Under the pieces are notes generated by a model. That model saw only the letters and a list, made by a program, of their open reading frames with translations, was not told where the DNA came from and searched no databases. A stretch of 49,834 bases of DNA from Escherichia phage UP30: sequence record OX638287, one strand, 5' to 3'. A program made the position numbers and the translations under genes. Shown here piece after piece: positions 1 through 49,834 of this stretch; positions within the stretch are counted from its first letter, which is position 1, and each line of letters begins with the position of its first letter.

Positions 1-516
1 ATGAGCAATACCAATCAGGAATTAAAAATCACCGATATGATTCGCCTAACCTGCGATGCAATGTACCGCGACAAAGGCATGAAAGAGTTCTCTTTCGTGG
101 CTGATGATATGGCGAGAGAGGCGGTAAAATTTTACTTCCGAGATCAGGATATTTCAGATGATGAGGTGGAGCGCGGAGCTACCGGGTGGGTGAACCAGAA
201 CCAGGGCGAGGTGGAGAAGCGATTCAAGTCGGCTTTCATCACCCCGATCATTACCCGACACTTCTGCAAGTATGGCAAGGTGGCAAAGGTTAAGGTAGGC
301 AGGAATGACGCAGCAATCACTATGATAACCGTTACCGTTACCGACGAAGAGGCTCCGGTGAAGAAGCGCCGCAGCCGGAAGAAAGTTAGCCTGGCTGATT
401 GCCTGGACTCGTTTGTGGTGGATGTGCGTAAGTTGGCTGATAGCGAGCTAATGACACGTGATGTGAATGAGATCGTGCGCCAGATGAAAGAGCATATTGA
501 AAAGTGTGGACTGTAA
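1..516 (+). CDS. hypothetical early protein (171 aa)
   Basis: ATG at position 1; AGAGGA RBS lies at the window end (49823-49828), implying circular permutation; no motif recognised. Confidence 0.55.
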   Translation: MSNTNQELKITDMIRLTCDAMYRDKGMKEFSFVADDMAREAVKFYFRDQDISDDEVERGATGWVNQNQGEVEKRFKSAFITPIITRHFCKYGKVAKVKVGRNDAAITMITVTVTDEEAPVKKRRSRKKVSLADCLDSFVVDVRKLADSELMTRDVNEIVRQMKEHIEKCGL

Positions 517-528
517 GGAGAGATGACT

Positions 529-789
529 ATGAGCAAGATTAAGCATGACGCCCTGAAAGGTATTTTGATGCGACTGGAGCCGGGCGAGGCATTCCAGCTT
601 AACCCCGAAACGTTCGGATTCGTAGGCTTCTATCGGCTTGGCCTACAGATGAGTTCTCCAGCCGATGAGCTTGTCCGGTATGTGCGCAAGCAATTCGGTG
701 TCGAGATGATTAGTCTGGGCAAAGTGCAAGGCATCCAGCTATTTATCTTCAAGCCAAATAAGATTCGTTGCTTCACCCTGATGAAATAG
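529..789 (+). CDS. hypothetical protein (86 aa)
   Basis: ORF 523-789; second ATG at 529 has better spacing to AAGGAG (515-520); stop TAG is first triplet of dyad box. Confidence 0.5.
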   Translation: MSKIKHDALKGILMRLEPGEAFQLNPETFGFVGFYRLGLQMSSPADELVRYVRKQFGVEMISLGKVQGIQLFIFKPNKIRCFTLMK

Positions 790-835
790 CACTTTTTGTT
801 AAAACCGGATCGGGATAACCTGGTATAGTTATCCC
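787..835 (+). promoter_or_regulatory. early promoter module: dyad box + inverted repeat carrying TGgTATAGT
   Basis: tagcactttttgttaaaac 787-805; gggataacc...ggttatccc 812-835. Confidence 0.6.
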
Positions 836-860
836 ATCAACAACGAATGAGGAAGCGAAT

Positions 861-1055
861 ATGGAAACGCAAATTGACGTAGTGGTTGTTCAGCGTGACT
901 CTACTCATGAAAAGGGTCTGTTCAAGAAGGGAGTCGAAATCACGATAGATCTTGAGGATATGGTTGCATATCACTCGGGCCTCACCTGGAACGTGGTGCG
1001 CGTGGGTAGCGACTACAAACTCAAAGGATTTAACACTTACTTCGCGGAGGCTTAA
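861..1055 (+). CDS. hypothetical protein (64 aa)
   Basis: ORF with GAGGAAG RBS, preceded by box + hairpin promoter module. Confidence 0.55.
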   Translation: METQIDVVVVQRDSTHEKGLFKKGVEITIDLEDMVAYHSGLTWNVVRVGSDYKLKGFNTYFAEA

Positions 1056-1057
1056 TC

Positions 1058-1528
1058 ATGACAACAATCACTGTATTCTTGGCGAAAGACGAACTGGACG
1101 ACGAAATGTCATTCTTCGCGTTTGAGCACAGAACCGGATCGCACTGGCACACTTACAGCCACTACACGGTTATCTCAATCGAAGCGTACGACGGGGATTT
1201 GCTCACTGACAAGCTGAGTGATTTTATTGAAACTGTTAAGACTAGCGAAGGTTGCGAGTGGAAAGAAGATCATGAAGTTATGCGAATGTACGAGATGATT
1301 AATCCGGTTCGCCTTGAGTCGTTCGAGCTTGATCCTGATGTGACTATTAAGGTGAGAAAGCCTGGTGAGTTGTTGCCAGGGATGCGTGTGCTGACTGGTT
1401 GCACAGGCCGTAAGGTGTGGCGCACGGTATCGAAGGTTCGCCAGCGTTCAGAAACATGCTATAGCTTATTCTTTGAAGATGGTTGGAATGAGATGGCTGG
1501 TAGCGAAGTGAAGTACCTCACCAAATAG
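1058..1528 (+). CDS. hypothetical protein (156 aa)
   Basis: ORF, GGAGG RBS, stop TAG embedded in box. Confidence 0.6.
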   Translation: MTTITVFLAKDELDDEMSFFAFEHRTGSHWHTYSHYTVISIEAYDGDLLTDKLSDFIETVKTSEGCEWKEDHEVMRMYEMINPVRLESFELDPDVTIKVRKPGELLPGMRVLTGCTGRKVWRTVSKVRQRSETCYSLFFEDGWNEMAGSEVKYLTK

Positions 1529-1574
1529 CACGAATTGTTAAAACCGGATCGGGGTATCTTGATATAGTTACCCC
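1526..1574 (+). promoter_or_regulatory. early promoter module
   Basis: tagcacgaattgttaaaac; ggggtatcTTGATATAGTtacccc. Confidence 0.6.
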
Positions 1575-1606
1575 ATCGAAACGAGATACCAATCAGAGGA
1601 ATCACC

Positions 1607-1870
1607 ATGTCAATCGTCAAGAATCGCAAAGCAATCGAAGCTACCCGTCACAACAAGCAACACGCGATTTTCATCTCTCGCTACTGCTCAAATATCAATG
1701 ATGGCGCACAGTATCGACGCTATGCAGTTATTGAGCTTTCCCCGTACATTTACAAGGAGTATCTCGAGGATAACGGCAAATGGATTGAGACTGAAGGCAT
1801 GACGAGCTTCTTGATCTGGAATGGTGAATTTCAGGGTTATGACGATATCAGCACTTTAATTGAGGAATAA
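1607..1870 (+). CDS. hypothetical protein (87 aa)
   Basis: ORF preceded by promoter module and CCAATCAGAGGAAT leader. Confidence 0.55.
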   Translation: MSIVKNRKAIEATRHNKQHAIFISRYCSNINDGAQYRRYAVIELSPYIYKEYLEDNGKWIETEGMTSFLIWNGEFQGYDDISTLIEE

Positions 1871-1876
1871 ATAATT

Positions 1877-2104
1877 ATGCCGCGTTACAGCAATCTAACT
1901 CAACTAACCCGCGTCAACGGGCACATGATCCCGGCTAAATCTACTCACTGCGCGAAAGGCGCAAAGCACGGATTATATTTCAAGTGGCGCGGTCAATGGA
2001 ACTTCACGGCGGTGAGCAATTTTTACATGCGCGTTCCTGGTGATGACCCGCAATCGGTAGTAGAAAACTCAATCGGCGACAACAAGATCGAGGTACTAAA
2101 ATGA
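1877..2104 (+). CDS. hypothetical protein (75 aa)
   Basis: ORF, GAGGAATAA RBS. Confidence 0.5.
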   Translation: MPRYSNLTQLTRVNGHMIPAKSTHCAKGAKHGLYFKWRGQWNFTAVSNFYMRVPGDDPQSVVENSIGDNKIEVLK

Positions 2105-2211
2105 ACTTTAATACAGTAGCGCTATGGTCTGCCGTCTGGTTCTTCTGCATGGGTCACGTTATGGTCGGCATTGTGGTAATGCTTCTCCTGTGTGCGGGGG
2201 CGTTCGAATGA
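2101..2211 (+). CDS. putative small hydrophobic protein (36 aa, MNFNTVALWSAVWFFCMGHVMVGIVVMLLLCAGAFE)
   Basis: ATGA start/stop overlap with upstream gene and with next gene; hydrophobic; below the 60-aa ORF-track cutoff. Confidence 0.3.
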   Translation: MNFNTVALWSAVWFFCMGHVMVGIVVMLLLCAGAFE

Positions 2212-2381
2212 TGCGAATATTGATTTTCATGATGGCGGCGGTCGCCATGGCTATCCTGATAGTGTCAGGATGCGGAGAGGTCAGAGATAGCTGTCATAAG
2301 ACCGGGAACCAGGTTACTACGTTTGTGATGGTTGGCAACGTTCTGCTACCAATCACATCAAATGAAATCACTTGCGAATAG
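2208..2381 (+). CDS. putative lipoprotein (57 aa; signal peptide with lipobox IVSGC)
   Basis: In-frame internal ATGATG of ORF 2124-2381; N-terminal hydrophobic stretch then Cys lipobox. Confidence 0.4.
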   Translation: MMRILIFMMAAVAMAILIVSGCGEVRDSCHKTGNQVTTFVMVGNVLLPITSNEITCE

Positions 2382-2390
2382 GATTTAACA

Positions 2391-2582
2391 ATGGCTGATT
2401 TTATGCACCAAATGATTGCAGTATTCAAAGGCAGCGATGACCAGGAAGTGAAAGAGTGCTTTACCGTTGACAAGCCTTATAGTGCGTCGCTTACCAGCTT
2501 CGGGAACATCTCATTGCTTGATGATAATGGAGATCCCTGGATATTCGACGAAGATACTGATTGCTTCGAAATTAAAGAATAG
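2391..2582 (+). CDS. hypothetical protein (63 aa)
   Basis: ORF, stop TAG is start of box. Confidence 0.5.
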   Translation: MADFMHQMIAVFKGSDDQEVKECFTVDKPYSASLTSFGNISLLDDNGDPWIFDEDTDCFEIKE

Positions 2583-2628
2583 CACTTTTTGTTAAAACTC
2601 AATATAGGGGTTGCGCTATAGTAACCCC
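2580..2628 (+). promoter_or_regulatory. early promoter module
   Basis: tagcactttttgttaaaac; ggggttgcgcTATAGTaacccc. Confidence 0.6.
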
Positions 2629-2653
2629 ATCGACAACGAGCGAGGACGATAGC

Positions 2654-3142
2654 ATGAAAATCAAATTACTTTGCACTGGCGGTTATAAAGGCTTTACCCG
2701 AGATCTGGAAGCAGACCCTATCGTGGTTGATGCGGTGAAGTGTGATGATAGCCTCGGCGGCTACCGCGTGAAGTTTGACGACCTGGTTAAAGCTGGTGTG
2801 TACGATCTGGATTATGGACTTTCGGTTAGCCCGGTAGTCGGCCCGGCAGATTTCAACGAGAAGGACGGAACGATGTTCTTTTTTGAATGGGAAGTGCAAT
2901 CAAACATCAAGCCGCGCAAGGTTCGTCTTCTCAGCAATGGCGGCTACCCTATGCGCCCAGGTTATGAGAATCGCACGTTCCCGGTTATCGTTGACTTTGA
3001 AGAAATCACCGCACACTTAGCTTATATCAACGGTGAACAGCTTAATGCTGTTGGATTCGTGGGAGGTATGAATCAAGAGGCGCTATGCTTCTTCCATTGT
3101 AAAGCCGAGCCGTTCGATATTGAGTGCGAATTGGTTTACTAA
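2654..3142 (+). CDS. hypothetical protein (162 aa)
   Basis: ORF after promoter module, GAGGA RBS. Confidence 0.6.
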   Translation: MKIKLLCTGGYKGFTRDLEADPIVVDAVKCDDSLGGYRVKFDDLVKAGVYDLDYGLSVSPVVGPADFNEKDGTMFFFEWEVQSNIKPRKVRLLSNGGYPMRPGYENRTFPVIVDFEEITAHLAYINGEQLNAVGFVGGMNQEALCFFHCKAEPFDIECELVY

Positions 3143-3183
3143 GCACGAATTGTTAAAAGTGGATTTGGCCTGACTGGTATAAT
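3141..3183 (+). promoter_or_regulatory. early promoter module
   Basis: aagcacgaattgttaaaag; TGgTATAAT 3175-3183. Confidence 0.55.
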
Positions 3184-3213
3184 CCCCACATCAACCACTA
3201 AGAGGAAATCATT

Positions 3214-3720
3214 ATGTTGAAATTAGAAGATGTTAAATTCCCGATCAAATTTATCAGCATTGGCTGCGGTGAAATTACGTTCACCAATGAAGATAAGGGC
3301 ACCTGGGCCACTGAGGAAGTGTCTCAGCTTAAGTTGGAGTGGTTTATTGCACGGCATAACGAAGTAAACAAGGAAAATTCACCAAATAAGGACTACCACT
3401 ACATTATGAGTGACGCTCAGGATTCGTACAGCGTGTATGATAATTGGAAGTTGGAAGGTTCCATATTCAACGGTGTAAAACCAGAAATCAAGCCGACGCT
3501 ACAATGCACTCAGATCGAGAACATGCCATTGAGCGCCACACTAAAAGGTGTCCAGCTTGATAGCAAATCCTGGATTGAAATTACCGCCACACCGAAAACC
3601 ATTGAGGTGCACAACGATATCATCACGCTGTTGCTGCATCACGGTGGATTCAAGCATAAGACGGTATCGGGTGAAATCAGCATCAAGCGCGGAACGCTTG
3701 TCCGCTACGAGGTGAAATAA
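3214..3720 (+). CDS. hypothetical protein (168 aa)
   Basis: ORF after promoter module, AAGAGGAAA RBS. Confidence 0.6.
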   Translation: MLKLEDVKFPIKFISIGCGEITFTNEDKGTWATEEVSQLKLEWFIARHNEVNKENSPNKDYHYIMSDAQDSYSVYDNWKLEGSIFNGVKPEIKPTLQCTQIENMPLSATLKGVQLDSKSWIEITATPKTIEVHNDIITLLLHHGGFKHKTVSGEISIKRGTLVRYEVK

Positions 3721-3869
3721 TGGTTACCTGGGTTTTGATTATCCTGATGAGCAATGGACCGGATCACGTATATATGAACAGCCAGCATTCATGCAATGAG
3801 GCTCGGGCAGTCATTGCAGATAACAAGCCGTTCGGATACGAAGTAAAAACTATGTGCGTTAAACGATAG
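3720..3869 (+). CDS. putative small protein (49 aa, MVTWVLIILMSNGPDH...)
   Basis: TAATG overlap with upstream stop, GAGGTG RBS, stop TAG embedded in box; hydrophobic N-terminus. Confidence 0.4.
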   Translation: MVTWVLIILMSNGPDHVYMNSQHSCNEARAVIADNKPFGYEVKTMCVKR

Positions 3870-3914
3870 CACGAATTGCTAAACCTTCCGCAAGGCCATT
3901 TGATATAGTGGCCT
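3867..3914 (+). promoter_or_regulatory. early promoter module
   Basis: tagcacgaattgctaaac; aaggccatTTGATATAGTggcctt. Confidence 0.6.
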
Positions 3915-3949
3915 TATTGAAGCAGGGCAACCAATCAGAGGAATCAGCT

Positions 3950-4156
3950 ATGGCTACACGACTCACTCAGTGGCAGATTTACGACAAGGCATCACGCCTA
4001 CGTGAATCACTTCGCGGACTGACACCGAACGACCGCATGGAGATTATCGGGCACGCATTGCACGAACTCACGCCGCCGGACGTAACCTATCATTCATGCG
4101 GCAATAAATTCTGGAACGTAACATTCGAGGTGAAGAAACATGAGCAAGCGTCATAA
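3950..4156 (+). CDS. hypothetical protein (68 aa)
   Basis: Track ORF starts at 3908 inside the promoter hairpin; ATG 3950 follows CCAATCAGAGGAAT leader. Confidence 0.5.
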   Translation: MATRLTQWQIYDKASRLRESLRGLTPNDRMEIIGHALHELTPPDVTYHSCGNKFWNVTFEVKKHEQAS

Positions 4157-4427
4157 GTTAAAAATCGCTCCGGTACATTTCATCGGGGTAATGAACGGAA
4201 CCAAAACGGCTGAGTTCCGAGTCAATGACCGCAACTTCCAGCCCGGCGATATCCTGGAGCTATGCGAGTTCGAGCGCGATGAGTTTACCGGGTGGGAGGT
4301 TCACGCCAGGGTATCCGATGTTACCGATGTGACGCCATACATCAATCGCGGGTATGACGAGCAAGAATGCGACTTCACGCAATACGTGATGTTATCAATC
4401 AAGCCTTACAGGAAGATTAGGCCATGA
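4140..4427 (+). CDS. ASCH-domain-like protein (95 aa)
   Basis: GTKTAEFR matches the GxKxxExR ASCH signature. Confidence 0.45.
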   Translation: MSKRHKLKIAPVHFIGVMNGTKTAEFRVNDRNFQPGDILELCEFERDEFTGWEVHARVSDVTDVTPYINRGYDEQECDFTQYVMLSIKPYRKIRP

Positions 4428-5080
4428 AATTTGAATGCGTATCTAGTAGCGGATCTGGTTTCAAGTATGGAAAAACTTACGAAGGTGTTCGCGTAAATGA
4501 TGACAGTTTTATCATTACAGCTGAGAACGGTTGCAATGTGAACGTTGTTCGACGTAACGAATACCAGGAAATTTTCCTGCCGTATGGCGGTAGCTCAAAA
4601 TATATCTTCCATCGAATCGTAGATGGTGTTAAATTTAAAGACGTAATTGAAGCAATCAACCAACTACATAATAAAGAGGTAAAAACTATGAAATTCGAAT
4701 GTATCAGCGATAACACCAAAAAATTTACCGTTGGCAAAATCTACGACGCGCCGACTGAGAACGCAAAGCACACTGTAGCGCTAACCGATGACACGGGCCG
4801 CCACCGCATTGCAACCGTGACGCATAATGGCGAAGGTCTTCGCTGGAATAGCGGCGGCACTAAGTTTGCAACGTTCGGCAAGAAGAAGCGGAAATTTAAT
4901 ACCAGTCGAATCAAGGGCGATTTCCGCATCGAACATGGTAAGATTCACAGCGTTAAGCCAAGCGAAGTTGATGGTAAAGTCAAGCCTAAGCTGACCAACA
5001 AGGACATTGATAATCTGGCGAATCTGGCTATGGCTACCGTGCTTCTTATTTCTCTTATCGTGCTGTTTTTCGTAGTTTAA
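4424..5080 (+). CDS. membrane-anchored protein with two tandem MKFEC repeats (218 aa)
   Basis: Internal duplication (MKFECVSSSG... / MKFECISDNT...), C-terminal hydrophobic helix LAMATVLLISLIVLFFVV. Confidence 0.55.
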   Translation: MKFECVSSSGSGFKYGKTYEGVRVNDDSFIITAENGCNVNVVRRNEYQEIFLPYGGSSKYIFHRIVDGVKFKDVIEAINQLHNKEVKTMKFECISDNTKKFTVGKIYDAPTENAKHTVALTDDTGRHRIATVTHNGEGLRWNSGGTKFATFGKKKRKFNTSRIKGDFRIEHGKIHSVKPSEVDGKVKPKLTNKDIDNLANLAMATVLLISLIVLFFVV

Positions 5081-5088
5081 CTTAAAAT

Positions 5089-5120
5089 GGGAATCGTTCC
5101 TGAGCGGTTCCCTATTTTTA
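5089..5120 (+). terminator. intrinsic terminator
   Basis: 8-bp stem gggaatcg/cggttccc then TATTTTTA. Confidence 0.45.
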
Positions 5121-5237
5121 TGAGGTGAATATGAATAGCTTTATGCCTGATTTTAAGAACTGGAAAAACGAACCTCCATCATTTCATGAGTTGTTATTCT
5201 GCCTCCTGTTTCTGACTCTATCTCTTAAGGGTGTTTT

Positions 5238-5456
5238 ATGGCTACTATCATGACAGCAGAAGATGCAGCACGCGACGCAGTGGAAGGAATGCGCCCAAAT
5301 AGCTCCAGAATCGCCCACTACTACAAATCTGAGGTGTCGGCAGTGCAATTGACCCACGAAATTTTAAGGCTCCCACAGGTCGATTCAGCGCGCGTAGTGA
5401 CGTGCTTAAAAAATTATTTTTGCATTGCTATTAAAACGAATAGCACGAATTGCTAA
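5238..5456 (+). CDS. hypothetical protein (72 aa)
   Basis: ORF with AAGGGTG RBS; stop TAA embedded in box. Confidence 0.35.
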   Translation: MATIMTAEDAARDAVEGMRPNSSRIAHYYKSEVSAVQLTHEILRLPQVDSARVVTCLKNYFCIAIKTNSTNC

Positions 5457-5488
5457 AACCTATCAAGGGGAATGCGCTATGATTCCCC
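5441..5488 (+). promoter_or_regulatory. early promoter module
   Basis: tagcacgaattgctaaaac; ggggaatgcgcTATGATtcccc. Confidence 0.55.
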
Positions 5489-5513
5489 TACACCAACAAG
5501 CGAGGAAACACAC

Positions 5514-5960
5514 ATGAAACACTTAATCTGTATTGAAGCACCTAACGATGAATACACTCTTCACGGCATTGGTATGTTCAAAGGTCACTATATGACCGCA
5601 AGCATTTACGACGCGCATCGAGGTGACGGCGATCTAATGATTAAGTCAAAAGAGGTTAATCCGTACATCATGCAGAATCTTGGTAATAACGAATATATGG
5701 CCTACGGATGCAATGCGGTTTACAAGCACATCAAGATCCGCAAGCGTGTAGTGCGTGCATTCAAGAAAATTGCAATGAAGCACTGGAAGATGAGCAAGAA
5801 GGACGCCGGACGCTGGGCGCGCAATGTTGCTGACTCATACTTCTACCGTAACGGTGAGTCCTGCTACTTCCTTATCGATGAACTTATGGAAAACTGCGGA
5901 GGCGACTTCAGCCAGATTAGCTTTGACGATTGGGCTAACTATGAGATTAGTTGCTGGTAA
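5514..5960 (+). CDS. hypothetical protein (148 aa)
   Basis: Track ORF starts at 5472 inside the hairpin; ATG 5514 follows GAGGAAACA RBS. Confidence 0.5.
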   Translation: MKHLICIEAPNDEYTLHGIGMFKGHYMTASIYDAHRGDGDLMIKSKEVNPYIMQNLGNNEYMAYGCNAVYKHIKIRKRVVRAFKKIAMKHWKMSKKDAGRWARNVADSYFYRNGESCYFLIDELMENCGGDFSQISFDDWANYEISCW

Positions 5961-6009
5961 TGGCACGAATTGCTAAAACTTGCTCAAGGGTATTTGATAG
6001 AATGCCCTT
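5961..6009 (+). promoter_or_regulatory. early promoter module
   Basis: tggcacgaattgctaaaac; aagggtatTTGATAGAATgccctt. Confidence 0.55.
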
Positions 6010-6043
6010 CGTTGAGTTAAGCAACCAATCAGAGGAATAAATC

Positions 6044-6577
6044 ATGGATAAAATTACAATTTGGGGTCAGACTATCAACCTGTTTCTCGGCACGCGTCGA
6101 GTTGCAATCTTTGACTTCGACGGAACACTGAGCGACGGATCTGGTAGACTTCACCTGCTACCGACAAAGGATTTGCACTTGACTGAAAGCTGGTCCGAGT
6201 TTAACCGCGCGGCAATATTTGACAACCCTATCCAAAGCACGATCGATGTGATGAACTCTATGTTTGCAGCTGGTTATCATGTGATCATTTTAACCGGGCG
6301 AAGCGATGAGGTGCGTTACGCATCTGAGTTATGGCTTAAGCATCACGGCGCTCGATATGATTACTTAGTCATGCGACCGCACACTGACAACCGCAAAGAC
6401 ACGGTAATGAAAGAAGAGGCGGTGCGCGCGATCGGTATTGATAATATTCTGGCGGCCTGGGATGACTCACCTCAAATTATTCCATTACTCCGTTCGCTTG
6501 GAATAACCACTTACGCTGTAGTTGATTATGGCGATAAAGTTCACGATCATTTAAAATCTCACGGGGTAGATGAATGA
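6044..6577 (+). CDS. HAD-superfamily phosphatase (177 aa)
   Basis: FDFDGTL (DxDGT motif I), ILTGRS, AWDDSPQ motifs. Confidence 0.6.
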   Translation: MDKITIWGQTINLFLGTRRVAIFDFDGTLSDGSGRLHLLPTKDLHLTESWSEFNRAAIFDNPIQSTIDVMNSMFAAGYHVIILTGRSDEVRYASELWLKHHGARYDYLVMRPHTDNRKDTVMKEEAVRAIGIDNILAAWDDSPQIIPLLRSLGITTYAVVDYGDKVHDHLKSHGVDE

Positions 6578-6684
6578 ACCTATACGAATTTATTGCAGCA
6601 CATCCGGTATTGACGGTTATCATCCTGTTAATCATCAATCACACTATCATCAATGTGGCAAAATTATTTTTAGGGAGATACTAG
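6574..6684 (+). CDS. putative small membrane protein (36 aa)
   Basis: ATG at 6574 immediately precedes and is out of frame with the upstream TGA (6575-6577); hydrophobic VLTVIILLIINHTII. Confidence 0.3.
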   Translation: MNLYEFIAAHPVLTVIILLIINHTIINVAKLFLGRY

Positions 6685-6685
6685 C

Positions 6686-7258
6686 ATGAAAACAGCTATC
6701 ATTTTAAACGGCGCGCCGGGCGCTGGTAAGGACACTATCGGCGCAATCCTGGCTGACATTTACGATCACGTAGCTTTGCGCAGCTTCAAAGAGCCGATGT
6801 TTGAGATTGCTCGGGCAATACTTGGTGAAACTAACTACGAGTATTTCATGTTCTTGTATGAGGACCGTCGATACAAAGAAGAGCCAGCATCTATCCTGAA
6901 CGGTAAAAGCCCACGCCAGTTTATGATCTGGATTAGCGAAGAGGTAATCAAGCCACAGTTCGGCAATCGCTTCTTCGGTATGCGAGCGGAAAGTAAGGTG
7001 AAAGAGTCGTACTCCCTTTCGGTATTTACTGACGGTGGATTCAAAGATGAGATCTTGCAAATGATTGAAGGCGATATCCAGGTAAAGCTATGTCGAATCC
7101 ATCGCAACGGTTGCAACTTCGATAATGACAGTCGCGATTATATCTACCTGGATGATATGATCGGGGTCAACGGTTATCAGGAATGTGATTTCTTCTCTGT
7201 TGAGGGTCATCCTGAAATTACCGCTCAGCACATAGCCGCCACATTCATCAATAAATAG
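6686..7258 (+). CDS. P-loop kinase, dNMP-kinase-like (190 aa)
   Basis: N-terminal GAPGAGKDT Walker A of the GKDT type seen in phage dNMP kinases. Confidence 0.5.
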   Translation: MKTAIILNGAPGAGKDTIGAILADIYDHVALRSFKEPMFEIARAILGETNYEYFMFLYEDRRYKEEPASILNGKSPRQFMIWISEEVIKPQFGNRFFGMRAESKVKESYSLSVFTDGGFKDEILQMIEGDIQVKLCRIHRNGCNFDNDSRDYIYLDDMIGVNGYQECDFFSVEGHPEITAQHIAATFINK

Positions 7259-7303
7259 CACGAATTGCTAAAGCGTCGGTGGGGTGATTTGATATAGTTA
7301 CCT
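7256..7303 (+). promoter_or_regulatory. early promoter module
   Basis: tagcacgaattgctaaagc; TGaTATAGT 7290-7298. Confidence 0.55.
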
Positions 7304-7330
7304 CATCGACAACGAAGAGAGAAAATCGAA

Positions 7331-7540
7331 ATGATGGTATCAACTGATAAGCTTTTCACTTGCACTAAAACTTCTGAAGTATTCGAACTTATCCATACTG
7401 ATGATGGCGATTTCATGTATGACGGTTGCGACGCTTTCATTGAAGTGAAAGAAAGTGACTATGACGAAGGCGTTTATTATAATCCGGCAGTGAGCACTCA
7501 GTTTTTTACACCGATCGAAGAAGAAGGAGAAGGGGCATGA
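7331..7540 (+). CDS. hypothetical acidic protein (69 aa)
   Basis: ORF after promoter module. Confidence 0.5.
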   Translation: MMVSTDKLFTCTKTSEVFELIHTDDGDFMYDGCDAFIEVKESDYDEGVYYNPAVSTQFFTPIEEEGEGA

Positions 7541-7884
7541 TTACGATTAACCTGTCAGAGAAGCAAGCTCGTGAAATACTTGATGCTATTGGCGATCAAT
7601 TACACGTAAAGGGTGCTGCGGCTGAATTGCTAAACCAGATCGACAAACAACTAACTCCAATATCGACGAATCAAGCTGAGTTTGCAGTCTGGAAAAGTGA
7701 GCGAATCTTGCCAAATATTATCAAGGCGTGGAAGCGCAAGCATAAAAAGCAGGTTAACGTAGAGGAATTATTTACCGATGAATTAAGTCCTGCTAAGGTT
7801 GCTCAGTACCAGTTGCGATACATGGAGTCGGTTTGTAATCAGGTTTTAGGTTTGGATATAAAAATGGTAAAAGGTGATAAATAA
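7537..7884 (+). CDS. hypothetical protein (115 aa)
   Basis: ORF, ATGA overlap with upstream gene. Confidence 0.55.
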   Translation: MITINLSEKQAREILDAIGDQLHVKGAAAELLNQIDKQLTPISTNQAEFAVWKSERILPNIIKAWKRKHKKQVNVEELFTDELSPAKVAQYQLRYMESVCNQVLGLDIKMVKGDK

Positions 7885-8114
7885 TGTTCGGTTTAAGTGA
7901 AGCGGAATGGAATGTAGTAAAGCGTGCGGCTAAAGAACTAAATAAATTCGTCAGTGGCATGAAGAAAGAAGACCGTAAAAACGACAAGATCATGATTGAC
8001 GTGATTTCTACTCATCACAAAAAGGTCGAGCTACTAATTGACCGTTACAAGTTTGTATGGACCGCCGGGTATATTGCCGGGCGCGTAGGCAACAAAGAAG
8101 GGGATTACGAGTAA
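7884..8114 (+). CDS. hypothetical protein (76 aa)
   Basis: ORF, TAATG overlap. Confidence 0.5.
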   Translation: MFGLSEAEWNVVKRAAKELNKFVSGMKKEDRKNDKIMIDVISTHHKKVELLIDRYKFVWTAGYIAGRVGNKEGDYE

Positions 8115-8317
8115 TGGATAATTTACCAAAGAAAGGCAATCAGGTTCGATGCATCACTTCACGCAATGGTGATGCTTTCTCGGCGGGATGTTTGTACGAC
8201 GTTGAAAAAGTCAGTAAAGCTAAGAGACTCGTATATGTGTACGGAGATGATGGAAACATGCATGAGATTGATTACCCGCAGGATATGAGTAAGGGTCAGT
8301 TTGAAATTAATGATTGA
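8114..8317 (+). CDS. hypothetical protein (67 aa)
   Basis: In-frame ATG within ORF 8057-8317, TAATG overlap with upstream stop. Confidence 0.45.
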   Translation: MDNLPKKGNQVRCITSRNGDAFSAGCLYDVEKVSKAKRLVYVYGDDGNMHEIDYPQDMSKGQFEIND

Positions 8318-8480
8318 CCTACATCCCTGAGCGGTGATAGTATTAATCCCGTAGACAGACGAGGCGCAACGAAGCGCAACGCGTGAGACGATTCTCACTC
8401 TTCCAGCTAACAAGCTCGGTTGCATAGTTGTTAAGCAACGCCGCAGACCCGTAAGCGGCAACAATTCAAGAGGATTGCAT

Positions 8481-8645
8481 AATGCAAAACACTAAAGACG
8501 AATCAGTCAAAATTGAAATTAAAGTAACTCGCAACGGCAAAACCACTCGTTATAAGAAACGTTTGAATCCGGGCGAGGCTGTTATTGGTCGCATTTCTGG
8601 CGTTATGATTAAGGCGCAGGAAGATGAAGCGATTCAAAGTTAAAT
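8481..8645 (+). CDS. putative small basic protein (54 aa)
   Basis: ATG after AAGAGGATTGCATA RBS; not in ORF track (<60 aa). Confidence 0.3.
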
Positions 8646-8659
8646 TAATCATTCGAAAG

Positions 8660-8809
8660 ATGGGGATGTTTTGCCAGTCGTGCAAGCAATCTTTCGAAAC
8701 TGAATTATCAGCAACCAGTCAGGAAGAGGCCATCACGAAAGCTAAGAAACTTTCTGGAGCCAATCTTGACACTCACAAAATAAACATTGAATTAATAAAG
8801 GAGATTTAA
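8660..8809 (+). CDS. putative small CxxC protein (49 aa)
   Basis: In-frame internal ATG of ORF 8624-8809; start uncertain. Confidence 0.3.
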   Translation: MGMFCQSCKQSFETELSATSQEEAITKAKKLSGANLDTHKINIELIKEI

Positions 8810-8810
8810 T

Positions 8811-9038
8811 ATGACCATTTTTTTATCGATTCTTGCTGGTGTCGTTATTTTTGGTGCTGGTTTGTTTGCTGGCTTCGCACTTGTTGCGGCCGCAATTGCG
8901 ATGGACGCGAAGGATAAGACTGGCGTATGGCTGACCTACTCACCTAAGAAGGACCAATGGGAAATGTTTGGCGACTTTGCTCACTGCTACTCTAAAGCTC
9001 AGACCCACCCTAAAGGAATTAAGCGACGATTGTCGTGA
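8811..9038 (+). CDS. small membrane protein (75 aa)
   Basis: Hydrophobic N-terminal half; followed by intrinsic terminator. Confidence 0.5.
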   Translation: MTIFLSILAGVVIFGAGLFAGFALVAAAIAMDAKDKTGVWLTYSPKKDQWEMFGDFAHCYSKAQTHPKGIKRRLS

Positions 9039-9047
9039 TAAACACTA

Positions 9048-9070
9048 ACCCGCTTCGGCGGGTTTTTTTA
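9048..9070 (+). terminator. intrinsic terminator at end of early block
   Basis: cccgc-ttcg-gcggg then T7. Confidence 0.7.
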
Positions 9071-9081
9071 TGCCTGCAATA

Positions 9082-9107
9082 TGGTAAAATAGCACTAAAT
9101 GTTAAAC
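9082..9107 (+). promoter_or_regulatory. terS promoter: extended -10 TGgTAAAAT directly followed by dyad box
   Basis: TGGTAAAAT 9082-9090; tagcactaaatgttaaac 9090-9107; ATG 9123. Confidence 0.45.
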
Positions 9108-9122
9108 AAAGAGGATGTATTT

Positions 9123-9647
9123 ATGAGTGAACCTAAGAATGCTCCCGTAGTCCAGGGAGGTAATTTCAAAGAGCTATACAAGAAAAAGTTCGGCACTGTT
9201 CTTGCGAAGAACCGGGCAATGACGCCTGAGCAATTATTCGATCTATCAGTGAAGTACTTTGAATGGGCCGAAGATAATGCGATTAAGGCGTCTGAGTCTG
9301 CCAGCTTCCAGGGTGGCGTTTACGAGTCACTTGTTCATAAACCTCGCGTCTTCACCTGGACCGGATACCGACTATTCATCGGCGCAAGCGAGGCCGCGAT
9401 CATTAAATGGAAGCGCGAGGAGGAATACAGTGAGGTTATGGAGTTCGTGGAATCCGTAATCAACGAGCAAAAATTCCAACTTGCCGCCAACGGTGTTATT
9501 AACGCCTCCTTTATCGGTAAGGATTTAGGGATCGATAAGCCAGCTTCAATCAATATCGAAAACTCGGCAGCTTCCGCGTCGACCGCCGTCGCCACTACTG
9601 AGGACGCAATGAAAGAGGCAGTAAACAGCATTCTTGATATGCTTTAA
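9123..9647 (+). CDS. terS: terminase small subunit (putative)
   Basis: Position immediately upstream of TerL; size; ATG 9123 with AAAGAGGA RBS (track ORF starts at 9099 inside the box). Confidence 0.5.
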   Translation: MSEPKNAPVVQGGNFKELYKKKFGTVLAKNRAMTPEQLFDLSVKYFEWAEDNAIKASESASFQGGVYESLVHKPRVFTWTGYRLFIGASEAAIIKWKREEEYSEVMEFVESVINEQKFQLAANGVINASFIGKDLGIDKPASINIENSAASASTAVATTEDAMKEAVNSILDML

Positions 9648-9686
9648 CGTTACGGGCGTGCAAGCGCCCATACAGGAGACTTGATT

Positions 9687-11255
9687 ATGATTCAATGGGA
9701 AGAACTCGACGCAACTCAGAAGTTGGCGATCAAGAAAATGAGCGAGGCCAATTTCGAAAAAATGATTCGGATCTGGTTCCAGCTTATGCAGGCTCAGCAG
9801 TTCCAGCCTAACTGGCATCACCTTTACCTATGTCACGAAGTGGAGGAAATTATTGCAGGCCGACGCGGGAACACTATCTTTAACGTCACTCCAGGCTCCG
9901 GTAAAACTGAGGTATTCTCAATTCACCTTCCTGTATACGCGATGCTCAAGTGTAAGAAGGTGCGAAACCTTAACGTGTCGTTTGCCGACAGTCTGGTGAA
10001 GCGTAACAGTAAGCGCGTGCGTGAGATTATCAGCAGCAACGAGTTCCAGGAGCTATGGCCTTGCAAGTTTGGCACATCGAAAGACGAAGAGATGCAAGTG
10101 CTTAATGACGATGGAAAGGTTTGGTTTGAGTTAATCTCCGCTGCGGCTGGCGGTCGTATTACTGGTTCGCGTGGTGGCTACATGATGCCGGGATTTTCCG
10201 GGATGGTAATGCTCGACGATATCGACAAGCCTGATGATATGTTCTCAAAGGTTAAGCGTGAGCGTACGCATATGCTATTGAAGAACACCATTCGATCCCG
10301 TCGTATGCATAACGAAACTCCAATTATCGCAATACAGCAGCGACTACACGCACAAGATTCGACGTGGTTCATGATGAATGGCGGCATGGGTATTGAGTTC
10401 GATCAGATCTCAATTCCGGCACTAGTAACTGAAGAGTACGGCAAGACGCTTCCTGACTGGTTACAGCCTTACTTTGAGCGCGACGTTTTGTCGTCTGAAT
10501 ATGTAGAGTTGGATGGAGTTAAGCATTACTCATTCTGGCCCAGCAAGGAAAGCGTTCACGACCTGTTAGCGCTTCGAGAAGCGGACCAGTATACCTTTGA
10601 CTCTCAGTATCAGCAGAAGCCGATCGCGCTTGGTGGCTCCGTGTTTAACTCTGAGTGGTGGACTTATTACGGTAGCAGCCTTGACGCTGACGAGCCAGAT
10701 CCGGGTAAATATGATTACCGTTTTATCACTGCCGATACCGCTCAGAAGACAGGCGAGCTAAACGACTACACGGTCTTTTGTTTGTGGGGCAAGAAAAACG
10801 ATAAGGTTTACTTTATTGACGGCATTCGCGGTAAGTGGGAAGCGCCTGATATGGAGAAACAATTTACCGCATTCGTTAATCAGGCGTGGAGACACAATAA
10901 ATCAATGGGTGTGCTTCGCAAAATTTACGTGGAAGATAAAGCGAGCGGTACGGGGCTGATCCAGAATCTCAGGAAAAAGACCCCGATCTCTATCACTCCA
11001 TTGCAGCGTAACAAAGACAAAGTTACCCGCGCGATGGATGCTCAGCCAGTCATCAAGGCTGGGCGCGTAGTTCTTCCAGAAGAGCACCCTATGCTCGCGG
11101 AAATTATCGCAGAACATAGCGCGTTCACTTACGATGACACGCATCCGCACGACGATATTGTCGATAACTTCATGGACGCTGCAAACATTGAGCTACTGAC
11201 AATTGACGATCCTATCGAGCGAATGAAGCGACTCGCCGGGATGGTTAAGCGGTAA
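9687..11255 (+). CDS. terL: terminase large subunit
   Basis: ~520 aa, N-terminal ATPase region (TPGSGKTE), position before portal; ATG 9687 after AGGAG. Confidence 0.8.
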   Translation: MIQWEELDATQKLAIKKMSEANFEKMIRIWFQLMQAQQFQPNWHHLYLCHEVEEIIAGRRGNTIFNVTPGSGKTEVFSIHLPVYAMLKCKKVRNLNVSFADSLVKRNSKRVREIISSNEFQELWPCKFGTSKDEEMQVLNDDGKVWFELISAAAGGRITGSRGGYMMPGFSGMVMLDDIDKPDDMFSKVKRERTHMLLKNTIRSRRMHNETPIIAIQQRLHAQDSTWFMMNGGMGIEFDQISIPALVTEEYGKTLPDWLQPYFERDVLSSEYVELDGVKHYSFWPSKESVHDLLALREADQYTFDSQYQQKPIALGGSVFNSEWWTYYGSSLDADEPDPGKYDYRFITADTAQKTGELNDYTVFCLWGKKNDKVYFIDGIRGKWEAPDMEKQFTAFVNQAWRHNKSMGVLRKIYVEDKASGTGLIQNLRKKTPISITPLQRNKDKVTRAMDAQPVIKAGRVVLPEEHPMLAEIIAEHSAFTYDDTHPHDDIVDNFMDAANIELLTIDDPIERMKRLAGMVKR

Positions 11256-11273
11256 TAAATGAGATATAATCAA

Positions 11274-11298
11274 GGCTGTCAATTGACGGCCTTTTTTA
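11274..11298 (+). terminator. terminator/attenuator between terL and portal
   Basis: ggctgtc-aatt-gacggcc then T6. Confidence 0.45.
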
Positions 11299-11309
11299 TT
11301 GGAGGAAAC

Positions 11310-12593
11310 ATGAAAATTGTTAAGCATGATGGATATAACGATATCTTTAACGGCGGTGCGGACGGTTCACCTAAGCCATTTTTTATGTCAGATGCATCAT
11401 ATCACGTAGGATCTTTCTACAATGACAATGCCACGGCAAAGCGTATTGTAGATGTGATTCCTGAAGAGATGGTGACGGCTGGGTTTAAAATATCAGGCGT
11501 TAAGGATGAGAAAGAATTCAAATCTCTGTGGGATAGTTACAAAATTGATCCTAGCTTGGTTGACGTTCTTTGCTGGGCGCGCCTATACGGTGGAGCGGCT
11601 ATTGTAGCGATCATTAATGACAACAGAATGCTAACCAGTCCAGTTAAGCCTGGAGCTAAACTTGAAGGTGTGCGTGTTTACGATAGGTTCGCAATTACAA
11701 TCGAAAAAAGAGTAACCAATGCGCGATCGCCTCGCTATGGTGAGCCTGAGATCTATAAGGTGTCTCCTGGTGACAATATTCAACCTTACTTAATCCACCA
11801 CACGAGAATTTTCATTACTGATGGTGAGAGAGTTACCCCTCAGATGCGGAAGCAGAATCAGGGGTGGGGCGCTTCAGTTTTGAATAAGTCACTGATTGAT
11901 GCAATCTGCGACTACGACTATTGCGAATCACTTGCGACTCAGATCCTGCGGCGTAAGCAACAGGCGGTATGGAAGGTCAAAGGTCTTGCCGAAATGTGCG
12001 ATGATGACGATGCTCAGTATGCGGCGCGTCTGCGACTTGCTCAGGTTGATGATAACTCAGGCGTAGGCCGCGCGATCGGTATCGATGCTGAGACGGAAGA
12101 ATACGATGTTCTAAACTCTGATATCAGCGGAGTACCTGAGTTCTTGTCAAGCAAGATGGATCGTATTGTTTCCCTTTCCGGGATTCATGAGATTATCATC
12201 AAAAATAAGAACGTAGGCGGCGTATCAGCGAGCCAAAACACAGCGCTTGAGACTTTCTATAAGTTGGTAGATCGTAAGCGTGAGGAAGATTATAGACCGC
12301 TTCTTGAGTTCTTGTTGCCGTTCATTGTTGACGAGGAAGAGTGGTCGATCGAGTTCGAGCCGTTGTCGGTCCCGAGCAAGAAAGAAGAATCCGAGATTAC
12401 GAAGAACAATGTTGAGTCTGTGACGAAAGCTATCACTGAGCAAATCATCGATCTGGAAGAGGCTCGCGATACGTTGCGCTCTATCGCTCCTGAGTTTAAA
12501 CTCAAGGACGGTAATAACATTAACATTCGCGAACCAGAAGAAACAACCGAGCCGGAACCGGGATTAGGGGAGAAGTTAGAAGATGAAAATTAA
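11310..12593 (+). CDS. portal protein
   Basis: 427 aa directly after TerL, acidic C-terminus; ATG 11310 after GGAGGAAACA (track ORF starts inside upstream hairpin). Confidence 0.75.
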   Translation: MKIVKHDGYNDIFNGGADGSPKPFFMSDASYHVGSFYNDNATAKRIVDVIPEEMVTAGFKISGVKDEKEFKSLWDSYKIDPSLVDVLCWARLYGGAAIVAIINDNRMLTSPVKPGAKLEGVRVYDRFAITIEKRVTNARSPRYGEPEIYKVSPGDNIQPYLIHHTRIFITDGERVTPQMRKQNQGWGASVLNKSLIDAICDYDYCESLATQILRRKQQAVWKVKGLAEMCDDDDAQYAARLRLAQVDDNSGVGRAIGIDAETEEYDVLNSDISGVPEFLSSKMDRIVSLSGIHEIIIKNKNVGGVSASQNTALETFYKLVDRKREEDYRPLLEFLLPFIVDEEEWSIEFEPLSVPSKKEESEITKNNVESVTKAITEQIIDLEEARDTLRSIAPEFKLKDGNNINIREPEETTEPEPGLGEKLEDEN

Positions 12594-13344
12594 TGGCGTT
12601 GCTACTCAGTGGCGCTATCCTGAAATGAGTGAGCGTGCAATGTCGCGCTCCCTACAGGATGTAGCAGCCAAACTAACTGAAAAAATGCGTAACGAATTAA
12701 AGCCGATGAAATTTGATGCTACCGACGAAGAGATAGATCAGGCAGAAAGGTCATTGCTTGATTACGTTGAATCGCTCATCGCGCCGATTATCGGATCTCT
12801 ATCATCCGTTGCGCTCACGATCTATAAATTCAACTCTAAGCAGTGGCTGCGCATCGCTCGCAATGCTGGAGGTAAGAAGAATCAAGCTGTTATGCTACTT
12901 GCCCTGATTGGTCCCACCGCTGCCGAAAGCTGGTACTCAGGACAATATAATCTGTGGCGATCGCAGGTGACTACTTCTATCAGGAAATTTGCTGCCAACA
13001 TGGTTACTGATTTCACTGATAAACTTCGTGCAGCATCCGGTCAGGGTAAAAGCAAGGATTTCGTGGCTGAACTGGTTAAGGAGCGATTTGGCATTTACCG
13101 AAATTGGGCCAAAAACAGAGCGTCGGGAATCGTCGGAACGTGGAACAGTAGACTGATGCGGCAACGCATAAAAGACGCTGGAGTATCTTGCTACTTCTGG
13201 CGCGGGGTGATGGATTTACGCGAACGTGAAAAACATGTAAGATGGGAAGGTAAGCGCATAGCGGTAGATTCTGATCATGTATTCCCTGGTGAAGAATACA
13301 ATTGCCGTTGTTGGGCTGTTCCAGACTTTTCTACAGGAGATTAA
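12583..13344 (+). CDS. head morphogenesis protein (Mu F / SPP1 gp7-like)
   Basis: Position after portal; C-terminal HVFPGEEYNCRCW motif. Confidence 0.65.
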   Translation: MKINGVATQWRYPEMSERAMSRSLQDVAAKLTEKMRNELKPMKFDATDEEIDQAERSLLDYVESLIAPIIGSLSSVALTIYKFNSKQWLRIARNAGGKKNQAVMLLALIGPTAAESWYSGQYNLWRSQVTTSIRKFAANMVTDFTDKLRAASGQGKSKDFVAELVKERFGIYRNWAKNRASGIVGTWNSRLMRQRIKDAGVSCYFWRGVMDLREREKHVRWEGKRIAVDSDHVFPGEEYNCRCWAVPDFSTGD

Positions 13345-13346
13345 AA

Positions 13347-14459
13347 ATGAAGGCAAAGCAAAGATTCGATTCGGTAAAAATCAAGGCGCATTTTGATGAT
13401 AATGGTTTTTTGGTTGACCGTCCCATCGTAGCGCGAATCGGTGCTCAGGTTTACAAAACGCCACACGGAGATCGCGTTGAGTTTCGTCCTGCGTCCGAAG
13501 TGTTCAAACAAGACTCATTGCAAAGTTTTGCAGGCAAGCCGATTACAGTCGGGCACGTAACGGTGACGCCAAAAAATGCTAAGGATGTTGTTGTCGGATC
13601 GTGTGCTGGTGCTGGTATTGCTTCAGGGGTTGGTGTTGAAGTTCCTTTGAGTATTTACAGTGAATACGCGATCGGTAAGGCAAAAGCGAAGGAGGCCGGG
13701 GAATTGTCAGTTGGCTACACGTCAGTTGATATTGATAAACCTGGTTGGGGTTCAAACGAAACTGGAGAATATATCTTCGAAGAGGATATGAAACAGGATG
13801 AAGCGCCGCCTGAAGGATGGGTGAAGTTCGACGCGGTACAGACCAATATTAAGGTCAATCATATCGCCCTGGTCTTCAAAGGTCGTGCGGGAATTGCTAA
13901 ATTAAACCTTGATGCCGAACAGGAATTTCCGTATGATAATAACGTTCAATCAACCAACGAGGACAAGCAAATGAAAAAAATTAAGATCGATTCAGTTGAT
14001 GTGGAAGTAACCGAAGACGTTGCGAACCATATCGAAAAGTTAACCGCACAGATCGCTACCATTCAGGGCAAAGCTGATGGTTTCGAAGCAGAACGCGACG
14101 CGCTCAAGGTCAAGGTTGACTCTCTACCGGAACTGGTAAAAGCAGAAGTGGAGAAGCAGAAAGCTGACGCAGCCGCACGCGCAGAAGTCACGGCAGTAGC
14201 AGAAACCGCAGGCGTTAAGCATGACGGCCTTGAAATCAAAGACGTTAAGGTGGCGGTTGTGAAAGCAATGCTGAACAAAGACGTTAGCGAAAAATCTGAT
14301 GCATACATCGACGCCATGTTTGATGTTGCTAAGGATTCTGATATTATGGCTATTCAGCGTAAAGCGGTAAAAGGCGACTCTATCGAAGACGGCAAGCCGG
14401 AAGAGAAAAACGACGCCGCGCCTGTTACGCCAAATTCACGTTTAAGTAAAGTAATGTAA
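13347..14459 (+). CDS. putative prohead protease / scaffold protein (370 aa)
   Basis: Position between head morphogenesis gene and capsid-region genes; Lys/Glu/Ala-rich coiled-coil-like C-terminus. Confidence 0.45.
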   Translation: MKAKQRFDSVKIKAHFDDNGFLVDRPIVARIGAQVYKTPHGDRVEFRPASEVFKQDSLQSFAGKPITVGHVTVTPKNAKDVVVGSCAGAGIASGVGVEVPLSIYSEYAIGKAKAKEAGELSVGYTSVDIDKPGWGSNETGEYIFEEDMKQDEAPPEGWVKFDAVQTNIKVNHIALVFKGRAGIAKLNLDAEQEFPYDNNVQSTNEDKQMKKIKIDSVDVEVTEDVANHIEKLTAQIATIQGKADGFEAERDALKVKVDSLPELVKAEVEKQKADAAARAEVTAVAETAGVKHDGLEIKDVKVAVVKAMLNKDVSEKSDAYIDAMFDVAKDSDIMAIQRKAVKGDSIEDGKPEEKNDAAPVTPNSRLSKVM

Positions 14460-14470
14460 GGAGAAAAATT

Positions 14471-14947
14471 ATGGCACAGATTAACGCATCTTATCAGCGC
14501 GACATGGCGATCGCCCTTCCGGGTATGGTTGCTGACACTTCCAAATACAACATCGACGGCGCTTGTGTCGTTAACGAAGGTGATGTTTTTGTTGGTGCTG
14601 CTGTTCAGGTTGTCCAAGCTCAGGCTGTTGATGGTCATAAACTGGTTAAGGCTATGGAAGCGTCTAAAGTACCGTACGGCGTAGCGATTCGTTCTCACTG
14701 GCAGACTGTCAACGCTCAAAACCAGATGGTTTATGAAGAAGGTGGCGCAATCAACGTAATGACCTCCGGGCGAGTCTGGATGCTTTCAAAATCAGAAGAA
14801 GCACCAACTTTCGGAACTGCTGTTAAGTTAGATGTTGATGGTCAGGAAAAATCTGATGGCACGATCGAAACTACCTGGACTTACGCTGGCGGCTGGACTA
14901 AATACAAAGACATTCAGCTTGTAGAAGTTCAGTTGCATCAACTGTAA
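14471..14947 (+). CDS. head protein, paralog A (158 aa), possible decoration protein
   Basis: Shares TSxYNIDGACV...PYGxAxRS...GRxWxL...EAP block with the next gene. Confidence 0.5.
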   Translation: MAQINASYQRDMAIALPGMVADTSKYNIDGACVVNEGDVFVGAAVQVVQAQAVDGHKLVKAMEASKVPYGVAIRSHWQTVNAQNQMVYEEGGAINVMTSGRVWMLSKSEEAPTFGTAVKLDVDGQEKSDGTIETTWTYAGGWTKYKDIQLVEVQLHQL

Positions 14948-15007
14948 TTAGCGTTTAATATGGGGACTATCCTTTTTGGATGGTCCTTTTTTTATGGAGA
15001 AATAATT

Positions 15008-15772
15008 ATGGCTTACGAAAATTTAATGTTGCGCCCGGCGTGTCCTGGAAATCTTTCCGATACTTCAACCTACAATATTGATGGTGCTTGCGTTGCGCAG
15101 GGTGATATTGAGTTCGGCTCGGCGGTACAGGTTATCGGGATCGTTGATGGTGTTAAAGTCGTTACGGCGCTTACTGATGGTGGAACTCCTTACGGTATAG
15201 CTTTCCGTTCCCAATATGAACACCTGAGCGGTAAAATCTTAGACGGCGAAGTGTGCAACGTAGTTTCTTACGGTCGAATGTGGACGCTTACTTCTCTTGA
15301 TGAGGCTCCCGGCTTATTCTCAAAGTTGCAATTTGGATCTGGTGGCGTTGTTACTGGTGGATCTGGTTCCGTAGGTTGGACCTTCGCGGGTGGATTTGTT
15401 AAGCATGAAGACGGCTACATCATTGAGGTTCAGGTGAAACAAAATGCTTTCATCGTCCCACCGCCGCCTCCAGTTGTTCTTGTTGAATCAGCTACGATCA
15501 CTACCGACAAGGAAAGTCCTCAGCCTAACAACGTTACGATTCAGTGCGTAGCTAATGTTCTTCCTGTGAACGCTGATGATAAAACTGGCAAGTGGTCAAT
15601 TGACGCCACCAACATTGCTACTGTGGATCCGGACTCAGGTTTGGTTACTCCTGTAGGTGGAGAAGTCGTCGGTAACTTCAATATCACATGGACGGCTAAC
15701 GACGCCAGCAAGACGAAGGCAACTATTGCCTATCGCGTAGAAGCGGCTCCAACTCCAGAAGGTGAGTCATAA
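15008..15772 (+). CDS. head protein, paralog B with C-terminal Ig-like (Big_2-type) domain
   Basis: N-terminal paralogy to 14471-14947; PPPPP linker then Ig-like domain; ATG 15008 after GGAGAAATAATT. Confidence 0.5.
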   Translation: MAYENLMLRPACPGNLSDTSTYNIDGACVAQGDIEFGSAVQVIGIVDGVKVVTALTDGGTPYGIAFRSQYEHLSGKILDGEVCNVVSYGRMWTLTSLDEAPGLFSKLQFGSGGVVTGGSGSVGWTFAGGFVKHEDGYIIEVQVKQNAFIVPPPPPVVLVESATITTDKESPQPNNVTIQCVANVLPVNADDKTGKWSIDATNIATVDPDSGLVTPVGGEVVGNFNITWTANDASKTKATIAYRVEAAPTPEGES

Positions 15773-15784
15773 CACAAAAATGCT

Positions 15785-15812
15785 TTGACGCTTTAACAAA
15801 AAGTGCTATTAT
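15785..15812 (+). promoter_or_regulatory. strong sigma70-type promoter of capsid gene (TTGACG-16-TGcTATTAT) with inverted box in spacer
   Basis: -35 15785-15790, -10 15807-15812; box ttaacaaaaagtgctatta 15793-15811. Confidence 0.55.
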
Positions 15813-15816
15813 TGAA

Positions 15817-15845
15817 GCCGTGAACATAATCACGGCTTTTTTATT
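15817..15845 (+). terminator. hairpin + U-run in capsid gene 5' leader
   Basis: gccgtga-acataa-tcacggc then T6. Confidence 0.45.
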
Positions 15846-15863
15846 AACTAAGGAGAAATAATT

Positions 15864-16823
15864 ATGGCTACTAAAAAATTTGATGAAGCAGACAAAAGCA
15901 ATGTCGAAATGTATCTGATCCAGGCTGGCGTAAAGCAGGATGCAGCAGCAACTATGGGTATCTGGACCGCTCAGGAACTACACCGCATCAAAAACCAGTC
16001 TTACGAAGAAGATTACCCTGTCGGCTCCGCGCTGCGAGTATTCCCGGTTACTACCGATCTTTCTCCGACTGACAAGACTTTCGAATACATGACCTTTGAT
16101 AAGGTTGGCACGGCTCAGATTATCGCGGACTACACCGACGACCTGCCGCTTGTTGATGCCCTGGGCACTTCTGAGTTCGGTAAAGTGTTCCGTTTGGGTA
16201 ACGCGTATCTGATCTCAATCGACGAAATCAAAGCGGGTCAGGCAACTGGTCGCCCACTGTCAACTCGTAAGGCAAGTGCATGTCAGTTAGCGCATGACCA
16301 ACTGGTTAACCGTCTGGTGTTCAAAGGTTCCGTGCCGCACAAGATCGTGTCCGTGTTCAATCATCCGAACATCACCAAAATTACCTCCGGTAAGTGGATG
16401 GATGGCGCAACTCAGAAACCGGAAACAGCAGAAGCTGAATTGACTCAGGCAATCGAAACCATCGAGACGATTACTCGCGGTCAGCATCGTGCAACCAACA
16501 TTCTGATCCCGCCGTCCATGCGTAAGGTATTGGCTATTCGTATGCCTGAGACTACCATGTCTTATCTGGACTACTTCAAGTCTCAGAATGCTGGTATCGA
16601 GATCGACTCTATCGCAGAGCTTGAAGATATCGACGGCGCGGGTACTAAAGGTGTGCTGGTTTACGAAAAGAATCCGATGAACATGTCCATCGAGATCCCG
16701 GAAGCATTCAACATGCTGCCAGCACAGCCGAAAGACTTGCACTTTAAAGTGCCTTGCACCTCTAAGTGTACTGGTCTTACAATTTATCGCCCGATGACTA
16801 TTGTCTTAATCACTGGCGTGTAA
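15864..16823 (+). CDS. major capsid protein (putative)
   Basis: 319 aa, strong promoter upstream and strong terminator downstream, position in head module. Confidence 0.65.
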   Translation: MATKKFDEADKSNVEMYLIQAGVKQDAAATMGIWTAQELHRIKNQSYEEDYPVGSALRVFPVTTDLSPTDKTFEYMTFDKVGTAQIIADYTDDLPLVDALGTSEFGKVFRLGNAYLISIDEIKAGQATGRPLSTRKASACQLAHDQLVNRLVFKGSVPHKIVSVFNHPNITKITSGKWMDGATQKPETAEAELTQAIETIETITRGQHRATNILIPPSMRKVLAIRMPETTMSYLDYFKSQNAGIEIDSIAELEDIDGAGTKGVLVYEKNPMNMSIEIPEAFNMLPAQPKDLHFKVPCTSKCTGLTIYRPMTIVLITGV

Positions 16824-16830
16824 TATCATA

Positions 16831-16861
16831 GGGGCTAACTTAGTTAGTCCCTTTTTTTTTA
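16831..16861 (+). terminator. strong intrinsic terminator after capsid gene
   Basis: 8-bp stem, then T9. Confidence 0.75.
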
Positions 16862-16875
16862 TTGGAGAAATCAAA

Positions 16876-17163
16876 ATGGCTAAAGAAAAAACTGTTGTTA
16901 TCGTAAACGTTGGTGTAGCTCTTCAAATGTTCCGTCTTGAAGATGGTTCATTTGCTAAAGTTCTTCCAGATGAAGAGGTCACGCTTCCGGCGTCCGTTCT
17001 TGATTTACCTGGCCTGCGTTGCTTAATTGCTCGCGAAGAAATCGAAGTTAAAGACGATAGTGCAACCAACCGCAAAATCCGCGATGAAATGGCAAAGATC
17101 ACGAAGCCAGATCCGTGGGATAGCAAAAGCGTTAAAGAGCTTGAGGACGGCGGCGAATATTAA
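16876..17163 (+). CDS. hypothetical structural protein (95 aa)
   Basis: ORF bracketed by two terminators within the head module. Confidence 0.5.
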   Translation: MAKEKTVVIVNVGVALQMFRLEDGSFAKVLPDEEVTLPASVLDLPGLRCLIAREEIEVKDDSATNRKIRDEMAKITKPDPWDSKSVKELEDGGEY

Positions 17164-17169
17164 TCATCA

Positions 17170-17196
17170 AGGCGCTCATGTAGCGCCTTTTTTTAT
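17170..17196 (+). terminator. intrinsic terminator
   Basis: aggcgct-catgt-agcgcct then T7. Confidence 0.7.
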
Positions 17197-17207
17197 GGAG
17201 GTAAATT

Positions 17208-17618
17208 ATGAATCAAGAAACTTTAATTGCAGTTGTTGAGCAGATGCGAAAGCTGGTTCCGGCACTTCGTAAGGTTCCAGATGAAACGCTTTATGCATGG
17301 GTAGAAATGGCTGAGCTATTCGTCTGCCATAAGACCTTCAAAGATGCATACGTCAAAGCGCTTGCTCTTTATGCATTGCATCTTGCCTTCCTTGATGGCG
17401 CGCTAAAAGGTGAAGATGAAGATCTGGAGTCTTACTCACGACGCGTTACGTCATTCTCCCTGAGTGGTGAATTTAGCCAGACTTTCGGAGAGGTTACGAA
17501 GAACCAGTCAGGGAACGTGATGCTTTCAACGCCGTGGGGTAAGATGTTTGAACAGCTTAAAGCGCGCCGCCGTGGTCGATTTGCATTAATGACCGGACTC
17601 CGTGGAGGATGCCACTAA
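17208..17618 (+). CDS. head-tail connector/adaptor (putative)
   Basis: Position and size. Confidence 0.45.
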   Translation: MNQETLIAVVEQMRKLVPALRKVPDETLYAWVEMAELFVCHKTFKDAYVKALALYALHLAFLDGALKGEDEDLESYSRRVTSFSLSGEFSQTFGEVTKNQSGNVMLSTPWGKMFEQLKARRRGRFALMTGLRGGCH

Positions 17619-17989
17619 TGAACTACTCACAAATTGAACGAATGGCCCGGAAGGGTGTAGCTTTCTTCACCGACCCATCCAGGCCAATGAACCTGATAAA
17701 AAAAGGTGAATATGGTTACGACGAGAACGGATTCGAGATCCCACCGATGGAACAGGTTATTCCAATATCTGGAGCAACTCGCAGGCCAAAGGCTCGGGAG
17801 ATTGACGGGGAAACAATCCGTGCCTCAGACCTTTTGGGGATCTTCAATAATGACCATGAGATAAAAGAAGGCGACTATATAGAAATTGATGGTGTGCGTC
17901 ATGTTGTCGTTGACGCTCGTCCGGTGCAGGCATCATTAGAGCCTGTTGCCTATCGTCCAGTATTGCGGAGGATATCAGTCGGTGGCTAA
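17609..17989 (+). CDS. head closure / neck protein (putative)
   Basis: Position, overlapping start. Confidence 0.4.
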   Translation: MPLMNYSQIERMARKGVAFFTDPSRPMNLIKKGEYGYDENGFEIPPMEQVIPISGATRRPKAREIDGETIRASDLLGIFNNDHEIKEGDYIEIDGVRHVVVDARPVQASLEPVAYRPVLRRISVGG

Positions 17990-18425
17990 CTATCAGATTC
18001 GCAGGTTTCAAGGTGAGATTGATGCGTGGATTAAGGCTGCTGAGAGCACACTAGAGCACGCCATAGAGATATTCGTCAGAGATGTGCATAGCGCTCTCGT
18101 TAGCCGCTCTCCGGTCGATACGGGTCGCTTTAAGGGTAACTGGCAGATAACTTTTAACGAAATCCCCAACTACGCATTAAACCGATACGATAAAACTGGC
18201 GGCGTCGTCCGTTGGGAAGAGCAAGCCAAAACTTATGGCATGTTCAGCCGTGGCGGCGCTATAACATCCGTTCACTTCTCAAACATGTTGATTTATGCAA
18301 ACGCACTTGAATACGGTCACTCGCAACAAGCACCAAGCGGCGTCGTAGGTCTGGTGGCGCTAAGGCTGAGATCGTATATGGCAGACGCAATCAAACAAGC
18401 AAGGAGACAACAAAATGCACTATGA
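17982..18425 (+). CDS. tail completion / neck protein (putative)
   Basis: Track ORF starts at TTG 17946; GTG 17982 is a plausible start; start uncertain. Confidence 0.35.
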   Translation: MANYQIRRFQGEIDAWIKAAESTLEHAIEIFVRDVHSALVSRSPVDTGRFKGNWQITFNEIPNYALNRYDKTGGVVRWEEQAKTYGMFSRGGAITSVHFSNMLIYANALEYGHSQQAPSGVVGLVALRLRSYMADAIKQARRQQNAL

Positions 18426-18813
18426 GTTATCAGCGGCGGCACGCGCCGCCTTTCTTTCAAAATACAGGGACTTTCCTCACTACATGGAAAACCGTAACTT
18501 TACACCTCCGAAGGACGGCGGTGTGTGGCTGAGGTTCAACTACATTGAAGGCGACACGCTTTATCTATCCATTGATAGAAAATGCAAGTCTTACATTGCG
18601 ATCGTGCAAGTCGGTGTAGTGTTTCCACCAGGCTCCGGCGTTGATGAAGCAAGATTGAAAGCAAAAGAGATTGCCGATTTTTTCAAAGATGGTAAAATGC
18701 TTAACGTTGGTTATATTTTCGAGGGTGCAATCGTGCATCAAATTGTTAAACACGAAAGCGGTTGGGTGATTCCAGTTCGCTTTACAGTACGAGTAGACAC
18801 AAAGGAGACTTAA
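18415..18813 (+). CDS. tail terminator-like protein (putative)
   Basis: Position just before major tail protein. Confidence 0.4.
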   Translation: MHYELSAAARAAFLSKYRDFPHYMENRNFTPPKDGGVWLRFNYIEGDTLYLSIDRKCKSYIAIVQVGVVFPPGSGVDEARLKAKEIADFFKDGKMLNVGYIFEGAIVHQIVKHESGWVIPVRFTVRVDTKET

Positions 18814-18815
18814 TT

Positions 18816-19484
18816 ATGCACTTACCAAATGGCGCACAAATTTTCGTAGAAACCTCTCGCGGCGATGAGATTGATGCTTCTGCGGTTAGCAATGCTGAGC
18901 GACCCGTTGCAACGGTAGCATCTAAGGGTGATTTAGCTAAAGGTGATTACGTTATTGTAACTCAGTCAACTTGGGCTAAAATTGTTAGCCGAGTCCTTAT
19001 TGTGACCGACGCTCAAGAAACAGAAATTACACTGGCTGGAATTGACACATCTGATACTCTTGTTTTCCCGTCTGGCGGCACAATGAGTTTTGCAAAAATT
19101 ACTGGTTGGACTGAGATTCCATGCGTGCAGGAGATTGGTCAGGACGGTGGCGAGCAGCAGTATTACACGTATCAGTGTTTGTCTGACGACAAAGAGCAGC
19201 AGATCCCGACTTTTAAATCTGCGATCTCGCTAACTTATACTTTTGCTCACGAATTTGATAACCCGATCTACCCGATTCTGCGCAAGCTGGATGCATCTGG
19301 TCAGGTAACTGCGGTTCGAATGTATGTACCTAAAGCAAGTGAGATGCGTATGTGGGCTGGCATCTTATCGTTTAACGACATTCCATCCACGCAGGTTAAC
19401 GAGATGGAAACGGTTGAATTATCCGTATCCCTGAAAGGTGACTTTACTTTCGTATCTTCCACTCTAGCATCGCCTGGTGCTTAA
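18816..19484 (+). CDS. major tail protein (putative)
   Basis: ATG 18816 after AAAGGAG; terminator downstream; precedes G/GT chaperone. Confidence 0.55.
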   Translation: MHLPNGAQIFVETSRGDEIDASAVSNAERPVATVASKGDLAKGDYVIVTQSTWAKIVSRVLIVTDAQETEITLAGIDTSDTLVFPSGGTMSFAKITGWTEIPCVQEIGQDGGEQQYYTYQCLSDDKEQQIPTFKSAISLTYTFAHEFDNPIYPILRKLDASGQVTAVRMYVPKASEMRMWAGILSFNDIPSTQVNEMETVELSVSLKGDFTFVSSTLASPGA

Positions 19485-19496
19485 ATCATATCCACA

Positions 19497-19525
19497 GGGG
19501 GCTTGCGCCCCCTTCTTCATTTCTG
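19497..19525 (+). terminator. terminator after major tail protein gene
   Basis: ggggg-cttgc-gccccc then T-rich tract. Confidence 0.5.
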
Positions 19526-19560
19526 TAAAATCATCGTATCAACTTTATTCACTTCGTTTT

Positions 19561-19578
19561 TAACAAAAAGTGCTATTA
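19561..19578 (-). promoter_or_regulatory. dyad box, inverted relative to downstream tail chaperone gene
   Basis: taacaaaaagtgctatta; followed by CCAATCAGGAG leader. Confidence 0.45.
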
Positions 19579-19597
19579 ACCAATCAGGAGAAATATC

Positions 19598-19915
19598 ATG
19601 GCTAAATTCAATTTTGTGCTGGGCCAACTTCCAGACTTCAAACTTCCGGTAACTTTCACCATGCCAAACGGTGAAGATGCGACGATTATTTTTACCGTTC
19701 GCCACCTTTCCAGCAAAGAAGTACAGGATATGTACGCAAAACAGGGTGAAATGAATGATAGCGATTTCATCACTAAGATCGCGTCAGGCTGGAACGTTGA
19801 AGAAGAATTTAACGAAGATAACGCACGCAAACTGGTACAGTATTACCCATCCGCAGCGTACAATCTTACAGCCACTTACATTAAGGCTCTTGCCGGACAC
19901 CGCGCAAAAAACTAA
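19598..19915 (+). CDS. tail assembly chaperone (lambda gpG-like)
   Basis: Small acidic protein before tape measure; ends at slippery A_AAA_AAC. Confidence 0.65.
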   Translation: MAKFNFVLGQLPDFKLPVTFTMPNGEDATIIFTVRHLSSKEVQDMYAKQGEMNDSDFITKIASGWNVEEEFNEDNARKLVQYYPSAAYNLTATYIKALAGHRAKN

Positions 19916-20232
19916 AAAGGGCGGTCTATCTGTTATATCAGAAGCCGCCAACAGAAGAGCAACTACGATCGGTCGGCCTTAGTCTTTCTGACTATGAGGA
20001 CGAAGAACCGGAGACGATAATCGGTGACGCTGAGATGGTGAAGGCGTGGAATGTTTTTACGTCAATGCTCACTCAGTGGAGAAGTTCAGGCGCTGGCGCT
20101 TATGGTCTTGACTATAATGTTTTGCCTATGTTGTTTAAAATCTATAAAATAGAAGATGAAGAACTGGCATTGCAGGACGTTAGAATCATGGAAGCGAAAG
20201 CGCTTGAAATGATTGCTAAACAGAACAACTAA
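19598..20232 (+). CDS. tail assembly chaperone G-T fusion via -1 programmed frameshift
   Basis: Heptamer A AAA AAC at 19906-19912; -1 frame open from there to 20232. Confidence 0.55.
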
Positions 20233-20254
20233 GCCGCCGTTTGGCGGTTTTTTC
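20233..20254 (+). terminator. weak terminator/attenuator before tape measure gene
   Basis: ccgcc-gttt-ggcgg then T6. Confidence 0.4.
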
Positions 20255-20270
20255 GTATATAGGGGGTTAT

Positions 20271-23144
20271 ATGGTTGATAAGGTAGCAGGTCTTTCTCTT
20301 GACGTTGATGTGTCAACAGTACAGCGCGCCGTAAAGTCACTGAAAGAGTTTTCAAAGGCAAACGACCAAGCCGCTGACTCTATGGGGTCTTTAATCAATG
20401 AGGCAGAGGTTGCAAAGCAGAAGGCTAAGGAACACTCTGAACAACTCAAGCGACAGCGCAAAGAGTACGAAGCAGTAGAGAAAGCAATCGATCCTACAGT
20501 CGCAAAAATGGAGAAGTTAAGGGTTGCATCTCAGCAACTTGATAAGCTCTGGCAGCAAGGCGTTGTTCCAGATGACACATTTTTCCGTTTGGGTGAAATG
20601 CTGGATCTGCAAAACTCAAAACTTGCTCGCAGCCGCGCTATGCTGACGGAAGAAGGCCAGGCGGCATTACAGGAAGCAAAAGCAAAAGAGCAGGCAGCAG
20701 CGCGAAACAAAGCATTCATGGATGCTCTGAACGGTCAAGTTAACGCGATCGGCAAGACTCATGCTGAATTGATGGAACTGAAAGCGGCTGAGCTTGGTTT
20801 ATCGAAAGAAGCGGCGCCACTAATCGCAAAACTGAAAGATCAGGGTCGTGCAATGAATGCCGCAGGCATTAGCGCTGGGGAATATAAGCAGGCAATGAGG
20901 ATGCTTCCGGCACAGATTACCGATGTTGTAACCTCTCTTGCTTCCGGTATGCCTGTGTGGATGGTTGCCATCCAGCAGGGGGGTCAGATCAAGGACTCGT
21001 TTGGCGGGATTGGCAATACGTTTAAGGTATTGCTCAGCTATATTAATCCAGTCACAGCAGGTGTTGGCGTTCTCGTGGGCTCATTAGGTCTTCTGGCGAA
21101 AGCTGGATATGACTCTTACAAGTCAATCACTGATATGCAAAACGCTCTCATTGAGACTGGCGGTTATGCAGGCGTTACGGCTGATGACCTTGATTCAGTT
21201 GCTAAAAAGATTGCGCAGACGAGTAACTCAACCGTTGGAAGCATTCGTGATATTGTGACGGGGTTAGCAAGTTCTGGTAAGTACACCCGCGATCAGATCA
21301 AGAGCATCACTAAAGCTACTGCGGAGTGGTCCGCAGCAACCGGAAAATCAGCAAGCCAAATCATTGCTGAGTTCGACAAAATCGCAAGCGATCCGGTAAA
21401 AGGCTTGGAGAAGTTAAACGAACAATACAACTTCCTTGAAAAAGGACAGCTTACCTATATCGACACGTTAAGCCGGACAAAGGGCGAAACTGAGGCCGTA
21501 TCTGAAGCCACAAAATTATTCGCTGATGTGATGGAGCAGAGAATGAAGTCGATCGCGGATAATGCCACCCCACTTGAAAAGATGTGGAGCGATATTAAGC
21601 AATGGGCTTCTGACGCGTGGGGATGGGTTGGGGATCATACACTTGGTGCGCTGAACCTGATTATCGACGTTGTTCAGGGTACAGTGATTCAGGTAAAAAT
21701 GATTCTTGCGAAAGGTGACGAATACATCTCAAACTTTATCGCCTCCGCAATCAAGGCTACGCAGTCGCTGCCAGGTATGAGTAATTTTGGTGCTGATGTA
21801 CTGAAGGAGCAGGAGAACATTGTAAAAAGCTCCCGAGACAACTACGACCAGTTGGCCTCCGAACTTGACGCTATCAATGCTCGTGTAGAAAAAGGTGAGA
21901 TGGGCTACGTTGAAGCAATGAAGCAGCGACGCACTCTTGAAAAGCAGTACAGTGAGGAAACTAAGGAAGCAATAAGGAAAGAAGCGGAGGAAATCGAGAA
22001 GCGAAACCGAGAAAGAAATAAGCAGTCGAAAATTGTGCGCTCACCTACAGAGCAATTCGACAAGGAGTTAATTTCACTCAAAGCGCAGCTTAAGGTATTG
22101 CAGGAGCATAAGGAGATTGGTCAAAAACTTTCCGCACAGAGGAAGGCGTTGTTTACAACTGAGGCCACGATCGCTGTTCTTCGAGAGGCTAGTTCTAAAC
22201 GTCAGTTATCTGCGGAAGAAAAAGCATTGCTGGCAAGTCAGGAGAAAGTTGTCGAACTTGCAAAACAGAAGGCTGAGATTGGCGATCAGATTGTTAAGCA
22301 GCAGCAGTTAAACGAACTTACCGACAAGTCACTGAAGTTTGTCAATGAGATGACGGCGGCGACGGAGCAGCTAAACGCATCTCGCGGTATGAGTACCCGC
22401 GAAATGGAACGACAAGCGGAACTGGCTAAGATCACCACTGATTATATTAATGCAGGTGGCAGCGAAGGAGATGAAAAACTCCAGAACATGATCAAGGCAC
22501 AAAATGATTACTATGCTGCGGAAGATGCCAAGCGTGCTGACTGGTTAGCAGGTGCTGAAAGTGCATTTGCAGATTACGGCGATTCTGCAATGGATATGTA
22601 CGGTAACGTGTATGATGTTGCGTCAAGTTCACTTAACGGAATGAGTGATATGATGACCCAATTTCTGACTACAGGTAAGGCAAACTTTGCTGATTTTGCG
22701 AAAAACATTATCAGCATGATTATCAAGATGATTGCTCAGATGGTTATATTCAATACGATCTCTGGCATGATGGGCGGTAAGACATGGAGTTTTGCAGGTG
22801 GATTGACTTCTGGCGCTTCTGTGGCACCACAGGCAACTCCTACGCCTGCCGCCTCTGGTTTTAGGTCTTTATCTTCAGGTGTCGCTGTTACCTCGCTTGC
22901 TGCCGCTGCGGGTAGTGTGGCAACATCTGGATTTAACGCATCTAAATCAGCGCCGAAGGCAGTAAACCAATCAGCAGGTGGGACGGTCGTTGACGTTAGG
23001 GGCATGGAGGTTAAAGTTGACAACGGTTCAGATCCGAAAGGCATTTCTCAGGGCGTAGAAATGATGTTCAAAAAAATGATTCGTGAATCTTGTTCTCAAG
23101 GCGGCGAGGTTTACAATTACATTCAGGAAAAAACGGGAGGCTAA
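20271..23144 (+). CDS. tail tape measure protein (957 aa)
   Basis: Very long coiled-coil-rich ORF after G/GT, hydrophobic and Gly/Ala-rich C-terminal region; ATG 20271 after AGGGGG. Confidence 0.85.
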
Positions 23145-23146
23145 TA

Positions 23147-23500
23147 ATGGCGACACTTGACACTTTCAGTTGGTGTACGCAGGTTCAAGGGGGCGGTGGC
23201 TCCCTTACCACTACCAACAATGACCGCTCCATACAGTTTGGTAACGGATACATGCAGCTTTCATCATCTGGATTTAACACCACGAGACGAGAGTATTCAG
23301 TTGTCTATGCCGGGGAAGATTTCATGTCTGTTTACGACTTCTGCGATTCTCACCGCATTAAACCTTTCGCATGGACGCCGCCGGACGGGAAGATCGGGAT
23401 ATGGGTTGTGAAGCCTAACAGCTTGGGCGCGAAGCCAGTATCACGCGACGTGATGGAAATTAACGTAACGTTTATGGAGCAGTTCACATCTATGGAATAG
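23147..23500 (+). CDS. minor tail protein (lambda gpM-like)
   Basis: 117 aa after tape measure; ATG 23147 after GGGAGG. Confidence 0.65.
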   Translation: MATLDTFSWCTQVQGGGGSLTTTNNDRSIQFGNGYMQLSSSGFNTTRREYSVVYAGEDFMSVYDFCDSHRIKPFAWTPPDGKIGIWVVKPNSLGAKPVSRDVMEINVTFMEQFTSME

Positions 23501-23516
23501 CACCACATGACAAAAG
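23498..23516 (+). promoter_or_regulatory. degenerate dyad box
   Basis: tagcaccacatgacaaaag; stop TAG of gpM-like gene is first triplet. Confidence 0.3.
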
Positions 23517-23538
23517 CCCGCCTTGCGCGGGTTTTTTT
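23516..23538 (+). terminator. intrinsic terminator
   Basis: cccgc-cttgc-gcggg then T7; same stem as at 25696. Confidence 0.65.
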
Positions 23539-23579
23539 GTGGCTGTAGAATGGTATCAACTAAACGAGAGGAAAAAGCA

Positions 23580-24362
23580 ATGAGTGAAAACAAAAAACTT
23601 TATGATGAAGAAAGCGGAAAGAGCCTGTTCCATAACTGTCTTCAATCACTGTATCCTGGAGAAATCATTACACTGATTGAGGTTGACGGAAGCAAGTTCG
23701 GCGCTCAGGTGTACAGATTCCACGGAGAGAATATACAGTACACTCCAGAAGAAATCATGCAGGCACAGCAAACCGGAACGCTGCCGCCGAAAGAAATTAC
23801 CTTCCGTGGTGAGCAGTACGGAGCGCGACCGTTCGGTATATCCGGGATCTCGTTCGACAGTTCCGGCAGAGCTACAAAGCCACAGTTGACAGTGGCAAAC
23901 ATTGATAGTCGCGTGTCTGCTATGATTCGTGCATATAACGGATTGATGCAGGCTAAGGTGACAATCTGGATAACTCAGCGTGAGCTTATCAATTCTGATG
24001 GTTCAATCGCTGATGGTGCTTATCGTAAGCTGGTATACTATATCGAACGCCCGAGCTATGTAGATAAGAGCGTAGCTCGGTTCGATCTCACGTCGCCGTA
24101 TGATATGGATGGCATCATGATCCCGTCCCGACTCACTCAAAGCGTTTGCTATTGGGCGCAGCGTGGCTGGTATAAAACCGGAAAAGGTTGCGGATACAAC
24201 GGGCAAAATGGTTACTTTGACAAAGACAATAATCCGGTAGACGATCCCGCCCTGGATTTCTGCCCGGGAACGGTAACTGCCTGTCGCCTTCGGTTCGGTG
24301 CAAACAATGAATTGGATTTTGGCGGTTGCGCGGTTGCTTCACTACAGAGGAAAAATCAATGA
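23580..24362 (+). CDS. minor tail protein (lambda gpL-like)
   Basis: Position; C-terminal cysteine cluster consistent with an Fe-S site. Confidence 0.7.
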   Translation: MSENKKLYDEESGKSLFHNCLQSLYPGEIITLIEVDGSKFGAQVYRFHGENIQYTPEEIMQAQQTGTLPPKEITFRGEQYGARPFGISGISFDSSGRATKPQLTVANIDSRVSAMIRAYNGLMQAKVTIWITQRELINSDGSIADGAYRKLVYYIERPSYVDKSVARFDLTSPYDMDGIMIPSRLTQSVCYWAQRGWYKTGKGCGYNGQNGYFDKDNNPVDDPALDFCPGTVTACRLRFGANNELDFGGCAVASLQRKNQ

Positions 24363-25093
24363 TTAGTGCAAAAATTAAACTTGAAATTATGACTCACGCA
24401 CAAGAAGAATACCCCCGCGAATGCTGCGGGATAGTTACCCAAAAGGGGCGAGTGCAAAAATACCACAGAGTCGATAATGTTCATCGTGATCCTGAAAATC
24501 ATTTCATGATGGATGCTGTACAGTACGCCTGCATTGAGGATGACGCGGAATCAACCACGATCGCAATTGTTCATAGTCACACAGGTGATGGGGCTACAAC
24601 TCTCCCCAGCGCGCACGACACGTGCATGTGCAACGAAATGGAGGTTACATGGATTATTGTTAGCGTACCGGAAGGGGATATGCGATTCGTGAAGCCTGAG
24701 AAATTACCTCTGATTGGTCGTCCGTGGTCGTTAGGTTCATTCGACTGTTACGGCCTGGTGATGGCATGGCACAAAGAGCACGGAGTAGAGTTACGAGATC
24801 GCCGATTGAATTTTGAATGGTGGAAACCTGAGTACGGAATTAATCTCTATCAGGACTATTACAAGCAAGATGGATTTGTTGAGATTCCAGATCAGAACAA
24901 TCCTTCATTTGGTGATATGGTAATCATGCAGATAGGGCAAAACGTTACTGTATGGAATCACGCAGGGATTTACTTGGGCGATAATCAGATCTTGCATCAC
25001 GCCTTCGGTAAGTTGTCGCGACGTGATATCTATTCCGGCTGGTATCAGGAACACACAGTTTTAATTGTTCGCCATAAGGATCTAAAGCTATGA
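24359..25093 (+). CDS. tail assembly protein (lambda gpK-like; JAB/MPN + NlpC/P60-like)
   Basis: HSHTGDGATTLPSAHD JAMM-type motif, C-terminal Cys/His region; ATGA overlap with L. Confidence 0.7.
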   Translation: MISAKIKLEIMTHAQEEYPRECCGIVTQKGRVQKYHRVDNVHRDPENHFMMDAVQYACIEDDAESTTIAIVHSHTGDGATTLPSAHDTCMCNEMEVTWIIVSVPEGDMRFVKPEKLPLIGRPWSLGSFDCYGLVMAWHKEHGVELRDRRLNFEWWKPEYGINLYQDYYKQDGFVEIPDQNNPSFGDMVIMQIGQNVTVWNHAGIYLGDNQILHHAFGKLSRRDIYSGWYQEHTVLIVRHKDLKL

Positions 25094-25689
25094 ATGATGT
25101 GAAAGTAATCAAATTATCCGGTTCACTTGGAAGACGCTTCGGTGTCTTTCACAGATTCGCTGTTGACTCTTACCCGGAAGCTATCCGGGCGCTATCCAGT
25201 CAGGTAGATGGATTTAAAGAATACATGCAAAGCGAGGTGGGATCTCGTAGCAAGTTTGCAATATTCGTGGACGGCGTTAACGTTGGTCACCACGAAGAGG
25301 AAAAATTCAAATGCGCTAAAGAGATAAGAATAATCCCGATCCCGACTGGCTCTAAGTCTGGAGGTCTATTCCAGGTCGTATTGGGCGCGGCAATAATGGT
25401 TGCTGCATTCTATACCGGGGGCGCATCTCTGGCGTTAATGGGAACAATGTCCTCGTCTCTGTTTATGATGGGCGGCGCTATGGTGCTGGGAGGTGTGATG
25501 CAGATGATCTCACCGCAGCCGGGAGGTGCAAACTTCGAAGTTCAATCAAGCAAGAATAAGCCTTCATACGCGTTCGGCGGCGCTGTTAATACAACGGCGG
25601 CGGGATATCCACTTCCGGTCCCGTATGGCTATCGCGCCGGAGGTGGCGCAACGTTCTCAGCAGGTTCTTACGCTGAGGATATGAGTTAA
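25090..25689 (+). CDS. tail assembly protein (lambda gpI-like)
   Basis: Position between K and J; Gly-rich hydrophobic C-terminal half. Confidence 0.65.
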   Translation: MNDVKVIKLSGSLGRRFGVFHRFAVDSYPEAIRALSSQVDGFKEYMQSEVGSRSKFAIFVDGVNVGHHEEEKFKCAKEIRIIPIPTGSKSGGLFQVVLGAAIMVAAFYTGGASLALMGTMSSSLFMMGGAMVLGGVMQMISPQPGGANFEVQSSKNKPSYAFGGAVNTTAAGYPLPVPYGYRAGGGATFSAGSYAEDMS

Positions 25690-25695
25690 AACCAA

Positions 25696-25718
25696 CCCGC
25701 CTTGCGCGGGTTTTTTTT
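25696..25718 (+). terminator. intrinsic terminator
   Basis: cccgc-cttgc-gcggg then T8. Confidence 0.65.
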
Positions 25719-25722
25719 CGCC

Positions 25723-25764
25723 TGTATAATGGGTTCACCGATAAATAGCACAAAAAGGTAAACA
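25723..25764 (+). promoter_or_regulatory. J promoter: TGTATAAT then dyad box abutting RBS
   Basis: -10 TATAAT 25725-25730; tagcacaaaaaggtaaac 25746-25764; ATG 25767. Confidence 0.45.
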
Positions 25765-25766
25765 TC

Positions 25767-28700
25767 ATGATTCAAAAAGTGATAAGCGGATCTAAGGGCG
25801 GCTCGTCTAAGCCTCATAATCCAGTTGAAATGGAAGATAACCTGATCTCAATTAACAAGATCAAGATCCTGTTAGCTATATCTGACGGCGAGATTGACGA
25901 AACATTCAGCCTCAAGCAACTGATGTTTAACTCGGTCCCGGTGCAAAACGAGGATGGATCATTCAACTTCGAAGGGGTAAAGGCAGAGTTCAGGCCGGGC
26001 ACGCAGACTCAGGAATACATCAAAGGCATGGAAGATAGCGCCAGTGAGGTAACTGTAAACCGTGAGGTTACGACCGATAATCCGTACACGATCGCAGTAA
26101 CCAATAAAACTCTGTCGGCAATCCGTATAAAAATGTTCATGCCTCGCGGAGTACGCATTGAAAACAATGGCGATAAAAACGGCGTTAGAGTTGAGTACGA
26201 AGTGCAGCAAGCGGTTGATGGGGGTTCGTTTGAGACGGTGCTCACTGACGTAATCGAAGGCAAAACAATGTCAGGTTACGACAGAAGTCGTCGCGTAAAC
26301 CTGCCGAACTTCAATAATCAGGTGATATTCAGAGTCGTTCGCAAAACTCCAGACTCTAACGATTCGAACGTTGTCGATGCAATCCAGGTGAGAAGCTATG
26401 CCGAGGTAATTGATGCCAAATTCCGTTACCCTCTGACTGGTCTTCTTTTTGTTGAGTTTGATTCGAAGATGTTCCCGAGCCAGTTACCTACGATCTCAAT
26501 TCGTAAGCGATGGAAGATTGTAAACGTTCCGTCTAACTATGATCCAGAATCACGAACCTATAACGGGAATTGGGATGGAACTTTTAAGAAGGCGTGGACG
26601 AATAACCCTGCCTGGGTGCTTTATGACCTGATGATTAATCAGCGCTATGGACTGGATCAGAAAGAGCTTGGAATCTCCGTAGATAAATGGGCGCTATATG
26701 AGGCCGCGCAATATTGCGATCAGATGGTCCCTGACGGGAAAGGCGGTACTGAGCCTCGGTATCTTTGCGACGTGATAATCCAGTCACAGACTGATGCTTA
26801 CAAAGTTATTCGAGATATTTGCTCAATCTTCCGTGGCATGAGTTTTTGGAATGGTGAGAGCATTTCTGTAATCATCGACAGACCGCGTGAGCCTGCGTAC
26901 ATCTTCACGAACGACAACGTTGTTAATGGTGACTTCTCCTATACTTTCGCAAGCGAAAAGAGTATGTACACGACGTGTAACGTGATGTTTGATGACGAAC
27001 AAAACATGTATCAACAGGATGTTGAGCCAGTATTCGATCGTGAGGCGACTCTACGGTTCGGTAACAACGTAACGAGCATTACAGCGATCGGATGCACTCG
27101 ACGCAGTGAGGCTAACCGTCGCGGTAGGTGGATTCTGAAAACCAACCTACGCAGCACCACGGTAAACTTCGCTACCGGGCTGGAGGGAATGATTCCGACC
27201 ATCGGGGATGTTGTAGCAATAGCTGACAACTTCTGGTCAAGTAACTTGACTATGAACCTATCAGGGCGATTGCTCGAAGTGTCTGGAAGTCAGATTTTCT
27301 TGCCGTTCCGTGTGGATGCTCGCGCAGGTGACTTTATTATCGTAAATAAGCCTGATGGCAAGCCCGTGAAGCGCACAATCTCAAGTGTTAGTGCGGATGG
27401 AAAGACCATAGAGATTAACATCGGCTTCGGCTTTCCTGTGAAGCCTAACACGGTGTTTGCAATTGACCGTACCGACCTTGCGTTACAGCAGTACGTCGTG
27501 ACTAAAATCGACAAGGGTGATGACGATGAGGAATTTACCTACAAAATCACTGCGGTCGAGTACGATCCTAACAAGTACGATGAGATTGATTATGGCGTGA
27601 ACATCGATGATAGACCTACAAGCATCGTTGAGCCTGACCAGATACCTAAACCGGAAAACGTGCAGGTGTCCTCAGAGTCGAGAATCGTCCAGGGGATGAG
27701 CGTAGAAACGATGATTGTTAGCTGGGATAAAGTGCCGTACGCAGTTTTCTATGACGTCCAGTGGCGAAAGGATAACGGCAACTGGCAGAACGTTCCGCAG
27801 ACGGCAAACAAAGAGGTTTACGTTGAAGGGATTTACGCTGGTAACTATCAGGTTCGCGTTCGATCTGTGGCTGGCTCCGGTACGACTTCAGGTTGGTCAA
27901 ATATCGTAGCGGCGACGTTGACAGGTAAGCAAGGTGAACCGGGTCGACCGATTAACCTTACGGCTACGGATGATGTTGTTTTTGGTATCCGTACAAAATG
28001 GGGGTTCTCTGAAGGTTCAGGCGATACTGCCTATACAGAGTTGCAACAGTCACCGGATGGAACGGTTGACAATGCAAGTTTACTCTCTCTGGTTCCGTAT
28101 CCGCAGCATGAGTATTATCACTCACCAATGCCGGGCGGGAATATCGTGTGGTATCGGGTAAGGACGGTTGACAGGATCGGTAACGTGTCGCAGTGGACTG
28201 ATTTTGTCAGAGGCATGGCATCAACGAACGTAGACGATATTATCGGTGATATTTCTGTTGATATCGAAAACTCGCCAGGTTACGAATGGCTTGTTGATAA
28301 TGCAACCGACAACGCAGCGCAGAACGCAGCGAACGCTGAAGCATCAATTGAAAACGCACTCGCTAACGATAGAGACGCGATCCACATGAAGAAGGAGAAC
28401 GGTAAACGAAAAGCCGAGTACACCAAATCTCTTAAACTGATTGCTGACGAGACAGAGGCGCGCGTGACGGCTGTTGAGCAATTGAAAGCTAGTTTTGGAG
28501 ATCAGATTAGCGCGAGCAATAGCGAATTGCGTGAGGTTATCGCAACTGAGACAGGTGCGCTATCTCGCGAGATTGACCAACTCAAGGCAGAGATTGGTGA
28601 TGATATTCAGGCAAGTTTGACCGATATCCGTGAAGCCATCGCGAACGAGACTGAGGCAAGAACGCAAGCTGACTTAACGTTAAGCGCGCGACTTGGGGAT

Positions 28701-29216
28701 AATGAGGCGGCACTTTCTCAAAAACTTGACTCGTGGAGTAACGCGGATTCGACTGGCGCAATGTACGGCGTCAAGCTGGGACTTAAGTATAATGGTCAGG
28801 AATACAGCGCAGGCATGGCTATGTCTCTGATTGGTTCTGGCGCGGTTGTTAAGGCTCAGATTCTTTTTGAGGCGTCACGATTTGCCATCATGACAGGAAT
28901 GAATGGTCAGACTCAGTATCCTTTCGTGGTTGAGAATGGTCAAGTTATCCTGAGTAGCGCAATCATCAAGGATGGATTTATTACTAACGCAATGATTGGT
29001 AACGCAATTCAGTCTAACAATTGGGATGGATATCAAGGGTGGCATATTAACAAGAATGGTGCAGCTTACTTTATGAACGCAACAGTAAGGGGTGCTTTGT
29101 ATGCAGATAACGGATCGTTTGCATTCAACGGAACAAACAACACGGTTCAGATAAACAATAACGGGATCACGGTTAACCTACCTAACGGGGGCCGAGTGGT
29201 TGTTGGTGTCTGGTAA
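25767..29216 (+). CDS. host specificity / central tail fibre protein (lambda gpJ-like, 1149 aa)
   Basis: Size and position after I; fibronectin-III-like region; heptad-repeat-rich C-terminal part. Confidence 0.85.
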   Translation: MIQKVISGSKGGSSKPHNPVEMEDNLISINKIKILLAISDGEIDETFSLKQLMFNSVPVQNEDGSFNFEGVKAEFRPGTQTQEYIKGMEDSASEVTVNREVTTDNPYTIAVTNKTLSAIRIKMFMPRGVRIENNGDKNGVRVEYEVQQAVDGGSFETVLTDVIEGKTMSGYDRSRRVNLPNFNNQVIFRVVRKTPDSNDSNVVDAIQVRSYAEVIDAKFRYPLTGLLFVEFDSKMFPSQLPTISIRKRWKIVNVPSNYDPESRTYNGNWDGTFKKAWTNNPAWVLYDLMINQRYGLDQKELGISVDKWALYEAAQYCDQMVPDGKGGTEPRYLCDVIIQSQTDAYKVIRDICSIFRGMSFWNGESISVIIDRPREPAYIFTNDNVVNGDFSYTFASEKSMYTTCNVMFDDEQNMYQQDVEPVFDREATLRFGNNVTSITAIGCTRRSEANRRGRWILKTNLRSTTVNFATGLEGMIPTIGDVVAIADNFWSSNLTMNLSGRLLEVSGSQIFLPFRVDARAGDFIIVNKPDGKPVKRTISSVSADGKTIEINIGFGFPVKPNTVFAIDRTDLALQQYVVTKIDKGDDDEEFTYKITAVEYDPNKYDEIDYGVNIDDRPTSIVEPDQIPKPENVQVSSESRIVQGMSVETMIVSWDKVPYAVFYDVQWRKDNGNWQNVPQTANKEVYVEGIYAGNYQVRVRSVAGSGTTSGWSNIVAATLTGKQGEPGRPINLTATDDVVFGIRTKWGFSEGSGDTAYTELQQSPDGTVDNASLLSLVPYPQHEYYHSPMPGGNIVWYRVRTVDRIGNVSQWTDFVRGMASTNVDDIIGDISVDIENSPGYEWLVDNATDNAAQNAANAEASIENALANDRDAIHMKKENGKRKAEYTKSLKLIADETEARVTAVEQLKASFGDQISASNSELREVIATETGALSREIDQLKAEIGDDIQASLTDIREAIANETEARTQADLTLSARLGDNEAALSQKLDSWSNADSTGAMYGVKLGLKYNGQEYSAGMAMSLIGSGAVVKAQILFEASRFAIMTGMNGQTQYPFVVENGQVILSSAIIKDGFITNAMIGNAIQSNNWDGYQGWHINKNGAAYFMNATVRGALYADNGSFAFNGTNNTVQINNNGITVNLPNGGRVVVGVW

Positions 29217-29220
29217 CAGA

Positions 29221-29246
29221 AAGGGGCCGATTGGCCCCTTTTTTTA
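29221..29246. terminator. bidirectional terminator between convergent J and cor operon
   Basis: ggggcc-gatt-ggcccc then T7. Confidence 0.7.
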
Positions 29247-30200
29247 ATACATGTTTGGAGTGAAAGGAATTGGCATTGAAATGTTTATGTTGAATGGGAA
29301 TTGAGCGCCGCTCTGAGTAGAATAGTTACCTACCCTCGTTCCTGGTGCGCTTCTAACGTTACCTCCGCTCATGCACACGCCCTTGTATCGGATGTTATTA
29401 TATCCACCTGTAACCCTGCATATTGTGCCAGTTCTCAGTATTGGGAAAAATCCACCGCACCACTGCCAGCCGTCATTTATCGCCATAGTCCCGCCGAGAA
29501 CGAAGGGGCGTCTAACGCTTGAGAAAACGATCTGACCAGCGGGATTGCTCATAGTAATTCCCGGTCCTGGAGGTGGTGGAGTGTTATTAAATATTACGAG
29601 TTGCACGTATACGCTCGCGCCAACGTCATCAATCCCGTTATAGTTTGCATCCCTACACCATATAGTATTTCCGTCAGATTCAAGTGTTACGTTTGGGTTA
29701 TCCCACATACCGAAAGGAACGCCCTGGACTGGCAATTGAGCCTGACCGTTAACCTGGATGCCTCCAACAAATGCGGCACTCATCAACCTTGCGTTATTCG
29801 GTATCGCTGCGAAGTTGGTTGAATCGTTGACAAGTATCCCCTGATTTCCTGCCTGAGCGGGGAGAATTTCGTAACAGTTGCCATAAAATCTCATCCTTCT
29901 TCCACCGTGACCGTTAAAATTCCCTACCGTTATTCGCCCGGTTGAATCATTAACCTTCTGAAAGCTGGTTAAATAATACACCTCAGGAATATAATCCATG
30001 TCGTCTATGTAGATGGACTGAGATGGAAGGCAAAAAGCAGTAGATCCAGGACTCATTTGCAGACCAAAATCAAAAACCGATCCCGATGAGTCAACGCCGT
30101 CCGCTTGTATTGGTCCGCACCATGACGGTGCGCGAAGCCCCGAGGTTATCTCCATTGCCGGACGACCGTCATTTAAGTTTATGTATATTCCTTGTCCCAT
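29244..30200 (-). CDS. hypothetical Gly/Asn-rich protein (about 318 aa), co-operonic with Cor-like lipoprotein
   Basis: ATG 30200 lies 2 nt after upstream stop (coupling); ends at bidirectional terminator. Confidence 0.55.
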   Translation of the reverse strand: MGQGIYINLNDGRPAMEITSGLRAPSWCGPIQADGVDSSGSVFDFGLQMSPGSTAFCLPSQSIYIDDMDYIPEVYYLTSFQKVNDSTGRITVGNFNGHGGRRMRFYGNCYEILPAQAGNQGILVNDSTNFAAIPNNARLMSAAFVGGIQVNGQAQLPVQGVPFGMWDNPNVTLESDGNTIWCRDANYNGIDDVGASVYVQLVIFNNTPPPPGPGITMSNPAGQIVFSSVRRPFVLGGTMAINDGWQWCGGFFPILRTGTICRVTGGYNNIRYKGVCMSGGNVRSAPGTRVGNYSTQSGAQFPFNINISMPIPFTPNMY

Positions 30201-30202
30201 AA

Positions 30203-30433
30203 TTACCACTCTTTAGTTTTGATTGACACCTTGCCGCTAAAGTTTCCCTGGTCGTCGTCTGATGACAGACCTTTGAATCGCATGTCGATTTCTCCAGCGG
30301 GAACATTCTGCCCGTCAACGAATCGCATCATGCAAGAACCGTACGCGTAAGTAACACAGTCGCCATTTTTAAGATTCTGAGCGCAACCAGTCAGGATGAA
30401 TGCAGAAGCGATAATGGTGATTAATTTTTTCAT
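30203..30433 (-). CDS. Cor-like lipoprotein (putative superinfection exclusion)
   Basis: 76 aa, signal peptide with lipobox LTGC, GAGGAC RBS, own sigma70-like promoter; name is from T1/phi80 context, not verified. Confidence 0.5.
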   Translation of the reverse strand: MKKLITIIASAFILTGCAQNLKNGDCVTYAYGSCMMRFVDGQNVPAGEIDMRFKGLSSDDDQGNFSGKVSIKTKEW

Positions 30434-30462
30434 TTGTATGTCCTCGTCGTTAGTGTGATTGC

Positions 30463-30491
30463 ATTGTATGTCGCATTTACTTTTATTGCAA
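30463..30491 (-). promoter_or_regulatory. sigma70-type promoter of cor operon (TTGCAA-17-TACAAT)
   Basis: -35 30486-30491, -10 30463-30468 on minus strand. Confidence 0.5.
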
Positions 30492-30511
30492 TAGCTCGAT
30501 TACAATTTTTT

Positions 30512-30695
30512 CGTGTAACAGGTGTCTATTTTTGTAACCGGAATAGGTGTTACAAAATCGACCCCATCCGACCGCAGGGAGATATGATAAAAACTCTATA
30601 TAATATATATAGATAGATAATATTTAATTTTAGCTTTATATATATAATTATTGTTGTGTAACAGTTGTCTATCGTGTAACAGGTGATTTGATTGA
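30512..30695. repeat. direct repeats cgtgtaacaggtg (x2) and gtgtaacagNtgtctat (x2) flanking an AT-rich block
   Basis: 13-mer at 30512-30524 and 30673-30685; TGTAAC/GTTACA 7 times in 30514-30854. Confidence 0.6.
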
Positions 30696-30900
30696 TTCGT
30701 CAAATTTCTATCATATATGTTCAAAATTTAATCAATAGGGATTCCATTTATGGATATCTATGTATTTCTAAGAAAAAGCGGTTACAAGTGTTACGCAATA
30801 GACAGCACACAAAAACTGACTCAAGTTATTGATTCAGTTGATGCTGGTTGTAACTTGAGCAATATAGACACGCAATTACACACCAATTACATGTATTCGA

Positions 30901-30928
30901 TTGACTAAATGCTGTTAATGGCTATAAT
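30901..30928 (+). promoter_or_regulatory. canonical sigma70 promoter of recombination module (TTGACT-16-TATAAT)
   Basis: -35 30901-30906, -10 30923-30928, AAGGAG 30945-30950. Confidence 0.6.
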
Positions 30929-30959
30929 GGATTCATCGTAAACGAAGGAGATAAACGCA

Positions 30960-32024
30960 ATGTTTAAAGTATTCACATCAAGCCAGCTTTCTAATGACGA
31001 GTATCATAGCAATGAAGGTTGGGCGGCAGAGTATGTAAGCGGATCTAGCCTTGCTGAAATCTATCAGACTTGTCCGGCTAACTGGAGATTCAAGAAGAAC
31101 GAAACGACTAAAGCGCTGGAGTTCGGTACTCAGTCGCATACAAACTTTGAGAGTAGCGATCTGTTTACTGCAACGTATGCGCGTTGTCCGTCTCCGGCAG
31201 AGTTCAAAGATCTGATTACGTCACAAGCCGCGCTGGCTGCAAAATTAAAATCTTTCGGCCTGAAAGGTACATCCGGTAAGCAGTACCCGGACCTCATCAA
31301 AATGATGGTTGATTGCGGTGAAGATCTCAATGTTCAATATCTGATTGAACTGATTGCTGAAGCTGAGGCGCGTGCTGAAGGAAAGCAACTGGTTGACGCT
31401 GATAAATATGATGCCTGTATGAAGATGAGAGCCATCCTTGAGCAAAATCCCGATCATGAAGCGTGCATCAATAGCGAGACGGCCCAGCGTGAGATCTCAA
31501 TCTTCGGTGAGATATCCGGCGTAAAGGTTAAAGTTCGACTTGACCATTTGGACTATAAAGAGAATGTTCCAGGTCGTGTGCTGACTGGTTACGATGAGAA
31601 TGGCGATCCGGTATTCGAAGACGTGATTTTTCCTGAAGCACTGATTATCACCGACTTCAAAACAACTATGAGCGCTAACCCGTTAGAGTTCCCGAGACTG
31701 GCATACAATCACGGCTATTACCTGAAAATGGCATTGCAGCACGACCTGCTGCGACGTGCAATCCAGGCTGGCGCTTTTGAGGGTAACTTCCCGGAAGATA
31801 TCCCGATCGTAGTTCGATTACTGGCGCAGGAGAAAAAAGAGCCTTACATCGCCCTTGCTTACCGCATGACTATGGAGCAAATCAGGATCGGGCGTAGTCA
31901 GTATGTTAGCGTTGTCCACACCTACAAGGCTTGTTCTGAGATGGACGTTTGGCCCGGATACGCTGGCGACGCAAGCGAGATCGAACTTGAAACGCCGTCA
32001 TGGGTACGCTATCAAAACAAGTAA
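30960..32024 (+). CDS. recombination exonuclease (PD-(D/E)xK, YqaJ/RecE-like)
   Basis: ITDFKT motif; first gene of exo-Erf-SSB module; canonical promoter upstream. Confidence 0.55.
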   Translation: MFKVFTSSQLSNDEYHSNEGWAAEYVSGSSLAEIYQTCPANWRFKKNETTKALEFGTQSHTNFESSDLFTATYARCPSPAEFKDLITSQAALAAKLKSFGLKGTSGKQYPDLIKMMVDCGEDLNVQYLIELIAEAEARAEGKQLVDADKYDACMKMRAILEQNPDHEACINSETAQREISIFGEISGVKVKVRLDHLDYKENVPGRVLTGYDENGDPVFEDVIFPEALIITDFKTTMSANPLEFPRLAYNHGYYLKMALQHDLLRRAIQAGAFEGNFPEDIPIVVRLLAQEKKEPYIALAYRMTMEQIRIGRSQYVSVVHTYKACSEMDVWPGYAGDASEIELETPSWVRYQNK

Positions 32025-32026
32025 AC

Positions 32027-32074
32027 GGCACAAATAGCTAAACAAGTAATTAATGAGGTGTTATAATGCACCTC
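32027..32074 (+). promoter_or_regulatory. degenerate promoter module upstream of erf
   Basis: ggcacaaatagctaaac; hairpin gaggtgTTATAATgcacctc. Confidence 0.45.
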
Positions 32075-32098
32075 GTACACCAATCAGGAGAAGTTAAG

Positions 32099-32746
32099 AT
32101 GCAATTATCACCAGAAACCAACGAAATCCTTCCTGCACTGTTTAACGCTCGCAACAAATTCGCTAAAGCAAAGAAGGATGCTAAAAACAATCACCTGAAA
32201 AATTCATACGCAACGCTTGATGCAATGATGGCGGCAGTAAGTCCTGCGTTAACCGACAACGATATCATGATTCTGCAATCAATGCTGGACACCAGTACAG
32301 AAACGACATTCCATCTTGAGACTATGCTGATTCACAAATCAGGGCAGTGGGCCAAATTCTTCATGATGATGCCGATTGCAAAACGAGATCCGCAAGGCGT
32401 AGGTTCTGCAATGACGTATGCGCGACGTTACTCTCTCGCGGCGGCGCTTGGAATTAGCCAGAGTGATGACGACGCGCAGCTTGCGGTGAAATCTGTCAAG
32501 GATTGGAAAAAAGAACTTGATTCGTGTGAAGATATCGAATCACTGAAAGAGGTATGGGCTAACGCTTACCGCCAGACGGACACGGCAAGCAAGTCAATCA
32601 TTCAGGATCACTACAACGCACTGAAGGCTAAGTTTGAGATCGGAAAGGCTCGCGGCATTCGCCCGGCGCAACCGGAACAGAAAAAACAGGTTGAAGCAAC
32701 AAGCGCGAAACCTGTACAATCTCAATCAATCACCAATTTCGAATAA
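32099..32746 (+). CDS. erf: Erf-family single-strand annealing protein
   Basis: YATLDA and MTYARRYS motifs; ATG 32099 after CCAATCAGGAG leader. Confidence 0.65.
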   Translation: MQLSPETNEILPALFNARNKFAKAKKDAKNNHLKNSYATLDAMMAAVSPALTDNDIMILQSMLDTSTETTFHLETMLIHKSGQWAKFFMMMPIAKRDPQGVGSAMTYARRYSLAAALGISQSDDDAQLAVKSVKDWKKELDSCEDIESLKEVWANAYRQTDTASKSIIQDHYNALKAKFEIGKARGIRPAQPEQKKQVEATSAKPVQSQSITNFE

Positions 32747-32753
32747 TCATTCC

Positions 32754-32780
32754 GGGCGGCTTCGGTCGCCCATAAATTTT
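32754..32780 (+). terminator. stable UUCG-tetraloop hairpin between erf and ssb (attenuator or stabiliser)
   Basis: 7-bp stem with TTCG loop, weak U tract. Confidence 0.35.
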
Positions 32781-32793
32781 AGGAGAGAAAATC

Positions 32794-33207
32794 ATGCATA
32801 TTATCACTGGCGAGATCCGAAAAGAACCTAAGATTCTTGAACGTAACGGAGGCAATACTTATATTATTGAACTGGCAGAGAGTTACAAGCCGCGTGATGG
32901 CGATCGAGAATACACCAACTATACATTCTTTTTCAGCGATGGTGGGAAGCCCGGACTTGCTGATTGGTATCGTGAAGCGTTCCAGGTTGGTCGCGTCGTA
33001 TCAGTATCGTGCGAGACGTTGAAGATCTCATCCCGCGAGCACAACGGAACGGTTTACAATTCATTGCAGGCGGCTGATTTTCCTAAGTTGATATTCAGCC
33101 AACGAGGACAAAGCAACCAACAACGAGCGCCACAGCAACAACAGCGAACGCAATCACATCAACAGCCAAATCCTCAATCAACTTTCGACGATGATATCCC
33201 GTTCTAA
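32794..33207 (+). CDS. ssb: single-stranded DNA-binding protein
   Basis: Gln/Pro-rich tail ending DDDIPF; position after Erf. Confidence 0.8.
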   Translation: MHIITGEIRKEPKILERNGGNTYIIELAESYKPRDGDREYTNYTFFFSDGGKPGLADWYREAFQVGRVVSVSCETLKISSREHNGTVYNSLQAADFPKLIFSQRGQSNQQRAPQQQQRTQSHQQPNPQSTFDDDIPF

Positions 33208-33208
33208 C

Positions 33209-33236
33209 AAAAATCCCCGCATTGCGGGGATTTTAT
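33209..33236. terminator. bidirectional terminator between ssb and tail fibre gene
   Basis: aaaatccccgc-att-gcggggatttt. Confidence 0.7.
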
Positions 33237-35020
33237 CATTTGGACTTCAATGTTTTTATCTCTTCTTGTAACTCTTCAACTTTCTTCATTGTATCCTGCA
33301 AAGCTCTCATAGTGTCAAGCAATAAAGGAGTTGTATCAAGCTCAAGCCTTTCAACTTTTGGCCCGTTTAGCTCGTGGCTCTCATAAACCCTTCTCTTAAC
33401 ATATAGATTGTCGATCTCTTCTATCTCCTGAGCTATAACACCTCGCCTTACCCTTTCTTGCTCATCATCGTTAAATATAAAGTTCCTAAATCTCATTGAT
33501 TTTATGTTGTTGTATGCAATGCTTGATTCATCATCCTTTATGCTGTGCTTTATATTTCTGTCAGATGCCGGAATCTGTTGGAAACTTCCAGCCCCTTGCG
33601 GTCCAGCGTAAGATATTTGCCCTGAAGCCATAAACCTGAAATGCATTTGCAGACCAATATTGCCTGCTCCATCCCTATCTTGAGCGCCTACTGATATTTG
33701 TGCCCTGGGCCATTCAGGATTACCCGTAGTCATCATGCCAAATGCTACGCCGCCAACGTATCCCTGACCTCTGGTGTCGCACGATCCAGCAATAAGTGAT
33801 TGATAGTTTTCAGCGCCACTATCGGCGGTGTAAGCACCAGCCTGAAAACACGTCTCAGACCACATCTGGTTGTAACCCATATTTCCTTTATTACATAAAA
33901 GCTGAGAAGCCCTGAATCTATTATTAGTCTCGAAGTAGTTTGAACCCTCATAAAACAATAAAGTTCCAGCATAACCATCACTTCCATTACCTTTTCTGAC
34001 GTAAAGCCCTGGCACAGAAAGTCCATCCGGTGAAATAATCATAAGTGATGAAAGTATGGACTGACTACCCCAGCTAGAACCGTCCCACGAGTTCCTTCCT
34101 GCACCTATAGGACCCGTGGTGTTAATAGTAAGAAAGTTAACAGCATCATTTTCACCTAACCCAATATTTTTTCTTGACTCTTTTTTATCCTCAAGGCCAG
34201 CTAGATTGCCATCCTTAGTTAAAAGATTTTCAGCATTGATGCTATTGGCTGCGTCTTTCGCTTCTTGAGCGCTCACCGCTGCCGCATCTTTTGAGCTAAC
34301 AGCATCGTCACGCGCTGCCTGAGCGTCGTTTTTTGCAGAGGTCGCCGTTTGTGCTGCCGTTTGAGCGTCATTAACGTAACCTGACAGATCGCCTTTTGCG
34401 TCATTAATTGCCTGAATCGCCGCCGCTTCTTCTGAGTCAATGTGAGAAATGACAGATGATTCCTTTGATCCTATATCAGTTATGGCCTGATCCTTCGCCG
34501 CATTGATGCTACCGACAGCACCGTCAACAATCTGCTGTGTCTGATTCTTGATTGAGTTAGTTTCATCACGTGCGGCGTTAGCTGCGTCACGAGCTAATTC
34601 AGCCTGGTTTTGTGCGGCTTGAGAGTCTGATTTAGCCTGGTTCACCTCAGCAACTATTTGCTCAAGTTTATTCATATCAAGCTGATTTATCAGGTCTATA
34701 GCTGCTGCGATCTCAGTCTCCTTGCTTTGATAGTATCTAAGCGTCTCAGCAACGTTTTGAGCCAAGCCGTTAACAGTCAACGAATCGTTAAGCAGGATCA
34801 CATACTTACCGTCAGCGGCAGTCTGACCATCTGTAGAGATAGCCTTTAACTCAGTATCGCTCACGATATCGCTAATTACAGCCAGCTTAATCGGTTGCTC
34901 CAGAAATACGATGGTTGCACCGACTCGAATAAGAGCAAGCTGGTCTTTCCATTTTGTATCGGTTCCGCGAACCGTACCGTCTGCATCCATTGATGCTGTG
35001 CCGCGTCTATATAAAGCCAT
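33236..35020 (-). CDS. tail fibre with C-terminal intramolecular chaperone (S74-type) domain
   Basis: Coiled-coil Ala/Gln-rich shaft; C-terminal ~120 aa with GVIAQEIEEI-type motif and coiled-coil end. Confidence 0.7.
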   Translation of the reverse strand: MALYRRGTASMDADGTVRGTDTKWKDQLALIRVGATIVFLEQPIKLAVISDIVSDTELKAISTDGQTAADGKYVILLNDSLTVNGLAQNVAETLRYYQSKETEIAAAIDLINQLDMNKLEQIVAEVNQAKSDSQAAQNQAELARDAANAARDETNSIKNQTQQIVDGAVGSINAAKDQAITDIGSKESSVISHIDSEEAAAIQAINDAKGDLSGYVNDAQTAAQTATSAKNDAQAARDDAVSSKDAAAVSAQEAKDAANSINAENLLTKDGNLAGLEDKKESRKNIGLGENDAVNFLTINTTGPIGAGRNSWDGSSWGSQSILSSLMIISPDGLSVPGLYVRKGNGSDGYAGTLLFYEGSNYFETNNRFRASQLLCNKGNMGYNQMWSETCFQAGAYTADSGAENYQSLIAGSCDTRGQGYVGGVAFGMMTTGNPEWPRAQISVGAQDRDGAGNIGLQMHFRFMASGQISYAGPQGAGSFQQIPASDRNIKHSIKDDESSIAYNNIKSMRFRNFIFNDDEQERVRRGVIAQEIEEIDNLYVKRRVYESHELNGPKVERLELDTTPLLLDTMRALQDTMKKVEELQEEIKTLKSK

Positions 35021-35042
35021 AGTATAAACTCCTTAAGTAAAT

Positions 35043-35092
35043 AGCATGAATTGCTAAACACTGATTTTATCATTGCGCTAATGGTCTTGCAA
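35043..35092 (-). promoter_or_regulatory. tail fibre promoter (TTGCAA-17-TGaTAAAAT) with dyad box at the start site
   Basis: -35 35087-35092, -10 35064-35069 on minus; box 35043-35061. Confidence 0.5.
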
Positions 35093-35098
35093 CGGGCA

Positions 35099-35122
35099 AT
35101 AAAAAACCGCCCGAAGGCGGTT
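35099..35122 (-). terminator. intrinsic terminator after primase (minus strand)
   Basis: ccgcc-cgaa-ggcgg with A6 on plus strand = U-run on minus. Confidence 0.6.
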
Positions 35123-36056
35123 AGAGTAGGTCACTTGCTGAGAATAATTTGGCTTGCATTCCTGAACGGTATCCTCCAGGGTTAGGGATGATTATTTTTA
35201 ACTGCCTGTCGTCTGCCATATACAAAGTTTCTTTGTCAGATGGTTCGCACGCCACCCTTACCTCCCGATCCCCTTTGTATCTGTACGCAACCATTTCTAG
35301 GTTTTCAGGAGTAAAGCAGGCCCATACCTCTTGCTTTGTATGAAATGCAATATGTTGAGCATCAATCCAGTTTAGACACAAGTAGATCGCCTTCTCAGTT
35401 TTACCAGTCACGGCAACCGAGCAACTTGTGTATTTCTTCGCGTAAAATGATTCCCTTCCCTCTTCATCAATAATCAAAATATTGCAAAACTCGTCATCAA
35501 GCCCATCGTCATGCACAAGTTGACACGGGATAGTGTGAAATACTGACTCACCGCCATCCTCGCGACGTTTTACGCCTACGTCGAATGATTCAGTGGGTAG
35601 TGACTCAAACATACTTAGAGGCGTGTTTACGCGCTTCTCTGTGCGCTCCATAACTTTCATCACTGCATCATGGTCTGCCATCATAACATTTACGCCAGCT
35701 ACCGGAGTGCGGCGTGCTTTTTTGTTTGCCTTGACAATGTACTCCTGCGGAACCTTACCGAGAAATCTCCCCAGGATGTTTATGCATTCACTGTACGGCA
35801 TACCAGTTAATTTCATCAACCAGCCGATCCCGGAGTCGTTGCCGCATGAGTTGCAGATCGCGCCGCCGTCGCCCGGAGTATTCAAGTTATCAGTCCAACG
35901 AAAACGGTCCTTGCCGCCGCAGTTAGGGCAAGGTTGGTGCTTCTTGTTGAAAACCTCGTTAGGCAATCCGCAAACAGACTGGAATGCATCACGCCATAAC
36001 CCCTTCATATACGGCAATACGTCCTCTTTCTGAAACATCATAAATTCTTCGTTCAC
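35121..36056 (-). CDS. DNA primase (zinc-binding, putative)
   Basis: CPNCGGKDRFRW...CNSC zinc-finger motif; GTG 36056 or ATG 36041, start uncertain. Confidence 0.55.
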   Translation of the reverse strand: MNEEFMMFQKEDVLPYMKGLWRDAFQSVCGLPNEVFNKKHQPCPNCGGKDRFRWTDNLNTPGDGGAICNSCGNDSGIGWLMKLTGMPYSECINILGRFLGKVPQEYIVKANKKARRTPVAGVNVMMADHDAVMKVMERTEKRVNTPLSMFESLPTESFDVGVKRREDGGESVFHTIPCQLVHDDGLDDEFCNILIIDEEGRESFYAKKYTSCSVAVTGKTEKAIYLCLNWIDAQHIAFHTKQEVWACFTPENLEMVAYRYKGDREVRVACEPSDKETLYMADDRQLKIIIPNPGGYRSGMQAKLFSASDLL

Positions 36057-36077
36057 TTCCAGATCTCCAAATAAAAA

Positions 36078-36132
36078 CGCGTAGAAGGATGTTACCCCGC
36101 TACGCGTCGTTTGTTTTAACTAAAAATGCTAT
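36078..36132 (-). promoter_or_regulatory. dyad box plus downstream hairpin/U-run upstream of primase
   Basis: Box 36114-36132 (minus sense tagcatttttagttaaaac); stem acgcgtag/ctacgcgt 36078-36110. Confidence 0.45.
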
Positions 36133-36568
36133 TGGTCGTTCCGATATCTTCCTTCTTCACCACTCGCATAAACTTCTTGTTCTTGCATCGCTTCTCAAGG
36201 CACTTGCCGTTACCGTCAAACTTGAGGTCGAATCGCAACCATGCCGCGCGGTATCCTTTACACCCCTGGCGACGGTAAGCGCGATGTGCAGCTTCAGCAC
36301 CTTGCCACGAAATCATATTGCGCTCTTTCCAGCCTTGCACGGTCTGATTACTAACTTTCAGAGCCTTTGCGCAGGCCGCCGGGCCACCATAATATTCGAT
36401 AAGAGCATCAAGTCGCGCTCGCAGTCCGGCGCGTGTTTCTTCTTTATGGATATAGAATCCGCAGCGTTGGCGAGGCTTTTTATCTTTACCGCGTCGGGTT
36501 CCATTGTTACCATTGATGTGACGTTTATCGATTTCACCAGTTGACTCGGCAATTCGTTGCATATTCAT
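36116..36568 (-). CDS. DNA-binding protein with Cro-like HTH and possible N-terminal HNH-like motif
   Basis: ACAKALKVSNQTVQGW helix-turn-helix; RHINGNNG resembles an HNH core; AGGAG RBS. Confidence 0.45.
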   Translation of the reverse strand: MNMQRIAESTGEIDKRHINGNNGTRRGKDKKPRQRCGFYIHKEETRAGLRARLDALIEYYGGPAACAKALKVSNQTVQGWKERNMISWQGAEAAHRAYRRQGCKGYRAAWLRFDLKFDGNGKCLEKRCKNKKFMRVVKKEDIGTTNSIFS

Positions 36569-36581
36569 CTTGATTCTCCTG

Positions 36582-36648
36582 TAGCACTTTTTGCTAAAAA
36601 CGTTTACTGTATGCCGTGTATTATAGCGTAAACGTTACAACGATTCAA
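36582..36648. promoter_or_regulatory. bidirectional promoter region sharing one palindromic -10 (TATTATAG)
   Basis: Box 36582-36601; plus -10 tattat 36619-36624; minus TATAAT 36620-36625 with -35 TTGAAT 36643-36648. Confidence 0.5.
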
Positions 36649-36661
36649 AGGATTAATAGCC

Positions 36662-38680
36662 GTGACAATGAACATCAAAAAGCAGATTGCATTACTTGGC
36701 GAGGACTACATAAAACGCACTCAGGAGCGATTCACTGTTGGTGAGGTCGTTCCGTATCCGTATCAGGTTGTTGCTTATGCTGAGATAGCGAAGCGCCTGT
36801 CAAATTATGATCATCCATTCTTCGTTAAAGCGTCAGTATCTGCGGGTAAGACAATCATTTTTGCTATGGTTGCAAAACAGTGTCAGAAAATGGGGTTAAA
36901 AATGCTTGTGCTGGCACGCCAGGGTGAGATTGTCGATCAGGATAGCGAAGAGATCGACAACTTCGGTGTGACTAACTCTATCTTCTCAGCGTCACTTGGA
37001 ATAAAATCTTGCTACTTCCCGATCGTGGTTGGCTCTGAGGGTACTGTTGCAAACGGCCTCAATAATGAGTTGGCTGATTTTGTCCCGCATGTAATAGGGA
37101 TCGACGAATGTCACCAGGTGGATTGGGAAGACCTCGCGCAAGCAATCGAAGGAAAGGAAACGATTGAGCAGATGAGGGGGGAGAAAGGGAAAGTTATCAT
37201 GGAAGGGGAGATTCCTCTGATTGGTAATGATGGTAAGCCTCTTCTCGGAACTAAGCGAAGCCAGTACACGATCGTTATCATGGAGATGATGCGTCGCTGT
37301 AAAGAGGTTCACGGGCATGACCTAAGAATATTTGGTATGACGGGATCTGAATTTCGCGGCGTTGTTCCTATTCTTGTTGAGAACCCAAAGGCGTTAGGAT
37401 TCTGGCGTGAGCGCGTTACTGATATTGACACAAACTACCTCATTGAGTTTGGTTCTGTCGTTCCGACGATATTCGGTTCAACTGACGGGGTTCATTACGA
37501 TCTGGATAAGTTCAAGGCGTCGAGCGAGGACGGCGTGCAGGACTTTACAGAGAAAGATATGAAGGCGATGGAAGATGAAATCCTTCATGACAAATCTCTG
37601 ACTCAGCGAATCATGCAAATGGTCGCCAAAAAGGCTGAAGAACGCAACGCTGTTTTGATTACATGTGCCGGGGTTCGTCACTGTAAAGAGGCGGCGGCGG
37701 CACTTCCTCCGGGAAGCACCTATGCAATCATCACTGGAGATACAGACACCAAAACTCGCAAGAAGATTCTGGACGATGTGAGGGCCGGGAAGATTAAATA
37801 CACCTTTCAGGTAATGGCTCTCACGACTGGCGTTAACGTTCCAAATTGGGATTTCAGCGTCATACTTCGTAAGATAGGATCACTCACGCTGTTGATTCAA
37901 CTTTTGGGTAGGGGTATGCGACTGCTTAAATCATGGCAGGTAGCTGAAGGAATGGTCAAGCAAGATCATCTTGTATGGGATTTCGCTGGCACCATGGATG
38001 AGTTAGGCCAACTTTATTTCGATCCGATACTTGAGCAGGCTCAATTCCAGAAGCGTTTTGAAAACGGCAAAGACCCGAAAACGTGTCCGAAGTGTGGTTG
38101 CGTAAATAGCTTCTACGCTCGCCGATGCGTTAACGTTATCGACGGTGAGCGTTGTGATCATTTCTGGACTTCTCAGATTTGCGAGGACCAGGTGGATGAG
38201 CGTACCGGGAAAATCATTGTTAAAGGATGTGGTGCAGAGAATGACGTTGTTGCTCGCGTCTGCCGTTGCTGCGATGTTTCGCTTGTCGATCCTAACCTGA
38301 AGTTGTCAGGTAAAGCGTACACCAAGAATGACTGGTACGAGGTCAAGAATTTTGAGGTAACTCTAACCAAAAACCAAAAGGGCGTTATATACAAATACAC
38401 ACTGATTAACGATGATGGCGATGAGTTCAAGGCGTATGAAAAATTCTTCCCTGAGTCCGACTCTAAGATTTGCGGTACGCTATGGAAAACGAAGGGTGTA
38501 TTGCCTCATGTGTCAGATCCTAAAATGCGTCGCTACTTTATCGGAATGAAGAACGCCATCAAGATCGTGCAGTACTCGCATCATATCGCTCATCCGGTAC
38601 GTGTCACACACCGACGCAACCAGAAGAAGGAAGATATTATTTCACGTAAAGATTTCGGTATGGAGGATATCCCACAATGA
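36662..38680 (+). CDS. SF2 helicase with C-terminal zinc ribbon
   Basis: Walker A SAGKT, DECH box, CPKCGC...C-rich C-terminus; start may be ATG 36668. Confidence 0.75.
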   Translation: MTMNIKKQIALLGEDYIKRTQERFTVGEVVPYPYQVVAYAEIAKRLSNYDHPFFVKASVSAGKTIIFAMVAKQCQKMGLKMLVLARQGEIVDQDSEEIDNFGVTNSIFSASLGIKSCYFPIVVGSEGTVANGLNNELADFVPHVIGIDECHQVDWEDLAQAIEGKETIEQMRGEKGKVIMEGEIPLIGNDGKPLLGTKRSQYTIVIMEMMRRCKEVHGHDLRIFGMTGSEFRGVVPILVENPKALGFWRERVTDIDTNYLIEFGSVVPTIFGSTDGVHYDLDKFKASSEDGVQDFTEKDMKAMEDEILHDKSLTQRIMQMVAKKAEERNAVLITCAGVRHCKEAAAALPPGSTYAIITGDTDTKTRKKILDDVRAGKIKYTFQVMALTTGVNVPNWDFSVILRKIGSLTLLIQLLGRGMRLLKSWQVAEGMVKQDHLVWDFAGTMDELGQLYFDPILEQAQFQKRFENGKDPKTCPKCGCVNSFYARRCVNVIDGERCDHFWTSQICEDQVDERTGKIIVKGCGAENDVVARVCRCCDVSLVDPNLKLSGKAYTKNDWYEVKNFEVTLTKNQKGVIYKYTLINDDGDEFKAYEKFFPESDSKICGTLWKTKGVLPHVSDPKMRRYFIGMKNAIKIVQYSHHIAHPVRVTHRRNQKKEDIISRKDFGMEDIPQ

Positions 38681-39093
38681 TTACAGACAAAGGTGATTAT
38701 TTAGAGTTTTACGAACGAGATCCCAGCGACACACGAAAGGAGGACGCGCACCAGGTAGATTGCGTGTCCTGGCTGAAATACAATTTCCCACATCTTCTAT
38801 TTTGGCACACTGTAAATGAAGGTGAAAAAACAATCACCTCGGCGCTCAGGGATGAGCAGGCTGGGTTACTTAAAGGAGTGTCAGACTTCGTTATCCTGAT
38901 TGGTGTAAACTCACGCTACCCGTTCGCAGCTATCGAACTCAAGCGGGTTAATAAGTCCGGCAAGGGAAAGGCGTCACCAGTCAGCGATAAGCAAAAGGAA
39001 TTTCTCCGCAATGTTCGTCAACGAGGTGGATTTGCTGCGGTTGCATATGGATTGGAGCAATTCAAGATCGCAATTTACGAAATGATGAAATAG
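38677..39093 (+). CDS. VRR-NUC-type nuclease
   Basis: PD-(D/E)xK-like core (VSDFVIL...AAIELK); ATGA overlap with helicase. Confidence 0.6.
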   Translation: MITDKGDYLEFYERDPSDTRKEDAHQVDCVSWLKYNFPHLLFWHTVNEGEKTITSALRDEQAGLLKGVSDFVILIGVNSRYPFAAIELKRVNKSGKGKASPVSDKQKEFLRNVRQRGGFAAVAYGLEQFKIAIYEMMK

Positions 39094-39135
39094 CACTTTT
39101 TGTTAAAACTGCCGGAATGGAATCTGGCATTATTA
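39091..39135 (+). promoter_or_regulatory. promoter module upstream of dam
   Basis: tagcactttttgttaaaac; TGgCATTAT. Confidence 0.5.
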
Positions 39136-39160
39136 CCTCACCGAAACGAGAGGACTAAAA

Positions 39161-39874
39161 ATGAAAGACTTTAATGACATTGAAACTATCGACTTTGCAG
39201 AAACTGGTTGCTCATTCACTCGCGAAGCAATAGCATCAGGCGGTTATTATCAGGCATTGAAAACGCCAACCTGTAAAGAAATCTCCGGTCGTCGATATAA
39301 GGGAACAAATACGCCTGACGCAGTTCGTGATTTATGGTCTACCCCACGAGAGGTTATTGCATACCTTGAGGGTCGTTACGGAAAATACGATCTCGATGCT
39401 GCGGCAAGCGAAGAAAATAAAGTTTGCGAGAAGTTTTATTCTCAGGAAACAAACTGCTTAAAACGTTGGTGGGGTAAGAGCAAGCACGTTTGGTTAAATC
39501 CTCCTTACAGCCGCCCTGATATATTCGTCAAAAAGGCGATTGAGCAAATGGAGCACAACAATCAGATCGATATGTTGTTACCTGCCGATAATTCGACGGC
39601 GTGGTTTACTGAGGCTCGACAGCACGCGGCTGAAATTATCTGGATTGAAGCGGATTTGACTGAAGATATCGACGGTAACGAGTATGCTCGATCCGGTCGC
39701 CTGGCCTTCATATCCGGTGAAACTGGAAAGGCGGTTGACGGTAATAACAAAGGTTCGGTAATTTTCATTATGCGCGAACTGAAAGAAGGTGAGGTTCAAC
39801 AGACCCACTACATTCCAATCACAAGCATTTGCCCTTCGGTGAAGAACAAACGAGCAAAAGTGAGGAAAGTATGA
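39161..39874 (+). CDS. dam: DNA N6-adenine methyltransferase (phage Dam-like)
   Basis: YDLDAAAS and NPPYS motifs. Confidence 0.7.
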   Translation: MKDFNDIETIDFAETGCSFTREAIASGGYYQALKTPTCKEISGRRYKGTNTPDAVRDLWSTPREVIAYLEGRYGKYDLDAAASEENKVCEKFYSQETNCLKRWWGKSKHVWLNPPYSRPDIFVKKAIEQMEHNNQIDMLLPADNSTAWFTEARQHAAEIIWIEADLTEDIDGNEYARSGRLAFISGETGKAVDGNNKGSVIFIMRELKEGEVQQTHYIPITSICPSVKNKRAKVRKV

Positions 39875-40122
39875 TGAACGAAAAAATGATTCCGGTTAAG
39901 TTAACTGAGCAAGGCTTATGGCTTCTTTATCGCGCTACGTGCTGCGAAATCATGGAACAAAACGGATTGACGAAAGATGTTATTGGTTGCGACTTATGGG
40001 AGTTTACCAGTTCTCTTGATATGTCATTCGACGAGATAAAGAATGAACACATTGATTATTGGCCTTCGCTCATACAAAGAGACGTAGAAGAATTTAAATC
40101 TGATACGATCGCACAGCACTAA
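39871..40122 (+). CDS. hypothetical protein (83 aa)
   Basis: In-frame ATG of ORF 39829-40122, ATGA overlap with dam stop. Confidence 0.45.
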   Translation: MMNEKMIPVKLTEQGLWLLYRATCCEIMEQNGLTKDVIGCDLWEFTSSLDMSFDEIKNEHIDYWPSLIQRDVEEFKSDTIAQH

Positions 40123-40157
40123 TTGCTAAAACTACCCGGCGAAAGTCGGGTATAGTT
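40115..40157 (+). promoter_or_regulatory. promoter module
   Basis: agcactaattgctaaaac; cccggcgaaagtcggg then TATAGT. Confidence 0.5.
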
Positions 40158-40188
40158 ATTTCATCGAAACGAAATGAGGAATCAGAAG

Positions 40189-40398
40189 ATGGCACGCATT
40201 AACGCAAACTTTTTCAATATCGCCCAGCAGTCTGCAAAAATGGCCGTTCATATTACGAGTAAGCAAGGTGGCAACTTCGATTGGGATATTGCTATGAACT
40301 TCCTTAAAATGTCTTATTACCGTTGCTCGGTTGAAGAAGTCGAATGCTTCATCTCTGACGTGGAGAAATTAACTAATGCTGATAAAAAAGCAAGGTAA
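40189..40398 (+). CDS. hypothetical protein (69 aa)
   Basis: ATG 40189 after promoter module and GAGGAATCAGAAG leader. Confidence 0.5.
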   Translation: MARINANFFNIAQQSAKMAVHITSKQGGNFDWDIAMNFLKMSYYRCSVEEVECFISDVEKLTNADKKAR

Positions 40399-40648
40399 GC
40401 GCGAAGTGTGGGAGCATGCAAAGGAATGCGGGATCTCAGGCGATATAGCACTAATCGCTAAATACTTCGATATAAAGGATGTTAGCATTATTTCAAACGG
40501 CAAGATTTCATTTATGGAAGATATGCCGAGAAAAATGCATAGAGTACCAGCTACTCCATCGCTTGAGTTTTACCGTGAAGAAGGAAAGAGAATTGAACGA
40601 GAACGAAAAGCAGCAAAAAACATCAAGTCTTCCCGGCTTAAATATTAA
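40376..40648 (+). CDS. hypothetical protein (90 aa), overlaps next ORF in another frame
   Basis: Track ORF; possible frameshift partner of 40479-40880. Confidence 0.3.
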   Translation: MLIKKQGKREVWEHAKECGISGDIALIAKYFDIKDVSIISNGKISFMEDMPRKMHRVPATPSLEFYREEGKRIERERKAAKNIKSSRLKY

Positions 40649-40880
40649 TGCTGACGACTACCAGACAATATGGATCGGGAAAAAGCAGGTCAAGCAAATC
40701 CCCTTCTCTGATTGGTTGCCTCCTGACTTCGTTAACGTGCTTTGCACTATCGGGAACGATCAGGAATTGCACATTGGATATTATTCGCCAGGAAGAAACA
40801 GAATGATGCTTGAGGTTGACGGAAAGCTGGTTGAGTTCAAATCATCAGATCTAGGTTTCTGGTTAAAGGCTGTAGCGTGA
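40479..40880 (+). CDS. hypothetical protein (133 aa), N-terminal part uncertain
   Basis: Track ORF; C-terminal half looks protein-like, N-terminal overlaps 40376-40648. Confidence 0.35.
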   Translation: MLALFQTARFHLWKICREKCIEYQLLHRLSFTVKKERELNENEKQQKTSSLPGLNINADDYQTIWIGKKQVKQIPFSDWLPPDFVNVLCTIGNDQELHIGYYSPGRNRMMLEVDGKLVEFKSSDLGFWLKAVA

Positions 40881-40958
40881 AACTTTATTTTGCTGTAGTA
40901 TTAACACCGCTAATTTCATTTTCAGTAATGTATTTCATTATCATGTAAGGGTTAAAAT

Positions 40959-42110
40959 ATGTCACAAGCTAAAATCACTACCGAGCAACTAATCGAAGAG
41001 CGCATGAACGGCCTAACGCTTCGCGAGATCGCGGAAAAGTACGGTATGCATATCCGCACGGTTGAAGCGCGTCACGCCAAACTTGCAAAAGAAGGCCACT
41101 TTCACGGTAACGAGCATGTTGCTAAAAACGTTCCAGAAGGCTTCATGGTTAAAGGTACATCAACGATGATTCGAGGTGATGGGACCGAAGTGGTCCGCTG
41201 GGTTAAGACAGATCAGGATCGTGAGAAGATTGCCGCAATGATGGAAGCGGCTCGTATTGCATTCTGCGAAGACCTGCCGCGAGCAAAGCCAACCGAGCTA
41301 CTCACCTCGCAAGGACTTACAACCGCGATCGGTAAGCTGGCGCTCTATCCGGTATTCGACCTTCACATCGGCGCGCTTGCTCACAAGCATGAGTGCGGAG
41401 AGAACTACTCTACCGACGTAGCTGAAAAAGTGCTGGGCGACTTCTTCAATTATGCGATCGATATCGCGCCAAATGCAGAGAAAGCCGTTCTGTTAATCGG
41501 CGGTGACTTCCTTCACTCTGACGGCCTTGACGCTGTAACCCCGGCAAGCGGTCACGTTCTGGATCAGGATTCACGATACGCTAAGTTGGTGCATGTAGCG
41601 ATTCGATCGGTGCGACGAGCTATCGACAAAATGCTGACGAAACACAAAGAAGTCGAAGTCCAGGTCATTGAAGGAAACCACGACCAATCAGGAATGATTT
41701 GGCTGCGCGCTGCAATGGCTGCATACTATGAAGACGAGCCGCGAGTATTCGTTGACGTGAGTCCTATGATTCTGCATAAGACTCGCTGGGGCAATACCTT
41801 GCTGGGATACACTCACGGTCACACGATGAAAAAGGCCGACATTCGACTTGCAGCAATGGCGGCAGACTTCCGCGCAGACTTCGGTGAAAGCAAATACGTG
41901 TACACGCACAGCGGACACTGGCATCATCAGACAATCACTGAACACTCGTTAGGAATTGATGAGGTTCACGGGCAGTTAGGAGCGAAGGATGCATACGCCG
42001 CGCGAGGCGGGTGGCGCTCATATCGCCAAGCGGCGGTAATCGTTTACGACAAGCAATTTGGTGAGATAGGTCGATTCATCTATCGTCCAGAAATGACAGG
42101 ATCGCACTAA
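40959..42110 (+). CDS. calcineurin-like metallophosphoesterase with N-terminal HTH
   Basis: DLH, GDFLHSDG, EGNHD, GHT, GHWHH motifs; LTLREIAEKYGMHIRTVEARH helix-turn-helix. Confidence 0.65.
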   Translation: MSQAKITTEQLIEERMNGLTLREIAEKYGMHIRTVEARHAKLAKEGHFHGNEHVAKNVPEGFMVKGTSTMIRGDGTEVVRWVKTDQDREKIAAMMEAARIAFCEDLPRAKPTELLTSQGLTTAIGKLALYPVFDLHIGALAHKHECGENYSTDVAEKVLGDFFNYAIDIAPNAEKAVLLIGGDFLHSDGLDAVTPASGHVLDQDSRYAKLVHVAIRSVRRAIDKMLTKHKEVEVQVIEGNHDQSGMIWLRAAMAAYYEDEPRVFVDVSPMILHKTRWGNTLLGYTHGHTMKKADIRLAAMAADFRADFGESKYVYTHSGHWHHQTITEHSLGIDEVHGQLGAKDAYAARGGWRSYRQAAVIVYDKQFGEIGRFIYRPEMTGSH

Positions 42111-42150
42111 TTGCTAAAAACGCCCGAAGGGATTCGGGCATAGTAACCAC
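42104..42150 (+). promoter_or_regulatory. promoter module
   Basis: gcactaattgctaaaaac; gcccgaagggattcgggc then CATAGT. Confidence 0.5.
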
Positions 42151-42173
42151 ATCGAAAACAAATAGGTAATATC

Positions 42174-42350
42174 ATGAAACGTGTTAAATGCATCCGAAAT
42201 GATTCCAAAACTCTTCCATTCCGCGTAAATCAGATCTATAGTGTGGGTTATGATTTCGGTGGTGGATTATTTGAGATTTACGACGGTCGAGGCTCTTCAA
42301 TCCAAGCACCTCTGAACGGTCACTACCTGGAATTTATTGCAATAGATTAA
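42174..42350 (+). CDS. putative small protein (58 aa)
   Basis: ATG after promoter module; below ORF-track cutoff. Confidence 0.35.
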   Translation: MKRVKCIRNDSKTLPFRVNQIYSVGYDFGGGLFEIYDGRGSSIQAPLNGHYLEFIAID

Positions 42351-42468
42351 CAATATCATTCATCAACTTACTGGCTGGCATGGTTTACATGCTGGCCTTT
42401 TGTCGTTGTATCAAATAAATTTGAAGGTTAAAATCGACTCACTTGTTCAAAAAATATATGGTGAGATT

Positions 42469-42684
42469 ATGAAAGAATTTTTAACCGCAGCGACGTCAAG
42501 CACGGGCGGCGCTTCTCTTGTCGGGGCAGCTACCGGGCAACTTTACATTGCTGGCGCTACATTCATTTGCTTTCTGCTTTTTGGTGTGTGGGGAGCGTAC
42601 TGGAAGTATCGTGATAGCAAGGCGATTCAGGAAGCGTTAAACGATGGCGATCTAAATAAGGCACTTAAGATCAGGGGGAGATAA
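42469..42684 (+). CDS. holin (putative; possibly pinholin)
   Basis: 71 aa, hydrophobic core, charged C-terminus, immediately upstream of endolysin; GGTGAG RBS. Confidence 0.5.
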
Positions 42685-43172
42685 TGAGCTTAAAAAATAA
42701 CGTTATAGGCGCATCGATCGGGGCTGCTTTGACGTTGACGCCTACCCTGCTGGAACGAATCGAAGGGATAGAATACGAGGTGTATTACGATATCGCCGGA
42801 GTCCCTACCGTATGCAGCGGAATAACCGGGCCGGACGTCATACCTGGTAAGAAATACACTAAGCGAGAATGCGATGCATTACTGATAAAACATATCGGCG
42901 TCGCTCAGCGATACGTTGACAAAAAGGTGAATGTTGATATTCCGGTAACGATGCGCGCGTCACTGTACAGCTTCACTTTCAACGTTGGTACTGGCGCGTT
43001 CGGATCTTCTACAATGCTTAAGCTAATAAATCAGAGTAAGCACAAGGAAGCGTGCAATCAGTTATGGCGATGGGTATACTACCACAACCCAAAAACAAAA
43101 AAGCGAGAAGTGTCTAGAGGACTTAAGAACCGACGCGCTGAAGAATACGCGTATTGCGTTAAGGAATTATGA
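42684..43172 (+). CDS. SAR endolysin (T4-lysozyme-like)
   Basis: N-terminal weakly hydrophobic SAR-like segment; catalytic E-x8-D-x5-T pattern ([16 protein letters not shown]). Confidence 0.75.
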
Positions 43173-43573
43173 TGAAACTGAAGAAAACGTGCATTGCGAT
43201 TGCATTGGCTTTTGGTGTTATTTCCCTATCCGGTTGCTCGACGGCATCTGCCCTGAGCGGTTTAATCGGATCTAAACCGGAAGTTACAGCACAAATCGGA
43301 GAGGAGAACACAAAGCAATTAGCAGGAGTAACCGCAAAATCCGAAGATAAGCGAGATGTTAAAGTTGATAAGTCCAATGTAGGAAAGATTGACTCTTCCT
43401 TGAAGAAGTCAATTGAAGTGTCAACCATTAAGGCTAACACGGTTAACGCTGAAAGCATCACAGTAACAAAACCGGAAAACTGGTACGATGCTATCGTTGG
43501 CTGGATTCTCGTTTTTATCGGTCTATTGCTGGTTTATTTTTCACTTCGTAAGGACGAAAAAAAGGAGGCTTAG
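43169..43573 (+). CDS. unimolecular spanin (N-terminal lipoprotein signal, C-terminal TMD)
   Basis: Lipobox LSGC plus C-terminal transmembrane segment; architecture of the T1 gp11-type u-spanin. Confidence 0.6.
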
Positions 43574-43590
43574 CCTCCTTTGTTATTTGT
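43556..43590. terminator. bidirectional terminator between lysis cassette and leftward early block
   Basis: aggagg-cttag-cctcct flanked by A7 and T-rich tract; spanin stop codon in loop. Confidence 0.6.
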
Positions 43591-43694
43591 ACCTTTTGAC
43601 GTGGAGTAGCAACTCACCTTCCTGATCGCAAAGATTGTGCTCACTGTCGTTGTTGGCCCTCATTGAAGTGAGCAACAGACTCAACAACCCTTGC

Positions 43695-44102
43695 TCAAAT
43701 TCTTCTTTCGTAAGCTGGAGCCTTGCGCACAATTCGACGTTCCGATCTATCAACGTTTCTACGTTCGCTAAACAAGTCTTCATCACTCATTTCTCCAATG
43801 TGCATCATTTCCCATGTATATCGATTGTTGTAGCCATCAATACACATCAGCTTCATCATTACCGGGCGCTTAATCTTTCCCTTGCACCAGTAAAATCCAT
43901 CTTTGCAATCAAGATAACCCTCAGTTACACAGCGTGAGCAAAACTCCTTAGATAGCGCGCTTGTAAATTCACGGCGAGTCATCCCGGCGGCCTTAGCGAA
44001 TCGCTCACTTTCCTTGTGGGCGTATATAAATTTCGCTATGTGCTGTCGGGTGTATTTGTCGTATCCTTCGCAGAACCGGAACAGATCTAAAAGAAGAAGC
44101 AT
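43695..44102 (-). CDS. hypothetical Cys-rich protein (135 aa)
   Basis: Track ORF, start 5 nt after upstream stop; C-terminal extent uncertain because of overlap with 43583-43786. Confidence 0.4.
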   Translation of the reverse strand: MLLLLDLFRFCEGYDKYTRQHIAKFIYAHKESERFAKAAGMTRREFTSALSKEFCSRCVTEGYLDCKDGFYWCKGKIKRPVMMKLMCIDGYNNRYTWEMMHIGEMSDEDLFSERRNVDRSERRIVRKAPAYERRI

Positions 44103-44106
44103 ATAA

Positions 44107-45675
44107 TTAACCCATCAGTCGAGGATTGATGAAAACAATATCATCAATGCGGCAAGTGTAGTTCATCTCTTCGAGCGTGATCAGCAGACTGTCGATTCGC
44201 TCAGCTACCTTCTGCTGACCGTTGAACGGAGTAACGTTCCGACACTTCGCTACAATGCTATGAATCGGTGCGCGGCCTTTGTTCTTCTTCGCGATCTCAG
44301 TGATAACATCAATCAGTTTACGGGATTCAGCCTCATCACCAGCATATCCGGCAGCACTGGCAGAAGAAAGATAAGTCCTGGAAAGCTCATTGAAAATCAT
44401 AATCGCTTCCTGCATTGTTTCGAGATCAATCTCACGATTAGCTCGGTTCGGTGATTCACCCTCCCAATTCTTGATCGTGTGAAGAACTGAGGCGATACGC
44501 AGAGCGTGCTTATCGAACTTTCCGAGATGACCGCGCAGCATTGAGTGAGAGTATTTCCCCCCGGCGGCGAAATCCGGTTCCATAGCCTGACGCGCCAGGT
44601 TTAATTCACGCATAGCATTACGGCTTACAGAGAGAACAACGTTTTCCTCCTTCATGATGTTATGCACGAGTCGATAATATTTGCTAACCAGTCCGCGATC
44701 GACTTCCTTATACAGTGCATCACCATTTTCATCGCACAGAATACGAGTACCTAAAAGCGGTTCCTCACGAACTAACAAGAAGCGCTCAGATACACCGATA
44801 CCTCGTTGGCCTGCGTCCATGATACCCTTGATTGTTTCATCCTGAGCAATTACGCAGATCGAACCTACCGGGCACAGGGACAAGTTATTGTCCTGGTTGG
44901 ATCGAGCGACCTCCATGTGGTTTTTATCCCACGCCTTAAGGATAAGTTCACTGTTGGATTTCTTATCTGAACCTCCATACGTCAGTCCAAGCAATGTATT
45001 GATTGCCGTTGCTTCATCAGAGATTACGGAGAAGTGACCTTGAACAGCCGCCACTTTCGCCAGACCTTCGGGTGTAGGATCTGATACCGCGAAAACAATA
45101 TCAGCCATCTTCTTGATCTTCTCTTCCAGTTTCTCTTTGTCTTCGTACAGAGCCGCAGTCGTGTTACCCTTCTGGTCGTTCTTGATTTCCTTCTCAACCT
45201 GACGTAGCTGACTGGTTAAACGGATACGCTCCTTTTTGCGTTCTTCATTCAGTCGCTGAATCTCCGCGCGCATAGGAGTAATTGCCGCTGAGTTAATCGC
45301 TGATTTACCCGTTGACGGCGGCTGACTGATTACCATATAAAGCGCGGTCGGTTGTTCTTCGCCGTGATATTGCACCCAAAACTTCCCGAGCATCGCGGCT
45401 GAGATGCAACCGATGAAATGAGCGTACGCAGACGAAACCGGGAACTGAACTGACTCAGCCTTCGCCTTTGCATATTCGAATACCAGGTTATCGCCACCTA
45501 ACGAAATCAGCGGGAACTTATCGTTGCCGCTATTGATATCGATCGGGTCTTGCCAAAACGAAACTGAATCCCCATAACTGTTTTCACGAATTGCGATCGC
45601 CACCGGATTAACTCCAGTGCTATTGGCGATCTCAATAATCTGTTGGTAATTAAGTTTTGGCTTAATATTAAACAT
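44107..45675 (-). CDS. P-loop NTPase, probable replication-associated ATPase/helicase
   Basis: Walker A PPSTGKS, Walker B-like CVIAQDE; ATG 45675 after AAGGAG (track ORF starts 45738). Confidence 0.55.
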   Translation of the reverse strand: MFNIKPKLNYQQIIEIANSTGVNPVAIAIRENSYGDSVSFWQDPIDINSGNDKFPLISLGGDNLVFEYAKAKAESVQFPVSSAYAHFIGCISAAMLGKFWVQYHGEEQPTALYMVISQPPSTGKSAINSAAITPMRAEIQRLNEERKKERIRLTSQLRQVEKEIKNDQKGNTTAALYEDKEKLEEKIKKMADIVFAVSDPTPEGLAKVAAVQGHFSVISDEATAINTLLGLTYGGSDKKSNSELILKAWDKNHMEVARSNQDNNLSLCPVGSICVIAQDETIKGIMDAGQRGIGVSERFLLVREEPLLGTRILCDENGDALYKEVDRGLVSKYYRLVHNIMKEENVVLSVSRNAMRELNLARQAMEPDFAAGGKYSHSMLRGHLGKFDKHALRIASVLHTIKNWEGESPNRANREIDLETMQEAIMIFNELSRTYLSSASAAGYAGDEAESRKLIDVITEIAKKNKGRAPIHSIVAKCRNVTPFNGQQKVAERIDSLLITLEEMNYTCRIDDIVFINPRLMG

Positions 45676-45696
45676 CACAATGAACTCCTTAGTTGA

Positions 45697-45750
45697 CGGT
45701 GTAAATGATACACCGCCAATGGTACACGCGTTTTGCAAAAAGTGCTATTA
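45697..45750 (-). promoter_or_regulatory. promoter module (minus strand)
   Basis: Minus-sense tagcactttttgcaaaac; hairpin with TATCAT; AAGGAG. Confidence 0.5.
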
Positions 45751-45751
45751 G

Positions 45752-46168
45752 TTATAAGTATTTGGCCTCAAAGGTTGTGCCGTCCGCGATGCTGAATCCA
45801 ACCTCTTCGCGAAACAGCGTCCAGCGATATCCATCCTCATCAAAGATGTAGCCAGCCACTCCACCAAGCGCACGACCGCTTTCCACCTGGTAGCGCTTTC
45901 CAACCTTGAATGATTTTTTCATGGGGTTGCGATGTTCAAGCCCGGTGCACTTTAGCGTCTTGGTTTTAAGTTCAGTGAACTTCGCGAAGTAGATTTCATC
46001 AGATCCGTGAATCTGTAATTCATCGTGTTTCTCAAGTTTTAAATACTTTCCGCATTTTAATTTAATTTCGCGAGTTCCGTCGTAACGCTCACGACCTTTA
46101 TACAGATTGTTTACTTCGAAGCCTGTGATTTTTTCTGCGGAAGTGCATTTCAGTTTGATGGATTTCAT
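45752..46168 (-). CDS. hypothetical protein (138 aa)
   Basis: ATG 46168 after CCAATCAGGAG leader and promoter module. Confidence 0.5.
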   Translation of the reverse strand: MKSIKLKCTSAEKITGFEVNNLYKGRERYDGTREIKLKCGKYLKLEKHDELQIHGSDEIYFAKFTELKTKTLKCTGLEHRNPMKKSFKVGKRYQVESGRALGGVAGYIFDEDGYRWTLFREEVGFSIADGTTFEAKYL

Positions 46169-46199
46169 TGCGCTCACTCCTGATTGGTTTTCTTGAATA

Positions 46200-46256
46200 A
46201 GGCCACTTTATCAAATGACCTTACGGCAATATTAACAAATCGTGCTATTTACCAGG
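46200..46256 (-). promoter_or_regulatory. promoter module (minus strand)
   Basis: Minus-sense tagcacgatttgttaat; aaggtcatTTGATAAAGTggcctt. Confidence 0.5.
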
Positions 46257-46458
46257 GAATATAATCTTCGTCGTCCTCATGAGTATCATCACCAGGTAAC
46301 TCAAAATTGGGATCGTATTCGCTTTCGGCATCCATATCCATATTTCCCAAAGCCTCGTCAAGCGTAATTTCTTTATATGCAACCTTGATACACCATTCAG
46401 CACCAAGCCCGGCATCAAGAGCGGCAAAATAACGAGTCCAGAAATTATCCTGTTCCAT
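46249..46458 (-). CDS. small acidic protein (69 aa) with SSB-tail-like C-terminus DEDYIPW
   Basis: ATG 46458 after GGAG; many Asp/Glu; stop embedded in box. Confidence 0.5.
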   Translation of the reverse strand: MEQDNFWTRYFAALDAGLGAEWCIKVAYKEITLDEALGNMDMDAESEYDPNFELPGDDTHEDDEDYIPW

Positions 46459-46462
46459 TAAA

Positions 46463-46687
46463 TTAACTCCATGAATTAATGTAAATTGAGTTAGCCTCAA
46501 GCGTTGCGCGGACGTCGGCATCTGTTGCATTTACTAAGCGCGAGCCTGGCGTGCTGCCAATAACGTTATTACCGTTGCGAGTTTTAGTTACCGTCATTGA
46601 AATAAAACCGGAAGACTTATCCATTTTAATAACTACACGACCTTTAGCGTTCAGGTGCTTGATGATATTCTCAACTTTAATGCTCAT
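46463..46687 (-). CDS. hypothetical protein (74 aa)
   Basis: ATG 46687 after promoter module and AAAGGA RBS. Confidence 0.5.
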   Translation of the reverse strand: MSIKVENIIKHLNAKGRVVIKMDKSSGFISMTVTKTRNGNNVIGSTPGSRLVNATDADVRATLEANSIYINSWS

Positions 46688-46715
46688 TTCTAATTCCTTT
46701 GTTTCGTTTGGTGTG

Positions 46716-46767
46716 GGAGTAATATATATCACTCCCGATTGTATGTCTTTAGCAATTCGTGCTATCA
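46716..46767 (-). promoter_or_regulatory. promoter module (minus strand)
   Basis: Minus-sense tagcacgaattgcta; gggagTGATATATAttactccc. Confidence 0.5.
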
Positions 46768-46908
46768 GTACTCAGAAATTACTTTGCACTCTTTGATTGT
46801 TCCACCCAAAACTACTTTCTGCATCATTGCTTTTTGGTGGCTATCGTAAACGCGAACATTTTTTACGCTATTAAATTTACCCGTATAGAAGGTGTGAATA
46901 TAAATCAT
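46765..46908 (-). CDS. putative small protein (47 aa)
   Basis: ATGA coupling with upstream stop; stop TGA abuts box; below ORF-track cutoff. Confidence 0.3.
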   Translation of the reverse strand: MIYIHTFYTGKFNSVKNVRVYDSHQKAMMQKVVLGGTIKECKVISEY

Positions 46909-47225
46909 TTTTTACCGTCCCACGTTTGATATGCTGTAACCAGGTTGATGCTATGGTCGAACTCGTCAATGCTCAGCGATCCGATTCGAACCAGTTCTTT
47001 GTCATGCTTAATATCAATCATCCGGCTATATGGATGACCTGGCACATATTTAAATAGTCTCTTGCTGTCGGCAATATCAGCGTTGATTCCATAGAATCGG
47101 CCTACTGCCGCCTTCACGCGTTCCATGATGTTTTTTTCGTGGATTGCAGCCGCGTTATTCAATGCCGCGACAGTGCTCCCGTTAATCTTCGGTGACTTGG
47201 TTGTGATCTTGTAAGTGTGGTTCAT
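46905..47225 (-). CDS. hypothetical protein (106 aa)
   Basis: ATG 47225 after GGGGGAATA RBS (in-frame within ORF 46905-47291). Confidence 0.5.
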   Translation of the reverse strand: MNHTYKITTKSPKINGSTVAALNNAAAIHEKNIMERVKAAVGRFYGINADIADSKRLFKYVPGHPYSRMIDIKHDKELVRIGSLSIDEFDHSINLVTAYQTWDGKK

Positions 47226-47241
47226 TATTCCCCCTAACCGT

Positions 47242-47442
47242 TCAGGATAGCTTTTGTGCTTCGTAAATGATAACAGGTTCAAGACGTTCAAGTCGAACGC
47301 GGAACGTGTTCATGAATCCTTCGTTGTTCTTCAGCGATTCGAAGGCGTCTGTAGCTTCGATTGCGCTATCCCCCATGTAGGCAACTACGCTCTTTTGCGT
47401 CTCTCGCGAGATCGCAACAACTCGGTAGATATAATCACTCAT
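47242..47442 (-). CDS. hypothetical protein (66 aa)
   Basis: ATG 47442 after AAGGAGG RBS. Confidence 0.5.
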   Translation of the reverse strand: MSDYIYRVVAISRETQKSVVAYMGDSAIEATDAFESLKNNEGFMNTFRVRLERLEPVIIYEAQKLS

Positions 47443-47806
47443 ACAATGCCTCCTTAACACGATCCGCAATGCAGGAGTTTACGGTGATTGAGTAGTTCGC
47501 CACTCCCCACAGTGCAATATTTCCTAACTCAGTGCGCATAGATGGATTGTTAAGCTGAATGATTGTTTCTCCAGTATCGTTATCGACGAAGCGAGATACT
47601 CCTAAATGGTCCACCACGCGCGTTACTCTGTTCACACACTCCATTGCATCACTTACACCATAATAGGCGCTCAGAGCGGCTCTCACAGCCTTCTCTTGCT
47701 TGTTGTAAATCTTGCGCGCGATGTTATCGATCGCTACGTGCTCTTTCTCGTCAGTCTGGATTGCCGTGCTTGCTGTGAAGTCCAGGTCAGTGAACTGCTT
47801 AAACAT
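47435..47806 (-). CDS. hypothetical protein (123 aa)
   Basis: ATG 47806 after full promoter module and leader. Confidence 0.55.
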   Translation of the reverse strand: MFKQFTDLDFTASTAIQTDEKEHVAIDNIARKIYNKQEKAVRAALSAYYGVSDAMECVNRVTRVVDHLGVSRFVDNDTGETIIQLNNPSMRTELGNIALWGVANYSITVNSCIADRVKEALYE

Positions 47807-47831
47807 GATTCTTTCCTCATTTGCTGTTGAT

Positions 47832-47880
47832 GGGATGACTATACCAGCCATCCCGGATGCGCGTTTAGCAATTCGTGCTA
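47832..47880 (-). promoter_or_regulatory. promoter module (minus strand)
   Basis: Minus-sense tagcacgaattgctaaac; gggatggcTGGTATAGTcatccc. Confidence 0.55.
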
Positions 47881-48216
47881 TTAAGCAATATCGAACTCAG
47901 CGGCATATGCTTCCTTGAAGCCAGCTTCACGCATGGTGCGCTTGCTGATTTTGCGCTGGAATTTGTACTGGCTGTTAGGCATAACCCACCAGAAGCAGGC
48001 AGTTTCACGAACGATTTCATATTTACCGTAACGGGTGAAGGTGTCGCGTTCCATATCCGGCTGATTTACACAGGTCAGGAATTTAGCTGCCTTGTCTTCA
48101 GTTTTGATTTCTTCCCACACGAAGGAATCCATACCGTTAACCTTGCAAGCTACCATGATGTACTCAACGCCGTTTTCGATTTTGATGATTTCGTTACCGC
48201 GATTTTCGTATTTCAT
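47881..48216 (-). CDS. hypothetical protein (111 aa)
   Basis: ORF after promoter module; stop overlaps next box. Confidence 0.55.
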   Translation of the reverse strand: MKYENRGNEIIKIENGVEYIMVACKVNGMDSFVWEEIKTEDKAAKFLTCVNQPDMERDTFTRYGKYEIVRETACFWWVMPNSQYKFQRKISKRTMREAGFKEAYAAEFDIA

Positions 48217-48249
48217 TTTCCTGTTCCTGATGTGTATCTCGTTTCGATG

Positions 48250-48298
48250 AGGTAATTATGCCAAATCACACCGATCGAGTTTTAACAAAAAGTGCTAT
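48250..48298 (-). promoter_or_regulatory. promoter module (minus strand)
   Basis: Minus-sense tagcactttttgttaaaac; ggtgtgatttgGCATAATtacctc. Confidence 0.5.
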
Positions 48299-48986
48299 TT
48301 GCGATCGCTTTGAAAAATCCCCTGGGTGATAGCGATCGTATCAGCTTGGTCTTTGCAGACTTGCCGCCCAGCTTGTTCTGCTGCGCAGAGTACCCGTCAG
48401 GCAGATTTACTGGTTTTCTCTCCGGCATGACAAAGTCATCCGAGGTCCACAGGCACGTCTTCTTCGGGTAAGCATCGCGCGGCGCAATATACATCGGGAA
48501 CCAGGGGTGTACGTCATTCTCCGGTAGATAGCCGCCATACTCCCAGGGGTCGAAAGTGTGGTCAGCTTTACGCCAGGCAGATGAAAGAACGCTCACCGGA
48601 TTCTCAATGATGTAAGTCACGCCCAGGCTATCGCCAATGTTCGCAGCAATCCGGGCGGTGGCAACAGCTTTCTCCTGGAATAGCGGATCACGTTCACGCT
48701 TGCTGGCAAAATGACGAGCGCCGCTAACAGCCAGGTCAGTGCACGGCGGGAATGCCATAATGAAATCCGGCTTGCCATACACACCCGCGATCGCATCTCG
48801 CTCGAACTTCTCACCAATGAAGACGTTCACATACTCAATATTCGGATGCTCCACCCGGGCATTGTGCTTTGCATAATCTCCGTGATCGGCTCCGTCAAAG
48901 TTGAAGCACATCACCTTATAGCCTTGCTTTGCCAGTTCATGACCAGCCAGGCCGGAACCGTCGAATAGTGACCAGATTAATTTCAT
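48282..48986 (-). CDS. DNA (cytosine-5)-methyltransferase-like protein
   Basis: LFDGSG (motif I-like), PPCTDLAVSG (Pro-Cys motif IV-like), IIENPV (ENV-like); ATG 48986. Confidence 0.5.
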   Translation of the reverse strand: MKLIWSLFDGSGLAGHELAKQGYKVMCFNFDGADHGDYAKHNARVEHPNIEYVNVFIGEKFERDAIAGVYGKPDFIMAFPPCTDLAVSGARHFASKRERDPLFQEKAVATARIAANIGDSLGVTYIIENPVSVLSSAWRKADHTFDPWEYGGYLPENDVHPWFPMYIAPRDAYPKKTCLWTSDDFVMPERKPVNLPDGYSAQQNKLGGKSAKTKLIRSLSPRGFFKAIANSTFC

Positions 48987-49022
48987 TTGTTGCATTCTCC
49001 TGATTAACCTTATCGCTTACCC

Positions 49023-49148
49023 TTATCGCTTACCCTGACCGTTGCAAGCCGGACACGTGATTCGCTGCATTGTCCAGACTCCAGTGAATAAAGGAACCAG
49101 GGTAAATCCACGACCAGCGCACTGACTACAAACCTGTTTAACTTTCAT
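49023..49148 (-). CDS. putative small zinc-ribbon protein (41 aa; CSQC...CPAC)
   Basis: ATG 49148 after CCAATCAGAAGAGGAAG leader, in-frame within ORF 49023-49217. Confidence 0.4.
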   Translation of the reverse strand: MKVKQVCSQCAGRGFTLVPLFTGVWTMQRITCPACNGQGKR

Positions 49149-49164
49149 TGCTGCTTCCTCTTCT

Positions 49165-49227
49165 GATTGGTTGATGTGATGAATCATACCCTGCCAACCT
49201 GGTCCAGTCGTTAGCAAAAAATGCTAT
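49165..49227 (-). promoter_or_regulatory. promoter module (minus strand)
   Basis: Minus-sense atagcattttttgctaac; TATGAT; CCAATCAGAAGAGG leader. Confidence 0.45.
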
Positions 49228-49413
49228 TCCAATAATTGCTTATTATTCCATCAATGCTGGAATAGGTGGAATAATTTTGATTCCGATTGATTGCAAATGA
49301 TGAAACATGATTATTGCATGGTGTGCAACAGTTGGTTGATTTATTGCTGAGATTACAATGATTGTGAGAGGGAGGATCTAGTGTTACCCGGTTCGCCTGG
49401 TAGTCATCTCCAT
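49228..49413 (-). ncRNA. candidate non-coding transcript between two minus-oriented dyad boxes
   Basis: No ORF >21 aa on either strand; bracketed by boxes; ATTCC/GGAAT repeat cluster. Confidence 0.2.
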
Positions 49414-49434
49414 TTTTAGCAAAAAGTGCTACCG
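49414..49434 (-). promoter_or_regulatory. dyad box without adjacent ORF
   Basis: Minus-sense tagcactttttgctaaaa; next 190 nt leftward have no ORF >21 aa. Confidence 0.4.
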
Positions 49435-49521
49435 ATTACACTTTAACTTGTCACTGCTGTAATATTTGTCTAGAATCACACTTGTGACAAAATTACGCAC
49501 TGTGACACCTCACAATATACA

Positions 49522-49552
49522 TATAGATATATGTATCTATATAATATATATA
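49522..49552. repeat. AT-rich palindrome TATAGATA-N4-TATCTATA and 18-mer tctatataatatatatag shared with 30596-30613
   Basis: Exact 18-mer at 49535-49552 and 30596-30613. Confidence 0.55.
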
Positions 49553-49834
49553 GTATTTTTTTTATTTATATATATAGATAATTATATTGTAATAATTGTG
49601 TATAGTTGTCTTACATTGTCTAGCGTACTGTTGGCATATTTCTATCTGCATGTTTATATATACAGTACTTTTTTGAGAGCTATATATTTCTATATGGACT
49701 CTAGACAGCTAGACAAATGTTACACGGCTTAAAATCGGCTTGCAGGCATTGACAACTCTACGTCGCGCTGTCACAATGGCAATTGTTGACACGTTATGAC
49801 GCCATTTACACGCAAATAGACAAAGAGGATATAT

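Follow-up and report, generated by a model that had tools for sequence, protein, structure and literature searches.

In Escherichia phage UP30, a leftward gene flanked by recombination genes and the primase gene, about 4 kb from the central fibre gene J, encodes a protein that had been predicted from the DNA to be a tail fibre with a self-cleaving end, carried in an exchangeable host-range cassette. What is this protein, how is its gene expressed, and which part of the locus is actually exchanged? Within the window (the whole stretch of 49,834 nucleotides analysed here; features in Table 1), the full explanation that is very probably correct is a Tunavirus lateral fibre composed of an anchor, a shaft, an exchangeable tip and a self-removing S74 chaperone, with a promoter of its own.

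Table 1. Coordinates of the fibre gene, its domains, its flanking signals and its neighbours in the window.
Feature	Position	Strand	Residues, remarks and basis
Exonuclease	30960-32024	+	neighbour, recombination side
Erf recombinase	32066-32746	+	neighbour, recombination side
SSB-like gene	32794-33207	+	neighbour, recombination side
Bidirectional intrinsic terminator	33210..33234	.	occupies the 28 nt that separate the stop codons of the convergent SSB-like and fibre genes
Lateral tail fibre gene	33236..35020	-	594 aa, ATG start, 64.1 kDa precursor; ORF list
Peptidase_S74 intramolecular chaperone	33239..33565	-	aa 486-594, 13.0 kDa; Pfam, fold, alignments
Catalytic motif SDRNIK	33548..33565	-	Ser486 33563-33565, Lys491 33548-33550
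Distal Gly-rich tip, predicted receptor-binding	33566..34153	-	aa 290-485; composition, allele replacement
Shaft-tip junction motif KDGNLAGLEDKKESRKNIGLG	34154..34216	-	aa 269-289; conserved residues, breakpoints
Ala-rich alpha-helical shaft	34217..34705	-	aa 106-268; AlphaFold2 helix, composition
N-terminal anchor domain	34706..35020	-	aa 1-105; sole part conserved family-wide
Shine-Dalgarno AAGGAG	35029..35034	-	8 nt before ATG; sequence
Dyad box TAGCAATTCATGCTA (TAGCA-ATTCA-TGCTA)	35042..35056	.	reversed copy of a genome-wide 21-nt repeat
Sigma-70-type promoter-like site	35064..35092	-	consensus scan, 9/12 matches with TG
Intrinsic terminator after primase gene	35099..35122	-	7-bp GC-rich stem and T-run
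Primase	35121-36056	-	neighbour, other side
Regulator, Cro-like	36116-36568	-	150 aa; beyond primase
Helicase	36662-38680	+	beyond regulator
Central fibre J	25767-29216	+	

Identity and Genomic Context

The product of the open reading frame has the same sequence as the UP30 protein annotated as tail fiber protein (100% identity), matches PHROG tail-fibre families (best E = 1.5e-98) and shares about 93% identity with the fibres of Tunavirus (T1-like, Drexlerviridae); at the DNA level, the gene is 92.7% identical to Shigella phage pSf-2. The gene order around it is that of T1, S2_02, JMPW1, ADB-2, ULIM2, BrunoManser and IME347, and the T1 gene at the same locus is ST26. Both the fibre identity and the leftward placement were therefore correctly read from the sequence. 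As is typical of the lateral-fibre locus of the Drexlerviridae, the gene sits between the recombination and the primase-helicase genes on the strand opposite the tail module, a position and orientation common to T1 ST26, JakobBernoulli Bas07 Gp36 and the fibres of BrunoManser, IME347, JMPW1 and ADB-2. [quoted passage not shown] Published descriptions of Bas07 (Drexlerviridae) and Bas85 (Dhillonvirus) give a coiled coil, a T5-like tip and an IMC. A search of the literature on UP30 returned nothing on its fibre protein. The reading frame is thus a side tail fibre gene of the usual kind for a T1-like coliphage, annotated before, real and not new; its architecture is already published for the Drexlerviridae, and the fibre follows that plan. 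The scientific stake in the fibre itself is small.

Transcription of the Fibre Gene

The gene would form a separate transcription unit, with terminators on both sides and an extended -10 promoter of its own. On the primase side, the terminator (-11.8 kcal/mol, z = -3.2) shows compensatory stem changes in other genera and separates the fibre gene from the upstream operon. Beyond the fibre stop codon (TGA, 33236-33238), the bidirectional terminator has folding energies of -17.7 and -17.8 kcal/mol (z = -4.0 and -4.5) for its two strands, and the T1 annotation has a terminator pair at the equivalent place.

The promoter-like site combines a -35 element TTGCAA (35092-35087), a 17-nt spacer and the extended -10 TGaTAAAAT (35072-35064). 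Promoter-like sites in the region show no excess over shuffled sequence in the consensus scan, and for this reason it is conservation that serves as evidence for the promoter. The TTGC of the -35 and CACAATGnTAAAAT are conserved in Tunavirus, Sertoctavirus and Badaguanvirus, whose spacers differ; in two genera the -35 reads TTGCCG and is degenerate. The terminator, the promoter-like site and the reversed dyad box upstream of the gene are all conserved across the three genera. Transcription is predicted to start 6-8 nt past the -10, at 35058-35056, which is the edge of the dyad box or just inside it. The original prediction of a promoter starting within the box thus holds for the promoter-like site and for the box at the expected start, with the start position itself remaining a prediction.

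Alternatively, the fibre gene may lack a promoter and depend on transcripts that start at the divergent promoter ahead of the regulator-primase operon and read through, the leader box then being a relic or acting at the RNA level. The fibre gene has the same orientation as the regulator and primase genes, a promoter closer to the consensus (TTGAAT-17-TATAAT) is present at 36648-36620, and the chance-level count of promoter-like sites points the same way. Moreover, a reversed box just 5' of the Shine-Dalgarno sequence, as in two other structural-gene leaders, would fit an RNA-level role. This route is nevertheless unlikely given the canonical terminator that compensatory changes maintain between the two genes, and given an extended -10 CACAATGnTAAAAT without any change in eight phages from three genera, next to a spacer that is free to vary. 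A dedicated promoter therefore remains the preferred reading.

Anchor and Shaft

The fibre protein is most likely a homotrimer whose conserved N-terminal residues, some 105 in number, would dock on the tail tip. In tblastn searches, matches were found in 1174 phage records and were mostly confined to residues 1 to about 130; several hundred Klebsiella and Escherichia phage records match the anchor end alone. A conserved N-terminal anchor of about 100-130 residues is characteristic of Drexlerviridae fibres, for which N-terminal-only conservation and module exchange have likewise been described (Maffei 2021, including S1C Fig). The anchor is also homologous to that of the cluster I receptor-binding proteins of Webervirus, the Klebsiella Drexlerviridae (55-60% identity over residues 1-130, tblastn), and it differs from the anchors of T5-like fibres.

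The shaft is 21% Ala, and AlphaFold2 models a single long helix over residues 116-259 (pLDDT about 75-85). Its hydrophobic periodicity is 3.6 residues, with modest power. An elongated N-terminal coiled coil is described for the related Bas07 fibre, and the shaft is probably a trimeric coiled coil, in line with the shaft originally proposed. At the junction that follows, N272 is invariant and K269 and L273 are nearly so among 36 homologues.

The S74 Chaperone End

A C-terminus resembling the S74 chaperones, with a catalytic serine region, had been proposed, and alignment to known domains of this type bears this out. The Pfam family Peptidase_S74 (PF13884) is matched at residues 486-536 with 33.5 bits (E = 5.1e-8), above the curated gathering cut-off of 22 bits, and the identical protein P0001 has a precomputed assignment to it. 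The domain forms the last 109 of the 594 residues of a protein of the tail-fibre families. Among the 120 best homologues, about 113 carry PF13884, but many share just the N-terminal ~48-51%.

The SDRNIK motif aligns with SGIEYK of DT57C LtfA and SDARLK of T5 pb1, so that a serine followed by a lysine five residues on stands in register with Ser1264/Lys1269 of T5 pb1, the proven dyad (PMC4690869). Profile matches include DT57C LtfA (E = 5.6e-34), the MyRF ICA, the S16 fibre and the GA-1 appendage. The modelled domain has the solved chaperone fold, mixed alpha/beta and then a terminal trimerising helix, with 3gw6, 3gud and 7dc3 as top structural matches and 4uw8 also found, and AlphaFold2 places a terminal coiled-coil helix at residues 563-593. 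The T5 catalytic site also includes Arg1250 and Asp1239, whose equivalents could not be placed in the UP30 monomer models.

Several known systems share this end. K1F endoNF, the GA-1 neck appendage and the eukaryotic MyRF ICA belong to the same family and have the same fold, but the UP30 chaperone is joined to a small non-enzymatic tip, whereas endoNF and MyRF have a sialidase and a transcription-factor domain instead. T5 pb1 and DT57C LtfA (PDB 8hqz chain d) likewise end in an S74 chaperone with a Ser-x4-Lys dyad. As in the T5-like L-shaped fibre, a single polypeptide requires no separate chaperone gene, and in UP30 none is present, the terminator lying directly 3' of the fibre stop codon. 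At 594 residues, the UP30 fibre is much shorter than the T5-like fibres of 1076 and 1396 residues, and its similarity to pb1 is detectable in the SDxxxK region alone.

In the proposed mechanism, the last 109 residues would template trimerisation of the tip and then remove themselves: Lys491 would activate Ser486, the Ala485-Ser486 bond would be cut, and the 64.1 kDa precursor would yield a mature subunit of 51.1 kDa. This predicted size of about 51 kDa provides a target for proteomics. The domain might instead stay uncleaved and cap the mature fibre structurally. Such a reading could draw on the whole-protein phmmer match to the nearest solved relative, which is restricted to residues 464-594, and on the C-terminal profile, which hhalign aligns to T5 pb1 at the SDxxxK motif only weakly (E = 0.016). 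It is nonetheless highly improbable. Ser486 and Lys491 are invariant in the 36 homologues and in 12 divergent C-termini, and across those 36, with their widely different tips, only three other residues are invariant as well; this is the pattern of catalysis rather than of a passive cap. Webervirus receptor-binding proteins that carry the ICA, relatives within the Drexlerviridae, were observed to self-cleave and to run predominantly as the cleaved form. In T5, the uncleaved form fails to block adsorption, from which it was suggested that the chaperone masks the binding site (PMC4690869). Self-removal thus remains the favoured fate of the UP30 domain.

The Distal Tip

The 196-residue tip (17% Gly) would bind a surface glycan, O-antigen or LPS, in reversible primary adsorption, leaving irreversible binding to a terminal porin receptor to the J-associated system. 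Glycan binding in reversible adsorption is also presumed for the T5-like L-shaped fibre. Contigs of 44-45 kb and Dhillonvirus Bas83 carry tips of 60-61% identity. Two AlphaFold2 models were obtained, of the full-length monomer (36 homologues) and of residues 262-594 (26 homologues). The tip has a pLDDT below 50 in both, and fold searches are accordingly informative for the chaperone domain only. The homologue search with residues 262-594 yielded 24 proteins, too few for a deeper alignment. A pb1-type ("T5-like") tip, as in the "bullet" domain ahead of the pb1 cleavage site (residues 970-1263), is not claimed here, given such models and the lack of sequence similarity to pb1, for which neither BLASTP nor hhalign with the full-length profile gave a significant match to the UP30 fibre.

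An enzymatic role, as tailspike or depolymerase, is extremely unlikely for the protein: residues 1-171 do match the solved Klebsiella phage capsule depolymerases 7vyv/7lzj (E = 7e-43), with which the anchor is common, and some alleles at the locus have pectate-lyase-type domains (e.g., PF12708 in P0080), but a Pfam search of residues 290-485 detected no enzymatic domain in this short, Gly-rich segment, and Webervirus alleles with an IMC and without a lyase domain bind O-antigen and do not degrade it. These cluster I proteins, for which self-cleavage and O-antigen binding have been shown, combine a non-depolymerase tip with an ICA domain, as the binding fibre of UP30 would, and differ from it in host genus and tip.

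Exchange among Relatives

Comparison of the locus across relatives, which had been proposed as a check, reveals a constant position and a distal part that is swapped at mapped breakpoints. DNA homology to other Tunavirinae genera ends at 34705, the anchor edge (residue ~106), and with T1, JMPW1 and ADB-2 it extends as far as 34167-34202, corresponding to residues 273-285; breakpoints fall at residues ~106, ~146 or 273-285, and homology returns at 33213-33270. The tip is replaced in T1, JMPW1, ADB-2 and ULIM2, whose fibres (728 residues in T1) carry a different tip-chaperone allele, whereas the Shigella-propagated phages pSf-2, Sfin-1 to -6 and Shfl1 have the UP30 allele at about 90-95%.

Exchange affects the stretch from the breakpoint to the downstream terminator, the distal part of the gene, rather than the gene as a whole. 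The proposed cassette therefore stands for this part, while separation from J is a fixed trait of the family rather than the cause of exchangeability. Host range would vary by recombination that swaps the tip together with its chaperone and leaves the anchor and the flanking genes constant. The breakpoints at residues 106, 146 and 273-285, together with the terminator, mark swap sites for a tip-plus-chaperone module, which could be used in engineering to retarget primary adsorption with the flanking replication genes untouched.

The Dyad Box of the Leader

Directly next to the predicted start lies a reversed copy of the dyad box, which would span about +1 to +15 of the transcript and ends 7 nt upstream of the Shine-Dalgarno sequence. 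In the window, 24 sites with at most one mismatch were found against 1.2 expected, which is not chance. The dyad repeat was published earlier for phage TLS, and its copy in this leader ties the fibre gene to a putative regulatory repeat of T1-like phages. The leader copy is conserved in eight phages and faces the other way from the promoter-associated copies, roughly 17, found elsewhere in the genome; the major capsid gene and a tail-chaperone gene likewise have reversed copies in their leaders, and the leader of the Cro-like gene carries the box too.

Two promoter assignments for the box were discarded. Its own TGcTATTTA as an extended -10 would place the start within the Shine-Dalgarno sequence or beyond it, and its hexamer is missing the final T. 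A rightward class-A promoter, antisense into the primase gene, was rejected because the + strand has no conserved -10 at 22 nt downstream, the sequence there being the variable spacer.

The leader box is probably a binding site for a regulator. Rather speculatively, it could be the operator for one phage-encoded dimeric regulator that times the structural genes. The candidate would be the Cro-like protein, activating the roughly 17 early/middle extended -10 promoters from a fixed position with the box centred near -42, and blocking or delaying transcription from start sites that coincide with the box or precede it. If true, this would give the repeat of the T1/TLS literature a function. At the RNA level, RNAalifold applied to the 17 promoter-associated sites returned the 5-bp box hairpin only, without covariation. 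Separately, a hand-named hairpin in the spacer/-10 region has moderate support.

Identity and Genomic Setting of the Fibre Gene

The leftward open reading frame of 594 codons, on which the original prediction was built, appears in the ORF list of the window exactly as described. Its product matches phrog_1980 over the full protein length (E = 1.5e-98), which bears out the assignment as a tail fibre. A protein listed in the database as 'tail fiber protein [Escherichia phage UP30]' has the same sequence (100% identity), and further proteins of 594 aa with 88-96% identity include the fibres of Shigella phages Shfl1, Sfin-3, and phiL and of Escherichia phage LHE71. The best records at the DNA level are Tunavirus genomes (Drexlerviridae), e.g., Shigella phage pSf-2 (92.7%). 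The window is therefore the genome of a T1-like phage, whose annotated lateral tail fibre this gene encodes.

The gene order agrees with the proposed placement between the recombination and primase genes. T1 (NC_005833) carries its fibre gene, annotated as ST26 in the reference record, at the same place and in the same orientation, as do S2_02, JMPW1, ADB-2, ULIM2, BrunoManser, and IME347. Maffei et al. 2021 described this family locus as flanked by conserved recombination and primase/helicase genes, with conservation inside the fibre gene limited to its 5' end.

Directly 3' of the central fibre gene J, a 321-aa ORF (29244-30209, - strand) belongs to a PHROG 'membrane protein' family (E = 2.6e-126). 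T1 has ST32, ST31, and cor at this position downstream of J, where a terminal-receptor and superinfection-exclusion locus has been located (Maffei et al. 2021); UP30 therefore probably differs from T1 there.

Features of the lateral fibre gene, its product, and its surroundings
Feature	Position	Strand	Remarks
Central fibre J	25767-29216	+	~4 kb from lateral fibre gene
Exonuclease	30960-32024	+
Erf recombinase	32066-32746	+
SSB-like gene	32794-33207	+
Bidirectional terminator	33210-33234	both	gap between convergent stop codons; -17.7 and -17.8 kcal/mol
Lateral tail fibre	33236-35020	-	594 aa
N-terminal anchor	aa 1-105		conserved end
Shaft	aa 116-259		one continuous predicted helix, pLDDT ~80 (AlphaFold2)
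Shaft-tip junction	aa 269-289		conserved motif KDGNLAGLEDKKESRKNIGLG; N272 invariant
Distal tip	aa 290-485		Gly-rich, 17% Gly
S74 intramolecular chaperone	aa 486-594		C-terminal end of fibre
Shine-Dalgarno	8 nt upstream of fibre ATG	-	AAGGAG
Dyad box of fibre gene	35056-35042		TAGCA-ATTCA-TGCTA; about 6-7 nt past -10; then AAGGAG, ATG
Extended -10	35072-35064	-	TGaTAAAAT; promoter-like
-35	35092-35087	-	TTGCAA; then 17-nt spacer
Terminator closing primase gene	35122-35099	-	canonical; -11.8 kcal/mol, z = -3.2
Primase	35121-36056	-
Cro-like regulator	36116-36568	-	150 aa
Helicase	36662-38680	+
Dyad box sites 1-12	787, 1526, 2580, 3867, 5441, 5961, 7256, 9090, 15794, 19561, 21265, 35042
Dyad box sites 13-24	36582, 39091, 40114, 40446, 42102, 45733, 46233, 46750, 47866, 48283, 49212, 49417

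Protein Architecture and the C-Terminal Chaperone

Solved depolymerases of Klebsiella phages (7vyv, 7lzj) align with residues 1-171 (E = 7e-43), and tblastn hits to the N-terminal end alone come from several hundred records of Klebsiella, Escherichia, and Salmonella phages. The anchor is presumably the particle-binding end, as in these structures. The shaft contains 21% alanine and has a hydrophobic periodicity of 3.6 residues, a modest signal; its predicted helix fits the coiled coil known from the related Bas07 fibre, which has been described with an 'elongated N-terminal coiled coil', in keeping with the shaft originally proposed. The tip was modeled with pLDDT < 50 in both AlphaFold2 runs. 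Comparison with T5 pb1 by BLASTP and by hhalign with the full-length profile gave no significant match, which leaves a pb1-type tip as no more than a possibility.

The anticipated S74-type C-terminus, the core of the original prediction, stood up in all tests applied. It is recognized by Pfam Peptidase_S74 (PF13884) at residues 486-536, with 33.5 bits against a gathering score of 22. A profile query built from 12 divergent C-termini retrieved the L-shaped fibre LtfA of DT57C (8hqz, E = 5.6e-34), the intramolecular chaperone (ICA) domain of MyRF (1.1e-13), the long tail fibre of S16 (5.6e-11), 8jov (8.9e-8), and the neck appendage chaperone of GA-1 (2.9e-4). The domain starts at S486-D-R-N-I-K491. 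Ser486 and Lys491 are among the only five invariant columns in 36 homologues, and are also invariant in the 12 C-termini of just 21-38% mutual identity. S-G-I-E-Y-K of DT57C LtfA aligns with this stretch, while S1264-D-A-R-L-K1269 of T5 pb1 is in register with it in a weak alignment. The region of the catalytic serine, whose absence would have spoken against the domain, is thus present. In T5, Ser1264 and Lys1269 form the dyad cutting the Thr1263-Ser1264 bond; cleavage is blocked by Ser1264Ala, and adsorption is not inhibited by the uncleaved form (PMC4690869).

By analogy with T5, the predicted cleavage site of the fibre is located between Ala485 and Ser486, with computed masses of 64.1 kDa for the precursor and of 51.1 and 13.0 kDa for the predicted mature subunit and fragment, respectively. 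In Webervirus, likewise a genus of Drexlerviridae, receptor-binding proteins with an ICA domain have been observed to undergo processing. No separate fibre-chaperone gene lies 3' of the fibre, as its stop codon abuts the terminator.

Exchange of the Distal Module

The fibre locus of the window was compared at the DNA level with those of T1, JMPW1, ADB-2, ULIM2, BrunoManser, and IME347. T1 and JMPW1 show 88-90% homology from the helicase side through nt 1-854 of the fibre gene; homology ends at 34166-34167 (aa 285) and resumes at 33234-33270. The break is located at 34202 (aa 273) in ADB-2, at 34583 (aa 146) in ULIM2, and at 34705 (aa 106) in BrunoManser and IME347, which belong to other genera. 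Anchor, leader, and neighboring genes are constant across the compared relatives. Judged from these breakpoints in aligned sequences, what is replaced is the distal stretch of the gene, in every case together with the chaperone, with the terminator as right boundary. The exchangeable host-range cassette of the original prediction is thereby upheld in substance, although only the distal part and not the whole gene is exchanged. The separation of the gene from J, which had suggested the cassette, is a fixed family trait and not the reason for the exchange.

Among the 120 best homologues, about 113 carry PF13884, and many, with lengths of 487-831 aa, are 85-96% identical over the N-terminal ~48-51% only. 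The tip-plus-chaperone module has counterparts of 60-61% identity in Dhillonvirus Bas83 and on contigs of 44-45 kb; several further proteins, two of which are encoded on contigs of 109-122 kb, share 27-47% identity with it. The fibres of Bas83-85 target the O16 O-antigen. This target hints at a glycan receptor for the UP30 fibre, but 61% identity is too low to transfer the specificity of Bas83.

By the diagnostic features that were tested, the fibre belongs both to the S74 chaperone family and to the lateral tail fibres of Drexlerviridae. Architecture, locus, and variability have already been published, and the databases contain an annotation of the protein; the original observation is real, was read correctly, and is ordinary. 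What novelty remains concerns the regulatory repeat touching the gene, not the fibre itself.

Transcription Signals of the Fibre Gene

A promoter scan of the fibre upstream region gave no excess of promoter-like sites over shuffled sequence, so the scan by itself is no proof. In an intergenic alignment of eight phages from three genera, whose flanks are only ~71% identical, TTGC of the -35, CACAATGnTAAAAT, and TTAGCAAnnnGTGCTATTTACTT are kept, and the stem of the primase-fibre terminator shows compensatory changes, whereas the promoter spacer and the 6 nt separating the -10 from the box vary freely. Such conserved blocks with variable spacers are the pattern expected of functional elements. 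The start is predicted 6-8 nt past the -10, at 35058-35056, i.e., on the box margin or immediately within it. Given this conservation and spacing, the proposed start within the box is a fair prediction rather than a demonstrated fact.

In T1, terminators are likewise annotated in the gap downstream of the fibre gene. The small T1 ORF ST25 (34791-34934) spans the fibre promoter, box, and Shine-Dalgarno sequence and extends across the fibre start; since conserved noncoding signals occupy that stretch, ST25 probably does not represent a gene.

The Dyad Box across the Genome

With one mismatch allowed per 15-nt site, the dyad box TAGCA-N5-TGCTA occurs 24 times in the window versus 1.2 expected (~20-fold excess) and 21 times in T1 versus 1.4 expected. 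The 21-nt repeat aaATAGCACnnnTTGnTAAAA described in phage TLS is the corresponding element; the TLS paper names the function of the repeat as an open question (PMC11447400).

About 17 copies are co-oriented with local transcription, e.g., 781-860 (+), 3861-3940 (+), and 47807-47886 (-). In a gap-free alignment of these copies, a hexamer TAtagT follows at a fixed 22 nt downstream; its A2 and T6 do not vary, and TGn stands before it at most sites. From this pattern, the co-oriented sites can be read as extended -10 promoters in which the box is centred at about -42, as is typical for class II activators. No description of the 22-nt spacing was found in the consulted passages of the TLS paper (PMC11447400).

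The 17 co-oriented sites also display a hairpin tendency in the spacer/-10 region (columns 32-57 of their alignment); the stem sequence varies between sites, and some pairs are G-U compatible. RNAalifold did not find this hairpin unaided in the alignment; for the hand-named structure, 70.6% of cells are paired versus 61.1% in shuffles, with a covariation score of 0.395 versus 0.263 (reached by 0/500 shuffles).

The fibre copy has the opposite orientation to the co-oriented ones and lies downstream of its -10. The major capsid gene (15794) and a tail-chaperone gene (19561) also have reversed boxes in their leaders, and T1 has reversed boxes at the equivalent structural-gene leaders (15071 and 18835). 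In the capsid leader (15794-15845; gene 15864-16823) and in the leader 19561-19597 (ORF start ~19598), the reversed box is found just 5' of the Shine-Dalgarno sequence; within the former, it is followed by a terminator-like hairpin and U-run (gaagccgtgaacataatcacggcttttttatt).

These arrangements suggest that one factor may read the box differently by position. A candidate for the box-binding factor is the 150-aa regulator, which falls into a PHROG 'transcriptional regulator' family (E = 2e-76) and gives a weak P22_Cro helix-turn-helix match below the Pfam cut-off. The leader of its own gene carries a box (36582-36596) between a promoter-like site (36648-36620) and the start codon; relative to the divergent helicase gene, this box occupies the promoter position.

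Follow-up and report, generated by a model that had tools for sequence, protein, structure and literature searches.

A probable Cro-like regulator encoded beside the primase gene of Escherichia phage UP30 and a recurrent marbox-like repeat in T1-like phage genomes

Organization of the locus

The stretch of DNA analyzed here, referred to below as the window, comprises 49,834 nucleotides of Escherichia phage UP30 (sequence record OX638287), and the surroundings of the open reading frame (ORF) in focus are those of a T1-like phage genome: over 4.2 kb, the sequence shares 92% identity with that of Shigella phage Shfl1 (Tunavirus, Drexlerviridae), and the corresponding value for dozens of relatives is about 90%. 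The gene order is tail fibre, primase and helix-turn-helix (HTH) ORF on the minus strand, followed by the divergent helicase, VRR-NUC and Dam genes on the plus strand. The genes at the center of this analysis are the following:

36116-36568, minus strand: HTH ORF, 150 aa with an ATG start, encoding a small basic protein (pI 10.2)
36575-36580, minus strand: AGGAGA, Shine-Dalgarno sequence of the HTH ORF
35121-36056, minus strand: primase gene, directly downstream of the HTH gene and co-oriented with it in all relatives
36662-38680, plus strand: helicase gene, divergent from the HTH gene

The HTH ORF is a real gene. The original prediction had placed an HTH protein at this position next to the primase, and its coordinates, strand, ATG start, AGGAGA and match to PHROG 2856 all bear this out. 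An ORF of 151 aa on the opposite strand (36089-36544, plus) is most likely spurious, because codon-level conservation supports the minus-strand frame. PADLOC returned no match for the finding.

The protein is a homologue of T1 ST23 and TLS gp57, and it matches PHROG 2856 ("transcriptional regulator") over residues 4-145 at an E value of 2e-76 in a profile search, so that both a full-length profile match and conserved synteny place it in this family. A tblastn search found the ST23-type family in 824 phage records, essentially all of them Drexlerviridae, and a further 80 viral contigs carry a homologue. Among 1.84 billion representative proteins there were 76 matches at E values up to 1e-3, with the strong ones all belonging to the ST23/gp57 family and the weak ones being Cro/YdaS-like proteins of 80-100 aa. 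The UP30 copy is 99% identical to database entries; the family is already annotated as "transcriptional regulator", without characterization, and taken alone the ORF is an ordinary member of it. The synteny, with the helicase divergent and the HTH gene followed by the primase, is fixed in five subfamilies and in a distant clade, which marks the HTH gene as a core gene. Searches of viral and metagenome contig collections yielded no distant homologues, and the distant clade was reached by exact look-up. In its members, the arm described below is preceded by a further conserved segment, ERLKPNGEPYKTKWYKP, at the N-terminus (Logan contigs L087, 10001-10477, and L088, 1403-1864), and these two contigs keep both the helicase/HTH/primase synteny and the marbox modules. 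Some lineages also possess a Lys/Glu-rich C-terminal tail of 50-60 residues, as seen in P0033 (208 aa), P0042 (202 aa), and TLS gp57 (202 aa).

Architecture and conservation of the protein

The protein is organized into three parts, which map to the window as follows:

36470-36544, minus strand: invariant basic N-terminal arm, residues 9-33, STGEIDKRxINGNNGTRRGKDKKxR, containing RHINGNNG and predicted to be disordered
36269-36442, minus strand: Cro/YdaS-type all-alpha HTH domain, residues 43-100
36317-36382, minus strand: HTH proper, residues 63-84
36149-36268, minus strand: family-specific C-terminal extension, residues 101-140, with the conserved motif G..G[YF][RT]A.[FW][CL]R[PF]DL.FD..G

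A Cro/YdaS-like helix had been proposed at ACAKALKVSNQTVQGW (residues 65-80), and profiles, structural models and fold comparisons all speak for an HTH regulator, the predicted structure having in fold searches the all-alpha fold of the lambda-repressor-like HTH proteins. The ORF itself scores below the curated cut-offs of the relevant Pfam families (P22_Cro, PF14549, 23.6 bits against 30.2; YdaS, PF15943, 19.5 bits against 30), and NCBIfam offers only a sub-threshold match to the "carph-isopro" HTH domain (34.8 versus 38); among 25 relatives, 18 have a Cro/YdaS Pfam match at E < 0.01, the best reaching 3.9e-7, and precomputed Pfam annotations are present on many relatives.

The most conserved part of the protein is the N-terminal arm, and the recognition helix is among the least conserved, with the mean frequency of the top residue being 0.89 in the arm, 0.82 in the C-terminal extension (residues 101-121), and 0.61 in the recognition helix. 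Twelve arm residues are invariant in the family alignment (G11, D14, R16, N19, G20, N21, N22, G23, R26, G27, D29, and R33), and the distant clade, the members of which are about 45% identical to one another, keeps the arm as D-K-R-K-x-N-G-N-N-G-T-[RK]-R-G-x-D. Synonymous codons are used freely at the invariant residues of the motif (Asn AAT and AAC about equally, all four codons for Gly, five for Arg), so that it is the protein, and not a DNA element overlapping its gene, that is under selection here. For the recognition helix, UP30 has SNQTVQGWKERN, Vibrio phage Vc1 has CCVRLTNAYRLRG, and members of the distant clade have either INGLRMVLWKQKG or FKRHRVARWVEKG. From this pattern of conservation, the constant function of the family would appear to rest on the arm and the extension and not on a fixed DNA-reading helix, and the focus of study should accordingly move from the recognition helix to these two elements. 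The extension is modelled at pLDDT values above 90 and the arm at about 50, the latter being weak evidence of disorder because the AF2 alignment was shallow (25 sequences). The arm was not found joined to other domains, the only other occurrences being two fragments, and in the representative library it accompanies only the ST23-type HTH domain.

The arm is also the part that had suggested a nuclease, since RHINGNNG (residues 16-23) resembles the His-Asn core of HNH enzymes and Cys and His residues follow it in UP30 (C36, H41, C66, H95, C103, C123, and C128). A small HNH-type homing endonuclease with an HTH targeting domain has only this local string and the scattered Cys and His residues of one sequence in its favor. 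The string itself is present as predicted; its catalytic residues are not conserved. His17 occurs in 11 of the 61 distinct versions of the protein and is replaced by Thr, Cys, or Lys in most relatives, with Thr in the majority, H41 is Leu in 83% of sequences, and no His is invariant in the family alignment. C128 is the sole invariant residue among the five Cys, there are no CxxC pairs, and N19, N21, and N22 are invariant without a second conserved His. The motif moreover falls in a segment predicted to be disordered. No HNH profile was matched at E values up to 10 by the ORF or up to 0.01 by 25 family members, none of which matched any other nuclease profile, and three fold searches found neither a nuclease fold nor a beta-beta-alpha-metal finger. 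The likeness of RHINGNNG to HNH, judged on the aligned sequences, is superficial, and with no conserved His, no metal-site set of Cys and His, no profile, and no fold we consider the endonuclease refuted at the level of sequence and structure comparison.

Control region of the HTH, primase, and helicase genes

The HTH and helicase genes are separated by a gap of 93 nt, which, together with the HTH-primase junction, holds the following elements:

36620-36648, minus strand: sigma70-type promoter of the HTH-primase operon, TTGAAT (36648-36643), 17 nt, TATAAT (36625-36620), 10/12 matches
36582-36598, plus strand: box (21-nt repeat, marbox), TAGCACTTTTTGCTAAA, 16-nt form TAGCACTTTTTGCTAA at 36582-36597, 20 nt upstream of the helicase -10 hexamer
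36619-36624, plus strand: TATTAT, -10 hexamer of a rightward helicase promoter without -35, predicted from its geometry
36599-36636: inverted repeat AACGTTTAC (36599-36607) / GTAAACGTT (36628-36636), flanking the shared -10 hexamers, its sequence not kept beyond close relatives
36069-36107, minus strand: intrinsic terminator between the HTH and primase genes, an 8-bp GC-rich stem followed by UUUUUAUUU (-18.8 kcal/mol, z -3.9)
36116-36131, minus strand: degenerate box TAGCATTTTTAGTTAA, the counterpart of TLS repeat DR10, at the 3' end of the ORF and followed after 21 nt by TAACAT

The promoter layout is conserved in 61 distinct upstream regions, and in TLS, for which only three sigma70 promoters have been reported, one of the three, P57, is its counterpart (PMC11447400). 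The box has a double position, lying upstream of the helicase -10 hexamer and at the same time at about +16 to +31 of the leftward HTH transcript, where it adjoins the Shine-Dalgarno sequence. Between promoter and ribosome-binding site it is kept in 61 of 61 distinct upstream regions, with the rest of the spacer diverging. The predicted -10 hexamer of the helicase promoter overlaps that of the HTH-primase promoter face to face. A terminator is annotated in T1 and TLS at a place equivalent to the one between the HTH and primase genes, and the degenerate box at the end of the ORF may be a weak module for the primase gene.

The control region yielded no operator that could be assigned to the HTH protein itself. 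The GTAAACGTT dyad, of which there are four exact copies in the window, was considered and rejected in this role, as its arms change in close relatives with the same recognition helix and other lineages have unrelated inverted repeats at that place; it is now treated as one instance of a general feature, a hairpin around the -10 hexamer, to which we return below.

The box as a marbox-like promoter element

The dyad box of the window is the 21-nt direct repeat aaATAGCACnnnTTGnTAAAA described in TLS and, according to its authors, present also in T1, Rtp, and Rogue1, the function of which was listed by the TLS authors as an open question, with stoperators, enhancer sites, and UP elements being suggested and no binder being named (PMC11447400). 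There are about 24 copies in the window versus 0.7 expected. The repeat matches the binding site of the host regulators MarA, SoxS, and Rob, given in the literature as the marbox pattern gcannwwntgnnaaa (PMC12052159) or as the soxbox/marbox consensus AYNGCACNNWNNRYYAAAYN (PMC2064960): the marbox GCANNWWNTGNNAAA has 21 exact copies in the window versus 0.97 expected, and AYNGCACNNWNNRYYAAA, the first 18 positions of the consensus, has 18 exact copies versus 0.07 expected. The box agrees with the asymmetric 20-mer consensus at 13 of the 14 specified positions, the Y at position 19 not being followed. When 87 boxes from seven genomes were compiled into a matrix, agreement with the consensus at positions left free by the search was seen at 1, 2, 7, 14, and 15, and positions 3 (A) and 11 (T) are conserved beyond what the marbox consensus requires. 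The box also has a partial dyad symmetry, TAGCA-N5-TGCTA, 5+5 with a half-site spacing of 10 bp, together with a conserved asymmetry, the left half TAGCAC being invariant and the right half reading TTG[C/T]TAA.

The geometry of the copies is equally regular, with the 16-nt box being followed by exactly 21 nt and then by a -10 hexamer, often TGnTATAGT, without a -35 element. In the window, a forward orientation combined with a distance of 20-21 nt to a -10 hexamer is seen in 17 of the 21 copies, which is class II geometry with respect to the predicted start sites. The 20-nt gap, counted from the 15-nt core, is found in 16/21 copies here, 13/14 in Klebsiella phage NJS1, 14/20 in T1, 8/15 in phiEB49, and 7/12 in Vibrio phage Vc1 (NC_054898.2), a member of the Drexlerviridae whose recorded host is Vibrio cholerae and whose 12 sites are exact marboxes. 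The forward sites with this spacing are:

786-803, 1525-1542, 2579-2596, 3143-3157, 3866-3883, and 5440-5457, plus strand: forward marbox sites, 20-nt spacing
5960-5977, 7255-7272, 39090-39107, 40113-40130, 40445-40462, and 42101-42118, plus strand: forward marbox sites, 20-nt spacing
45731-45745, 46748-46765, 47864-47881, and 48281-48298, minus strand: forward marbox sites, 20-nt spacing

These sites precede most of the small early genes, and their -10 hexamers lack a -35 and are often extended. The box does not supply the -35 itself, the distance of 22 nt between its TTGYTA and the -10 hexamer being too long for that; nor does it behave as an RNA hairpin, as boxes are found in either orientation with respect to transcription and the stem is disrupted, with no compensating change, in the common TAACA variant. 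Boxes in reversed orientation lie within sigma70-type promoters of late genes or a short way past them, at positions from which a bound factor would be expected to repress transcription:

15785-15812: reversed box filling the spacer of TTGACG-16-TATTAT, before the major capsid gene
19559-19576: reversed box before the tape-measure chaperone gene
35042-35092: reversed box over the start site of TTGCAA-17-TAAAAT, before the tail fibre gene
49415-49431: reversed box

Two further features accompany the boxes. GC-rich inverted repeats of variable sequence, with stems of 6-9 bp, lie before or around the -10 hexamers at the box promoters (811-834, 2606-2627, 3891-3914, 5465-5488, 36599-36636, 46712-46733, 47832-47855, and others), the mean perfect stem at these hexamers being 5.6 bp versus 4.0 bp in shuffled flanks. 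Several of them are annotated as terminators in the T1 and TLS records, and the layout looks like that of promoters embedded in terminators, in which new transcripts would start within or after the 3' arm; one such repeat lies between the divergent HTH and helicase genes, a place that no read-through RNA reaches. The second feature is a leader motif, ACCAATCAGAGGA, with 10 copies at no more than one mismatch versus 0.1 expected, including 1588-1600, 3930-3942, 6024-6036, 19579-19591, and 32079-32091 on the plus strand and 37213-37225 and 49159-49171 on the minus strand; several copies, located shortly before start codons, coincide in part with the ribosome-binding site.

Candidate readers of the box

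The original prediction had named the HTH protein as a candidate binder of the box, and this now appears doubtful. On the strength of the match to the asymmetric consensus with its orientation and spacing, the conserved asymmetry, and the invariance of the box, we think it rather likely that the host activators MarA, SoxS, and Rob, of which Rob is constitutively abundant, are the primary readers of this genome-wide site, a part that the HTH protein probably does not play. The opposite case would have the HTH protein act as a box-binding phage transcription factor, a dimer on TAGCA-N5-TGCTA centered near -41/-42, which would activate some 17 promoters without -35 in the manner of lambda cI at PRM and would repress its own and some late promoters. 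Several observations speak for such a factor: the HTH protein is the only recognizable DNA-binding protein in the genome, its host-type promoter is what would be expected of an immediate-early activator (P57 of TLS being one of three sigma70 promoters), the box stands in the leader of its own gene in all relatives, the 5+5 dyad has a half-site spacing of 10 bp, the position of the box suits a class II activator, and positions 3 and 11 show conservation beyond the marbox. Against this, an asymmetric match at 13 of 14 positions, strictly forward and with a spacing identical to that of micF, is very unlikely by chance, the asymmetry of the two halves is conserved in all copies, and the box has remained constant where the recognition helix has been exchanged for another, namely in the distant clade and the lineages of Vc1 and HCF1. 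In Vc1 and in two distant-clade contigs, the unchanged box is found alongside recognition helices that bear no relation to the T1 helix. A site that stays constant while its reader varies is unlike a cognate pair, whereas constancy is what would be expected of a site read by conserved host proteins, and we therefore consider a box-binding phage factor unlikely, some room being left for it by the sigma70 promoter, the box in the leader, and the partial dyad symmetry. Both could also act on the same sites, with the host proteins activating and the phage protein competing.

The search for other readers covered 20 further early ORFs, in which no other HTH or AraC-type protein was detected, and RefSeq names no other HTH protein. 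Two of these ORFs match Pfam families, namely 4140-4427 (plus strand), which is DUF3850/ASCH-like (9.6e-16), and 7537-7884 (plus strand), which is DUF7180 (2.5e-31); the other 18 have at most weak sub-threshold matches (E 0.007 or worse), and 13 of them have none. Among papers that can be read without a subscription, none was found that links marboxes, SoxS, or Rob with T1-like phages.

Proposed role of the HTH protein

The reading that we lean toward is that the HTH protein is a Cro-like early regulator or adaptor at the control region of the replication genes and not a nuclease, with the box probably being read by the host. As predicted from the arrangement of the locus, the protein would be made early, together with the primase, from an activator-independent sigma70 promoter, with the transcript being attenuated ahead of the primase gene and the promoter being coupled reciprocally to that of the helicase by the overlap of their -10 hexamers and the box that they share. 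The fold of the HTH domain suggests that it contacts DNA, and the variable recognition helix would make this contact lineage-specific or of low specificity, whereas the invariant arm and C-terminal extension may hold an invariant partner, for which we consider nucleic acid, for example a DNA groove or backbone, as well as RNA polymerase, a replication protein, and a host factor.

The same invariant elements, which suggest a conserved protein partner, could also be read as those of a replication-initiation accessory, that is, an origin-binding or primase- and helicase-recruiting protein that would form the DNA-binding module of a split P4-alpha-like primase-helicase. The gene is always directly upstream of the primase gene, co-transcribed with it and divergent from the helicase gene, and no origin binder has been identified in the T1-like phages, whose primase is of the Zn-ribbon type and whose helicase belongs to DUF3987. 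However, the TLS authors found no iterons or origin-like repeats (PMC11447400), none were seen near the HTH gene here, and the fold matches are transcription regulators, so that we regard this role as quite improbable.

Returning to the regulator or adaptor favored above, it may be asked how it would relate to the box promoters. In the most far-reaching version, T1-like phages would drive 12-22 early promoters through marboxes read by MarA, SoxS, and Rob (or by RamA in other enterics), and the ST23-type protein, made from a marbox-independent promoter, would modulate this circuit, its arm engaging the marbox-bound activator or RNA polymerase and expression being shifted from the marbox-driven early genes to late genes with reversed-box promoters. 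We offer this combined scheme tentatively and would not expect it to hold in full. The main value of the analysis is the identification of the 21-nt repeat of T1-like phages as a consensus class II marbox, which may answer a question left standing in the 2024 TLS genome paper. If it is true, a classic family of virulent coliphages would couple its early expression to the host regulators of antibiotic, oxidative, and bile stress, which would matter for phage therapy that is combined with antibiotics or applied in the gut.

Comparison with known systems

Among the small proteins of the same phage family are the HNH endonucleases of T1-like phages (T1 ST63, ST15, and ST8), but these are encoded by separate ORFs readily recognized by profile and annotation, and the HTH ORF lacks their profile, fold, and catalytic residues. 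The closest known counterparts of the protein are the all-alpha Cro proteins, namely Xfaso-1 Cro (3bd1), N15 Cro (2hin/6on0), and P22 Cro (1rzs), with the Pfam families P22_Cro and YdaS. At 150 aa the phage protein is about twice their size, and two parts of it, the invariant basic N-terminal arm, which is predicted to be disordered, and the conserved C-terminal extension of 40 residues, have no equivalent in the Cro proteins; unlike Cro, it comes from a virulent phage without a repressor partner, and its recognition helix is poorly conserved in the family. Lambda cI at OR2/PRM illustrates how an HTH protein bound near -42 could activate a promoter without -35 and shut off a divergent overlapping one; the layout of the HTH/helicase region would permit such action, but the sequence of the box argues for a host activator instead.

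As to the suggestions made for the repeat in TLS, the stoperators of mycobacteriophage L5 resemble the box in that a single short site recurs many times between genes in a defined orientation, but they are bound by the repressor of a temperate phage and lie within transcription units, whereas the box stands at a fixed distance upstream of -10 hexamers. UP elements are a poorer parallel, the conserved GCAC and TTG positions of the box not being UP-like. The closest counterpart is micF, an established class II promoter of the mar/sox/rob regulon, at which the RamA site is centered at about -41 and reads CACT-7X-AAA (PMC8811837). In our measurement, the micF marbox ACAGCACTGAATGTCAAAAC has exactly 20 nt from its 15-nt core to the -10 hexamer TAGAAT, followed by 7 nt to +1; the phage box shares with it the forward orientation, the 20-nt gap to the -10, and a center near -41. 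The phage boxes differ from the marboxes of the host in being near-consensus and present at 12-22 per 50-kb genome, the host sites being degenerate, and the phage modules are further set apart from host class II promoters by the conservation of positions 3 and 11 and by the GC-rich hairpins around their -10 hexamers.

Follow-up and report, generated by a model that had tools for sequence, protein, structure and literature searches.

A Predicted Bidirectional Promoter between the pir and Helicase Genes Is Conserved among T1-like Phages

Results

Genes at the Locus

The DNA analysed here, referred to as the window, is the whole 49,834-nt stretch of Escherichia phage UP30 in record OX638287, a T1-like phage of the genus Tunavirus, family Drexlerviridae, showing ~92–94% identity to T1 and close relatives. 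At the locus under study, two genes diverge from a 93-bp intergenic gap. The leftward one (minus strand, nt 36116–36568), here called pir, codes for a 150-aa HTH regulator, the orthologue of T1 orf23/Pir; the rightward one (plus strand, nt 36662–38680), the first gene in its unit, has a GTG start and codes for an SF2 helicase with Helicase_C and ResIII matches, the orthologue of T1 gp22. This gene frame, including the start positions 36568 and 36662, had been proposed in an earlier note made from the sequence and agrees with the ORF list. The pir Shine-Dalgarno, AGGAGA (minus strand, nt 36575–36580), directly adjoins a repeated element, the box described below, as it does in relatives. Downstream of pir and on the same strand lies the primase gene, separated from pir by a terminator hairpin and by another copy of the box. 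Only 3 of the 99 aligned intergenic positions differ from T1 and, given this and the overall identity, experiments on T1 can be transferred to the window. A literature search on T1-like phages found no start-site or transcriptome study.

The pir product shares ~98% protein identity with the T1-group proteins and matches PHROG 2856 ("transcriptional regulator", E 2e-76); T1 ST23 is annotated as a transcriptional regulator. A weak P22_Cro match fell under the Pfam cut-off, and comparison with solved structures gave weak Cro-like matches only (1rzs, E 0.007); a single-sequence AlphaFold model of Pir was unusable (pLDDT 40.7). The Cro-like HTH, at about residues 55–85, is less conserved than the N-terminal basic stretch, and its predicted recognition helix varies among relatives, in which the box is invariant. 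The most conserved part of the protein, DKRxxNGNNGTxRGxDKKxRxR...GYYxLKDE, lies within residues 14–53 and has no family assignment; its basic segment DKRxxNGNNGTxRGxDKK is invariant among relatives.

The Leftward Promoter

A consensus scan for canonical sigma70 promoters (-35/-10 spacer of 16–18 bp, A at position 2 and T at position 6 of the -10) called a promoter directed towards pir, with the -10 TATAAT (ATTATA on the plus strand, nt 36620–36625) and the -35 TTGAAT (attcaa on the plus strand, nt 36643–36648) separated by a 17-bp spacer. Direct reading agrees with the scan and with the earlier description of this promoter. Its score of 10/12 is reached by few sites, since the scan returned only 10 at 10/12 or above in the whole window, both strands included. 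The same promoter is annotated in the records of phages SA32RD, AKS96 and TLS (as P57), and it is active with the E. coli machinery alone, both in vivo and in vitro (PMC6737242). From its geometry, transcription of pir is predicted to start at nt 36612–36614, 17–19 bp from the start predicted on the plus strand.

The Rightward Hexamer and the Shared -10 Region

Shifted by 1 bp with respect to the pir -10, the plus strand reads TATTAT (nt 36619–36624), exactly 20 nt past the box. Direct reading thus bears out the overlap of the two hexamers on opposite strands. The consensus scan called no plus-strand promoter at the helicase, because no -35 is found at 16–18 bp, the best candidate at this spacing matching 3/6. 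The additional claim that the sequence is an extended -10 on both strands turned out to be wrong. In an extended -10, TG occupies -15/-14, with a single base between it and the hexamer; the minus hexamer, preceded by CGC, is without TG, and the plus hexamer is preceded by GTG, in which the TG is out of register, one base too close. From the geometry, helicase transcription is predicted to start at A36631, the 7th base past the hexamer; other members of the box family also have an A at this distance.

Heptamers that read as a -10 on both strands (at least 5/6 matches each) are no rarer than expected by chance, with 34 in the window versus 48 ± 7 in shuffled sequences; the coincidence of the two hexamers is therefore no proof by itself.

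The -10 region is flanked by a perfect inverted repeat with 9-bp arms, AACGTTTAC (nt 36599–36607) and GTAAACGTT (nt 36628–36636), the latter falling within the pir promoter spacer and spanning the start predicted for the helicase. Of the 27 box regions of the window, no other contains a perfect inverted repeat as long as this one, which is partly kept within Tunavirus and not beyond the genus, and shows no compensatory changes.

The Box Family

The box, GTAGCACTTTTTGCTAAA (plus strand, nt 36581–36598), is a T-class copy directed towards the helicase and matches ATAGCAYnnnTTGnTAAA with 1 mismatch; the pattern has 27 matches in the window, versus 0.87 expected. In 19 of the 27 copies, that of the helicase included, a [TC]AnnnT hexamer, mostly TATAGT, is found exactly 20 nt past the box (background 0.034, P ~2e-22), and no other offset is enriched. 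These box promoters have a common leader, consisting of cATCrAAACGA followed by GAGGAA and ATG, and their start codons lie 68–84 nt from the box start.

The helicase copy shares these features, being correctly oriented, with TATTAT at offset 20 (19–21 allowed), the family motif ACAACGA at nt 36637–36643, the Shine-Dalgarno AAAGGA at nt 36647–36652 and a distance of 81 nt to the GTG start codon. The only family feature missed is the TGn preceding the -10, which is present in 12 of the 19 box promoters and absent at the helicase (GTG). From the exact register, the leader and the distances, the plus hexamer is thus identified as the -10 of a box promoter of this phage, and the predicted rightward promoter is a member of a phage-wide family. 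The box at nt 36581–36598 belongs to the helicase unit and not to pir.

The earlier note had described the box as a dyad, and the dyad is indeed present inside it (TAGCA, nt 36582–36586, and TGCTA, nt 36592–36596, with a 5-bp gap and the centre at nt 36589). It is not, however, a private local operator, but one of 27 oriented copies spread over the genome, and the symmetry is lost in most relatives, which have TGTTA. The proposed placement of the box, upstream of the plus promoter and inside the leader of the minus transcript, stood up: with respect to the predicted starts, the dyad centre lies at -42 of the helicase and at about +25 of pir, the box lying antisense in the pir transcript, from about +16 to about +33.

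The central triplet of the boxes is TTT in 11 copies, GAA in 9 and TAA in 4, and the copies in leader, spacer or stop-codon positions are all of the TTT class. Published reporters fit this split, TTT being Pir-responsive (dam, pir) and GAA Orf65-responsive (orf65).

Some copies have particular layouts. The box of the primase gene (minus strand, nt 36115–36132) overlaps the pir stop codon; its offset-20 hexamer, TAACAT, falls in the loop of the hairpin that terminates pir, and 76 nt separate the start of this box from the primase GTG (window 36056–36132). An antisense box (minus strand, nt 15792–15809) coincides exactly with the 16-bp spacer in TTGACG-16-TATTAT, a sigma70-like promoter of the plus strand (window 15785–15865), and is followed by a terminator-like hairpin (nt 15814–15845) and by the ATG of the major capsid gene (nt 15865), possibly a repressed or attenuated late promoter. 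Another antisense box (nt 19559–19576) adjoins the Shine-Dalgarno of a plus-strand gene, the homologue of T1 ST40 (ATG at nt 19599; window 19559–19601), with the same layout as at pir. The box at nt 9089–9106 is only 16 nt upstream of the ATG of the terminase small subunit and has no -10 at offset 20.

Inverted repeats of non-conserved sequence bracket the -10 in many box promoters, as in GGGATAAC ctggtata GTTATCCC. Of the 27 box regions (those of the boxes 786–803, 39090–39107 and 47864–47881 among them), 8 contain a perfect stem of 7 bp or more, versus 2% of shuffled sequences. Since several of the hairpins bracketing the -10 are annotated as rho-independent terminators in the T1 record, a terminator and the next promoter seem to be fused at these sites, with the -10 in the loop or in the 3' arm.

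Conservation across Drexlerviridae

The locus was compared in 12 annotated phages of different Drexlerviridae genera, 80 IMG/VR contigs and the window, for a total of 93 loci, 66 of which are unique in sequence. A box in helicase orientation, adjoining the pir Shine-Dalgarno, was found in all 93 loci. The distance from box to hexamer is 19–20 nt in 60 of the 66 unique sequences. On the minus strand, the hexamer is TATAAT in 48 of the 66 and a -35-like hexamer is found 16–17 bp from it in 64, with a mean promoter score of 9.7/12; on the plus strand, the best -35 at normal spacing is typically 3/6 in the same set. A canonical TG precedes the hexamer in 9/66 (plus) and 2/66 (minus). In the Rtp-like group (6/66), the region reads TAGTATTGTA, and the two hexamers overlap with a different offset.

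Conservation of single positions was evaluated on a MAFFT alignment of 64 unique sequences. Apart from the box, the only intergenic positions conserved in at least 90% of the sequences are T36619, A36620, T36621, T36624, A36625 and A36647–A36648. The first five are the key -10 bases of the two strands: A36620 and T36624 are common to both hexamers, T36619 belongs to the plus hexamer only and A36625 to the minus hexamer only. At the position equivalent to A36625 (plus -6), an A is found in 2 of the 18 other box promoters (3/19 counting that of the helicase). Both -10 readings thus appear to be under selection, the conservation of T36619 and A36625 being the best evidence available. The earlier proposal of divergent promoters with one -10 region is borne out in this respect, and all the T1-like phages examined keep the predicted two-way layout. 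We consider the two-promoter architecture very likely, and the helicase promoter is probably active.

Comparison with Bidirectional Promoters of E. coli

Bidirectional sigma70 promoters with a common -10 have been described by Warman, Grainger et al. (bioRxiv 10.1101/2020.01.31.928960; NAR 2026, PMC12825309), with PacrA/acrR and PsoxS/soxR among the examples. They are defined by -10 elements on opposite strands having positions 2 and 6 paired, with divergent starts 7–25 bp apart; 18 bp is the commonest spacing, and 19% of E. coli start sites fall in bidirectional promoters by this count (PMC12825309). At the pir–helicase locus, A36620 pairs with the minus T-7 and T36624 with the minus A-11, in accordance with the hexamer geometry of this definition. 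As the hexamers are offset by 1 bp and each start is placed 7 nt downstream, the predicted starts (36631 and ~36613) are 18 bp apart. Both products are mRNAs. The predicted pir–helicase promoter is therefore, by its hexamer geometry, of a kind already described in E. coli.

Two differences are evident. Here, one promoter is near consensus, whereas the other is phage-specific, box-dependent and without a -35; furthermore, the arrangement is kept across a whole phage family, with starts predicted from sequence.

Two polymerases at such a promoter are mutually exclusive (PMC12825309), in agreement with the statement of the earlier note that the two directions cannot be occupied at once. An activator acting in one direction represses the divergent RNA, usually via competition alone (Warman et al.), so that the same exclusion, with activation one way depressing the other, is expected here. 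From these published effects, inverse coupling between pir and the replication genes, as suggested earlier, is an established kind of mechanism. It is nevertheless not automatic, because basal activity is usually too low for competition, which is seen only under strong one-way activation (Warman et al.).

T1 Reporter Data

In reporters assayed in phage-free E. coli, Pir, the product of T1 orf23, was found to activate hol and dam and to repress recE as well as its own promoter; Orf65 and cAMP-CRP also repress the pir promoter, and the orf65 promoter is activated by Orf65 independently of Pir (PMC6737242). Each reporter included at most 150 bp of the sequence preceding the start codon (PMC6737242), and we determined the box content of these fragments by mapping the boxes on the T1 sequence. 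The pir fragment, repressed by Pir, contains the T-class box together with both promoters. The dam fragment, activated by Pir, contains a T-class box promoter, and the Pir-independent orf65 fragment, activated by Orf65, a GAA-class one. Only half a box is present in the hol fragment (activated by Pir), and recE (repressed by Pir) has a plain sigma70 promoter with no box. These data fit, although incompletely, a Pir that recognises T-class boxes, with activation from a position near -42 and repression when the box lies inside a leader.

Rejected Readings of the Intergenic Region

Other readings of the intergenic sequence were discarded. An RNA hairpin formed by the dyad in the pir leader is not supported by its folding energy (z = +0.93 versus shuffled sequences), and TGTTA, found in most relatives, would give an A-C mismatch on the pir strand; an Rfam search returned no match at E <= 1. 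TTGCTA (nt 36591–36596) is too far from the hexamer for a canonical plus-strand -35, with a spacer of 22 bp in the window and of 21–22 bp in all relatives. A sigma54 reading of TAGCAC-N-TTGC was rejected because 2 bp are missing from the GG/GC spacing and the sequence is TTGT in most relatives. As to the published repression by cAMP-CRP, a consensus scan of the window gave 201 CRP matches versus 199 expected, with none in the intergenic region at up to 3 mismatches, and a CRP-like site in this region was thus discarded as its cause.

Discussion

The comparative data point to the pir–helicase gap as a real and conserved bidirectional promoter region of a known kind. Combining this with a control element, we lean, by a small degree, towards a promoter of the type described by Warman, Grainger et al., kept across the Drexlerviridae loci examined and provided with a switch operated by an activator bound to the box. 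In this model, the leftward near-consensus sigma70 promoter would be usable by the host RNA polymerase unaided and would drive pir and perhaps, by read-through across the terminator hairpin and the next box copy, the primase; the rightward box promoter, having no normally spaced -35, is presumably activator-dependent and would drive the helicase and the following gene. Early in infection the strong leftward promoter would win and Pir would accumulate. A phage regulator, most probably Pir itself, would then bind the T-class box, at about -42 of the helicase and about +25 of pir, and recruit the polymerase rightward, pir being shut off by polymerase competition, by a roadblock, or by both. This regulatory interpretation is plausible and partly backed by the T1 reporter data, which fit a Pir-driven flip from pir to helicase, short of proof; its helicase side is predicted.

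The part of this model that we hold most tentatively is the identity of the regulator, Pir being a possible reader of the box with somewhat less than an even chance in our judgement. Among the competing explanations, the one that survives best, still unlikely as a whole, has the box read by a factor other than Pir, either of the phage (Orf65 or another protein) or of the host (a conserved component, e.g., RNA polymerase itself), with Pir acting at other sites. Phages of Escherichia, Klebsiella, Yersinia and Enterobacter have an invariant box despite differences in the recognition helix predicted for Pir; the box-type promoter of orf65 is activated by Orf65, which also represses pir; and neither the hol nor the recE fragment needs a full box to respond to Pir. 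On the other hand, Pir on its own suffices to activate dam, a box-type promoter, in phage-free E. coli (PMC6737242), its invariant basic N-terminal region could supply the conserved contacts, and the Orf65 homologue has no recognisable DNA-binding domain.

That only the leftward sigma70 promoter is functional appears improbable. TATTAT would then be a by-product of the near-palindromic TATAAT, and the box would do no more than bind a repressor in the pir leader, as a roadblock or "stoperator". Such a picture accords with the scan, which finds the minus promoter alone, with a plus side having neither -35 nor TGn, and with double-reading heptamers being common by chance; antisense boxes also occur at another Shine-Dalgarno (nt 19559–19576) and in the spacer of the capsid-gene promoter (nt 15792–15809), and a stoperator role is among those proposed by the authors of the TLS study (PMC11447400). 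It leaves unaccounted for the orientation of the box towards the helicase in 93/93 loci, the hexamer lying in the exact register of the box family, the conservation, in at least 90% of the sequences, of T36619, which belongs to the plus hexamer only, and a leader motif and box-to-start distance matching those of the family. Moreover, no other plausible helicase promoter is available, the sole upstream plus-strand box (nt 35041) having a poor -10 and being followed by a terminator.

Similarly improbable is that both promoters are real and fire independently, with an occupancy too low for competition, so that autorepression of pir and activation of the helicase would be separate effects of regulator binding. 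Warman et al. can be cited in support of this reading, and also against it, as they show that the divergent RNA is repressed once one side is activated. In addition, the pir promoter is near consensus and, with 6/6 matches at the -10 and an optimal spacer, is not a weak basal promoter.

It is highly improbable that the region is chiefly a replication origin or a helicase/primase loading site, with AACGTTTAC/GTAAACGTT as a structural element and the hexamers incidental: its position between the primase and helicase genes and a perfect inverted repeat longer than those of all other box regions may suggest so, but the repeat is not kept outside Tunavirus and varies without compensation inside the genus, the GC skew merely tracks gene orientation, the conserved positions are those of the promoters and not of the repeat arms, and a better origin-like region lies upstream of recE.

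The gap between cor (leftward) and recE (rightward), 530 bp long and AT-rich (window 30430–30960; T1 29850–30378), is a candidate origin or operator cluster. It contains 8 GTAAC/GTTAC motifs in one 500-bp bin, versus a mean of 1.3, and the best sigma70 promoter of the genome, TTGACT-16-TATAAT (nt 30901–30928).

Returning to the bidirectional promoter with a box-bound activator, its parts resemble several well-known systems. Class II activator-dependent promoters include those bound by CRP/FNR at -41.5, lambda PRM with cI at OR2 (-42), and the Mu middle and late promoters activated by Mor and C. The helicase promoter resembles them in its good -10, its lack of a usable -35 and the quasi-dyad of the box, the centre of which is predicted to fall near -42; it differs in that the -35-like TTGyTA internal to the box is 21–22 bp from the -10 and in that the site lies inside the leader of the divergent gene. 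Lambda PR and PRM are arranged back to back, with separate -10 elements ~80 bp apart. There too, a phage HTH regulator is autoregulated and controls a divergent replication/lytic operon from one short region, whereas here the -10 is common and Pir is reported as a lytic activator, not an immunity repressor. A stoperator of the L5 type is a repressor site within a transcribed region, imposing an orientation-dependent block to elongation.

There is also a close relationship with phage TLS, in which a 21-nt direct repeat, aaATAGCACnnnTTGnTAAAA, occurs in 21 copies oriented along transcription, ~76 nt upstream of start codons; its function was left open between stoperator, enhancer and UP-like element (PMC11447400). 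These repeats, as well as the T1 "transcriptons", share the motif and the orientation rule of the box family, and DR11 and P57 of TLS are the orthologues of the helicase box and of the pir promoter. The main text and Supplementary Table S1 of that paper contain neither the 20-nt link to a -10 nor the overlap with P57. In the literature accessible, the box-promoter family appears only as an unexplained repeat.

A more far-reaching reading, which we offer as a speculation and regard as rather doubtful in its entirety, would make the T-class box the Pir operator, with Pir at -42 flipping the conserved bidirectional promoter from pir to helicase, and the 93-bp region an early-to-replication switch. 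The ~20 box promoters per genome would form a distinct activator-dependent class, with a -35-like TTGyTA displaced by ~5 bp from the usual place, and the sub-classes TTT, GAA and TAA would be read by different phage regulators (e.g., Pir and Orf65).

Much of the transcription programme of T1, a classic phage, is still to be mapped, and three strands of evidence, namely the annotated sigma70 promoter of pir, the repeated 21-nt element and the Pir reporter data, are unconnected in published work. Should the model be wrong, the gap would be divergent intergenic DNA of the ordinary sort, with a single annotated promoter. If it is true, a single -10 region, with the box on one side and the -35 on the other, would decide between synthesis of the regulator and expression of the replication genes, and the repeated 21-nt element would mark a promoter class of the phage's own. 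Regulation by polymerase competition at bidirectional promoters has been shown for few cases only (Warman, Grainger et al.), and the pir–helicase region would then be a naturally strong, conserved and regulator-controlled case of the E. coli-type bidirectional promoter.

Follow-up and report, generated by a model that had tools for sequence, protein, structure and literature searches.

Here we describe gp6, a protein of 69 amino acids from a T1-like phage of Escherichia whose free carboxy-terminus resembles the tip by which bacterial SSB is held by its partner enzymes. We tentatively propose that gp6 is a mimic of this tip that docks onto SSB-partner enzymes, and that it would act as a tether rather than as a pure blocker. 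The stretch of DNA that was analysed, called the window throughout, comprises 49,834 nucleotides (Escherichia phage UP30, sequence record OX638287) and is a complete 49.8-kb genome of the genus Tunavirus in the family Drexlerviridae.

More than a dozen enzymes of replication, recombination and repair dock onto the end of the SSB tail, which is being pursued as a target for antibiotics. A docking motif of this type would be recognised by binding to the SSB-tip pocket that disappears when the last residue is deleted or when the proline is changed to serine (a change of the ssb-113 type), and the acidic residues beside the tip also matter for its binding. We know of no SSB that ends in tryptophan and, to our knowledge, no natural protein copies the SSB tip; when the literature was searched for phage SSB-tip mimics and for the tail strings, no natural protein other than SSB carrying an SSB tip was found. 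In E. coli SSB, the conserved tip is DDDIPF (PMC5872125). The pockets of ExoI and RecO tolerate a change from Ile to Leu and take bulkier terminal aromatics, with 4-CF3-Phe binding approximately 10-fold better; the proximal DFDD and distal DIPF segments each add to the binding of the SSB carboxy-terminus (SSB-Ct), and a second upstream aromatic raises the affinity of synthetic SSB-Ct mimetics (PMC10143822). Given this tolerance, tips such as YIPW or DFD...FPF would be plausible ligands.

The gp6 gene and its product

The gp6 gene lies on the minus strand and is the orthologue of gene 6 of phage T1 (ST6, YP_003939.1), with which its product is 90% identical. It belongs to phrog_9085, whose profile it matches over its full length (residues 1-69 of 69, E = 1.2e-44). 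The gene, its parts and its immediate upstream neighbour are as follows.

46249-46458, minus strand: gp6 coding sequence, 69 amino acids and the stop codon
46318-46458, minus strand: N-terminal module, residues 1-47, with the family pattern F/WxRxxxAxDAGL(N)xEWxxKVAxxExTLDEALGxMDMDxES
46276-46317, minus strand: acidic linker, residues 48-61, EYDPNFELPGDDTH, without predicted secondary structure
46252-46275, minus strand: SSB-tip-like carboxy-terminus, residues 62-69, DDEDYIPW-COOH, whose YIPW hardly varies within the Tunavirus class
46467-46470, minus strand: ribosomal binding site of gp6, GGAG, within the last codons of gp5
46463-46687, minus strand: gp5, 74 amino acids, phrog_4344, basic (pI approximately 10, net charge +5), the next gene upstream of gp6 at 55 of 59 related loci

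The translation of the gp6 reading frame is MEQDNFWTRYFAALDAGLGAEWCIKVAYKEITLDEALGNMDMDAESEYDPNFELPGDDTHEDDEDYIPW. We take the ATG at 46458 as the right start codon because GGAG lies 8 nucleotides upstream of it and because every homologue opens with M(E/K)QDNF, in agreement with this start. A longer version of 93 amino acids, starting at 46530, was ruled out since it overlaps the upstream gene. Comparison with four Tunavirus orthologues gave dN/dS values of 0.04-0.10; gp6 is a real gene on which strong purifying selection acts.

The product has a mass of 8.0 kDa and a pI of 4.05, as computed from the sequence, with 20 Asp or Glu residues against 3 Lys or Arg; of the acidic ones, 13 fall within residues 38-69, a stretch free of Lys and Arg, and the chain ends in DDEDYIPW. 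The original prediction of a small acidic protein of 69 amino acids with an SSB-tail-like end is thereby confirmed. Among the 78 non-overlapping open reading frames of the window, only gp6 and the phage SSB have a carboxy-terminus of the form [ILVMF]P[FWY]. The composition of the genome leads one to expect 0.010 IP[FW] ends per genome, and approximately 1e-5 per genome if at least four of the five preceding residues are to be acidic.

Architecture and predicted structure

Members of the gp6 family share a common plan: an N-terminal module of approximately 47 residues, then a linker, then the carboxy-terminal tip. The module is the best-conserved part. Helices are predicted in it at residues 6-16, 20-27 and 33-37, followed by the alternating acidic and hydrophobic stretch GNMDMDAES, and ten positions are invariant in a family alignment of 36 sequences (A13, G17, L18, V26, L33, A36, G38, M40, E45 and S46). 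The linkers, at 24-38 residues, permit no alignment between subfamilies. An AlphaFold2 model built with the family alignment, of modest quality (pLDDT 63), has helices within residues 6-37 alone and leaves residues 38-69 without structure, so that about half of gp6 is predicted to be disordered. The DNA-like shape that structure prediction had been proposed to look for finds no support in the model, whose three short helices and lack of a rigid body speak against a rigid array of carboxylates, although gp6 may fold on binding.

Database comparisons for gp6 and 36 family members gave only scattered sub-threshold matches in Pfam (E <= 1), for example SbcC_Walker_B (E = 0.016, in five of the 36), and all of these were taken as chance. 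The family profile matched none of the PDB sequences, and Foldseek found no match of the model in the PDB at E <= 0.001, as expected given the pLDDT of 63. There is no OB fold and no SSB match for gp6 in Pfam or PHROGs, and with its three short predicted helices gp6 is not itself an SSB. Another small Drexlerviridae protein, the CapRel trigger Gp54(Bas11), was ruled out as an identity for gp6: it is a 66-residue beta-barrel with a structure in the PDB (CapRel-trigger paper), whereas gp6 is predicted to be helical and its profile matches no such PDB chain. We also rejected the name "putative cytosine DNA methylase" that several gp6 homologues bear in GenBank (for example at 3483-3722 of locus L004 and 5550-5759 of locus L001); these are proteins of 70-80 amino acids without methyltransferase motifs, and the name appears to have been carried over from a neighbouring gene.

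Larger proteins from other phages contain the N-terminal module too, but there it is not accompanied by the tip. One of these (P0088; locus L072, 5001-5654) is a protein of 217 amino acids in which the gp6 module is joined to a zinc ribbon of the Mu gp6 type and which has no IPF tip; the metagenomic contig from which it comes is 54.6 kb long, encodes sheath and baseplate proteins and belongs to an unrelated, myovirus-like phage. The Pfam label "Phage_Mu_gp6" on this protein falls on its C-terminal zinc ribbon and not on the gp6 module. Since the module occurs fused elsewhere where the tip is absent, it behaves as an independent domain, presumably one for interaction. A different kind of joined reading frame occurs in Shigella phage vB_SsoS_008 (P0064; locus L012, 812-1108), where the C-terminal part of gp5 and the N-terminal part of gp6 share one coding sequence of 98 amino acids, with no tail; its most likely cause is a frameshift or a sequencing error rather than a natural fusion.

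The carboxy-terminal tip across subfamilies

The tip of gp6 is best read beside that of the SSB encoded by the same phage.

32794-33207, plus strand: phage SSB, 137 amino acids, phrog_44, ending in ...STFDDDIPF, the motif that gp6 resembles

The original prediction had the end of this SSB as DDDIPF, which is correct; these last six residues are identical to the tip of E. coli SSB. Only phrog_44 recognises the protein, and Pfam gives no SSB match for it even at E <= 1. In three other genera the last eight residues of SSB are DFDDDIPF throughout, and four Drexlerviridae genera were found to share the (M/I)DFDDDIPF end, so the phage SSB tip is constant among them.

A [IFLVM]P[FW] tip is kept in approximately 149 of 153 small members of the gp6 family, namely IPW in 66, FPF in 50, IPF in 20, another xPF in 7 and IPFW in 7. 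Measured against the SSB-Ct docking motif [IL]-P-F, gp6 of the window ends in I-P-W and thus shares the hydrophobic-Pro-aromatic pattern but not the exact last residue; the acidic residues that precede the tip in SSB have their counterpart in the D-D-E-D-Y ahead of IPW. Such an acidic run before the tip is confined to the Tunavirus class, where the mean net charge over tail positions -9 to -4 is -3.9. In the largest non-Tunavirus class, members end in DFDPxCxRCFPF, so that a zinc knuckle of the form CxC-x5-CxxC directly precedes FPF; here the net charge over the same positions is +1.3, with an Arg at -4, and the DFD element is retained upstream of the tip. One subfamily ends in KFDDGIPF, which is identical to MDFDDDIPF at six of nine positions and has its proximal Phe equally far from the end, while others end in LDDIPF or DDCIPF. 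Webervirus-type members end in CIPFW and two related loci in CVPFL, which means that in these members the Phe carboxylate is not free. With the tip kept in nearly all members despite linkers that cannot be aligned, and with KFDDGIPF and LDDIPF as near-copies of the SSB end, the resemblance to an SSB tail is stronger than it was when first noticed.

The class of tip follows the genus: IPW in Tunavirus, FPF in Tempevirinae-type loci and IPFW in Webervirus-type loci. Because the gp6 tip varies by genus against constant SSB tips in host and phage, this pattern would also fit a co-evolving partner encoded by the phage.

Distribution, gene order and the gp5-gp6 unit

The gp6 region of the window is 89-91% identical to that of Escherichia phages JMPW1 and phi2013, Shigella phages pSf-2 and Shfl1, and other Tunavirus. 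By tblastn, the gene is present in 458 phage records, which are of approximately 50 kb in the 60 with a listed length. The four matches examined are Drexlerviridae of Escherichia, Klebsiella and Citrobacter, with EF3-1 carrying no lineage in its record, and the names of other matches point to Shigella, Salmonella, Enterobacter and Cronobacter as hosts. No match was found in plasmids or in 185,579 representative bacterial genomes, and metagenome matches are nearly all fragments or Drexlerviridae-like contigs of approximately 50 kb. Close homologues (67-94% identity) all have the YIPW end; more distant members, at 35-55% identity, came from two successive profile searches, the first of them against 1.84 billion representative proteins. 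We found no paper on the gp6 family, and nothing relevant in the literature on gene essentiality in T1-like phages.

In 59 related viral loci the gene order is gp5-gp6-[methyltransferase-like]-gp7-DUF3987 helicase-gp10. The methyltransferase-like gene is directly downstream of gp6 in the non-Tunavirus loci (approximately 43 of 59); in Tunavirus-type loci, where it is found, it lies 2-3 kb upstream of gp6. Thus gp6 is a fixed syntenic core gene and not a variable accessory gene.

Its companion gp5 had been overlooked in the original prediction, which also did not notice that conservation within gp6 is highest in the N-terminal module. In every genus gp5 is basic (pI 8.5-11.6, net charge +2 to +8) and gp6 is acidic (net charge -6 to -18). 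The AlphaFold2 model of gp5 has an alpha-beta4-alpha fold (pLDDT 77), for which no informative structural neighbour was found. The TAA stop codon of gp5, at 46463-46465, is 4 nucleotides ahead of the gp6 ATG and the ribosomal binding site of gp6 lies inside the end of gp5; therefore, the two genes are translationally coupled.

A 13-nucleotide box, ATAGCACGAWTTG, occurs 21 times in the window against 3.1 copies expected, on the plus strand between 786 and 9101 and between 35041 and 42113, and on the minus strand at 15797-15809, at 19564-19576 and between 45736 and 48298. At most sites the box is at or just after a stop codon and is followed by TTG(C/T)TAAA, a variable hairpin, a ribosomal binding site and an ATG, with a -10-like element of the form TG-n-TATAGT in the loop or in the 3′ arm of the hairpin. 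From their sequence, these units look like promoters in which the -10 element is embedded in a hairpin, an unusual arrangement. Two of them flank the genes discussed here.

46715-46765, minus strand: promoter-like unit upstream of gp5-gp6, with the box ATAGCACGAATTG at 46753-46765 and the hairpin GGGAGTGATATATATTACTCCC at 46715-46736 containing a -10-like element
46199-46248, minus strand: next promoter-like unit, directly after the gp6 stop codon and before gp7, with the box ATAGCACGATTTG at 46236-46248 and a hairpin at 46199-46222

Since the boxes at 46753-46765 and 46236-46248 bracket gp5 and gp6, the two would form a two-gene unit that is co-transcribed. The original prediction had spoken of a box-driven leftward early block; the box is real, while early expression is deduced from the position of the block. 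An A+T-rich stretch (49300-49834 together with 1-520), in which both strands have several matches to sigma-70-like promoters, separates this leftward block (43695-49217, minus strand) from a rightward block that starts at position 1, and the window appears, from its sequence, to have been cut inside or beside a divergent early control region.

The replication, recombination and modification genes recognised in the window, besides SSB, are the following.

30960-32024: PD-(D/E)XK exonuclease
32066-32746: ERF-family annealing protein
35121-36056: primase
36662-38680: SF2 helicase
39161-39874: Dam methylase
44107-45738: DUF3987 helicase
48282-48995, minus strand: C5-methyltransferase-like protein, 237 amino acids, with motifs FDGSG, PPCTD and ENP; phrog_757, with a sub-threshold Pfam match (E = 0.23)

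No DNA polymerase is among the reading frames of more than 300 amino acids in the window, each of which can be assigned a structural or packaging role or one of the listed functions, and we take this to agree with what is known of T1. Just upstream of the methyltransferase-like gene, a small reading frame (49023-49217, minus strand) without a PHROG match contains CSQCAGRG and CPACNGQG, two CxxCxGxG motifs like those of a DnaJ-type zinc finger.

Discussion

From the anatomy of gp6, its conservation, its pairing with gp5 and the missing polymerase, all of which are observed, we infer the following binding steps and targets. gp6 would be a two-part early protein in which a small helical N-terminal module for interaction is joined, through a disordered acidic linker, to a free hydrophobic-Pro-aromatic carboxy-terminus that imitates the bacterial SSB tip (DFDDDIPF). 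This tip would dock in the pockets by which SSB-partner enzymes hold the SSB tail; candidates in the host are the chi subunit of Pol III, PriA, DnaG, ExoI, RecQ, RecO and RecG, and the recombination and replication proteins of the phage itself may be further partners. Acting as a tether, gp6 would hold a phage partner by its module, most likely gp5, while the tip recruits or sequesters an SSB-partner enzyme. Several considerations favour a tether over a free competitive plug: conservation is higher in the module than in the tail, the conserved basic protein gp5 is translated together with gp6, and an indiscriminate blocker of SSB pockets would harm the host-dependent replication of the phage itself. 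In a phage that has no polymerase and whose own SSB ends in DDDIPF, a second tip-bearing protein has obvious targets. The SSB tip is the model that we choose for the tail because the motif is strictly at the free carboxy-terminus, because it survives while the linker diverges beyond recognition, and because near-copies of DFDDDIPF recur in separate subfamilies. The positive charge before the tip in the FPF class and the IPFW ends mean, however, that the pocket need not be the canonical one for the SSB tip.

A more elaborate form of the proposal, which we think quite improbable, makes gp5 and gp6 together a split surrogate SSB. Here gp5 would sit on phage DNA or on a replication intermediate, and gp6 would bind gp5 by its module and display the tip, so that the DNA is marked for a host SSB-partner (such as PriA or the clamp-loader subunit chi) and the host replisome starts or restarts there.

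Perhaps the tip is instead a plug for a partner encoded by the phage, gp6 being a small structural or regulatory subunit of an early replication or modification module and its likeness to SSB convergent or incidental. We regard this main rival as somewhat unlikely, though several points speak for it: the class of tip tracks the genus while the SSB tips of host and phage stay constant, synteny is tight, with gp5 upstream nearly everywhere and the methyltransferase-like gene adjoining in the non-Tunavirus loci, the zinc-knuckle classes have no acidic run, some members end in IPFW or VPFL, and the N-terminal module is elsewhere fused to other domains with the tip absent. The candidates for such a partner would be gp5, the C5-methyltransferase-like protein, gp7 and the DUF3987 helicase. 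However, KFDDGIPF and LDDIPF resemble DFDDDIPF so closely that coincidence does not easily explain them, and in Tunavirus the methyltransferase-like gene is 2-3 kb away with the architecture of gp6 unchanged.

The original prediction had also offered that gp6 might be a DNA mimic against restriction or another nucleic-acid-sensing defence. In the manner of Ocr, ArdA or gp5.9, its negative surface would then fill the DNA site of a restriction enzyme, of RecBCD or of another such defence protein. The whole family is acidic (net charge -8 to -18, pI approximately 4.1), the gene is in a block of small early genes with methyltransferase genes adjoining, and the invariant G-D-M-D-M-D-x-E-S-E alternation, if it formed an extended strand, would set its carboxylates at approximately the spacing of phosphates. 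This reading has nevertheless fared poorly and we consider it very unlikely: half of the protein is predicted to be disordered, with no rigid body in the model, although folding on binding could still occur; what is conserved is mostly hydrophobic or small positions and the tip rather than an array of charges; the gene is a fixed core gene of hundreds of Drexlerviridae and absent from plasmids; and no similarity to known mimics was found in Pfam, PDB sequences or by Foldseek. Less probable still, to the point of being far-fetched, is a reading in which the tip copies DYLDIPAFL, the conserved C-terminal peptide of FtsZ, and gp6 stops cell division as a competitor for FtsA or ZipA. Early phage genes often encode inhibitors of division, and D-Y-I-P-W, C-I-P-F-W and C-V-P-F-L bear a loose likeness to D-Y-L-D-I-P-A-F-L, but the FtsZ peptide does not stand at the free carboxy-terminus, where the motif of the gp6 family always does, the spacing between Pro and Phe differs, and tails of the KFDDGIPF type are far closer to SSB.

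To return to the reading of gp6 as an SSB-tip mimic, the closest known system is SSB-Ct itself (...MDFDDDIPF-COOH). Both have a hydrophobic-Pro-aromatic motif at the exact free carboxy-terminus, preceded in the Tunavirus class by an acidic run and placed, according to the model, at the end of a disordered linker, so that gp6 is predicted to be built like an SSB in miniature, with a folded part, then a disordered linker, then the tip. The differences are that gp6 has no OB fold or ssDNA-binding domain, its folded part being a helical module of approximately 37 residues, that its terminal residue is Trp and that Tyr stands for Asp at -3; other subfamilies have a zinc knuckle before the tip or an extra residue after the Phe. 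A precedent for a phage protein other than SSB sharing an SSB-type tail and its docking site comes from T7, in which the SSB gp2.5 and the helicase-primase gp4 both have acidic, Phe-ended tails that bind the same sites on T7 DNA polymerase. The gp2.5 tail has been described in the DARNA preprint. The T7 tails are, however, carried by large enzymes and target the polymerase of the phage itself, whereas gp6 has 69 amino acids and its phage has no polymerase. Synthetic SSB-Ct mimetics that inhibit ExoI and RecO are likewise short acidic peptides ending in Ile/Leu-Pro-aromatic (PMC10143822), parallel to -YIPW and DFD...FPF; they are man-made with unnatural residues, whereas the gp6 tail is natural. 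The DNA mimics T7 Ocr, ArdA, T7 gp5.9, PBS2 Ugi and phi29 p56 resemble gp6 in being small, strongly acidic, early phage proteins, but they have compact folds or dimers with ordered arrays of carboxylates, unlike the half-disordered gp6 with its conserved hydrophobic positions and tip. Among these systems, gp6 may, on our still tentative reading of its function, best be placed as a case of motif mimicry, in which a small early phage protein copies an interaction hub of its host.

If the tip binds a phage partner instead, gp6 would be an ordinary small subunit of an early module. Were gp5 and gp6 to form a split surrogate SSB, this would be the first natural stand-alone SSB-tip mimic, and it would show viral hijacking of the SSB hub by a new route. 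If gp6 does copy the SSB tip, it would show how a phage without a polymerase steers or disarms the SSB hub of its host, and the evolved variants of the tip, such as YIPW and the zinc knuckle with FPF, may serve as leads for selective inhibitors. It would also give a function to a gene of hundreds of T1-like phages, many of which are therapeutic candidates against E. coli, Shigella and Klebsiella.

Follow-up and report, generated by a model that had tools for sequence, protein, structure and literature searches.

A predicted compact DNA (cytosine-5) methyltransferase of the Dcm-like family in Escherichia phage UP30

Introduction

The bacterial C5 cytosine methyltransferases M.HhaI and E. coli Dcm/M.EcoRII are proteins of 327–472 aa that carry a large recognition domain. 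A compact "Dcm-like" family, in contrast, is common among Drexlerviridae and further phages of enterobacteria, and a member of it has been described in phage K42, a strain of phage KarlJaspers with a genome-level identity of 95.4%. The 711-bp dcm gene of K42 was found disrupted in four of four mutants that escaped retron Ec86; its expression was toxic only with the retron present; and the protein raised the 5-methylcytosine (5mC) content of the retron msDNA as followed by LC-MS, whereas the C82A/E128A/K175A/K176A variant did not (bioRxiv 10.1101/2023.08.16.553469). The product is hence the same as for M.HhaI and Dcm. The peer-reviewed version of the retron Ec86 preprint is that of Wang et al. 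(Cell Rep 2024 43:114857).

Pantoea phage AAS23 encodes a further homologue, gp52, and the DNA of this phage is reported to be resistant to EcoRII and MboI, with host Dcm not excluded as the cause. More generally, the pairing of a Dam and a C5 methyltransferase gene in Drexlerviridae has already been published in the BASEL study, which saw no simple link between such methyltransferase genes and restriction resistance.

Two more distant systems serve as points of comparison. The catalytic domains of mammalian DNMT3A and DNMT3B belong to enzymes that recognise CpG and assemble with partner domains into dimers or tetramers. CmoX (PDB 8yf3), a phage DNA cytosine C5-carboxymethyltransferase of 333 aa that sits together with phage cmoA and cmoY, uses only carboxy-SAM (Cx-SAM), by way of Arg350 (PMC12783734).

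Here, we describe a gene of the compact family in Escherichia phage UP30. The window—the whole stretch of DNA that was analysed, 49,834 nucleotides of record OX638287—is in this region about 90% identical at the nucleotide level to Tunavirus (Drexlerviridae) phages, among them Eco_BIFF, SA30RD, LeonhardEuler, and the Sfin phages, and is collinear with phage T1.

The methyltransferase gene and its genome context

An earlier note, made from the sequence alone, had proposed a methyltransferase-like gene of 234 aa near the right end of the window, and this gene is confirmed by its open reading frame, an AGGAG site, a match to PHROG 757, and homologues in 1,521 phage records. The three motif-like stretches on which that proposal was based—LFDGSG, PPCTDLAVSG, and IIENPV—are all found in the translation, at residues 7–12, 80–89, and 126–131, and the observation of gene and motifs together lies far beyond chance. 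Table 1 lists the features of the locus. The first-ATG version of the reading frame spans 48282..48995 on the minus strand and encodes 237 aa; the 234-aa start at 48986 is, however, the likely one, because the AGGAG is spaced 10 nt from the ATG at 48986 and 1 nt from that at 48995. The LeonhardEuler orthologue, annotated at 705 bp, agrees with this shorter version.

Table 1 Features of the UP30 window that bear on the methyltransferase gene (positions refer to the whole window; residues to the 234-aa protein).
Feature	Position	Strand	Basis or remark
Dam-type N6-adenine methyltransferase, 237 aa	39161..39874	+	Matches the Dam methylase gene of T1 along 100% of the length at 92.2% nucleotide identity
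Accessory block of about 1.3 kb absent from T1	47846..49169		blastn/tblastn of the window end against T1; T1 sequence resumes at 49170
Predicted mini C5 cytosine DNA methyltransferase CDS, 234 aa	48282..48986	-	ORF list and sequence; stop TAA at 48282–48284
C-terminal motif RSLSPRGF, residues 217–224, running into the last helix	48315..48338	-	R217, S218, P221, and G223 at least 90% conserved
Variable segment at the position of a target-recognition domain, residues 182–216	48339..48443	-	Alignment variability; AF2 model
Motif VIII-like strand YPKKTCLWT, residues 173–181	48444..48470	-	Conservation; AF2 strand E177–181
Motif VI IIENPV, residues 126–131, with Glu128	48594..48611	-	E128 and P130 invariant; aligns with HhaI ENV/E119
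Motif IV FPPCTDLAVSG, residues 79–89, with the predicted catalytic nucleophile Cys82	48720..48752	-	C82 invariant in 52 members; aligns with HhaI C81 and DNMT3A PCNDL
Motif I LFDGSG, residues 7–12, predicted SAM-binding loop after strand beta-1	48951..48968	-	Translation; AF2 strand E3–7
Shine-Dalgarno AGGAG	48997..49001	-	Direct sequence reading
Promoter-like element (TAGCATTTTTTG ... TATGAT)	49183..49226	-	Belongs to a dispersed motif with 13 copies, 0.87 expected by chance

A close orthologue is bas13_0055 of LeonhardEuler (MZ501092), annotated as "Dcm-like C5 cytosine methyltransferase", with 92.7% amino acid identity and the same length of 705 bp. Both genes stand at the head of a leftward operon, but LeonhardEuler lacks a 144-bp segment (window 48988–49131) that in UP30 holds most of the upstream zinc-ribbon ORF. 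Farther away, bas06_0055 of KarlJaspers (Bas06) is 57% identical over the full length (E=4e-88) and encodes 236 aa compared with 234 aa in UP30, its Dcm-like gene being 711 bp long; gp52 of AAS23 is 50% identical. KarlJaspers and K42 belong to Hanrivervirus, whereas UP30 belongs to Tunavirus, and 43% of the methyltransferase residues differ between the two. The four residues mutated in the K42 study—C82, E128, K175, and K176—are found at the same positions in the UP30 protein.

The gene lies within a block that phage T1 does not have, and neither blastn nor tblastn detected a C5 methyltransferase homologue in the T1 genome. Apart from the methyltransferase gene, this accessory block contains a 111-aa ORF (PHROG 29431, unknown function) and most of the zinc-ribbon ORF. 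Two copies of the promoter-like element precede the methyltransferase gene, which is among the promoter-proximal genes of the leftward operon; the copy given in Table 1 is upstream of both the zinc-ribbon ORF and the methyltransferase gene, as derived from the oriented sequences. The zinc-ribbon ORF was considered as a recognition partner of the methyltransferase and rejected, being present in four phage records as compared with 1,521 for the methyltransferase. In KarlJaspers and AAS23, the place upstream of dcm is taken by ORFs of an unrelated family.

No Vsr-type repair gene and no cognate restriction gene was found beside the methyltransferase gene; the ORFs that flank it have matches only to PHROGs without an assigned function. 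The arrangement thus differs from the dcm-vsr arrangement of E. coli. What UP30 does share with K42 and KarlJaspers is the presence of a Dam-like gene in the same Drexlerviridae genome. The proposal of two modification enzymes in one phage is hence borne out: the Dam gene is the orthologue of T1 Dam, and the C5 methyltransferase comes in addition to it.

A compact family distinct from ordinary C5 methyltransferases

The PHROG 757 profile ("DNA methyltransferase") matches the UP30 protein over residues 1–231 with E=5e-83. Hosts of the phages in which tblastn found homologues include Escherichia, Klebsiella, Salmonella, Shigella, Campylobacter, and Vibrio, and the named homologues are mostly annotated as C5 cytosine methylase. 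A family profile searched against 1.84 billion representative proteins gave only 2,002 matches at E<=1e-3, mostly of 210–260 aa. The UP30 protein, with its 234 aa and a single domain in the AlphaFold2 model, falls within the size range of most representatives. Judged by sequence, the compact family is a distinct one and no fragment of ordinary C5 methyltransferases; it is about 70–120 aa shorter than M.HhaI (327 aa) and M.HaeIII (328 aa), which were matched in the PDB searches.

Standard sequence models detect this family poorly. PF00145, the Pfam model of C5 methylases, scores 11.3 bits on the UP30 protein against a cut-off of 22 (E=0.22) and thus stays below threshold; among 65 close relatives, 40 match it at E<=1, the best at 1.3e-6. 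An NCBIfam search with the methyltransferase gave no meaningful match, and sequence searches of the PDB with either the single protein or the 65-sequence family profile returned nothing relevant, the profile being without a match at E<=1.

When the extra regions of nine longer family members (299–563 aa) were compared with Pfam, only a D12 Dam domain and an HNH domain were recognised. One family member is a natural fusion to a D12-class N6-adenine DNA methyltransferase (Dam), and this is a separate line of evidence that connects the family module with DNA methylation.

Conserved motifs and predicted catalysis

Across 52 members with 29–55% identity, C82, E128, P130, P147, Y173, W180, and P188 are invariant, and K175, T177, R139, R217, and S218 are conserved to at least 90%, whereas K176 varies. 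Motif I reads F8-D-G10-S-G12 in UP30—a clean FxGxG—and is relaxed to D-x-[T/S]-G in the wider family. Motif VI reads E128-N129-P130-V131, i.e., ENP instead of ENV. In the 52-member alignment, the motif VIII-like strand contributes the invariant W180 together with the nearly invariant K175 and T177.

For comparison with described enzymes, the template sequences of M.HhaI and DNMT3A were checked against the PDB. Templates in hhalign were single sequences or of low diversity (HhaI homologues all at least 71% identical), and the C-terminal third of the protein gave low-confidence or inconsistent alignments. DNMT3A is paired with the family over motifs I–IV at E=4e-5 to 1e-4, with SLFDG opposite SLFDG in motif I and PCTDL opposite PCNDL. 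Toward the C terminus, a global hhalign of low confidence places K175, T177, and W180 opposite DNMT3A R790, R792, and W795, the segment-only alignment not being significant. In this alignment K175 and T177 would fall on the two arginines of the motif VIII R-x-R (HhaI R163/R165). We therefore put it tentatively that the catalytic arginine of motif VIII (HhaI R165/DNMT3A R792) would be replaced by a nearly invariant threonine, Thr177, an observation that was counted against the main reading of the gene. The family bears a single conserved C-terminal motif, RSL(S/T)PRGF, with no second motif after it, and this motif is paired by hhalign at low confidence with RKLHPRE, motif IX of HhaI.

By analogy with the covalent chemistry of M.HhaI and the DNMTs, Cys82 would attack C6 of a flipped-out cytosine while Glu128 would protonate N3; the methyl group would then pass from SAM to C5, and beta-elimination would free the enzyme.

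Might the protein instead be no DNA methyltransferase at all, but an inactive or regulatory protein on a methyltransferase fold, or else a DNMT2-type RNA m5C methyltransferase? Its very small size, the Pfam score below threshold, the degenerate motif I of the wider family, and the apparently missing motif VIII arginine speak for this possibility. Yet the catalytic Cys and Glu are invariant even in distant members, which is unexpected for a pseudo-enzyme; the 5mC that the K42 homologue makes in DNA in vivo depends on the mutated residues; DNA methyltransferases rank above DNMT2 in fold searches; and in one family member the module is naturally fused with a Dam-type DNA methyltransferase. We consider a role other than DNA methylation highly improbable. 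The fallback of the earlier note, a non-methylating enzyme on the same fold, likewise finds no support, given the invariant Cys and Glu and the 5mC made by the K42 homologue.

Predicted fold and relation to DNMT3 enzymes

An AlphaFold2 model built from 65 relatives reaches a pLDDT of 90.7 and a pTM of 0.89, and its strands and helices are ordered as in a class-I methyltransferase. Foldseek against the PDB ranks catalytic domains of DNMT3A/3B in all of the best 41 matches (E about 1e-7, TM about 0.5). Within BFVD, close structural relatives are found in other phages with TM up to 0.85, next to further viral mini C5 methyltransferases of about 200–250 aa. We are confident that the predicted structure is a class-I methyltransferase fold in its C5-methyltransferase version, closest to the C5 enzymes. 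The profile and fold comparison that the earlier note had suggested as a check thus gives a split picture: the fold matches C5 DNA methyltransferases best, and sequence profiles barely detect it. The reading as a C5 cytosine methylase, put forward on the motifs, is accordingly supported by the fold model, the invariant Cys and Glu, and the production of 5mC by the K42 homologue.

The superfamily fold and the catalytic Cys and Glu motifs are common to M.HhaI, Dcm/M.EcoRII, and the phage protein. The likeness to DNMT3A/3B, on the other hand, has its limits: these catalytic domains are only 14–17% identical to the phage protein, exceed it in length by about 50 residues, and retain both the motif VIII RxR and separate motifs IX and X. 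The comparison of DNMT3A/3B with the phage family revealed no sign of common descent beyond the superfamily level.

Taken together, the gene product is probably an active DNA (cytosine-5) methyltransferase that depends on SAM and belongs to the compact "Dcm-like" PHROG 757 family—at a probability of roughly 0.85 on the grounds of sequence, fold model, and analogy to the K42 homologue. All activity evidence is from that homologue, by way of bulk LC-MS on msDNA and a variant with four exchanged residues, and this was counted against the main reading. For annotation, we are confident in naming the gene a phage DNA (cytosine-5) methyltransferase of the compact kind seen in Drexlerviridae. The family is already annotated and partly characterised; the finding is correct and not new.

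Target recognition

The absence of an obvious target-recognition domain from this short protein was rightly pointed out before: only about 35 residues (182–216) lie between the motif VIII strand and the C-terminal motif. They form the most variable and indel-rich stretch of the family alignment, and the AlphaFold2 model shows only two short helices there, at somewhat lower pLDDT. Since only about 35 residues replace the target-recognition domain, recognition must differ from that of E. coli Dcm; it is possibly DNMT3-like.

A BLASTP comparison of the UP30 protein with E. coli Dcm gave E=2.8, i.e., no detectable similarity, and the hhalign comparisons of the family with HhaI and with E. coli Dcm reached E of about 0.06, over motifs IV–VI only. 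Hence, "Dcm-like" is a functional label and does not stand for homology in specificity. The retron study named CCWGG as the target by adopting it from E. coli Dcm and not by measurement (bioRxiv 10.1101/2023.08.16.553469), and a direct measurement of the specificity of the compact family was not found in the literature searched, including papers on Druantia and retron Eco2. CCWGG is thus a published assumption, with which the EcoRII resistance of AAS23 DNA would be consistent. The window itself contains 99 CCWGG sites (observed/expected 0.95), and this lack of avoidance is uninformative either way.

Hereby, an active C5 DNA methyltransferase without Dcm specificity has to be weighed—one whose recognition motif would be shorter or relaxed, or that would prefer hairpin or single-stranded DNA. 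Such an enzyme would fit the missing similarity to E. coli Dcm and its recognition domain, the few variable residues at the position of that domain, and the best structural matches, which are DNMT3 enzymes and thus readers of 2-bp sites; CmoX, also a phage protein of the C5 family, reads GC only. It would also fit the observation that msDNA in dcm+ MG1655 is low in 5mC until the phage enzyme is expressed, which sits oddly with an identical specificity of phage and host enzyme. Against it, the DNA of AAS23, whose gp52 is 50% identical, resists EcoRII as CCWGG methylation predicts—host Dcm again not excluded—and retron defence is lost when either C of the msDNA CCTGG is changed (for both msDNA results: bioRxiv 10.1101/2023.08.16.553469). 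The latter mutation could, however, equally have disturbed a contact with the effector. Altogether, a specificity other than that of Dcm strikes us as possible and somewhat doubtful. The same tentative standing is given to the proposal that the family as a whole may be a minimal C5 methyltransferase of DNMT3-like kind that lacks a target-recognition domain and reads not CCWGG but a motif that is short, relaxed, or dependent on DNA structure (hairpin or single-stranded DNA). If true, a non-CCWGG specificity would explain why the phage enzyme, and not host Dcm, modifies the msDNA and triggers the retron, as well as why carriage of the gene does not predict restriction resistance.

Cofactor use

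CmoX is defined by an SPPC motif together with an arginine at the position of HhaI Asn304, and E. coli CmoA can supply its cofactor (PMC12783734). The compact family bears FPPC and a near-invariant Arg217-Ser218 ahead of the last helix, and the retron study followed 5mC only; the phage enzyme might therefore be imagined to use carboxy-SAM from host CmoA, as CmoX does, and to make 5-carboxymethylcytosine besides or instead of 5mC. However, the K42 homologue clearly raised 5mC, hence SAM is used by this relative, and an arginine equivalent to that of CmoX is not established for the compact family: the placement of R217 at Asn304 is unsupported, as hhalign pairs the motif with motif IX and segment-only alignments are not significant. 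The C-terminal motif of DNMT3A likewise contains GRS (PDB-verified sequence), and DNMT3A uses SAM. PPC is moreover common among ordinary C5 methyltransferases, which was counted against Cx-SAM use, and no CmoA or CmoY is annotated in T1 or in the examined parts of LeonhardEuler and KarlJaspers. Use of Cx-SAM by the UP30 protein is accordingly very unlikely, and SAM remains the predicted cofactor of the C5 methyltransferase.

Implications for phage UP30

From its position in the leftward operon at the right genome end, the methyltransferase is probably made during infection. Its substrates would be replicating phage DNA and, in addition, host DNA and retron msDNA, as the context suggests. Methylation might then shield progeny DNA from restriction enzymes that are blocked by 5mC, and an anti-restriction role of the methyltransferases is plausible. 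This might come at a cost, since the methyltransferase could be sensed by retron Ec86/Eco1, as is the case for the K42 homologue. Retron Ec86/Eco1 occurs in E. coli B/BL21.

What remains of interest lies with the family, in its specificity and its minimal architecture, rather than with the UP30 copy. For UP30 itself, virion DNA is predicted to bear 5mC even when the phage is grown on dcm-negative hosts. Sensing of the phage by retron Ec86/Eco1 is expected, and the phage may be open to 5mC-dependent type IV restriction.

A dispersed promoter-like motif

The motif CAAAAAGTGCTA, with the extended consensus GTTTTAACAAAAAGTGCTAtt, occurs 13 times in the window, against 0.87 copies expected by chance. 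When read as the reverse complement, most intergenic copies show TAGCACTTTTTGTTAAAAC, a gap of ~19 nt and TGnCATAAT, with this arrangement pointing toward the downstream genes. The motif looks like a candidate phage promoter with an extended -10 element. None of these sites was picked up by a generic sigma-70 scan. The final codons of the dcm-like C5 methyltransferase gene overlap with one of the copies. The same element, ~70 bp in length, also has several intergenic matches in the genomes of T1, LeonhardEuler, and KarlJaspers.

Coordinates of features in the window and in two phages with methyltransferase homologues
Feature	Sequence	Position	Strand
CAAAAAGTGCTA motif, 12-nt cores	Window	787, 2580, 13570, 15797, 19564, 25773, 36120, 36582, 39091, 45736, 48286, 49215, 49420	
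Small zinc-ribbon ORF, just upstream of the methyltransferase gene	Window	49023-49148	-
Tandem duplication of CCTTATCGCTTAC	Window	49008-49033	
144-bp segment	Window	48988-49131	
(D)ALG(E/D/N)MDM(D/N) ORF, PHROG 9085	Window	46249-46530	-
Small (D)ALG(E/D/N)MDM(D/N) ORF, adjoining the dcm-like gene upstream	KarlJaspers (L003)	12808-13032	-
Small (D)ALG(E/D/N)MDM(D/N) ORF, adjoining the dcm-like gene upstream	AAS23 (L006)	18241-18483	-

The region upstream of the methyltransferase gene

The zinc-ribbon ORF carries two DnaJ-type CxxCxGxG zinc-finger motifs—CSQCAGRG and CPACNGQG. It was listed with a TTG start as a 64-aa ORF (49023-49217). The start likely lies at MKVKQV, giving 41 aa; a GAGGA ribosome-binding site is present for this start, and initiation at the TTG or ATG codons farther upstream would place the start of the ORF within the promoter-like element. 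The ORF matches PHROG 127 (antiterminator Q-like) weakly (2e-4). It was found in only four phage records and thus does not generally accompany the methyltransferase as a partner.

Between the 3' end of this ORF and the methyltransferase start codon, the 13-bp sequence CCTTATCGCTTAC is duplicated perfectly in tandem (two copies), and the duplication overlaps the stop codon of the ORF. In contrast to the window, LeonhardEuler lacks the entire 144-bp segment that contains this duplication.

Fused and longer family members

Among the family members retrieved by the profile search, P0264 (563 aa) combines an N-terminal mini C5-methyltransferase module with a D12-class N6-adenine DNA methyltransferase (Pfam E=2.5e-48), and P0266 (348 aa) bears an HNH endonuclease domain (Pfam). 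The extra regions of seven other longer members (299-414 aa) gave no Pfam match.

Restriction-site content

Across the whole window, several palindromes recognised by restriction enzymes occur far less often than expected: GAATTC (1 site versus 9-14 expected), CCWWGG (2 versus about 12), CTAG (20 versus 64), and GGCC (72 versus 112). GATC (O/E 0.78) and CCWGG (O/E 0.95) are not strongly avoided over the same length, which fits—but does not prove—the notion that these sites are methylated and hence need no avoidance.

Genome layout and gene order

Within 49170-49834, the right end of T1 is joined to its left end. The right-end match pairs window 49170-49312 with T1 48694-48836, and the left-end match pairs window 49314-49689 with T1 2-389. 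At about 49500-49700, the sequence is very rich in AT and contains runs of TATATA. As these two matches adjoin at its end, the window resembles an entire genome in T1-like layout, apparently extending into the left-end terminal-repeat region of T1.

The (D)ALG(E/D/N)MDM(D/N) motif is common to the ORFs upstream of the dcm-like genes of KarlJaspers and AAS23 and to the PHROG 9085 ORF of the window. In KarlJaspers and AAS23 this type of ORF lies directly upstream of the dcm-like gene, whereas in the window it does not adjoin that gene but is located ~1.75 kb downstream of its 3' end. The gene order of this operon is hence shuffled between genera.

Follow-up and report, generated by a model that had tools for sequence, protein, structure and literature searches.

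The genome-end junction of Escherichia phage UP30: a probable T1-family packaging site between two divergent early promoters with marbox-like boxes

Introduction

What is the function of the 686 bp (positions 49149-49834) that separate the leftward early block of Escherichia phage UP30 from gene 1? The window analysed here is the whole of sequence record OX638287, one strand of 49,834 nucleotides. It is a complete T1-like (Tunavirus) genome, and the ATG of gene 1 is window position 1. A preliminary description, made from the letters alone, had listed boxes and short repeats in this gap and had suggested an origin, a packaging site or an early switch. The listed motifs are present and non-random, and their coordinates were confirmed to within 0-3 nt.

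As a T1-type genome end the locus conforms to expectation; its control region is real and ordinary in kind. We consider it probable, at roughly 70%, that the gap is the T1-family genome-end junction: an untranslated region in which a packaging site (pac) is flanked by two divergent early promoters and a long AT-rich leader precedes gene 1, the box activator being most likely a host Mar/Sox/Rob protein and the 16-nt sites being operator-like. Three parts make up the gap, namely the pac core (49212-49431), the two boxes and an AT-rich element (49514-49613). The observations are motif statistics, conservation, homology to the genome ends of T1 and TLS, and matching geometry.

The gap is untranslated and corresponds to the left end of T1

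The gap is 88-93% identical to the equivalent gap of about 30 tunaviruses, in whose records it is mostly unannotated. The left end of T1 (NC_005833), the genome reportedly described by Roberts, Martin and Kropinski in 2004, is orthologous, and so is its pac region. The core 49211-49440 aligns almost base for base, the order of leftward small-gene block, gap and gene 1 is shared, and the small terminase TerS is of the same family. T1 differs in the right half (49440-49834) and in gene 1, with three tandem CGATTAACA repeats and with TGTTAATCA-type sites where UP30 has TAGACA/TGTAAYA. The T1 record does not give the sequence determinants of pac.

The gap had been taken for non-coding control DNA, and indeed neither a gene nor a structured RNA was detected in it. 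That no open reading frame exceeds 21 aa is correct for ATG starts. Under table 11, however, a TTG frame of 88 codons (49466-49732) crosses the AT-rich DNA. This frame was rejected as a gene, as it has no PHROG match and is broken in BIFF, T1 and ADB-2. A PHROG search of all internal frames in the gap gave no match; with the frame comparison, this means that a conserved coding gene, which would have spoken against the preliminary description, was looked for by homology and not found.

Just outside the gap, the first gene of the leftward early block (49023-49148, minus strand) encodes a 41-aa CXXCXGXG zinc-ribbon protein. It is in the list of open reading frames, its ribosome binding site and ATG follow box 1, and it would be the target of the promoter P_L described below. 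Its Pfam match to DnaJ_CXXCXGXG (E=2e-6) is under the curated cut-off.

The boxes have the form of marboxes

Box 1 (TAGCAAAAAATGCTA, 49212-49226) and box 2 (TAGCAAAAAGTGCTA, 49417-49431) lie 190 nt apart. Judged by their sequence, these "dyad boxes" belong to the 21-nt repeat already known from the T1 family. With at most one mismatch, the pattern TAGCA-N5-TGCTA has 24 matches in the genome versus 1.2 expected. At the same tolerance AYNGCACNNWNNRYYAAAY has 21 versus 0.89 expected, two of which are intergenic copies missed by the dyad pattern; in lambda, the AYNGCACNNWNNRYYAAAY pattern has no match. The description of the boxes as dyads had to be abandoned, since they are oriented and asymmetric and fit the marbox consensus. 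Both symmetric dyads and RNA hairpins were rejected because the TGYTA variation is one-sided, a feature that the marbox pattern fits better.

Two definitions of the marbox have been published, gcannwwntgnnaaa (PMC12052159) and CAC(G/T)-7X-AAA (PMC8811837). The boxes fit both and vary only at the degenerate positions of these definitions, while boxes 1 and 2 each show 2-3 mismatches to the 20-nt marbox consensus. A -10-like hexamer stands 21-23 nt downstream in 20 of the 25 boxes, at exactly 22 nt in 17 (other offsets occur 0-3 times). The same distance of 22 nt separates the marbox from the -10 in the E. coli micF promoter. Many box copies have extended -10 (TGn) motifs, and many box promoters carry copy-specific inverted repeats around the -10, which the marbox model does not explain.

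Class II marboxes are forward and centred at -36 to -55, whereas class I marboxes are reverse and centred at -56 to -85 (PMC12052159). Each box of the gap corresponds to one of these classes; the protein-DNA contacts and every start site are predictions. Box 1 belongs to P_L (49175-49226, minus strand; hexamer scan and conservation), a class II-type promoter in which the box (minus reading TAGCATTTTTTGCTA) is followed by a 23-nt spacer, a -10 TATGAT at 49188-49183 and an inferred start at about 49175. As in micF, this is a forward marbox that overlaps the -35 position, centred at about -41 from the inferred start; the distance to the -10 is 23 nt for box 1 as compared to 22 nt in the validated micF promoter. 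In 11 tunaviruses the -10 and box 1 do not vary, and both are also found in Webervirus and TLS. Box 1 would activate a -35-less promoter driving the leftward early block.

Box 2 (49415-49431, minus strand; motif geometry) has no -10 on its own strand. It is placed in reverse, about 61-62 bp upstream of the start of a -35/-10 promoter, P_R, in class I geometry. P_R (49448-49476, plus strand) is of the sigma-70 type, TTGTCA-17-TAGAAT, with 10/12 matches in the consensus scan and an inferred start at about 49483. Its conservation is one of position, not of sequence, as it reads TTGATT-17-TATGAT in T1 and TTGTAA-17-TACCAT in SH6. The TTTAGC of box 2 is 33 nt from the P_R -35, as compared to 34 nt in E. 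coli marRAB, and the spacing between box 2 and P_R is kept in T1, ADB-2 and SH6 despite different promoter hexamers. Box 2, facing away from P_R, may therefore be its upstream activator site.

The 21-nt direct repeats of TLS and other T1-like phages, aaATAGCACnnnTTGnTAAAA, have the same consensus, are oriented with transcription and stand about 76 nt before a start codon; the authors left their function open (PMC11447400). Box 1 agrees with this family, with GCAT for GCAC and a distance of 78 nt to the ATG at 49148. Box 2 matches the consensus but not the position, since no start codon lies downstream; having neither a gene nor a -10 on its own strand, it fits an upstream site for the opposite strand.

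Altogether, both boxes, like about 23 others, agree with MarA/SoxS/Rob sites of E. coli in sequence, orientation and spacing, and their activator would most likely be a host Mar/Sox/Rob protein. A phage-encoded MarA-like activator was rejected: phmmer with MarA and SoxS sequences gave a best E-value of 1 against all six-frame ORFs, and Pfam detected no AraC or HTH_18 domain in 40 ORFs. In contrast to the known MarA/SoxS/Rob (RamA) regulon of Enterobacteriaceae, the putative UP30 sites belong to the genome of a virulent phage, where the roughly 25 copies are far more uniform than chromosomal marboxes.

It is unlikely, though a serious alternative, that the boxes are not host Mar/Sox/Rob sites and that a phage protein binds them, or that they are UP-like elements or stoperators, their likeness to marboxes being convergent. 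The TLS paper lists a stoperator, an enhancer site and an UP element (PMC11447400), and rob, marA and soxS did not emerge as required in a Keio screen with the TLS-like phage LL5 (PMC7229145); redundancy among the three genes could mask such a requirement in a single-knockout screen. Moreover, neither a fold nor a function is known for over 30 small early proteins, and the extended -10 motifs of many copies could work activator-free. Against this alternative, the match to marboxes spans sequence, degenerate positions, orientation, spacing and both promoter classes; a stoperator role leaves the fixed 22-nt distance to the -10 unexplained, and no AraC-type protein was found in the phage by phmmer or Pfam.

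The P_R leader, the AT-rich element and its counterpart between cor and recE

P_R would transcribe through the AT-rich core towards gene 1. Two TGTGACA motifs (49483-49507, plus strand; motif and repeat search) are found at the start of its leader; with the inverted copy at 49769, the positions 49483, 49501 and 49769 represent three of the five TGTGACA/TGTCACA copies in the genome. The inverted copy overlaps the -10 of the proximal promoter of gene 1. This promoter region (49749-49829, plus strand; consensus scan) begins with TTGACA-17-CACAAT, which has an upstream TG (49749-49777); further on come TAGACA at 49817 and the ribosome binding site AAGAGGA at 49823-49829. TTGACA hexamers, at 49749 and 49786, had been described as facing gene 1; the one at 49749 does belong to a plausible gene 1 promoter. 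In SA30RD, the homologous site is annotated as a promoter, itself predicted by consensus.

The AT-rich core (49514-49613) resembles a DNA unwinding element. Its GC content is 12% over 100 bp and 5% over 49538-49597, and of all 80-bp windows in the genome, the one with the least stable duplex lies here (-71.2 kcal, as compared to a mean of -109.9 and a standard deviation of 5.9). The palindrome TATAGATA-N4-TATCTATA is found at 49522-49541, and the 18-mer TCTATATAATATATATAG at 49536-49553. The latter had been reported as shared with 30596-30613; the sharing is real, while the second copy is one base off, at 30595-30612.

This second copy lies in a counterpart region (30434-30960; repeats and duplex stability) between cor, which is leftward, and recE, which is rightward. 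The cor/recE gap contains the second least stable stretch of the genome (30581-30660), and both cores are 5.6-6.5 standard deviations from the mean. Across tunaviruses, T1 included, 30434-30960 is 92-95% identical. The motif TAGACA/TGTCTA has 5 of its 14 genome copies in the gap studied here (49467, 49617, 49702, 49710 and 49817) and others at 30523, 30666, 30799 and 30865, so that nine of 14 fall in the two regions (p ~1e-11). Most copies had been recognized earlier, but the one given at 49606 is TGTCTT and that at 49467 had been missed.

A 16-nt site, TGTAATATTTGTCTAG (49458-49473), overlaps the spacer and -10 of P_R. Its inverted partner CTAGACAAATGTTACA (49709-49724, minus strand; repeat search) is 94% complementary to it, and the pair brackets the AT-rich core. 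The composite site TGTAACANNTGTCTAT also occurs at 30514 and 30657. The TGTAAYANNTGTCTAK sites, over P_R and around the AT-rich core as well as in the cor/recE gap, would be operator-like sites for a putative protein. That the genome has two analogous regions with common elements is thus borne out by the two least stable stretches, the 18-mer, TAGACA and the 16-nt sites; it applies to the AT-rich right half only, as the pac part (49227-49416) is unlike 30434-30960.

AT-rich unwinding elements are found in lambda ori and in the T7 primary origin. UP30 resembles these origins in that repeated sites bracket an extremely AT-rich core, which lies downstream of a promoter. It differs in having two copies, with no tandem iterons or DnaA boxes. 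It is conceivable, although we regard it as doubtful, that the core with its 16-nt sites is a replication origin and 30581-30660 a second one, an initiator on TGTAAYANNTGTCTAK melting the core, possibly aided by P_R transcription; such a role would add to the reading as pac and promoters and does not exclude it. In favour of an origin, nowhere else in the genome is the duplex less stable than in these two stretches, sites confined to the two regions bracket both cores, and the second region adjoins recombination and replication genes. An AT-rich core is likewise present in Webervirus and TLS, 200-300 nt to the right of pac and with lineage-specific repeats of their own, and the TLS paper identifies no origin for that phage (PMC11447400). 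On the other side, no initiator gene was identified, tandem iterons were not found, and DnaA boxes are not enriched, with 40 matches genome-wide versus 45.6 expected and just a one-mismatch match in the gap, at 49597-49605. Extreme AT-richness is also compatible with a promoter UP element, curved DNA or nucleoid-protein binding; the cores contain TATAAT-like hexamers, and the overlap of one 16-nt site with P_R is operator-like.

A candidate packaging site in the core

According to the SU57 paper, pac of T1 and T1-like phages is located in this untranslated region (PMC7718038). In TLS, pac was mapped by restriction fragments, and its final assignment leaned on a 6-nt likeness to the pac of P22 (PMC11447400). 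Homology to the genome ends of T1 and TLS places pac of UP30 probably in the core 49212-49431, in the part 49227-49416, in line with one of the roles first suggested for the gap. The core 49211-49440 is nearly invariant in the alignment of tunaviruses, even where the flanks diverge. In T1, an annotated 2800-bp repeat_region (1..2800) starts at position 1, whose counterpart in the alignment is 49313; four TGAT motifs stand immediately before it. TLS record position 1 is about 115 nt to the right of TLS box 1, between two phased TGAT triplets. Coincidence of the UP30 site with a left end, or with the start of a terminal redundancy, follows by homology only. UP30 does encode a pac-type small terminase: TerS (9123-9647) belongs to phrog_606 and shares 98-100% identity with the listed TerS proteins of tunaviruses and about 35% with P22-like gp3. 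The 524-aa ORF directly downstream is presumably TerL.

The four motifs, TGATT, TGATT, TGATG and TGATT at 49278, 49288, 49298 and 49308, form an array with exact 10-bp steps (49278-49312, plus strand; phasing statistics). Chains of at least three TGAT occur a single time in the genome, both strands considered, and a chain of four was obtained in 0 of 200 shuffled genomes. The array window is also the densest of the genome in TGAT[TG]/GATT. T1 has the same chain of four, TLS has 3+3 flanking its record start, and Webervirus and IME347 have chains of three. We propose the array as a candidate small-terminase binding array and left part of pac. Two further TGATT at 49337 and 49359 (49337-49363, plus strand; motif positions and conservation), roughly in helical phase with the left array, are the proposed right part. 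The ATTGCA-tggtg-TGCAAC dyad at 49313-49329, where T1 position 1 aligns, is the candidate cleavage region; the 16-mer at this position is unique in the window.

This helical phasing suggests that the DNA is wound around a ring of TerS. The P22-gp3-like small terminase would bind as an oligomer to one helix face, over the 10-bp-spaced TGAT motifs and on to those at 49337 and 49359. The large terminase would then make the first cut at or near the dyad, this position being a prediction, and headful packaging would proceed rightward.

A second motif cluster of the core consists of two direct TATTCC (49225, 49244) facing two GGAATA (49259, 49268) at 49225-49273; ATTCC/GGAAT as such is found at 49226, 49245, 49259(-), 49268(-) and 49280. 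Four of the 12 genome copies of TGGAATA are here, versus 0.17 expected. The cluster is conserved between genera, being kept in 137 Klebsiella (Webervirus) records, in IME347 and in F20, and may assist the small terminase. Its link to packaging is nevertheless weak, because TLS, with a TerS as similar to that of UP30 (54% identity for TLS-like phages) as the Webervirus one (51%), is the only one of them where the cluster is missing; TLS has 2x AGACCGATTGGTCT at the corresponding place. A test of covariation between TerS and motif was discarded as uninformative, Webervirus and TLS being equally distant. Conservation in relatives, proposed as a check on the repeats, applies to the core, the TGAT array and, for Webervirus, IME347 and F20, the TATTCC cluster; it does not extend to the cluster in TLS or to the right half in T1.

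Among headful pac sites, P1 has TGATCA/G hexamers flanking the cut, SPP1 has pacL-pacC-pacR, and P22 has a 22-bp pac bound by gp3. UP30 is similar in that short repeated motifs occur on both sides of the candidate cleavage region, and its TerS is homologous to P22 gp3. However, P22 keeps pac inside the TerS gene, whereas that of UP30 would be about 9.6 kb upstream of TerS. The TGAT motifs of UP30 are without GATC while T1 has two, showing that P1-like Dam control is not conserved.

In lambda, the two best matches to the whole core are both to the 16-mer of the T1 end, at 33458 and at 42839 (ninG), with at most two mismatches (about 0.03 expected); no TGAT arrays accompany them, and they are at best a lead. 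Drexler is said to have found in 1984 that packaging of lambda DNA by T1 begins between genes P and Q. Contig ends, taken as a proxy for pac in one Logan contig and seven IMG/VR loci, gave no information.

We judge it improbable that pac is elsewhere, the part 49227-49416 being for example an array for a regulatory protein of the divergent promoters and T1 position 1 a mere convention. The location of pac in P22, whose TerS is related, would be in line with this, and results on relatives are unclear: PhageTerm gave no clear termini for the close relative KanT1 (PMC13164509), and a submolar pac fragment was not seen for SU57 (PMC7718038). Yet the genome starts of T1 and TLS, from separate studies, are at the same architecture, and the phased TGAT array is kept across genera. 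In addition, the GenBank records of five tunavirus genomes other than T1 begin within 49313-49401, although some may copy T1, and one fragment contig starts at 49300.

The DNA between the boxes

The boxes had also been said to bracket about 190 nt, for which transcript mapping had been suggested. Folding of 49228-49416 as a single sequence and as an alignment, on both strands, gave z values of -1.6 to +0.6 with no supported helices. An Rfam search by E-value returned no family at threshold, its sole sub-threshold match, to twister-P3 at 49031-49104, lying outside the gap. No terminator was called in the gap by the consensus scan. An imperfect inverted repeat, GGAGGATC...ATCTCC, then TTTTT on the plus strand (49371-49411), is conserved and energetically ordinary (fold z = -0.7). 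Because box 2 lacks a -10 and the DNA shows no RNA-structure signal, an inter-box transcript is not expected.

That 49227-49416 yields a small RNA or peptide by leftward transcription from box 2 is very improbable: its sequence is strongly conserved and box 2 has the orientation of box 1, but the -10 hexamer is missing at the family spacing, the folding and Rfam results give no support on either strand, and the longest ATG frame, of 21 aa, is without a PHROG match. An untranscribed spacer between divergent promoters, containing pac, is the better reading.

Discussion

In the accessible literature we found no earlier description of the boxes as marboxes or of the phased TGAT array. Extended to the family, with somewhat less than even odds in our estimate, the reading would be that most early and middle promoters of Drexlerviridae, some 25 in each genome, are built as promoters of the host Mar/Sox/Rob regulon, micF-like for class II and marRAB-like for class I. 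Expression would be driven or tuned by regulators with which the host responds to antibiotics and oxidative stress, most plausibly by the constitutively abundant Rob, and packaging would start at the helically phased TGAT array on TerS.

The phased array offers a concrete candidate for the pac determinant of the T1 family. It may help to decide where the genomes in hundreds of Drexlerviridae records should start, and it also bears on generalized transduction by T1. The function of the 21-nt T1-family repeat was still called unknown in 2024, and the marbox reading makes it simply testable. T1-like phages are notorious as contaminants of laboratories and have a use in phage therapy. If the marbox reading is true, their growth would be tied to a host regulon that is induced by antibiotics, salicylate, bile and oxidants.

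Conservation of the gap and its left flank

The genome is that of a T1-like phage (Drexlerviridae, Tunavirus), complete at 49,834 bp. Since the window begins at the ATG of gene 1, the interval 49149-49834 is the gap across the circular junction, running from the gene that closes the leftward early block to gene 1. Together with its flanks, it is 88-93% identical to IME18, Eco_BIFF, phi2013, SA30RD, pSf-2 and about 25 further tunaviruses, most of whose records carry no annotation under the matched stretch. The gap is the orthologue of the genome-end region of T1 and TLS.

On its left lies a 41-aa zinc-ribbon ORF (49023-49148, minus strand, ATG at 49148), recognized from the ORF list and a DnaJ-type CXXCXGXG motif. 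When extended to 64 aa, the frame gave weak PHROG matches (E=2e-4) to Q-like antiterminators. The strand opposite the 41-aa ORF gave an Rfam match to the twister-P3 ribozyme at 49031-49104 (plus strand), which fell below the gathering score (27.5 versus 39.9 bits, E=0.003) and is probably due to chance.

A phased TGAT array at the putative pac site

In an alignment of 11 tunaviruses, positions 49211-49440 are almost invariant. This invariance extends to T1 and SH6, both of which are strongly diverged rightward of it. A repeat_region of 2800 bp, the terminal redundancy, stands at the head of the T1 reference record, and base 1 of this repeat aligns to position 49313, the opening base of the dyad (A/G)TTGCA-tggtg-TGCAAC. 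Directly left of the dyad, TGATT, TGATT, TGATG and TGATT occur at 49278, 49288, 49298 and 49308, each exactly 10 bp from the next, and two further TGATT lie to its right (49337, 49359). When both genome strands were scanned for chains of at least three TGAT at 10-11-bp spacing, this array was the sole case; a four-step chain was found in 0 of 200 shuffled genomes, and the density of TGAT[TG]/GATT reaches its genome maximum at the array. T1 has an identical four-step chain, while three-step chains occupy the same place in Webervirus (Klebsiella phages) and in Badaguanvirus IME347. In TLS, which belongs to another subfamily, record position 1 sits between two three-step chains, ~115 nt right of the TLS copy of box 1, one of the two family repeats of the gap described below.

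From this conservation and motif phasing, pac would lie in 49227-49416, with a probability of about 0.8. The pac site of TLS was placed by restriction fragments, its final coordinate drawing in part on 6 nt that resemble P22 pac (PMC11447400), and the SU57 paper assigned pac of T1-like phages to the same untranslated region (PMC7718038). For two relatives, PhageTerm and gel data on the termini were unclear (PMC7718038, PMC13164509). The small terminase subunit TerS (9123-9647; phrog_606) is homologous to P22-type gp3. Its true start is probably 9123 rather than 9099, the first ATG of the frame, because the PHROG match begins at residue 14 and the ATG at 9123 has an RBS before it; a box at 9090-9104 overlaps the ATG at 9099. 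A TerS oligomer would contact one DNA face across the phased TGAT motifs, and the large subunit TerL would cut at or near the dyad, packaging then proceeding rightward.

A cluster of two TATTCC and two GGAATA (49225-49273) is kept in 137 Webervirus records, IME347 and F20. As TLS has two AGACCGATTGGTCT palindromes at that place instead, no role was assigned to the cluster. Lambda (record L019) has two sites, 33458-33473 and 42839-42854, each within two mismatches of the 16-mer TTGCATGGTGTGCAAC at the T1 genome start (~0.03 expected). The second lies inside ninG, between P and Q, the interval in which T1 packaging of lambda DNA reportedly starts. The TGAT array is absent at both lambda copies.

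The AT-rich core and a second, analogous region

GC content drops to 12% over 49514-49613 and to 5% over 49538-49597. Across the genome, where 80-bp duplex windows average -109.9 kcal (sd 5.9), the least stable one is 49515-49594 (-71.2 kcal), followed by 30581-30660 (-76.8 kcal) in the gap between cor and recE. Tunaviruses, T1 included, keep 92-95% identity over this second region (30434-30960), which has divergent promoters on its flanks. The two regions have in common an 18-mer (49536-49553, identical to 30595-30612) and, in 1.9% of the genome, 9 of the 14 copies of TAGACA (p ~1e-11). Moreover, a composite 16-nt site, TGTAAYANNTGTCTAK, is confined to them (49458, degenerate at 49599, inverted at 49709; 30514 and 30657) and brackets the AT-rich core in each. 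These common elements and the low duplex stability show that the preliminary description was correct in proposing two analogous regions. The motifs it listed were all found, 0-3 nt from the positions given, and each is over-represented: the gap holds 3/5 genome copies of TGTGACA, 5/14 of TAGACA, 3/4 of TATAGATA and, within 50 bp, 4/12 of TGGAATA.

An origin or unwinding element at the AT-rich core is an attractive reading because Webervirus and TLS also keep such a core right of pac, with flanking repeats of their own. However, DnaA boxes are not enriched and there is no known initiator. We consider this function less likely than not. A gene hidden in the gap was ruled out: although a TTG-initiated frame of 88 codons runs through the AT-rich DNA, which corrects the earlier statement that no ORF exceeds 21 aa, it has no PHROG homologue and is interrupted in BIFF, T1 and ADB-2, and the gap is therefore non-coding, as had been proposed. 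The Rfam search gave nothing above threshold, folding of the gap sequences was ordinary, with no structured RNA, and no terminator was called in the gap.

Beside the second AT-rich core, two overlapping terminator-like hairpins with T-runs were seen at 30559-30579, minus strand (2 versus 0.1 expected). ATGTTTATATATACAGTA, at 49650-49667, is conserved in T1 and ADB-2 amid otherwise diverged DNA; it agrees with 16/20 positions of the LexA box consensus, ATG replacing the critical CTG. At 49700-49726 (~415-445 of the T1 record, L002), T1 and ADB-2 have three tandem copies of CGATTAACA as well as sites of the TGTTAATCA type where this phage has TAGACA/TGTAACA sites; their gene 1 differs too.

The boxes as probable promoters with marbox-like upstream sites

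The boxes are copies of 21-nt direct repeats known from TLS, T1, Rtp and Rogue1 (aaATAGCACnnnTTGnTAAAA), whose function was left open by the TLS authors (PMC11447400). The pattern TAGCA-N5-TGCTA, with at most one mismatch, occurs 24 times in the genome as compared to 1.2 expected, and box orientation follows local gene direction. A -10-like hexamer stands 21-23 nt downstream in 20/25 boxes, at exactly 22 nt in 17, all other offsets being represented by 0-3 boxes each; TG precedes the hexamer by one base in about half. This fixed offset, together with the TG, indicates that the repeats are probably promoters without a -35 element, having an upstream activator-type site.

Compared base by base, the repeat and its flanks match the marbox of E. 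coli. The 20-nt marbox consensus of Martin et al. 1999 is reportedly AYnGCACnnWnnRYYAAAY; with this pattern and at most one mismatch, 21 matches were obtained in the genome (0.89 expected) and none in lambda. Two of the 21 are intergenic boxes missed by the dyad pattern, ATAGCACAAAAAGGTAAAC and ACGGCACAAATAGCTAAAC (25745-25763 and 32025-32043); the box at 32025-32043 has TATAAT 21 nt downstream. The phage boxes fit the published definitions gcannwwntgnnaaa (PMC12052159) and CAC(G/T)-7X-AAA (PMC8811837), and they differ from one another at the positions that both definitions leave degenerate. In published promoters, a class II marbox has forward orientation, overlaps the -35 and has its centre at -36 to -55, whereas in class I the orientation is reverse and the centre at -56 to -85 (PMC12052159).

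Box 1 (49212-49226) appears to be a typical class II-type member: TATGAT lies 23 nt downstream, and next come an RBS and the start codon at 49148. In E. coli genome sequences, 22 nt separate the micF marbox GCACTGAATGTCAAA from the -10 TAGAAT, which is the phage spacing. For box 2 (49417-49431), the strand on which it reads carries no -10. The box is reversed, 33 nt before a rightward promoter, P_R (TTGTCA-17-TAGAAT, 49448-49476, 10/12 consensus matches), and ~61-62 bp upstream of its predicted start; in E. coli marRAB, the reverse-marbox TTTAGC is 34 nt from the -35 TTGACT. Box 2 has 14 contiguous bases in common with the mar marbox in several relatives. P_R keeps its position with changed hexamers in T1 (TTGATT-17-TATGAT) and SH6 (TTGTAA-17-TACCAT), and the TGTAAYANNTGTCTAK site at 49458 overlaps its spacer and -10, placed as an operator would be. 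Functionally, the pair would thus face outward, box 1 acting on the leftward promoter and box 2 on the rightward promoter. On this geometry, the 190 nt between the boxes are better read as an untranscribed spacer with pac than as a transcript. Gene 1 has a proximal candidate promoter, TTGACA-17-CACAAT with an upstream TG (49749-49777), then an RBS; in the SA30RD record, the corresponding promoter is annotated on the basis of a consensus prediction. We regard the promoter assignments in the gap as likely.

Since searches of the phage ORFs revealed no AraC-type protein, a host Mar/Sox/Rob protein would be the simplest candidate activator. We regard its use by the box promoters as about as likely as not. 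None of rob, marA and soxS emerged from a Keio screen with the TLS-like phage LL5 (PMC7229145), which redundancy could explain. Our search of the accessible literature found no paper linking T1-like phages to marboxes.

Other features of the boxes were observed elsewhere in the genome. Many box promoters (boxes starting at 787, 1526, 2580, 3867, 5441, 5961, 7256, 39091, 40114, 42102, 46233, 46750 and 47866) have inverted repeats of 5-15 bp that surround the -10 or stand immediately before it. The repeats differ from copy to copy, with compensatory changes between the arms; SA30RD annotates them as rho-independent terminators, though no T-run follows. At 787-789, 1526-1528, 2580-2582, 7256-7258 and 39091-39093, the box-initial TAG is the stop codon of the upstream gene, so that gene end and next promoter are fused. 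Boxes 15794-15808 and 19561-19575, the latter with a -10-like hexamer at 22 nt, face leftward within the rightward late (structural) block and may drive antisense or small-gene transcription. The 64-aa protein encoded at 861-1055 (plus strand) matches Pfam PF25180, "Phage antiviral trigger protein Gp54" (E=9e-36).

Comparison with known systems

In the pac sites of P1, SPP1 and P22, TerS motifs are repeated to the left and right of the cut. The region described here resembles them in that repeated motifs flank the putative cut, and the layout of the boxes and P_R resembles divergent activator-dependent sigma-70 promoters. In the accessible literature, we found no earlier description of the family-wide phased TGAT array or of how the boxes conform to the two classes of Mar/Sox/Rob promoter. 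The marbox fit renders the hitherto unexplained repeats of the T1 family directly testable.
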